The notes beneath the pieces are model-generated. The model was given only the letters and a program-made list of their open reading frames with translations. It was not told where the DNA came from and ran no database searches. Both the position numbers and the translations under genes were made by a program. A stretch of 63,826 nt of DNA, counting the filler, from Collodictyon triciliatum (Eukaryota), in NCBI GenBank assembly GCA_043381765.1. It is 22 parts of 22 records of this genome, joined end to end, with 100 filler letters (N's around TTAATTAATTAA, not from the genome) between each part and the next. Parts side by side here need not be neighbours in the genome. Positions count along the whole stretch, not along the records: positions 14,743 to 17,589 come from JBHJMP010008200.1; 21 more parts are not named here. One strand, 5' to 3'. Below, piece by piece: positions 1-63,826 of this stretch (position 1 is its first letter; the number at the start of each line of letters is the position of its first letter).

Positions 1-570
1 GCAACGACCTCTCCAGAATGCACCATGTGCCATAGTGGAGATGACTCTATCGAACACACATTTGTGAAGTGCTCTCTTGCTCAAAAAGTGACATAATCTA
101 CCCACAAGATGCTCTCTGAACTTGATTATGCTCCCAACCGACTCAGCGCGTCTGACATCCTGTTTGGCCCACAATACCAAATGACCCACGACTCTAGGAT
201 ACTCTGGACAGTCACAAGGGGACATATGCTGTGGTTCTTATGGAGTGTGCGCGCATTCTCTCGCTGTAATGATTCACCCGAAGGAGAAATCAATGTATCC
301 AGACTGGAAAGCCTCGTGCAATACAGCTTCCTGAACAGTCTGCTGAAACACGCTCGCATCCTCCGGAAATCTGACCGCAAGCGAAGAGAGATGTGTGAAT
401 GTGTCGTGCGATATCTCCCACAGCATATCCAACCCCTGCTACCCACACAGCCAATCAACCAGTTGGGTCGCCCGCCTGACCAACTCGCTATCACAGATTT
501 CTTTCCAGTGCTAGCCTCTCCTCAGTAACGTCGTCTTCTCTTACTCGCGTTTGCTCTCTCCCATGCGCAC
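1..570 (+). mobile_element. 3' end of a non-LTR retrotransposon (L1/Tx1-like ORF2 C-terminus with zf-RVT motif), degenerate
   Basis: Frame 1 reads ATTSPECTMCHSGDDSIEHTFVKCSLAQKV, a CxxC-x8-H-x4-C knuckle. An in-frame TAA at 94-96 follows, then ORF 109-528 (…WTVTRGHMLWFLWSVR…). Closely similar copies occur at 11200-11694 and 38592-38834. Confidence 0.8.
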
Positions 571-737
571 CTAGCTCGCTTCTTGTACGGAAAGATCGGG
601 TCTATTTCAGAATCGACTAAAAGAAAATTCATGAATCCCCTAAAGGTCGGCCTGCGGTCTGAGTGACATTGGGAAGGTAAAAGAAAGGAGGGGACTTTTT
701 ATGGGCGTGTTTCGGGCTGGTGACGGTGTTGGTCCCC

Positions 738-1085
738 CTATTTTTTTTCCGCCCCATGTACATTGCAATATCTTCTCCTGCCTTCGGCGACTTTGAAGGT
801 GCAGCGGTTGCCGTCCTTCTTTATTCCCTGGCATTGCCTGTGGTCATCTTCGGGATCTGGCTTACTCTTGGAACGTTTACCGTCGTCGCTGCTTTGTGCA
901 GAACTGGGTTGGTGAACGTGCACATGAACAACTGGTTTGTACATGATAACTGGTTGAACGGAGCTGCCTCTACTCATGGGAGCAAGAGCATGGGTAGAGC
1001 AGAAGGGTCCACTGCCACTTTGAATATTGGGGCAAGGATATCCATCACGCGTTGTGCCGTTGCAGAGTAAGGCCAACGCGTTCAT
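738..1085 (-). CDS. 115-aa intronless protein with two C-x-G-x4-G-x2-C…C-x2-H zinc-finger motifs (DUF5763/HGGxSTG-like)
   Basis: Motifs CNGTTRDGYPCPNIQSGSGPFCSTH and CQGIKKDGNRCTFKVAEGRRRYCNVHG. Confidence 0.7.
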   Translation of the reverse strand: MNALALLCNGTTRDGYPCPNIQSGSGPFCSTHALAPMSRGSSVQPVIMYKPVVHVHVHQPSSAQSSDDGKRSKSKPDPEDDHRQCQGIKKDGNRCTFKVAEGRRRYCNVHGAEKK

Positions 1086-1833
1086 CCTTCAAATGAGAAA
1101 ATATACCGTTTATTTTCAAGAACGGTAAAAACAAGCAAAGGCTGATGCAAAATGCTGGTTATGTGACCCAGTATTCTCCAATGTTTTGTTATTGGTTGAA
1201 AAACCTACTAGTCGGGCTGTTGAGGAAGCTCTTTCTTCAGCGGCAGTCAGATTCGCAGAGGGAGCTATGCTCTCTTTTTCACTCTCTTTGGTTAGGTAGA
1301 GTTAGCCACTTGATCGGTTTAAACAACTTAAGAAAATTGGCAAAGATAATCTATGTTTTCATGTCTGAAGTTTCAGTTTGCTTGGCCTTTTGTTGATTTT
1401 GTCTGTTGTTTGTGGTAAAAAATTGACGGGGGGTCAACGCGACCGGGATTCAATGGCTCTACTCTGTTCTGCTGCTCTTTGGCTTTTGTTCTTGAGTGAT
1501 TATGTGCTTGTGTTGATAGAAATGTGCCTGTCGAGTGATCTGCTGTGGACTTGTGTACTAATTTGTTTTTTAAAAGCTCGAAACAGGTTTTTTTTTTTTT
1601 CGCACATAAAGCGGTGCTTGTATTTCATATTGAAGGAGAGAAATAGGTTAACTTTGTTTCCTATAATTAATTTTGGTCACACAGGGAATCCGATGCTGGG
1701 GTTAATTGAAATAGTGGTGATTGACTTGACAATTTTGTTTTAATAATTTAAATGCCGAAACACCTCTTCTTAGCAAGTCGCTTTATATACTCTTTATATT
1801 CCTAATGTGGAGGTCCAGATTTAGAAAATAAGA

Positions 1834-1878
1834 TTCCAGAAGGTTCCTTACATATCCGGAAAATATTCTAGAATGTTC
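1834..1878. promoter_or_regulatory. Two perfect three-unit heat-shock-element-like arrays
   Basis: TTCcaGAAggTTC at 1834-1846 and TTCtaGAAtgTTC at 1866-1878. A minus-strand TATATAAA lies at about 1782-1789. Confidence 0.4.
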
Positions 1879-2849
1879 TATCCGCAGTTGGAATTTCAAA
1901 ATTTATTAAATCCGCATTTTGTGAGAAGATGAAATCTTAATACTATTGTGAAATTTTTTTAATCTAAAAGTCTTAGCTGTTAAGCCCGTCTCAACAATCC
2001 TTCAATCAACCATCAGGCAAGTAGTTCCAAAGTAGGTGGGGATGTATGGGAGATAGAAAAAGACAAAACAAGGATAAAGATAAAAGGAAAAAGAGAGGTC
2101 CTTGAGGCTTGATAAGAGACGCATGGATTTCTTTTGGGGACGCGTGATAGTGTCCCGCGAGCATGAGAAAAAAAAAAGGGACGGGTGATATTGATTGGAT
2201 GGAGGAGGGGGAATACTGCTTTGATGGCGCAAGGTGTCGAATAGGATGGTGAAAAGAGAAGTGAGGTTCGTTTGATAACCACTAGGTCGAGTGCAAAGAG
2301 GACTTCTCTGCATGGTTGATTCACCTCCTTCCAGACCGTATTAGGGTCTTTTCAGTAGGGGTTGTCGAAGGGATTTCTCCCTCTTGCTTGCAAAAACTAT
2401 GGCTATAAGATTCCACTCCCTGGTGTCTCTCACAACCAAGGTCGGGAGTTTTGGCTTTGATACCGCAGGTTTTGCAAGTGGATTTGGTCAGCTATTTAGG
2501 ACTCACGTGTCATGAGGTGTTAGCTGCCTGCAGTCTCCCGGCTCAAGGAATCTGTTAGTGGGTTGGTTTGGGGTAGGTTATGGGTATGATGGTCGGTATA
2601 CCCATAGAGGAGGTCAGGACTGATGCGAGGTATCCAGGAAAGGAAGTTTGGTTTCAAATTGTTTTGACACTCGACAGGTTGTGAAAGTGAGCAACATTTC
2701 CCCTCCCTCTTGAATGGCATCTTCAGGAATCGGTCCTGAATGACTGAGGGAGCTGCCAAGATGTAAGGATATGTGTCTTAAAACCAAATGTATCGCAAAT
2801 CCTCCGGGGCGAAGGGAAAGAAAGATTCTTTGAGCCACCCTTCAAGATG

Positions 2850-2949
2850 NNNNNNNNNNNNNNNNNNNNNNNNNNNNNNNNNNNNNNNNNNNNTTAATTA
2901 ATTAANNNNNNNNNNNNNNNNNNNNNNNNNNNNNNNNNNNNNNNNNNNN
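2850..2949. other. Artificial contig-joining linker (N44-TTAATTAATTAA-N44); 21 copies in the window
   Basis: The same 100-bp spacer starts at 2850, 5799, 8747, 11695, 14643, 17590, 20536, 23482, 26428, 29372, 32316, 35259, 37342, 40284, 43226, 46168, 49109, 52074, 55015, 57953 and 60891. TTAATTAATTAA gives stops in all six frames. Confidence 0.98.
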
Positions 2950-3130
2950 AAAAGAGAGAGAAAAAAGAGAGAGAAAAAAGAGAGAGAAAAAAGAGAGAGA
3001 AAAAAGAGAGAGAAAAAAGAGAGAGAAAAAAGAGAGAGAAAAAAGAGAAACGAAAAAAGAGAGAGAAAAAAGAGAAACGAAAAAAGAGAGAGAAAAAAGA
3101 GAGAGAAAAAAGAGAGAGAAAAAAGAGAGA
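2950..3130. repeat. (AAAAAAGAGAGAG)n minisatellite at contig edge
   Basis: Directly visible tandem repeat. Confidence 0.9.
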
Positions 3131-3274
3131 AGAGAGTTGACCTGGTTTTTTTTTCTATCTTGTATATGATATCGAGCCATAGGGTCAATATAATTTGTGC
3201 TTCTTGCAAACTGTTAAGCCCAATATTTTTTAAAATAATAAAATGGTTTGGCGGGTCTGTTTATGGCAGAGGTG

Positions 3275-4497
3275 CTAATCTCTCTGGGCGTTTTTTTGGC
3301 TCTGTAAACTGTAATCAAGGACTAAGATCTGATACCACCAAGCGGGTAATACAGAAAACCAGATATGATACATCGCATGGGAATCCAGATAACCCCATAC
3401 AGGCGGGTAGTCGCATACCTCGAACAGAATACCAACAAGAGTCAGCAAATGATACAGTAAAATCTGTCGACGAAGGGATCTATGCGATATATTTAGGGCC
3501 TTCATTAATGTCTGATGGGATAAGAAAAATAGGGGCAGTTTTATGGAATGTATGTGTTTTTCTCCTTTTGACAAATTACTTATTTGGCTGGTTGCAAGAA
3601 TACCACGTCCAAGAGAATATATGCACAAGTAGAAATATTGCTGCCAATTTCTTGTGATATCCTGCGTGTAAGTTATACACATAAATATGGTGCATGTTTT
3701 GGCATTTAGGGTTGATGCAGATGATTAATACGGTTGATGATGTAATGAAAATAGGCTCAAGCAAAATTGATCGTTTTATACCATAGTCGAATTCTATGAA
3801 TACCATATAATAAATATGGAAGATGTAAAACAAGCAAGAAATCCCGGTTATAATGCGCCAGTATGGCTTGGCTATCTCGAATGCCCTGCATATGGTATAT
3901 TAATATGGTTGTCACCCAGTTTTTTCCGCAGAGCATCAAAGTGGTCAATAAATTAGCGCAGAAAAACATACAGAAAATCAACAAAGCAATGACCCTGATG
4001 AATTCAAACACATCAAGCACATAGGAAAGAACAGGAAACCTGATGAATCCAAACAGAGCCATAAATTGGAGGGATAACATCGCGGAGAAATAGTCCATTT
4101 TTTCTGATAGATATGTTTCTTTTGTGTGTAATGCGAAAGCACAAAGAAAAGCAACGCAGCCAAACAATTCATAGGCAAGGACAAAGTGAGTGTAAGGATA
4201 ATGAGCATCGCTTTTTGGGCCTCTTTGTCGGGTCAGATGTCGGTATCTGATGAATTCTATTCTGCATGTAGGGTGTAGCGATAAGTCATGGAGTTGTGCC
4301 TGGGTTATACATATTTTATTCCGCATATTTTCGGTAAATATAAAACAAAAAATAAATAAAACTGTTAAAAAGGCACAAACAAGTGTCGAATCGCAGAAGC
4401 CAGAGACGCCATTGCGGAAACAAATTCATAAAAGATCCCGACTGGCTGGAATACCCAACGCCCTCCGATTTTAAAGTATTTTGGACGACGGCTCATG
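3275..4497 (-). CDS. PGAP3: PER1/PGAP3 family GPI-remodelling protein, spliced; 5' exons not resolved
   Basis: Exons read KIGGRWVFQPVGIFYEFVSAMAS, LHTKETYLSEKMDYFSAML, FDYG and FEVCDYPPVWGYLDSHAMYHIW, matching Per1 hallmarks (GkWpF…E..S, EklDY, DfPP..G.lDaH.lwH). Confidence 0.85.
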
Positions 4498-6542
4498 CTA
4501 AGTTTACTTTGTTTGCAATACTCTTATTATCTGTTGAGCGCGTCTGAAGCATTGCGTGGGTTATATGATCTTTAAGGAAACCTGAATATAACTACGTGTA
4601 TGCGCTAAGAGAACTAGAGAAAGAGGCCGTATCACTTTGGACACAGAAATGCAGAGAAATCCTGCCCAAACGCAAATGGGGTGGGGCTTTTGCTCCAAAA
4701 ATACACTTTTGAGTCGATATATAATTATAATAATTGTTGTTGTTATTATTATCTCTATTATGTTATTGTCGTGAAGCAATGGCTTAATTAAAATGGTTTT
4801 AATTCACAGTAAAACTCATGCTCATAAAGTCGAGACATAAAAGCAACCACTCATAATCTTGTGTGGATATGTCTGCGCACAACATGTGGTGATGGTGATG
4901 GTGATGGTGATGGTGATGGTGATGGTGGTGGTGATGCGACAATCGAGTGGTTTTGGTCAGGCGGCCAATTATGCACACGTGCATGAGTGCACGAGCTACA
5001 GCCTATTTGGGTCTGCGTTTCTGCATGCATCTGGAATCTGCATTTGGAAGCTTTTCAGAAATTATTTCAATAAAATTTATGTAAATCTGGAAACACTTTC
5101 CCACAGTTCCACTCCCCTTCGCCACGCCGAAGGGTGATTTATTTGTGGCTCGCGCCGTTTACAAGGGCCATAGAAAGATTGGCCAAGCGCCTGCACACAA
5201 CATCTATGCCTCACAGCCAACAAATGAGCTTTCGCTTAGGTAAAATAAGAAAGGATTCACCACCTCTTCAAAAATCCAGTTCGACTCTGTGTGTTCATTT
5301 TTGTCATACTTCCGAATGAGTCGAACGAGAAGAGCCAGCTCCAGCTGTATTGTCTTTACAATAGCAATCGCAGTGGGCGATAATCCTATGGATATGACCG
5401 CCAAAGGATTTAGCCAACATTTTGATTTAAAATCCTTCCCTTTTTCTTTATATTATTTCTGCTCAATGGACGAATAGCGCACATACTCATCGATATACTC
5501 AATCATCAATCCATAGATGCTTAATTGACAAATGAATTACAATAATAGGAACAATCAACTCTGAGATTTATAAAGGAAGATAATAATTGATCAAAAGGAC
5601 TTCAAAACTCAGGCGTAAAAAGAGTCTACTGTTGAGGTTCACTTTGAGCTGATTCGGGCGATAAATTAGAATGTGGTTGAGGAGCGACTGCGGCTGCACT
5701 CAAGGAGGCAGGCACCAAGCTTGGACTCTGTGTCTGGTTTGATTCATAGCATGGGTCACAGACACGAGAAAGAGCCCCGGTCACGTAAAGCTTCTTTGNN
5801 NNNNNNNNNNNNNNNNNNNNNNNNNNNNNNNNNNNNNNNNNNTTAATTAATTAANNNNNNNNNNNNNNNNNNNNNNNNNNNNNNNNNNNNNNNNNNNNTC
5901 TTTTTTTCTTTTTTTCTTTTTTTCTTTTTTTCTTTTTTTCTTTTTTTCTTTTTTTCTTTTTTTCGCGTGTATCTGGCAAAAATTACAATAAAAATATAAT
6001 CCGCTTCCACAATTCAATTGGTTTGGTTCTGTTTGCCTTGTAAACCTGTAAAGAGGATATGACACCGCCGGCACAAAGAGAATCGCCACCAAGGTAAATA
6101 CTTTTTGTTAGCTGCGAAAAGCGTCTCATATATGTGGATATTCTAGAAAGGAAAACAAGTCCTTACATACACCTTGGCTGTCTATTCATATGAATCGACT
6201 GCCCATCCAAGTGTTTTTATTACATAAACTCTCAAGGTAATTTCTTTTACACCGTCTGCCATTTATTTAACTGCTTTTATTGAATTCCAAGAGGGATGTA
6301 GTTAAAAGGGGATGTTTGTCGAGTTGGCTCGATAGCAGTGAGAGGGCCATAGGACAAATATTTATTGATTTAGTTATTTAGTTTGATTCCATGCAAGTCA
6401 AATTAATTTTTTGAAGAGCTTATTTCATGTAAAGTCTGTGTAAAGATATTTGGATAAAAAAAACTAATGGAGGATGACTTTTCAAAGCGATTCAATAGAC
6501 ATTTGGTGCAAGAGTGAATATTTGTTTTTGATTTTCTCAACA

Positions 6543-8418
6543 TTAATTGGAGCCTGAATCACAGTATTGGTTTTCTTCCTCATGATTAAGCAAATATCCG
6601 AATGGCTCGGATTCTGTTCCATCCATTTGAACGCTATCAGCAAAGTTGTCATAGTGAGATTGGGCAGACGGGAACAGTTCCAAGTTGTATCCGAAATCAC
6701 TCTTATCTTTTTCCCATACACCAAAAAAGCTAGCCTCCATCGTTTTCTTGAATGGACTAAACTGATATGGTGGGTGGGCTGCGGGTGCATTCACCAAAGC
6801 ATAAGAAAAAGTGTTTGTGTCACCTCCAGAGATATGTTCCTCTAGAAATATTAAGTGTAATGTTACCAATTGGAAAACAATAGAAGGCTGCAGAACCAAA
6901 TATAAAAAGAAAGCACAAAACAATTCCATTTGCAAAATTTCTTTGCGGTTATTGAGGTTTTAGTATAAAAAGGCATAAATTTATTCATATTCGCTATTGA
7001 ATAATTACCTGTAAATAATTTGTCCATCGAATCAGGAGGAGAACCCGGAATAACAGCACTTCGGTCTTGCGTTTTGCTCAACAGTTTTAGCTTTCTTCTC
7101 TTCCTGGAGGCGTTCACATTTTGCGGTAGCAGAGACTCATTACATGTCCCATCTGGGTTTGTTTCAATTTCATACTCAAATGCTTCTTTGGCAGCACATT
7201 TAATTCTCCTCTGTCTAGGTTTTTGTGCGGTTCTCTCTTCCTTTGTCTTGCCATTTCTAAAAGTTTTTCTATGTTTCTGGATTGTCGGAGCGGAAAACTC
7301 TAGCTCCTCATTTTCACATTCATCACTTTTTAGCTCAAGGGTCACATGACCTAAACCGTATTTCGTCTCGTCCGCGGGCGTTGTATGTATAGAATCTATG
7401 TCGGGTGTAGACTCTCTGGAAAAGATATTCTCCTCGTTTCTGAAGGCTACGATAATATTGTTTGTACTGATAGTATTCTCTTATCTAAAATCAGCGCACA
7501 AAGGGTCTTGGCTTCTTTTTTAAAATAAGAAATTAAATAAATAAATAAAAACTAGAAAGAGCTATTCAATTTTAACCATCGAAAGAATTATACTTTTCTA
7601 AACTGCTTGTCAAGAAAATAATATTATTTGATGAATGCCATCGTTTTGAACTAAACCAATACCAGGAAATAACGCTTCGACTTTGACTCGTTTCAATTCC
7701 TTGGGCTCACAGTCAGAATACCTATTCTTTCGGAGGTAATTGCTGTTATTCTTCCACATACAAGTCCACGTGCCAATACGTCGGGCTATGGCCCTCAGTG
7801 ATTGGAACTCTTTGACCCTGGGTGTTTTACTGACAACCCAGAATGGCGGGAGTGTATATGAAGATACCAATCCACCATCCAAATGCAAGTGAATGTGGAA
7901 ATGGAGAAACCCGTTGTTGTATAAGGGAAACTTCTCGATGTTGCAATTATATGTTTTGCAGCTGGTTTGTTGAATCCCAAACTTCGATGTCTCGAACACA
8001 CTGGCGGAGCGCTTCGCCTTCAAGGAAGTCTAATGCAGGAATGTTGAAAGTATTTTATGTTGATGGAAGAACTGTTTTATGAATCATTTAATATATCGCT
8101 GTCGTTTCTTTTTCTTTTTCTTTTTCTTTTTCTTTTTCTTTTTCTTTTTCTTTTTCTTTTTCTTTTTCTTTTTCTTTTTCTTTTTCTTTTTCTTTCTCAT
8201 ATTGCAATTATATAATCTTAAAGAGCCCACAGAATTTCCCATTTAAAAATGTAAGTAACCATTATTACATATGTAGCATCCTTCTCTCTCAGTCCATTGC
8301 TAATATACTGGCCCTTGTTGTCTACCAGCGAGACTAGGACTGTCAATGACTCTGGAATTAAATCTGGCGGCTCAATGCGAACCGAAACATTCCAAGGTTC
8401 GGTTTCGGTGGTGGCCAT
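6543..8418 (-). CDS. Multi-exon protein, possibly a CudA/p53-like Ig-fold transcription factor
   Basis: Exon FETSKFGIQQTSCK…FLHFHIHLHLDGGLVSSYTLPPFWVVSKTPRVK resembles the F.l.f.l…pf.V.SK end of these DNA-binding domains. Basic NLS-like stretches follow. The 3' end is uncertain. Confidence 0.35.
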
Positions 8419-8639
8419 GCACGGAAAATGGGGGAAAAGAGGCAATCTTGACTCCGTGGCACTATTTGGGTGGGGTGCGTGTGTCCGGGTAACAGAGACA
8501 AAGTACGTGAAACTGAAAGCGGTCAAATCACTTAGTTTTCTTTTCCTCGATTAATGGTGATAGTAAGGGTAGGAAATATGTATTCTGCCAATAGCGATAA
8601 GTCTTTGCGCATTCTTGGCCAGGTTCCTTTTTATTTTTA

Positions 8640-8651
8640 TTATTATTACTA

Positions 8652-8746
<95 letters not shown>
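8640..8746. repeat. (TAT)n/(AAT)n microsatellite; others at about 14573-14642, 18547-18665, 26528-26790, 37160-37245, 46895-46977, 49209-49307
   Basis: Directly visible. Confidence 0.95.
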
Positions 8747-8846
8747 NNNNNNNNNNNNNNNNNNNNNNNNNNNNNNNNNNNNNNNNNNNNTTAATTAATT
8801 AANNNNNNNNNNNNNNNNNNNNNNNNNNNNNNNNNNNNNNNNNNNN

Positions 8847-10074
8847 GATGATGAGACCATAGCATCAGGGATCTTCTTGATAGCAAAGACGCCCTCCTTT
8901 AGCTGCACCTTGTACGCCATCCCGAAGCCGCCCTTGCCCAGGAAGTTCTCCCGCGTCTCAAAGTCCGTGGTTAGCAGGTCTGCATACTTGCCCAGGGTCA
9001 GGCGGCTAGGGGCTGATTTGGTTTGATGTCAGAGGCCGCCTTGTAGGAGTATCAGGGAATGCAAAGGAAGAGGACAATGTTCTCACTTACTTGCTGCTCT
9101 AGCTTCACGGACTTCTTCAGCTTTGCGAGCTTCTACAGGTTTACCAGCTCCTTTCGCATTGTGCACTAATTCGGCTTTGTCGATCTTTGTTAATTTATAG
9201 CACATTAATAGGTAGCAAGGTACGTTTCCGGTTGAATACTTAATTCTGAATAAATCTCATGAGTATCAGGTATGCATTGGGAGGTCACTTGTGAGGAAAA
9301 GCCACATACGTAATCAGTTAATATACTGCGACGAAACTCGTCCAGTGTCGGGCGCTCCTCAGGTGTTTCATTAAGTGCCTTGATCAGCAGCTCTTTCATT
9401 TTCGGATCGGTAATTTTTTTTGTGTCAAAGCGGCGGACTATGGGAATCTTTTTCAAGAGAAGCATCCATAAAATAAGCCCGACTGAGTAAACATCGCTCT
9501 TCTCTCCCGCATAAGAGCCAGAGCGGAACAATTCTGGCGGATCTAACGTAAGGTTTGGTCTTCTAGAAGATGTGCCTTTGCGTTGAAGACTTTCACGGAG
9601 CTTGAGCATCCCAAAATCACGAAGAGCGACACTTCCATCAGCCTTCAGAATTATGTTGTCGGGCTTGATGTTGTAATGATACGTTCCATGAGAGTGTAAA
9701 AATGAAACACCGTCGCAGATCATTTGCACTAATACTTTGATCTTTTCCAGGTCGAAGTTATGCGTGGGAATGATTTCCTCGAGGGTACGTCCTTCGTAGA
9801 ACTCGCGGACGATATGTAAAGTGCCCGCGCTAACATAAGCACCCAGGTAGGATAAAACCCCGCTGTGTCGAGGCAAAGCAACAAGCTTACCGACTTCTTC
9901 CATGATGAGCTCGACATCTTCACGTTTGTGGAGCTGTGATATTTCATATTCTTTGACAGCGACGGTCTGTCCTGTTCTTTTATCTCGAGCTTGGATAATA
10001 CGGTGATCTTCTGCGCCGAATAAAAGATCACCTGGTGTAATGTCAGAGCTTTGGACTTTGACAAATTGCGCCAT
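8847..10074 (-). CDS. Tandem kinase protein: N-terminal pseudokinase followed by the start of a second kinase domain (3'-partial)
   Basis: Domain 1 has VAVK, HYNIKPDN, DFG and SDVYS but no Gly-rich loop. A downstream exon at about 8847-9010 reads FLGKGGFGMAYKVQLKEGVFAIKK. Confidence 0.8.
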
Positions 10075-10149
10075 CCGCTGCCTTCTCTGTTGTGTCGAGT
10101 TTTTGGCGTGGATATTAGTATTATGGCAATTTCTACGATTTATCATTTC

Positions 10150-10435
10150 ATTGTTTGTTTTTTGTTGTTTGTTTTTTGTTGTTTGTTGTTTGTTGTTTGT
10201 TTGTTTTTTGTTTTTTGTTGTTTGTTGTTTGTTTTTTGTTGTTTGTTTTTTGTTGTTTGTTTTTTGTTGTTTGTTTTTTGTTGTTTGTTTTTTGTTGTTT
10301 GTTGTTTGTTTTTTGTTGTTTGTTTTTTGTTGTTTGTTGTTTGTTGTTTGTTGTTTGTTTTTTGTTTGTTTTTTTGTTTGTTTGTTTTTTTGTTTGTTTT
10401 TTTGTTTGTTTTTCGTTTTTTGTTTCTTGTTTTGG
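10150..10435. repeat. Degenerate (TTG/TTTG)n low-complexity tract
   Basis: Directly visible; it produces spurious overlapping ORFs. Confidence 0.9.
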
Positions 10436-11199
10436 TTCTTCTGTTGTGTTGCGTCCTTGCTGCAGGTGGATACTGTTGTGGTGGGAGTGCAATAACAAAA
10501 ATGACAAGAAGGAAAGGTAAAATGTCTTTATAGAGGTGAATCAGGGAATGATTCAAACGTGAATTCCCTATTGTGGATTTCATCCCTCGATTGATGTGGG
10601 TCTATTTGATGTCTACTATACATATTTGTCAAGATTGCTTTACATGGTATCAGAAAGCCGGTGCGTAAAAAGAAGACACAAAACAAGTTGTGCCAAAAGA
10701 GTGAAAAGATTGTCGATATCTCAAGCTTAAAAAGTTTGCGAGTTTGTTGGATAATGTCTTTGCAATATTTCTCATTACTGAAATCGACAATCATAATCAA
10801 GTCGTACAATCAGCAAAATCACACGAAAGCACTTCGGGTTGGTACTGATTTATTTTTTTTTGGTCGTAGCGGTTTGTGGTAGAAGTAAGAGACACGACTT
10901 AAGTTTTTGATTTGATGTTGAACCCTTAAAATCTCCATGTTCCTAAACAAAGTAAATTAAAAAGTACCCCGAAATAAAAAAATAACAACATCGCTACAAA
11001 TGGTCGATAGAAAGCAGAAGGCAGGTATCCTTATGATTCTGAAAATATACATGTCCATTAGTCATTTGTAGATTATTACAGGAAATAAAATGTTGATGAT
11101 AGAAATATTAAACTTTTCCAACCAATATTATACACAGTTTAAAAGACAGACACAAATGATAATCATCAGCTCTGCACATTTTCCTGCTCATGCTCCCTT

Positions 11200-11694
11200 C
11201 ATGTTTGATTCAAAGTGCAGCGACGTTATGCCATACAAGGGGTGATATAGGCGCGCATGGTGGAGAGCAAACGCGAGTGGGAGAAGACACTACCGAGAGA
11301 GGCTAGCACTGGAAAGAAATCAGTGATAGCGATTTGGTCAGGTGGGCGTCCCAACCGGTTGATTGGCTGCGTGGGTAGCAGGGGTTGGATATGCTGTGGA
11401 AGATATCGCACGACACATTCCCACATCTCTCTTCGCTTGTGGTCAGAGTAGCGAAGAATACGAGCGTGTTTCAGCAGGCTGTTCAGAAAGGTGTATTGCA
11501 CGAGGCTCTCAAGCCTGGCTACATTGATTTCTCGTTCTGATGAATCATTAGAGCGAGAGAATGCGCACACACTCCATAAGAACCACAGCATATGTCCCCT
11601 TGTGACTGTCCAGAGTATTCTAGAGTCGTGGGTCATTTGGTATTGTGGGCCAAACAGGATGTCAGACGCGCTGAGTCGGTTGGGAGCATAATCA
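11200..11694 (-). mobile_element. Second LINE copy (ORF2 C-terminus plus 3' UTR), cut by the contig end
   Basis: ORF 11226-11636 aligns residue by residue with ORF 109-528. It carries the 3' end motif GATTCAAAGTGCAGCGA (+ strand). Confidence 0.85.
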
Positions 11695-12711
11695 NNNNNN
11701 NNNNNNNNNNNNNNNNNNNNNNNNNNNNNNNNNNNNNNTTAATTAATTAANNNNNNNNNNNNNNNNNNNNNNNNNNNNNNNNNNNNNNNNNNNNTGGCCG
11801 CGCTGCCTTCGTGAAGCTGTTTGATGATGCAGAAGCCTTTCTGGTTGTCCCAGCATATTTGTCCTGCTGCCAATGGCTCGTTCAGGGGTATTGTCATTTC
11901 GCAGTGAGTATACAGAATCTGCCAACGCGAAAGCAAAGGCTCTGATGTTTTTGGAATAAATCTAAGGTTTATTCAAGCTTACCAAATAGCATATGAAAAT
12001 TTGTTTTATCACAATATCCACATTTGAAATAGAAAATACTTGATATAACTAAATTACTGTTTTGTGTACAAAATCTTCCTATCGAATTATATAGGTCACG
12101 ATATGACGTCATCATGTCAGAACTGATACAGCTCAATCAAAATCTTCACTGCACGAAGTTTTGATTCATAGCAACCCTCCAAAATATGTGATATAAAAAT
12201 GAACAAATGAATGCGCTGCTGCACTCGAAAAAAGTGTCACACTACCGTGGGAGAGAAAGACTTGAATGCAAAATGGTCAAAGAAATCCCGGGATAATGCA
12301 ATCATGGCAATACATAAAGGTAAGCAAACCAGCATAAATGAATTGTTGAATCAATTTCCCTAGAATGGGCAGGTAGAGCGAAGAAATCGGTTGGCACTAT
12401 CTTCGAGGACAGACATGTCTCGTATCAGAGTAAAAACAAACACAGAATCTGTTCCATTCAAGACATGATATCTTCACTGTATAGACATCCATACATTAAT
12501 GGAAAAGAAAAGAGAAAGAGAATGACGGACATAGACTTGGACAAAGTATTTCCTGACCGCACTTACAGAAGCTCCTGTTCTGTCCACAACGCCACCCCGT
12601 AACCAATATTCACAAATAAAAAACTTTATCTACCAATTCTCCACTCTGTTTGCTACTTAATTGCTTTGAGAAATGGCAAAATAATAGTCCATAAAAGCCT
12701 AAAAATAATTC

Positions 12712-12789
12712 AAGGCATATCCCGTCTTTTTTTTTTCTTCCTTTATTCGATTCAAAGTGTAGCGAGGTTATAAGGCATATCCCGTCTTT
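12712..12789 (-). mobile_element. Extremely 5'-truncated LINE insertion (about 42 bp plus tail) with an 18-bp target-site duplication
   Basis: AAGGCATATCCCGTCTTT at 12712-12729 and 12772-12789 flanks poly-T-CTTCCTTTATTCGATTCAAAGTGTAGCGAGGTTA, which matches the 3' end of the copy at 38592. Confidence 0.85.
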
Positions 12790-14570
12790 AAATAGACCGC
12801 GGACTCTAAACCTGCACCGCTTTTATGGTGGATCTGTTTCTGATTAACGCGCTCAGAGATATTCATCTCTGCTTCAAAATCCTCTGCGATAATGCCCGCG
12901 CTCCATCTCGAATTCCATCGTGGCTTCCATACGGCCTCCATGTTGTGTTGCACATTTGGAAACACCCCAACCAAACACTGAGTTGTGGCTCTTATTGCTG
13001 CATGCTTCGACTCACTGCCCAGTTTGTTACGCTCGGCAGAGAGGAGGTTTTTATTTCTTTTACATATTTAGAATTACTTTCATTTTGTTCTAACTGTTTA
13101 CTTGCAGTTTCTTCGAAGCTTTTTCCCCCTTGTGAATTATCGAAATGTTCGATGTAGACCCTCGTCTACGAGCCCGAGTGCAAACGACACTTTCTGGCGA
13201 GGAATTTTGGTAAGAGCGGCTAATTAATTTTGAAAATTGATGAGTGCTTTTTGCCTCTGAATCCTATGACAGTTATGCATATATTTTGATGGATGCATCT
13301 GATACATTGTTTATTTGATATTGCATCCTGGTGTCAATAGACAGCTATGAGAATATTTTGTGTTCAAAGCATATTCAGACTTTTGCTCGGCAGTTCTATA
13401 TCTAACGCCAACAGAATGCAGTGGAAATAAGTCAAGAGCACTGCTATTGGGGTGTGCTTCGCCGGACAACGGAGCACACCCCACAACTTTCGAAGAAAAT
13501 GTCGTCACCAGAAGAGTGCTTCCTTGAGGGAGGAATGAGATGCCATATCTACGCCGAGCTTCGACCCCACAAAAAGACACCCCACAGAATTGTCCCCCCA
13601 CTATTCCACGTCTGCCCTTCTTGGAAAACCCCCCATGCCCCCCAGACACCCCTTTGTAACACCCAGGCCACAGGCCAAACCGCAGGATGCAATCCTGAGT
13701 ACCGACTACTTCTCCACCGACAAGTAGCGCCCATACAAACGATGGCTAGCGAACCAAAGCCAACACCCCCCCCCTCGGTCCTGCACAAAGGTTGAAAGGA
13801 AGAATAAAAAAAAAAATAGCGACCTGAAGATAGTCAAGAATCAATAACTTCGATAAAAAAGGATGTCTGACTGTAGTCTGCTAAATTATTGTTTCTTTTT
13901 TTAACGAGATATATAATAAGATCAAATTTTTTTTAATCCATGAATGAAATCCTAAATTACAAAATAATCTGGAAACCATTACCATTCGTTTGTGTCTAGT
14001 TTTTGTAAGCCACTAATATGGGTCGAAGACTCTCGATAGGTAACCCACATCACTTATGCCGACACCAAATATTAACCTATTCATATATAAATATCATAGC
14101 ATGCAGATAAATTAATGGACTAGTTGTCGTAAGTAATTTGTTCAATAAACGACCAATCGATGAGAAAGAGAAAGAAAGTAGCAAATAGGGAGGAAGTTGA
14201 CCAGGAATTAAACTAGAATTTGGATTCTAACGTTGAAGTGTGTTTGTAGTGCTCTCAAAAGCAAAAACATGTGATGAAAGGTATAAAAGTGCTTCGATTG
14301 ACTGCTACTATGAATTGTAGACTGCACCCCTTTCAACCAAAATCGGAATGGATAAGGCTAATCGATGGAACAACTGATGGGCACGGACGTGATTTTCTCT
14401 TCTACTGATCTGAATCGATATTCTGGCGCTCTTCTTTTTTAAATTATGTGAATTTTGATTTTAGGGTTTACAAATCTTCCATAGGCACACATTTTATTTT
14501 ATGCATTCGATATTTATACCATCTTTTAATACACAGGCAAAAAATAAATTAATATAACACATCGTCATTT

Positions 14571-14642
<72 letters not shown>

Positions 14643-14742
14643 NNNNNNNNNNNNNNNNNNNNNNNNNNNNNNNNNNNNNNNNNNNNTTAATTAATTAANN
14701 NNNNNNNNNNNNNNNNNNNNNNNNNNNNNNNNNNNNNNNNNN

Positions 14743-14863
14743 CTACTCGGGTAGGGCCGAATTCTCCGCCATTGAATGGGGTTACTTTGGTGGTGTGACG
14801 GGCCAGAACTTTGTCATTGTAGTTCCGAATCTTCATGTACTTCGCTTCGCTAGGATACTCCAT
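14743..14863 (-). CDS. N-terminal 40 aa of a probable double-jelly-roll major capsid protein (partial, not in the ORF track)
   Basis: Manual translation MEYPSEAKYMKIRNYNDKVLARHTTKVTPFNGGEFGPTRV is open to the contig edge. The P..l.Y…v.P.NG..F.P pattern resembles PLV/Polinton MCP starts, and the TCT(-13) motif precedes the ATG. Confidence 0.5.
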
Positions 14864-14990
14864 GCATACAGCAAGAAATTAATTTCAGATCAAACGCGCC
14901 CCAGAATAAAATGGGCATCGGATATCTCCTTGCAAATGTCCCCTTGCAAATGTCCCCTTTTAGGGCCCTTCCAAAACTATTTTTAATTTG

Positions 14991-15024
14991 ACCTTACCTT
15001 AGATGAAATTGGGTAAGGTAAGGT
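14991..15024. repeat. 11-bp perfect inverted repeat (hairpin) flanked by short tandem duplications
   Basis: ACCTTACCTTA (14991-15001) pairs with TAAGGTAAGGT (15014-15024). CCTTGCAAATGTCC x2 at 14928-14955 and AGGATAAACAT x2 at 15069-15090. Confidence 0.85.
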
Positions 15025-15181
15025 ATATTTATCCATCGACTTTCTATATTTTGGGGGTTGAACAAGTAAGGATAAACATAGGATAAACATAAAAATATGA
15101 GACTGAAAGAAGTAAGGAGACATGCCAGTGCCCATTTTCTTCTGGAGGATGAACAGGACTTAAACAGGGGATCTGCATTGT

Positions 15182-15541
15182 TTACCTAAATCTCAATTCT
15201 CGCCCGTGAGTGGCTAGCGCATAAGCCTGCCCCAGGTCATGGATGCCGGAGCCTAAACTCTTTGTATTTATTTTCTTGACGTCCAGGTCTCCCAGAGTGC
15301 TCAACCCCCTACCCAGGTAATTGGCTGCCTTGATAGTGCTGACCAGGATGTTGGTGATGGTCTGGATGGCCGGCTTCACTCCAGTACTCGTCAATAAATT
15401 GTCGACCAGTCCCATGCTGGCATCGTCTAGTTTCACATATGCGTTGTTGAGCCCCTCTAATCGTCTTATCGCTCTATCAGTTGATGTAGTAAGAAATCGC
15501 CCTACCCCGCGCGCGCCTCTTTGTGCGTAATTTACGATCAT
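15182..15541 (-). CDS. 119-aa hypothetical basic, amphipathic-helical protein of the putative viral element
   Basis: Complete ATG-to-stop ORF with TCT(-13), divergent from the 15574 ORF with a 32-bp gap. Confidence 0.65.
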   Translation of the reverse strand: MIVNYAQRGARGVGRFLTTSTDRAIRRLEGLNNAYVKLDDASMGLVDNLLTSTGVKPAIQTITNILVSTIKAANYLGRGLSTLGDLDVKKINTKSLGSGIHDLGQAYALATHGRELRFR

Positions 15542-15573
15542 ACTGAGGCACAGATAATAATCTAGGGTAAAGC

Positions 15574-17589
15574 ATGAGCAGATTCACTCCAGGCCAAAAA
15601 GATAAAATAGAGGGAGACATAGCAGATGCTTTGATATTTGAGGACAAAGCAAATAGAGGAACATCAGGAAAGATTATAACTAAATACAGGACAAAATTAA
15701 AAAGCCTATGGCATGGAAAAGACAAGGGGCGCTCAGAAAACTTACTATTACCAAGCTTAAAAGAATACATAAACCCTGACGGTGAGAAATATTTTATAAA
15801 GCGTATACCGACACAACACGCAGCTATTGTAAATCAAATTGCCGTACTGCGTTTTCCAAGAGACACGCCTGGAGAATCATACGCTGCAGCAGAAGAAGAG
15901 ATAAAGAAAGCATTAAAAGAAGATGAAGAATTTCAGCACAAATACTTTAGAAATATATGGGCACTTACACAAAAAGCAGACGGTGGAGGACACCATTTAA
16001 CATCATGGGCTAATTTAAATACTGCGTTCTCATATGCATATTTTTATGCTGGAATAGATGCTGAAAAAATTCCTGATCCTTCACCGCAACCAGCCCCTTC
16101 ACAGCCAGCTACACGCCGTGTAAGTCCAGGCGATGCAAGGTCAGAATCAACCGCATTTGCTGCACCGGCCCCACTCCCACAGGTTGAAGAAGAAGAAGAC
16201 CCAGAAGAAGACCCAGAAGAAGACCCAGAAGAAGACGAAGAAGAACAAGAAGAAGAAGGTGAATGGGAGCCTGATATTACTGAAGACGAAATGATACAAA
16301 GACGACTTACACTACGGGAACAATACAAAAGAAAGAAGGAAGTTTTTCTGATGCCCTATCTTCAGGTACGCAAGCGAGGAATAGCACAACCAGACCACTT
16401 ACATGCTATTGGCAATCAAATACTAGCAAGGTTACGAGACAGAAACATCATAGATAATTATAGAGATCTACCTTCGATAACTTCACAGACAGAATTTTTA
16501 GAAGCAGCCGATGAAATGATTGTTGAGCATATGGGCGGAGAACCAGTCTTGTTAGCGCTACATGAATTAGCAGACGAAGATAGAGCCCCTGACCTCTCAT
16601 TTAACTATGCTCAGATTGAAATCATGATGCTTTCTAAGCTGGCTATTGAAGAATTGTATGTCGAAAAAGTTAAGAAACAAATAGCTGACGATGCACGTGC
16701 TAAACGAGCAGCCGCACTAGAAGAAAAAAGAAAAGAAGCCGCACTCAAAGAACAACAAAGAAAAAAAGAAATACTAGATCGTAAACTTCAAAAGAGAGCT
16801 GAACAAAATCAAAATCCAAGTGTTACTGAAAGACAGACATTAGCTAATGAAATCGAATCGCTGAGAAGAGAATTAGAATCACAAACAGCCGTGTCCTCGA
16901 TCATTCCTTCACAGGTACCACTCACTTTTCAAAAACAGCTTGACATTGTTAATCTTCGCAAACAATTAGAAGCAATGAATGCACAGAATGAATCATTAAT
17001 TGATGGTGTTGATATAGCTGAGACCAACATAATGACTGCCGGTTTGATACAAGACATAGTGGAACTACAACGTGCCGCTGTGCGTGTGGCAGCTATCGAA
17101 CAACTGGCCGAAGACGCACAACAACAACAGATCGATTTGCTACTGAACGATTATCCTGACTTACTGGATCAACAACTCGATATATTAGATCAACAGTTTT
17201 TATTGTATGACTTTCTGACACCCAAGAAAATTTCACGACAGCTTGACACTTCTCTTCAATCTTTGATTTCTAACGTCTCTCGTCGCAATCTCTCTTTCGA
17301 AAGCGCACTAGACACATCTATCCAAGTTAACGCAGATGACCCAGACACAACCGGAATTGACGATCAAGGCGGGTACCTCACAGCCGCACAGTCACCCATC
17401 CTTACACCTGTACAATCAGCATCAGCAACTCCTTTCATGTCACCTGCCAGAACACCAGTCAGACCCGGACCCCAAACAAGAATTGGAGGCAACAATGTAA
17501 CTACGGATGTTTTTGCGGTACCCGGAGCGCCTATACCCAGACCAAAGACAACATTAAGTCGTTCTGAATCAAGTGCCCAATCTGACCCG
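15574..17589 (+). CDS. Large intronless ORFan (>670 aa, 3'-partial) with an acidic EEDP repeat, coiled coil and S/T/P-rich tail
   Basis: A 2-kb uninterrupted ORF in an intron-rich genome, preceded by TCTA(-13). No family recognised. Confidence 0.85.
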
Positions 17590-17689
17590 NNNNNNNNNNN
17601 NNNNNNNNNNNNNNNNNNNNNNNNNNNNNNNNNTTAATTAATTAANNNNNNNNNNNNNNNNNNNNNNNNNNNNNNNNNNNNNNNNNNNN

Positions 17690-17761
<72 letters not shown>

Positions 17762-17879
17762 AAAAAATAGAAAAAAAGAAAAAAGGAAAAGAAAAAAAGA
17801 AAAAACTGTAAACACATATTTCTTGATTGTAACGCACCTAGAATTAACATTGACAAAAACAAAACAAAGGAAACAAAAA

Positions 17880-20415
<2,536 letters not shown>

Positions 20416-20635
20416 TCTAAAAACAAAAAGCAATAGTAAAAAAGCAATAATAAAAAAGCAATAATAAAAAAGCAATAATAAAAAAGCAATAATAAAAAAG
20501 CAATAATAAAAAAGCAATAATAAAAAAGCAATAATNNNNNNNNNNNNNNNNNNNNNNNNNNNNNNNNNNNNNNNNNNNNTTAATTAATTAANNNNNNNNN
20601 NNNNNNNNNNNNNNNNNNNNNNNNNNNNNNNNNNN

Positions 20636-20752
20636 CATAAAACATAAAACATAAAACATAAAACATAAAACATAAAACATAAAACATAAAACATAAAACA
20701 TAAAACATAAAACATAAAACATAAAACATAAAACATAAAACATAAAACATAA
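20636..20752. repeat. (CATAAAA)n repeat; similar heptamer/hexamer arrays at 32416-32508 (GACAAAA), 30188-30364 (TATTTG), 43326-43422 (CTCTTA)
   Basis: Directly visible. Confidence 0.95.
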
Positions 20753-21276
20753 AACAAAAAACAAAAAACAAAAAACAAAAAACATTCATAAAAATGAGAA
20801 TAAAGCACACAGCACGACACTGATCGTCGTTGGTGGCTGATCACACAAAAAGGCGAGCATTTGATGAAGCGAAGCGGAAAGGGCACAAAACGCACGGGTC
20901 TACAGTTTCTATATGTGGAAAATAAGGCTGGAAAACACTTCTTGCATCTCTCGTTTCGTTTTCCTTGTCATATGCGGCACACTGGAACTTTAAGTCCACC
21001 ACCAATTCTCTCCCTCTCTTTTTTTCTTTCTTCATAAATCTCTCACAAATGTCTAATCTTCAACGAGGAAGAGAAATACAGTGGTTTCAAAACACACCTG
21101 GTGGGAAAATAAGCCATCTACTCAACGTTCTCGGATCGAATAAAGGAAGAAAAAAAACCACCTATTCAATCTGTGGTTATATTGGGTTTATCCTCAGATT
21201 GATATTCACTACAACCCCAAGAGTATCATTTAGCCGCTTTATTCAAATGATTTTGGGTCGAAGTAGTTAGTTGATT

Positions 21277-22829
21277 TTAACATTTTCCGTCTATTTCACC
21301 TTCAATCTGTGCGATGTACGACTTCATAAACTCATGACGGGCAAGAGCCAATTTCCTCCCGCTCTCCGTTTTCATCATGTCCTTGAGCTTGAAGAGCTTC
21401 TCGTGGAAGTGGTAGATGGAGGTTTCCTACAGAAGTGAAGGCAGCATTGAAATACCAGTAAGGGGTCTACTTTTTTCCTTTTTTTTAGATTGGTTAAGAT
21501 TTCGATGATGCGCGAAAGGAGATAAATGTGATTGATTGTAAATTGTGATATTATTAGGAATCAAAAATTTACTGCTTTTAATAAAGTGTGATATAAAATT
21601 AAACGTATCAGAAATATGGAATTTTGTGCTGATTTTTCAGCCTAAGCTGTGGAGCGGGCAATATACTTACAGATTGATTAACATCCTCTTCGGTCATATG
21701 AATAGATGCCGTATAAAGTGGTCTCTTCTTAAATCCACCATAAGAAAAACAGCGAGCGATTCCTAAAAAGAAAAGAAAAGAAAAGAAAAGAAAAGAAAAG
21801 AAAAGAAAAGAAAAGAAAAGAAAAGAAAAGAAAAAGAAAAAGAAAAAGAAAAAGAAAAAGAAAAAGAAAAGAAAAAGAAAAAGAAAAAGAAAAGAAAAAG
21901 AAAAAGAGCGACCAAATGGGATGTAGATTCGCGTCAGCTTGAAATTGATATTGAGATCTAAATTTATTTCCCAATAATTTTAAACTGAAATATTGACAGA
22001 ATATACACAAAAAGTTCAAAAGATTAGTGGGGTTGAATGTCTCACCAATCGCACCAAGAGCATCCAGTCGATCCGCATCTTGCACAATATCCAACTCAGC
22101 CGAACGACTCGTCTGTCCTGTCACTTCGGAACGATAAGAAATGTTTTTGATGATATGCACAACTTTGTCGATACGTTCTTGTGGAAATCCTTTGCTTGAG
22201 AGAAATTCTTGGGCGGCTTCAGCTCCGGCATTTTCGCTGATAAAACCAACTGTAAATAAGGGTAGTTCTTAAGGAGCAGGAGAATCATAATTAGGCGCCC
22301 AGAGAGAAATGGTGATTTGATAAAATTAATGTCTATTGATATAAATACAAATAGATTATCAAATATCAGTTAAATGTTAACCTGTATCCATATTTCTTTT
22401 CTCGGATATCTGAGAACCGAGAGTTTCATTTTAGAGGGAAATACATATAGTTGCGAATATAAATGAGAAGGTTGTCAAACTTTTTCTATTCTCGATGATA
22501 TTTAGTATCGATTTTCGTCTAGGGTTTGAGTGAAACACTAACCATGAAGCAATGCACCAATTTGAACCACAGCTCCATCTGATACAGCACCCTCGTCCAG
22601 ATGGATTCGCTTGGCCATCGTCCAAACCTAAGACATATATAAAATTGAGGCATTGCGAAGAATTCATTGTGATTATCGTCGTTATGATCATCGTCAAGAA
22701 TATTTGGGAGGAATAATGTTGCAAAGAAACCCGCTCGATATGCTGCCAGTCGTGTGAGGCATCATTTCCTGATAGCTCGGCCTTTACAAAGTCGATTGCG
22801 GATGCGATGATTTCTTCGTCGGTGGACAT
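21277..22829 (-). CDS. HD-domain metal-dependent phosphohydrolase (YpgQ/YedJ-like), spliced
   Basis: NDASHDWQHIERV, VQDADRLDALGAIG and SIYHFHEKLFKLKDMMKTESGRKLALARH. Confidence 0.92.
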
Positions 22830-23581
22830 GATTCTGAATTCGCTATAAAAGATCAGTAAACACAACACTGTTGCAGAAAAGGTTCGAATACAAAAGGCAT
22901 CGCATGTGGGAAACAAAGAGCCCCTCGCAAACACGATCCCCGTGTCGCTGTGTGAACTCCAAAGTTGGTTTGTGGAGGAACTGAAAATGCTTTTATTATT
23001 TCCTCCCCTTTATTCTTTTTCTTCCTGTTTCTCTTTTTCTCGTTTCTTTTTATTCATTCTTTTTCGCTCACTATTTTTGCTTTTTTGCTTTTTGCTTTGC
23101 ACATATGTGTCTACTTGAGTCGTAGAGAGGATACCTGTCGGGAGAGGCATTAAGACAATTGGCTGTGTTTGTACCCTGCGGCACGAAGATGTAATTACTT
23201 ATAGGTTCTGTTTTGCGCCACAGTCTTCGCCGAAGCGTGTACGACTGATCTGGTCAATTATGGCGATAGATTCTTTCATATGTGGAAAATACATTGAGGG
23301 GAGAGTGTGACCCAAGATATGAGCATTTGATTGCTGGCTTCCATCTCAACGAACAAAACTTGGCTATACCCGGCCAGACCGAAGAAAGAGAAAGAGAAAA
23401 AAAATAAAAAAATAAAAAAAGTAAAAAGTAAAAAAAAGTAAAAAAAAGAAAAAAAAGAAAAAAAAGAAAAAAAAGAAAAAANNNNNNNNNNNNNNNNNNN
23501 NNNNNNNNNNNNNNNNNNNNNNNNNTTAATTAATTAANNNNNNNNNNNNNNNNNNNNNNNNNNNNNNNNNNNNNNNNNNNN

Positions 23582-23863
23582 GTGAAATTTAACACCCTCG
23601 TAACTCGAGTCGTGGATTTCTCCTCCGGAAATGTTTGAAGAGCAGAAATATACTTTGTCAAATATCTGGTGATACATTTCCTTCTTTCCCAGCAAATTAC
23701 TAATCAAGGTTGTTTTACCTGAAGCAACTTTCGCGCTTATCAACATCCAAAAAGGCCTATCTGACTTTGCGTCTGGTAAAATATCCAAGATCACTTCACG
23801 CTTGTTTTTCTTGACTGTCTTGAGTGGTTCAACCTTAATGTTGTTTATCTTTTTGCTTTCCAT
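23582..23863 (-). CDS. A32-like (FtsK-HerA) DNA-packaging ATPase, N-terminal part
   Basis: PFWMLISAKVASGKTTLISNLL…YHQIFDKVYFCSS matches the PF.mli.G..gSGKT.li.nll…FD.iy.fs pattern of poxvirus A32/PLV/virophage ATPases (Walker A variant AxxxxGKT). Confidence 0.8.
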
Positions 23864-23869
23864 ACTTAT

Positions 23870-24196
23870 CTAACGAAATAAAAGATTTGAATCATATGAA
23901 AGTTCTCTGACTTGAGCCTTGTCTACTATTTCCTTGGTTCTTCGCTTCTCGATTTTTCTAGCCTCTTCCTTTGTGAGATACTGTTTAATAAGCGACACGT
24001 CGTGTTGTAACGAAGAATAGTCGTGAATGGGTTTTTTGACAGCCTCGTATTGCTTGACCGTCTGAACGATTTCCTTGTTCTTCTTTTTTGCTTCTGTTGC
24101 TTTAGGTTGAATTTTGGCAAGGTGGGCTCTCTGCTTTTCTGACGCTACGCGTTTGTTTTTTGGTTTTTCAATGGTATTCATTTCGGAATCACTCAT
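23870..24196 (-). CDS. 108-aa basic hypothetical protein of the putative viral element
   Basis: Complete K/R-rich ORF (KRVASEKQRAHLAK), with TCTA(-13), ending 6 bp before the ATPase start. Confidence 0.7.
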   Translation of the reverse strand: MSDSEMNTIEKPKNKRVASEKQRAHLAKIQPKATEAKKKNKEIVQTVKQYEAVKKPIHDYSSLQHDVSLIKQYLTKEEARKIEKRRTKEIVDKAQVRELSYDSNLLFR

Positions 24197-24239
24197 ATGA
24201 ATCCATAGAAAATAATTTCTGACAAGAGTATTGCAATTG

Positions 24240-24266
24240 TTGTAAACATTTTTAAAATGTTTACAA
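24240..24266. promoter_or_regulatory. 27-bp palindrome in the divergent intergenic region
   Basis: TTGTAAACATTTT-T-AAAATGTTTACAA: perfect 13-bp arms ending 4 nt before the ATG at 24271. Confidence 0.7.
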
Positions 24267-24270
24267 TGAT

Positions 24271-25038
24271 ATGGACAAAGCGTTTTACATTTATGTTGAT
24301 TCTGAAAACCGAGAAAGCGGAAGTATCGCAGACTTTAATTTCGCAACAACTCAGAACAGATATGTGTCAAGCAAAGCAAAAATCGGATTAGAGAGCATCC
24401 AAATACCGAATGCCGTACACAATGTTACGAGTGCCAATAATGAATTGGCTTTTCTTTGCCAAGTCGGAGCAGACAGCCCCGTTTCATACAATATTTCACT
24501 TGAGACTGGACTACAAACAATCAATGAAATAGTCAGTGACATTAGAACAAAGATGAACGCAGTCACGGCATCCCAGTCAGCTAATGCAGTTGTTTCAGTT
24601 TCATTTCTTACCGGCAAACAGAAGATTGCTATCAAAGGAGACGGAGCATCAATCTCATATCAATTGTTTGTGAATTCGTCGACGTGCCGGGACCTAATTG
24701 GGCTGACGGCCAATCTATCATTCAATACGTCTTTTGTGGAGCTACAGAATACGGTCAATATTCGACCTTTTGATTATGTGTACCTGGTCAGCCCGAACAT
24801 TCAGAGTTCGAGCTTTGCCAGCAATATAGGCGGCAATGGCATCATCGCAAAAATACCGCTGACTCTTGGTTCACGGTACTCGAGTTATTACGAGGTCAAC
24901 GACAACATTCTCGAGAATCTGATGGACTGCTCGTATATCCCGTTCAGCTGGAATTTCAGATTGGTAGATAGACTGGGACGGACAATAAATCTGTTACAAG
25001 ACTATTCGTTTATGCTGCGTGTAATTCCCGAGGAATAA
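24271..25038 (+). CDS. Penton/minor capsid protein-like (single jelly-roll), 255 aa
   Basis: YIYVDSENRESGSIADF, IGLESIQIPNAVHNVTSANNELAF, IIAKIPL and FRLVDRLGRTINLLQDYSFML match the idS.dR…F / iPns.yni…nN / iiakIp / l.D..g..i.l..dwsf.l pattern of PLV/NCLDV pentons. Confidence 0.75.
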   Translation: MDKAFYIYVDSENRESGSIADFNFATTQNRYVSSKAKIGLESIQIPNAVHNVTSANNELAFLCQVGADSPVSYNISLETGLQTINEIVSDIRTKMNAVTASQSANAVVSVSFLTGKQKIAIKGDGASISYQLFVNSSTCRDLIGLTANLSFNTSFVELQNTVNIRPFDYVYLVSPNIQSSSFASNIGGNGIIAKIPLTLGSRYSSYYEVNDNILENLMDCSYIPFSWNFRLVDRLGRTINLLQDYSFMLRVIPEE

Positions 25039-25054
25039 ATTCTTGGCAAGTGTA

Positions 25055-52259: not shown

Positions 52260-52739
52260 ACCGCAGCTCAGATTTACGAGAAAGGCCACATAAAAGACGA
52301 TTTCCCAGAGTTTCTTTGCTGCTGGGACATATTTTGGTTGGTCAGGAAGCAGTTTGCGCCGGATGCCTACGAAGCACGAGTCGACCGGAGACAAGACAAC
52401 AGTATCAGCCTTTTGTTTTGCCTCTCTTGGGGTTGGGTTGATCTTGACAGACTTTGCCTTTTTCAAGGCCTTGTCGCCGGAGGCGGGCTTTGAGGCAGAG
52501 TCCTGCGGGTCGTTTTCCTCCTGATTGGTGTTTCCGGCTGCGTCTGAATCCTGCGGCTCGGCCGCGTCGGGTTCAACAGCTGCGTGTTCTGCCGCAGCGT
52601 CCATCTGAATCGCAACGTTGTCGTCGGCCTCTTGGCTGGACTCGTGGGCCGGACTTTGTTTCGCCGGCGATTCCAACCGCACGGTCGAGGGCGACGGTTC
52701 GCCCGGAGTCAGCCGCGCGGATGACGAGCCCGACTGCAT
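52260..52739 (-). CDS. N-terminal exon of a membrane protein, possibly a polycystin/PKD2-like channel
   Basis: Disordered acidic N-terminus, then KKLWEIVFYVAFLVNLSC followed by a GTAAGT donor, resembling PKD2 TM1. The true start is uncertain. Confidence 0.35.
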
Positions 52740-53060
52740 CTTCTCTGCCTGCCTCAGACTCTGCGGCGCCTTTTCTTTTGCCCTTCGAGCTTTCTCTTCT
52801 ATTGATCGTGGCTGCGTGTGTGAGGAAGATCCGTCCGGCGCAAAACGCTTTCTGCTTGGCCTCTGATTAATCTGATCACCCGCCGCTCTCCTTCTTCCCT
52901 CACGCCAAACAAATCCGGCAGTCCGCGTATGGTATCAACGGTTTTCATTCCTTCCTTTTGTGGGACCAATAAAATAAAAAAAACATGGCGCATGCGCGCT
53001 CCAAACCGTGGCTCGGCAGCATCAATCCATCCTGCGGATTTGCCGGCGGCTGCAAGTGCT

Positions 53061-54083
53061 TTATGCGGTGGGGGTTGGGACAGAAGCAGCGTGGAACTGC
53101 TTCAGGTCTATGAGTTGGTCGAAGGTTGGACGCTTTGCTGCATCCTGGGCCCAGCAGCAGACCATTGCGTGGGTAAGCAGCGGCGGGCCTTTGGGGACTT
53201 TTGGGCGGTTCCCAGAGACAACGTGCTCTATGATTGCGTTGGCCTCCATGTTTTGATATGGGATTGCGTGTGTGATGAGTTCCCAGACTACGATGGAGAA
53301 GCTGTAGACATCCACCGATTCCGTGTAGATTTTCCCCATCAAGATCTGTGTGTGTGCGTGTGTGCGTGTGTGTGTGTGTAAGTACGTGAGTGTGTGTGTG
53401 TGTGTGTGATGTATTTAGTATTATTACAACGGTTATCATAATTGCAAACACCGACGATTTCCCCTCTCTTATCTCTTAGATATCCTTTCTCTCTCTTTCT
53501 CTCTCTTTCTCTCTTTTATTTGTTTCTGTTTTGTTGGTGCATAGTCAGAGATTGAAACTAATGACACTGTCTCATTCGTTGGTTTTTTTTTTTCCATTTC
53601 TGATAATTATTTCTCAACCCAGAGTATGCTGTAATTTATACCTCTGGAGCCTCGTACGCCAGAGTCCCGCAGCGGGTCATTATCTGGTTTTTTGCTTTTG
53701 TTCGGGCAAATCCGAAATCACATATCTTCGGAGAGAAGTTTGAGCTGATCTGTATTGTCAGATGCGTAGTTGTTTTTATTTATTAATTTATTTATTTATA
53801 TATATTTTTTATTACTATGGAAAAAAAAAACTAACAAAACAACATACATGATTATAAGTGTAGATATATACGAATACTGGTGTCCTTATCTGCATTATAT
53901 TGCGAATATAGTATTCCTGTATGGAAAGCATGACTTACCAAGACATTCGATGTCTTGAGGTCACGATGGATAATCGGGGGATGCATGCGATGCAGGTGGC
54001 CCATACCACTGGCTATCCCTTCAGCGATGCGAATCCTATTGGCAAGGAAATAGGATTAGCAATATATAATCATACAACAAGAC

Positions 54084-54146
<63 letters not shown>

Positions 54147-55001
54147 AGAGTTAGCCACGTTATATTTTGCCAGTGAGAACCTACGGACACACGCATAATC
54201 AAAGGAATAATATTAAATCATGTTCGCCCACAAATGCATACCGGATTTCTTGGTCAAGTTTGATGGATGAGCTTGTCAATAGTTTTCTCAAATCACCCAG
54301 CTCAACATATTCTGTCACGATGGCTAAGTTCGGAATCTTTGTGGCTGCTCCCACCAGTCGTAGAAGATTGGGATGGTGGAACTTCCTGAGGTTATTGTAA
54401 TTTTTTGAATAATAGGAAATGAAACGATGGACTACATCGCGCCATCGCATATCCAGAGCGAAAGATTAAAGTCAAATCATATGAAGCTACAGGATGCCAT
54501 TTTGTGTGGGGAAGAATTACTGCATCGTGGACACCTCCGCCAGAAATGCCAAATAGTATTTTTCTTCAGATGTTTGCTGGTGCATCTTCTTAATAGCTAC
54601 TTGCTCGCCCTACATAATCATACCAGGTTGATTACGAAAAAGAGTTCGAACTAAAAAAAAATTGTTAGAACTTTACATTCTACAGAACTTACTTTGTATA
54701 TACCAATATAAACAGCTCCGTATGAACCAACGCCAATTTTCTCATCTTTGATAGCCAAGCTCTCAAAGTCTATTTCACAGCTCAATTTTAGGGGATTGGA
54801 TAGCGTCGCACGGTTCTTTTCAGTATGGATAAGGCGACCAAGTACAGGGGGATTATTCAAAACATCAACACGAGGGGGGTTGACCAAAGCTGGAAGTTTG
54901 GTCTTCCTTGAAAGAGGGTGTGGTGGCGGTGTCTCTATCTCATTAGCATTCTGCTCTTGGCTTTTGTTGGGAGTATTCGCAGACTGATTGGACTGGATCA
55001 A
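53061..55001 (-). CDS. TKL-group Ser/Thr/Tyr kinase, multi-exon, 5'-partial
   Basis: IGVGSYGAVY, VAIKK, HPNLL, IIHRDLKTSNV, ICDFG, CGTLAYEAPE, DVYSF and RPTF. Confidence 0.95.
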
Positions 55002-57509
55002 AAAAAAAAAAAACNNNNNNNNNNNNNNNNNNNNNNNNNNNNNNNNNNNNNNNNNNNNTTAATTAATTAANNNNNNNNNNNNNNNNNNNNNNNNNNNNNN
55101 NNNNNNNNNNNNNNTATTCTATTTTTATTCTATTTTTATTCTATTTTTATTCTATTTTTATTCTATTTTTATTCTATTTTTATTCTATTTTTATTCTATT
55201 TTTATTCTATTTTTATGGTGTACCTATGTTTAATTTCAACATATATGCTGGCAAAAATCGAAAATATTGAAATATTACTCTAAGGCTATCACTAGTGATT
55301 TTTAATGTGGCTGTAGGATAACAATTTGTACCTGAAGATTGCTGCTGGTTTATTTGGATTTTCAGCTTTCTTTTTTATGGTTAGCTTTGCTGCTTGGATT
55401 GATAATGCTCATGAAGCTGTAAAAGAGTTAGCAAAGCAGGTCTTTTTGTTTTAACAAGACATGTCCGCATTTATACACACCTCGACTGTATTTGTAAAAG
55501 TAGACATAATGAGTTTTCTTGTATATTAATTCACTATAGAAAAGGAAATATTGATTATCCTGTATTAGACTTACTTGGCTATTTATTATTATTTTTTTTG
55601 GTCTTCATTTCAATATGCTGGGGCCATAAATTGTTGGCCGTAGTTTCTTGTGTATATCTATACTATTATTCCTCATTGTAGTACCACTGTACGCTTTAAT
55701 AGTTATTTAGAATGCATGAACCAACTCATAGGACCCTACTTGCCATGCTCGACTCGGGGACACCATCAATCTTATCATCACCTCCTTCGTTTTTTTGATT
55801 CTTGCCACACTCATCTCTGTTTATGTTTTAATAAAAGGAAATACATACGGAGAAAGCGCACCGATTACCCCGGATGAATGAGGTTTGCTCTCTATTTGTG
55901 GGCTAACATAATGCTCTTAATTCATCTATTCTATGACTTTTACTCTACCGTTCAAGATTCTAATCATGACATGTTTAAACTTATCCACCGCCCTCCACAA
56001 TTTAATAACCACATGATTGCTATTATCGACTAGGCCACGATATGTCACACCAGAGTATTTCATATTTTCTTGTCATGAAATAAAATAGTGGCAACACTCA
56101 TCCACGAAAACTTGATGTTTCCCATGCCTCGCTCGATTATAATTACCTCTTCCCCCCCCCCCCCCCCCCCCCCCCCCCCTTCCCCTCTTATCCAATACTC
56201 GCTTCAAAAAGTATCGCCATCCAAAGCCCAAGTAAATCACATTGATCAGGAGTGCGCGCAGAATGCCAGGGTGATTAGCAAGGTCTCATTCAAATATAGG
56301 ACTCAAGCTTTTGACCTAGCAATATCGGGATGCAATCCTTGGTAACCCGATCTCAAAAATGGACCATCTCGATATAGGTCGGTAGAAAAAGGATACAATT
56401 CTCTCAACCGCGTTAAACGAAAAAGAAAGAAAAAAGGAAGAGATGAAGACAACCCACTGGCACCCAAAGATACGGACATCTTGCATTTTGCAGAGAAACC
56501 CTGTGGGGCACAGACCTTTCAGTGTTTATTGTCCTTTTGTGAAATAGAGGGAAAATTAAGTAGTCACGCTAATTTATTAATCTTAATCTGGATATTAATT
56601 CATGTATCCAGTGAATCTTTTAAAATCACATTTATCTGTCAGATTAGCAAAAATCATAACTTATATATAGCACCAAGTATTATATCTCTCCATAATCAGT
56701 GCGCTGTCTGCAGTATATCAGCTTGAATAATTCAGTGAAGCGAAAGTTGAATAAGGGACAGTATTAGGTAATTTTCCTTTTTCCCTCCGAATGTTCCACG
56801 GGAGAAAAAGACCAAAAATTGTATGAAGAAGGACACAATGTATACAAAAAGTGACTAAAATCATTGAATTTATTGTGTCTACATGTCAACCTAATACACC
56901 CACAAGCTAGTAATTATGTCCCTCGGGGAAGAGGGTTGCGCGCCAATCAATTGTTCTTGGGTCATTCTGAGACACCCGTCCGCGGCAACACTGATCAAGT
57001 GTTTCACCGTGTCCTCGTCTCGGATTCACCCAACACCCAACCCACGAATCATCTCTGGTCTCTGCGTTCTCCGACACTTGGACACATACATAAAGCCCAG
57101 TGCACTGCTGACCCAGGGAGCTCTTTCCTTGCGTCTCAGTCTCATGCCGCACTCTTTTCCAATTCACTTACTCATACACTGCACAATGAATAAGCAGCCT
57201 CTCGCTTGACTGGAAACAAGCACTAAGAGTCTGCAAAATAATATTTCTCAATATCAAGCAAATAGAAGCTGGCTAAATTATTCCTTTCCTATCTCTCTCT
57301 CTTTTTCCTCCCTGTGAACGACCTAAGCCTAGTTCTTGTCGCTACCATCACCATACCATCGCATCTGAGAAACAAGCAACTCTTGTGAATTGTAAACTAT
57401 ATACTTAAGATTATTGATCAAACATCAAACCACGCAGACTTTCTCCCCGATTTCCAAAATTCACTCCCAAAGCCACTCCGGCTCCCCTCCAAACAAAAAA
57501 GCCCGATCA

Positions 57510-57952
57510 ATGAGTACTGCCGCACTTCCCCACTCTGGATTGGATGAAAACCTCCAAAGCCGCCAACTCGCCGTCTACGGCCGTCAAGCCATGGGCAAAC
57601 TGTCCCAGGCACACGTTCTGATCACCGGACTCACTGGCCTCGGCGCTGAAGTCGCAAAGAACGTTTCACTCGCCAATGTCCGCCACATCACGCTTCATGA
57701 CCCGCGCCCAGTCGAACTGCGAGACCTTTCGTCTCAGTTCTTTGCCACGCCAGAAGATGTCGCAGCCTCTCGAACAAAGGCTGACTCCTGCCTGCGCCAT
57801 GTGCAGGAGCTGAATCCGTCTGTTAGTGTGGATGTTCTCTCGTCTGCCCAAGTCAGTGCGCATGACATCGCTGAGAAGAAGATCACTGTCCTTGTGGCTG
57901 TGGACTGCCCTCGCGATGAGGCTGTGCGTCTGAATGAGCTTTGCCGCAAAGC
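57510..57952 (+). CDS. UBA1: Ubiquitin-activating enzyme E1, N-terminal part
   Basis: LDENLQSRQLAVYGRQAMGKL…GLTGLGAEVAKNVSLANV…DLSSQFF…QELNPSV. The frame is open upstream and includes an NLS-like PPNKKAR. Confidence 0.93.
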
Positions 57953-58061
57953 NNNNNNNNNNNNNNNNNNNNNNNNNNNNNNNNNNNNNNNNNNNNTTAA
58001 TTAATTAANNNNNNNNNNNNNNNNNNNNNNNNNNNNNNNNNNNNNNNNNNNNAAACAAAAG

Positions 58062-58814
58062 TTACCGATTGGACTTGGCAACACGCTCGAGTTCGTCCTT
58101 CTTCTTGATGGCGTAGGAATTGGAGGAGCCCTTGGCGGCATTGATGAGCTCATCGGCCAGGCACTCGGCAATGGTCTTGATGTTGCGGAAGGCAGCCTCG
58201 CGGGCTCCAGTGACAAGCAGGTAGATGCCCTGGTTGACGCGACGGAGGGGAGACACGTCCACAGCCTGACGACGGACAGTACCAGAGGAGCCGATACGGG
58301 TCGAGTCTTCGCGGGGGCCAGCGTTGGCAATAGCGTCAACAACGATTTGGACGGGGTTGCCGTCGGTCAGCAGATGCATTATTTCAAAGGCGTTCTTGAC
58401 AATCTGGACGGCCTTATACTTCTTGCCGTTGTTGCGGCCGTGCATCATGAGCGAGTTGACCAGGCGCTCGACAATGGGGCACTGAGACTTGCGGAAGCGC
58501 TTAACATTGTAGCGGCCAGCAGTGTGGGGTAGGTAGACGGCGGCCTTGCCTCTGACAGCCAGGTAGTCCTGTAATTAAAGCAGGCCTTGTTAGAAATTCA
58601 CATCTGGCCTGGTATTCCTCTACTTGGCTGGCGTTTGGTCGCTGAGTGGAAGGGAAAATGATTGCACCTGGAGGGACAAGTCAGAGACGTTGACGTCTTC
58701 CAGAGACCTGTTGCGAAGTAAGAGTGAGGGTTGTTCTCAAAATGAAGGTCGGCGAATACAAGCAAAAGAGAATCGAGATCCATACCAGCGATTGAAGATC
58801 TTGATTTCAGTCAT
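58062..58814 (-). CDS. RPS5: 40S ribosomal protein S5 (uS7), three exons
   Basis: [26 protein letters not shown]…PHTAGRY…[10 protein letters not shown]…[13 protein letters not shown]. Confidence 0.98.
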
Positions 58815-60139
58815 TTCTGCTGGAAGGCAAGGAGTTAGTGAAAGGGTCGCAATTTTTCATTGAAGGCTGCTTTGCTTAACAAGAGAATGGCTTGTGTGTC
58901 AGGGCTTCAGTGGCGAAGGCTGCCAGCTCAGAAATAACAAACGATGCAAAAAGTGGTTTCGGAGAGGACTCGGAATTCGGGTCATTAATTAGCCCTGGTT
59001 GTAGGAGATAACCCTGGACACGATAGACACGACACCCAAATTGAGGTCGTGTGAGGGCGGGTGGCCGCAAGTGGTTGTTATTAAATTTGGGGAAGTTTTT
59101 CTGCTAACGGTCGTGACGAATATTGATCGCTAAGCAGGAAAGTTGCAGCAGCAGGGGTAAGAACGTCACACTAGATTTTCTCCAGAGTTGGGGTCCTACC
59201 GTTGCTGGGATTTCCACCGACAGTCGGAGCGGAAGCGCGGTAATCTGCTAGGGAGGGCGGGATAGAGACATTCTGATTTTCACCCGAGGGTTATGGCGGC
59301 GGCTCAAGCGCGAAAAAAATGACCGGCCCGATTCGATCAATCTATAACCATATATGGAAAAGATGTGACAGTACAAAATTGGTATCCTAGAGCATGACCG
59401 TCCTTGAGAAATCCTTATTTGCCTGCGATGGTTCGCCAGGTCTATCTTGCCGGCCGGCATCAACGAGAACGAGAAATCCAAAGAGGGCACCGGCAAAAAT
59501 ATTGCATTTTATTCATCTCTTGTGTTGTTAGCTACCAAGGAACCGAGTTCAGATGTACATAAACGCCATGAGTGGATTTCAGATTATCTGATACCAGTAA
59601 GTGTCCGCCCAAAACATCTTTAGTTATAATAGGAATAGGGAAATTGGTTTACGTTTGAAAAATGAAAATACTACAAGAAATAGTTGTGCCACTATTTTTT
59701 TTTCACAATTTTTAAGCCAATATTCTCATAGTGCTACATAGCAACCATTATACATTCGCACGGAAAACAAAGAATATGACACATCCGTTCACTCCATCCG
59801 ACACAAAAGTAAAAAAAAGAATAAATTAAAATGACAAACCAAAATAAAACAGATCGATGACCATAATTTTTTTTGAAGAAATATGAAAAACCAAACATAA
59901 TGGCTTTTAAACCAATATAAAGATATTGTACATATTTTTTTTTAATAAAAAATTATAACTAAATTGCATTTTTTTCAGAGTGTGCGATAATCACTGTACC
60001 AGTGTTCCAGCTTTAATTTTTTTTCTGATACGAAGCCTTTATTGCTTCTTCTTTGTGCAAAAGACGAATAATTTTGGAGACAAAGAGTGCATTTTGACGT
60101 TGTGTATGCCCATGTCTCAGTTAGTGGAAAATCTACATG

Positions 60140-60706
60140 TCATCGTAAACCGAGCTGTCTGCAAGAAACTACACATGAAAAGCGATTAAGAACGTTATTG
60201 AATGATTTGGGCAAATCGCCAAAATAGTTGGGTATAAAGTGCGTGTTGAAAGTTGAGCATACAGAAGCGATTCTTTTGTCGATCCATATCGAAACCCTAT
60301 CAATTACACCATCCTCGTGGTCCTGTTTGAGAATATTATAGACTTCGAAGTGCCCATTACATCGGGCGTAGAATATTGCATCATGTCCACTCAAGTCTCT
60401 GTAAGTTTGATAAATAAAGCACGCTTAGCTTTTTCCTTGAGCAGACCATAAAGTCATCTCAAAATGAAATATTTACTAGGCTGTTGACTAACCATGTCTA
60501 TGAAGGGCTACCTGTAAATCACATTCGCTCCATTCCGTATGAGACAACGCACTACTTCCACCTTTCCTTCCTTTGATGCCATTATCAAAGGGGTTATATC
60601 ATTATTTTGATCTAGCGGGTTCGGTGTTTGGCAGGGTGGAGAAAGCATCAACTCCAGAACATCAATATACTCCAACCTTGCAGCGAGGTGAATAGGAGTC
60701 CAACCT
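60140..60706 (-). CDS. Ankyrin-repeat protein, C-terminal exons
   Basis: GWTPIHLAA, ITPLIMASKEGKVEVVRCLIRNGANV and GHDAIFYARCNGHFEVYNIL. Confidence 0.88.
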
Positions 60707-60990
60707 ACGCATGAGATTGGTATCTGGTGACTAGAATATTAATATAATTTGTGGAAAAAAGAAACGAAACGAAACGAAATGAAATGAAAGAGATAAAAAA
60801 GAGAGATAAAAAAGAGAGATAAAAAAGAGAGATAAAAAAGAGAGATAAAAAAGAGAGATAAAAAAGAGAGATAAAAAAGAGAGATAAAAANNNNNNNNNN
60901 NNNNNNNNNNNNNNNNNNNNNNNNNNNNNNNNNNTTAATTAATTAANNNNNNNNNNNNNNNNNNNNNNNNNNNNNNNNNNNNNNNNNNNN

Positions 60991-63640
60991 GAAGAGGGCA
61001 AAGCGATTTTATATCGCAGCACAGACATGACACCGGATATAAGAAGACCGAGGCTCTATTTATAAAGGCAATATATTGTTTTTCAAGCTCTCTTTCCGTC
61101 TTATAAAAATTCATGGTTTCAAGCATTCTTCATGGAGGTGATAAAAGTGCGCGTCAACCCGTTGGCCTTGCAATATAGCTTGGCTGAATGGATAATATTA
61201 TGTACCTGCCAGAAAGGGTGCAGCAATAATGAGCTTCTGCAACACTGAAAATATCGATGAAATCTTTGTGAGTACGAACGATAAAACTAGAAAAATAGAC
61301 AGCCAATAACATAATCGCATGAATAGAGAACAGATACAATGAACCGAAGTGGCGCCTTCGTCTTTCAATGTATGATAAAACCGCTTTGGTGCAGGCAAAT
61401 TCCTTTCATATTTCTCAACGGAAAAAGCAAGTTCAGGTTGAAGGTTGGTCGCTTACATCTTTTAATTTTTAACTGCATGTGTATCTTTTATTGTGTTCAT
61501 TTACAATCTTGAGAAGATTTCATTAATCTGTTATGCGAAAAGGTCACATACATGGAGGAGAATCAATTTACAACCTACCAGAACAGCTGCTTATCTACTG
61601 AATTCAGTGAAGAGGTATCACGCAAACATATTACATCATATTGATATGAAGGTTTAGGAAGTATTAAACTGCCTTGGATGTTTCCAGTGCATGTTTTTCA
61701 AGGTTGAGTTTGCGAGGGATACATGGAATATCCACGAAGTCATGAGCTATATAAAAGGTGGCTAATTTCGAAAAAAAAATTCGTTAAGCATTTGAGCGGA
61801 GTTTAATATCATTAATTATAATAAAGTAAAATAAAATAAAACAGAGCAGCGTTTGACATTGGTTGCTGAACAAATGATTTACCATCCTTCTCAAAAACCA
61901 TCAAAAATTGGTATGCATGAGTAGTAAATAACATTAAATTATATAAACATGAGCATAAACGCAACATGTAATGAAATTATACAGAATGGTCGAGTAGTTC
62001 TATTTTCCTTTGGTATTTATGAATATCCATATCCATTAAGTGCCAGTAATATTTATATATATATATAAAGTATTAGGAAAAAATACAATGGAATTGACTA
62101 CAGTTAAAGACCCTAACTGGACCTTTGGAAAACTTATTCACGAATTACCAACAATAGTGATGAAGGTGTGTGTATGTGTGTGTTTTTTCTTTTAACCATA
62201 AATACAAAAATTGAACTGGTGTTGCACGTTGAGCATGACTGATGGATTGCCTAAAAAGTCACCTAGAGAGGATAATTATTTTAGCTTCCCCAGCTTCGAA
62301 TGTCACGTTTTAATCATGTGGAGGATGACGGACCTTTCCTGTAATTTTGAATTTAGGAATTTGTATTAAAATATTAGTTCACCCATAAATGACATAACTG
62401 TATCATAAAAAGTTATTTAAATAATACATTATAAAATTAGTGTACCAGAGTCGCTGTTTTCTTTATGAGAACGAAATCATTCAATTTTCAAAGGAATCGG
62501 ATCCCAATATTTTCTCAGAAACACCAAATTCTGTAGAAAGTGCATTAACTTTGAAAACGACATCCTTTAATGATGCCTGCATTGAAGATGAAGGTACAAT
62601 CAAACTTAGTTGGATGACCCCGAGCGGACGTCCTTCCTTGAAAAACCTTGGTAAATCCAGCTATTTGTTTTGACTCTTATTCACTTTATCATGTAATCAT
62701 CATCCAAATAGTTTCCCCCTTAAATTCATCGCGAAGCTTATGATTATCATTAAATTTTACCATGCCCTCATATTATATCTTGGTAGATAGAATATTTACC
62801 GAAGTTCTCGAAAAGGTCGATTTCATGATAAAGCTTTGTGAATCAGGAAAGCATCGAAATTGGCGCGTGAAGCATCTGAGCGAGCAAAATACCTCGATGT
62901 AGAAGTTTTATGGATAAAAGTTGATAAAATACATTCTCTTAATGACGAGAAAACCTTCCTTTGAGCATGGGTTGTTTGCGTTACAAAATAATTTGGTTTT
63001 GTTTTATTTTGATATGAAATGCGATAGTGGATTATTCTTTGGGTCAATCAGTTCAAGATTGTTACTTTTCTCTTCAACATATTTTTTCAAGAGGGTCTCC
63101 CAAAAATTAGTTTTTTTATTAAAAAAAAAAAGGAAATTAATTCCAAAGCTGTCGCATTTAATTGATATTTCACTTATTGGTTCTTTTAAACCAACGCTCT
63201 TTGATTTTTTTATGCATACCAATTCTGAAATGTCCTTGGACACATGAAAACCAAGAGAAAGGAAAGACTTTTGCCCACTTGTTATCAATCTGCTGCTTTG
63301 AGACGACACCCTCAGATATATAGGAGCGCTTTTATTTGATATAATTATATTCATGATTACATAACAGAAATCAATTTTCAGTAATCAGTAAATATACCTG
63401 AGCTTGATTCGATGCATCTATTTCTGGTATATACAGCGATACAAATCGGTAGCCATAAACACATTTTTAATATGTAAGAAAATAGCCGCAAGGGACGCCA
63501 TTGCAAGAAAAAAAATGCTTACGTTTGATAAAGAGGCTGAAAAGTCTATCTTGGGCACATGCAGAATGCCATTGGCTCAAACCATTGTATGTGAGGACAA
63601 AAATGCAGCAGACCCGATATCATGCAAGGTATTCTAAAGT
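60991..63640 (-). CDS. Probable multi-exon hypothetical gene fragment
   Basis: Several minus-strand open segments with splice-like borders (e.g. 63004-63354). No family recognised. Confidence 0.25.
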
Positions 63641-63775
63641 TGTGATTAAAAACGAAGAAATCAAACAGATAACCAAATGGTGAAAACAGAATAAAAGAAA
63701 TGTTAGCTTCCATTTCCTTTCTCGCCGACCGCTGTTTTTCCTTTTTTTTTTTTTTTTTTTGTTTTTTTTTTGTTT

Positions 63776-63826
<51 letters not shown>

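Follow-up and report, generated by a model that had tools for sequence, protein, structure and literature searches.

Probable 5′ end of a polinton-like virus major capsid protein gene at a contig edge of the Collodictyon triciliatum assembly

Introduction

Polinton-like viruses (PLVs) have genomes of about 14-40 kb and, beside the major capsid protein (MCP), carry as hallmark genes a single jelly-roll penton protein and an FtsK/A32-type packaging ATPase; Polintons/Mavericks proper are marked by a protein-primed PolB, a retroviral-type integrase and terminal inverted repeats. The double jelly-roll fold consists of two consecutive eight-stranded jelly rolls on one polypeptide, and capsid proteins with this fold form trimers, which are the pseudo-hexagonal capsomers.

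PLV MCPs are described as proteins of 400-600 aa encoded on metagenomic contigs of 10-40 kb, mostly of aquatic origin (PMC7805220), and as escaping BLAST-level and standard library searches, being confirmed by profile or structure methods (PMC7805220; 10.64898/2026.06.19.733378). According to these and related accounts, PLVs abound in aquatic metagenomes and are found as insertions in the genomes of many protists (PMC7805220, PMC12220804), and Bellas and Sommaruga (2026) describe a continuum that leads from 15-kb PLVs to Nucleocytoviricota (10.64898/2026.06.19.733378). As to gene expression, TCTA flanked by AT-rich sequence is given as the late promoter of CroV and also as the promoter of mavirus and of type-4 EMALEs, and the sharing of this CroV-type promoter is reported to underlie the reactivation of virophages that giant viruses induce (PMC8547959; 10.1101/068312). 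The same late motif is reported in the chlorarachniophyte virus ChlorV (PMC13196603), and the PLV PgVV is reported to borrow a different helper motif, AAAATTGA (10.1101/2022.07.28.501842).

The gene start described here, which lies at the edge of a short contig, resembles the PLV MCPs (TVS/TsV-N1, PgVV/Gezel, Gossevirus; Aquintoviricetes and neighbours) in the double jelly-roll and the length of about 400-600 aa of its family, in the size of the contigs that bear its relatives (up to 17 kb), in the blindness of standard libraries to it and in a fold confirmed by a model, but differs from PLVs in that its contig holds no PLV hallmark partner gene. With mavirus and EMALE04 it shares a double jelly-roll MCP and a TCT(A) core in an AT-rich setting, and the mavirus MCP is among its structural matches; in contrast, the virophage MCP families have no sequence similarity to the MCP family found here.

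Results

The window and its contigs

The window, that is, the whole stretch of 63,826 nucleotides from assembly GCA_043381765.1 that was analysed, consists of 22 contigs of 1983-2865 bases each, ordered roughly by falling length and separated by 21 identical artificial joiners (44 N, TTAATTAATTAA and 44 N; for example, 14643-14742). Because the contigs are unrelated and artificially joined, the neighbourhood of one contig to another is without biological meaning. Ordinary eukaryotic genes or exons were found on most of them, including the following:

9208-10527 and 39759-40283, protein kinase domains
44269-45447, GT64 glycosyltransferase
57396-57950, ThiF-family enzyme
58065-58574, cytosolic ribosomal protein uS7/S5

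Comparison of the uS7 protein with the PDB confirmed the eukaryotic nature of the other contigs and yielded no lineage signal. At 14576-14642, a long (AAT)n microsatellite reaches the right end of contig 5 and is probably the cause of the assembly break there. In contig 10, a gap of 597 N at 27372-27968 falls within a stretch of very low GC content (0.14-0.25 over 26001-28000, a figure possibly lowered by the Ns).

A gene start at the left edge of contig 6

The features of contig 6 that are dealt with below are the following:

14743-17589, contig 6 (JBHJMP010008200.1), with the putative MCP start at its left edge
14744..14863, minus strand, first 40 codons of a probable double jelly-roll MCP gene, as judged from homology, motif conservation and the model of a relative
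14863-14861, minus strand, ATG of the putative MCP gene, which the contig edge truncates at 14743
14874..14886, minus strand, promoter-like '-13 motif' of this gene (A/T run and TCT at -13..-11)
14864..15181, spacer of 318 bases separating the MCP start from the 119-aa ORF
14901-14917 and 15129-15145, pair of 17-nt inverted repeats in the spacer, 94% complementary and 211 bases apart
14928-14959, 14-base tandem repeat in the spacer
about 14990-15024, hairpin with an 11-bp stem (ACCTTACCTTA/TAAGGTAAGGT) in the spacer
15069-15091, 11-base tandem repeat in the spacer
15182..15541, minus strand, 119-aa ORF upstream of the MCP gene and in the same orientation, with TCT at -13
15574..17589, plus strand, 672-codon ORF with TCTA at -13, its 3′ end open at the right end of the contig

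The earlier note had reported a 40-codon minus-strand frame running off the contig. Translation of the minus strand of 14743-14863 gave exactly the 40 residues quoted there; their codons lie at 14863-14744, base 14743 being the spare first base of contig 6, and the frame reaches the contig edge without a stop. Its length is no proof of a gene, because 21 ORFs of at least 30 aa are present on this 2.8-kb contig.

Evidence for a gene came from a search of a database of 5.8 billion proteins, restricted to longer proteins. All 21 candidates returned (463-552 aa) match the 40 residues, with 64-97% identity over 78-100% of the query and E values from 3e-17 to 1.6e-10. By tblastn, the match covers residues 1-40 or 3-41 of the homologues, or residues 1-31 in one protein that starts later. 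Since all 21 match at their own N-termini, the frame is a real gene start, of a kind that an ORF filter would miss, just as the earlier note had supposed when it spoke of an MCP N-terminus hidden from the ORF track. The closest relative, P0003, shares 38 of its first 40 residues (95%) with the window fragment. The longest contigs that bear the 21 close relatives measure 2.0-17.2 kb and may be fragments. In a set of 1.84 billion representative proteins, a profile built from the 21 sequences detected 256 relatives at E ≤ 1e-3, mostly of 400-600 aa (48 of them at E ≤ 1e-10 and 9 at E ≤ 1e-30).

The window contains 40 of the roughly 530 codons of the MCP gene, and the fold evidence given below comes from a relative. 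A tblastn search with the 21 relatives did not find the other ~490 codons in the window, all other matches having E ≥ 0.4; these codons would lie beyond it, past an assembly break that falls 120 bases into the gene.

Sequence libraries and the family

The 21 homologues have no precomputed Pfam domain and are named only 'hypothetical protein' in their source. The 40-aa fragment has no match in Pfam, and four close relatives gave no capsid family there at E ≤ 10; with 149 remote relatives, Pfam returned a single weak Capsid_N match below its cut-off plus three unrelated sub-threshold matches. Nothing meaningful was found in PHROGs; one chance-level match each was obtained when the PDB sequences were searched with the profiles of 21 and of 117 members; and tblastn of P0003 against a phage collection gave no match. 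Scanning of bacterial and archaeal genome contigs with the 21-sequence profile yielded 118 pattern stretches, with no relative among them, and three short peptide motifs of the family occur nowhere in one supplement of PMC7805220. No curated sequence family covers this MCP family, and Pfam, PHROGs and PDB sequence searches are blind to its members.

Conservation of the N-terminus and predicted fold

An alignment of 117 rows was assembled from the 21 close relatives and 96 of the best 149 of the 256 relatives, leaving out six fragments of <300 aa and P0125-P0171. The 96 remote relatives are 18-55% identical to P0003. Conservation of the N-terminal motif was scored in them, with denominators that vary by position:

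P4, kept in 78 of 92
Y/F9, kept in 69 of 88
P29, kept in 82 of 93
N31, kept in 46 of 90
G32, kept in 56 of 91
F/Y35, kept in 79 of 92
P37, kept in 46 of 92

All seven scored positions are retained in the window copy. The P...Y and V.P.NG..F.P spacing, which had first been likened to the start of PLV/Polinton MCPs, is therefore a conserved feature of the family.

The structure of P0003 was modelled with AlphaFold2 on the 117-sequence alignment (mean pLDDT 89.2 and pTM 0.89, with 330 of 530 residues at pLDDT ≥ 90). Foldseek found 250 matches to this model in the PDB at E ≤ 1e-3, and the best 29 of the 250 are all double jelly-roll capsid or scaffold proteins. The MCP of SGIV leads (8hif; E 1.6e-17, TM 0.59-0.62 by target length), followed by Vp54 of PBCV-1 (TM up to 0.67 by target length); the MCPs of Sputnik (E 5.9e-14) and mavirus (6g44; E 7.6e-12) are also present, and further matches among those listed are EhV-201, faustovirus and the D13 scaffold of vaccinia. 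In the structural alignments with SGIV and PBCV-1, sequence identity is 8-10%.

An earlier and shallower AlphaFold2 model of P0003, on 21 sequences (pLDDT 58.0, pTM 0.60), gave 235 matches in the PDB at E ≤ 1e-3, of which those listed are without exception double jelly-roll capsid proteins (SGIV, Sputnik, PBCV-1, mavirus, faustovirus, EhV-201 and PRD1 P3). Against the viral models of BFVD the same model had 116 matches at E ≤ 1e-3; the top one is unnamed (7e-17), and the unnamed leaders are followed by adintovirus and adomavirus LO7 and then by many NCLDV and virophage MCPs.

The modelling thus points to a double jelly-roll fold for the MCP family, of which the window copy represents residues 1-40 only. 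The check proposed in the earlier note, a double jelly-roll of several hundred residues, was found in the P0003 model by Foldseek, the fold being that of the relative and not of the window copy. Its proposal of a PLV/Polinton-type double jelly-roll N-terminus is likewise borne out, in that long relatives exist and the model of the closest one matches double jelly-roll capsids. In the P0003 model the 40 residues are arranged as follows:

Residues 1-18, N-terminal arm, mostly extended (pLDDT 74-86)
Residues 19-27, first beta-strand
Residues 29-37, conserved P.NG..F.P loop

Residues 29-40 lead to the next strands, at pLDDT 97. By analogy with known double jelly-roll capsids, the MCP would trimerise into pseudo-hexagonal capsomers, and the 40 residues would provide an N-terminal arm at the base of the capsid and the first strand of the first jelly roll.

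Genes on contigs 6 and 9

The genes of contig 6 are tightly packed and have the -13 motif in common. The 119-aa ORF, upstream of the MCP start, has no match in Pfam, PHROGs or PDB sequences; the same three libraries gave no match for the 672-codon ORF, which is divergent from the 119-aa ORF across a gap of 32 bases. The 672-codon product has an acidic EEDP repeat (16186-16258), whose 12-base units run from 16191 to 16256, and long, coiled-coil-like K/E-rich stretches, and two large searches with the whole sequence and with residues 1-170 found no relative among proteins of near length. Within the spacer, the hairpin (-13.9 kcal/mol, z = -2.95; none of 200 shuffles was as stable) may be the terminator of the upstream 119-aa gene, and the 17-nt inverted repeat pair could point to the insertion of a small element or to a structure with a regulatory role.

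The earlier note had further suggested that the gene would supply an MCP missing from another contig, which is probably contig 9:

23582..26427, contig 9, virus-like
23863-23582, minus strand, N-terminus of a Walker-A ATPase, cut by the left edge
24196-23870, minus strand, 108-aa basic ORF
24271-25038, plus strand, 255-aa ORF with virus-like look-alikes
25055-26427, plus strand, G/T/N/S-rich ORF of at least 457 aa, possibly fibre-like

No MCP is present on contig 9. Its ORFs have no sequence match in Pfam or the PDB, and the 255-aa ORF gave nothing useful against the PDB; in the ESM Atlas the look-alikes of this ORF are viral clusters, one of which has DUF5901 in 14% of its members (recognition 2395). 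The 108-aa and 255-aa ORFs diverge from a gap that contains a near-perfect palindrome of 27 bases (24240-24266). Searches of the window with contigs 6 and 9 by blastn and tblastx found no second copy of either.

A position-anchored signal upstream of the start codons

The MCP start is preceded by TCT at -13..-11 (14876-14874) and, before it, by a run of A/T only at -20..-14, the motif lying within a perfect palindrome, GAAATTAATTTC (14875-14886). As a signal of its own this 12-base palindrome was rejected: with one mismatch allowed, its 8 matches are no significant excess over the 7.75 expected. Since the palindrome is not enriched, a test of TC/TCT anchored by position was used instead.

The 25 bases before the start codons were aligned for seven starts on contigs 6 and 9. 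A run of A/T only at -20..-14, with T at -19, precedes all seven, and TCT is at -13..-11 in four of them. TC at exactly -13/-12 is found in all three genes of contig 6 and in two of the four of contig 9, where a third gene has it at -14; the full TCTA is seen in only two of the six motif-bearing starts. Counted over all ORFs, picked by a single rule, TC at -13/-12 precedes 5 of the 8 that belong to contigs 6 and 9 versus 1 of 59 on the other 20 contigs, where about 3 of 59 would be expected by chance (background, 5.6% of 2157 ATGs). The enrichment is significant (P = 3e-5; one-sided Fisher test), as a post hoc result on few genes and two contigs. The '-13 motif' of the earlier note is thus real, as an A/T run plus TCT before the MCP start codon with TC enriched on contigs 6 and 9. 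The one other ORF with TC at -13/-12, a 115-aa ORF on contig 1 (minus-strand start at 1085), also has it in an A/T-rich setting.

The motif is similar to the late promoter of CroV and to that of mavirus in its TCT(A) and its AT-rich setting, but differs in the scarcity of the full TCTA (two of six starts). The MCP gene, its two neighbours on contig 6 and genes of contig 9 would be transcribed from the A/T run plus TCT(A) located ~13 bases before the ATG, with transcription beginning just downstream of this signal and a leader of about 10 bases. Since the motif resembles the CroV late promoter, expression may depend on a giant-virus helper, a hypothesis that the promoter comparison makes conceivable but that we hold to be doubtful.

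Intactness of the gene start

The MCP start might belong to a relic, that is, to a decayed and truncated endogenous copy, and not to a working gene; a relic would be compatible with the best explanation of what the sequence is. Such decay would fit a 2.8-kb unplaced contig of a eukaryotic assembly and the absence of the remainder of the gene from the window, and integrated PLVs are described as often fragmented (PMC12220804, PMC8547959). Against it, the 40-codon stretch is intact and its product shares 95% identity with a full-length relative, the adjoining 672-codon frame is open throughout, the motif next to the start is retained, and the break falls at the contig end and not at a mutation. 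A relic is thus rather unlikely, though by some way the alternative that survives best.

Which kind of virus

On the evidence of homology, motif conservation and the relative's model, 14863-14744 on the minus strand very probably holds the first codons of a gene that encodes a double jelly-roll MCP of ~520-550 residues and belongs to a small DNA virus of polinton-like type. By its fold alone the MCP cannot be assigned to PLVs, because its best structural matches are MCPs of giant viruses; the basis of the placement is the size of the protein and of the contigs, together with a lead from the ESM Atlas. There, the look-alikes are viral clusters, most often of Preplasmiviricota, a few of which have capsid Pfam families (in 10-29% of members); this result is a lead only, as its recognition value of 1997 is below the 2300 mark. 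Contig 6, a fragment of 2.8 kb, holds no penton, packaging ATPase, polymerase or integrase gene. 'PLV' is described as spanning several deep lineages (10.64898/2026.06.19.733378), and the MCP is therefore filed under PLV in the broad sense (Preplasmiviricota; the 'PLV'/Aquintoviricetes-type assemblage), with the group left unnamed.

Two other assignments were weighed. The first is a strict virophage MCP (Maveriviricetes, Sputnik- or mavirus-like) instead of a PLV one, to which the presence of Sputnik and mavirus among the structural matches (5.9e-14 and 7.6e-12) and the likeness of the TCT(A) motif to the promoter described for mavirus (PMC8547959) would lend themselves. However, iridovirus and chlorovirus MCPs fit the structure better than virophage MCPs do; the virophage MCP families PF21915 and PF22031, taken from the ESM Atlas listing, match none of the four close relatives (E ≤ 10) and none of the 149 remote ones (E ≤ 1e-3); and contigs 6 and 9, both fragments, hold no cysteine protease gene. 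A virophage origin in this strict sense is therefore improbable.

The second assignment is to a giant virus (Nucleocytoviricota) or to a relative of intermediate size, for example as a fragment of an endogenous giant virus. The top PDB matches, which are MCPs of an iridovirus, a chlorovirus and a coccolithovirus, agree with it, as does the weak Capsid_N match of one of the 149 remote relatives (P0100; 20.0 bits against a cut-off of 24), and the described continuum between PLVs and Nucleocytoviricota would leave room for it (10.64898/2026.06.19.733378). Yet the likeness to iridovirus and chlorovirus MCPs (SGIV, PBCV-1 Vp54) is one of structure, at that 8-10% identity: all 153 family members scanned stay below the gathering scores of PF04451 (Capsid_NCLDV) and PF16903 (Capsid_N), the capsid families of NCLDVs; the longest contigs of the close relatives measure only 2-17 kb, possibly as fragments; and the commonest phylum among the ESM Atlas look-alikes is, as a lead, Preplasmiviricota. 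A giant-virus origin has as slim a chance as a virophage one.

A chance open frame at the contig edge with no gene behind it, for which it can be said that forty codons are common (21 ORFs of at least 30 aa on contig 6 itself), is refuted by the homology search, in which 21 of 21 candidates out of 5.8 billion proteins match at their own N-termini (64-97% identity, E down to 3e-17), and is at odds with the family-conserved residues kept in the window copy.

Discussion

The MCP start is one more ordinary PLV-type capsid gene fragment, cut by a break in a draft assembly, and the abundance of such elements in protist genomes and in aquatic metagenomes is already established (PMC7805220, PMC12220804). 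The virus would be either integrated in, or sequenced together with, the eukaryote to which the other contigs belong. Contig 9 may, tentatively, come from the same virus as contig 6 or from a related one, the sole link between them being the common -13 motif; it is plausible that contig 6 supplies the MCP absent from contig 9, on the basis of this motif and of the virus-like character of contig 9 only. Taken further, contigs 6 and 9 might be parts of one PLV of ~15-20 kb in this eukaryote, with all genes on the -13 signal of A/T run plus TCT(A), lying dormant like a virophage and awaiting a mimivirid helper; we put this forward as a speculative picture that has somewhat better prospects than a relic and still falls well short of probable.

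For the annotation of the assembly it matters that at least one, and probably two, of its short unplaced contigs are flagged here as viral and not cellular. A capsid function, and possibly a host, can also be linked to a family of metagenomic 'hypothetical proteins'. Should contigs 6 and 9 indeed form one helper-wired PLV, a host and a helper would be predicted for an MCP family that is so far host-less and metagenomic, and the element would also carry a gene of at least 672 aa without detectable relative. If, moreover, the -13 TCT(A) is a late promoter of giant-virus type, the element would be a candidate for an inducible, virophage-like defence, as is described for mavirus in Cafeteria (PMC8547959; 10.1101/068312).
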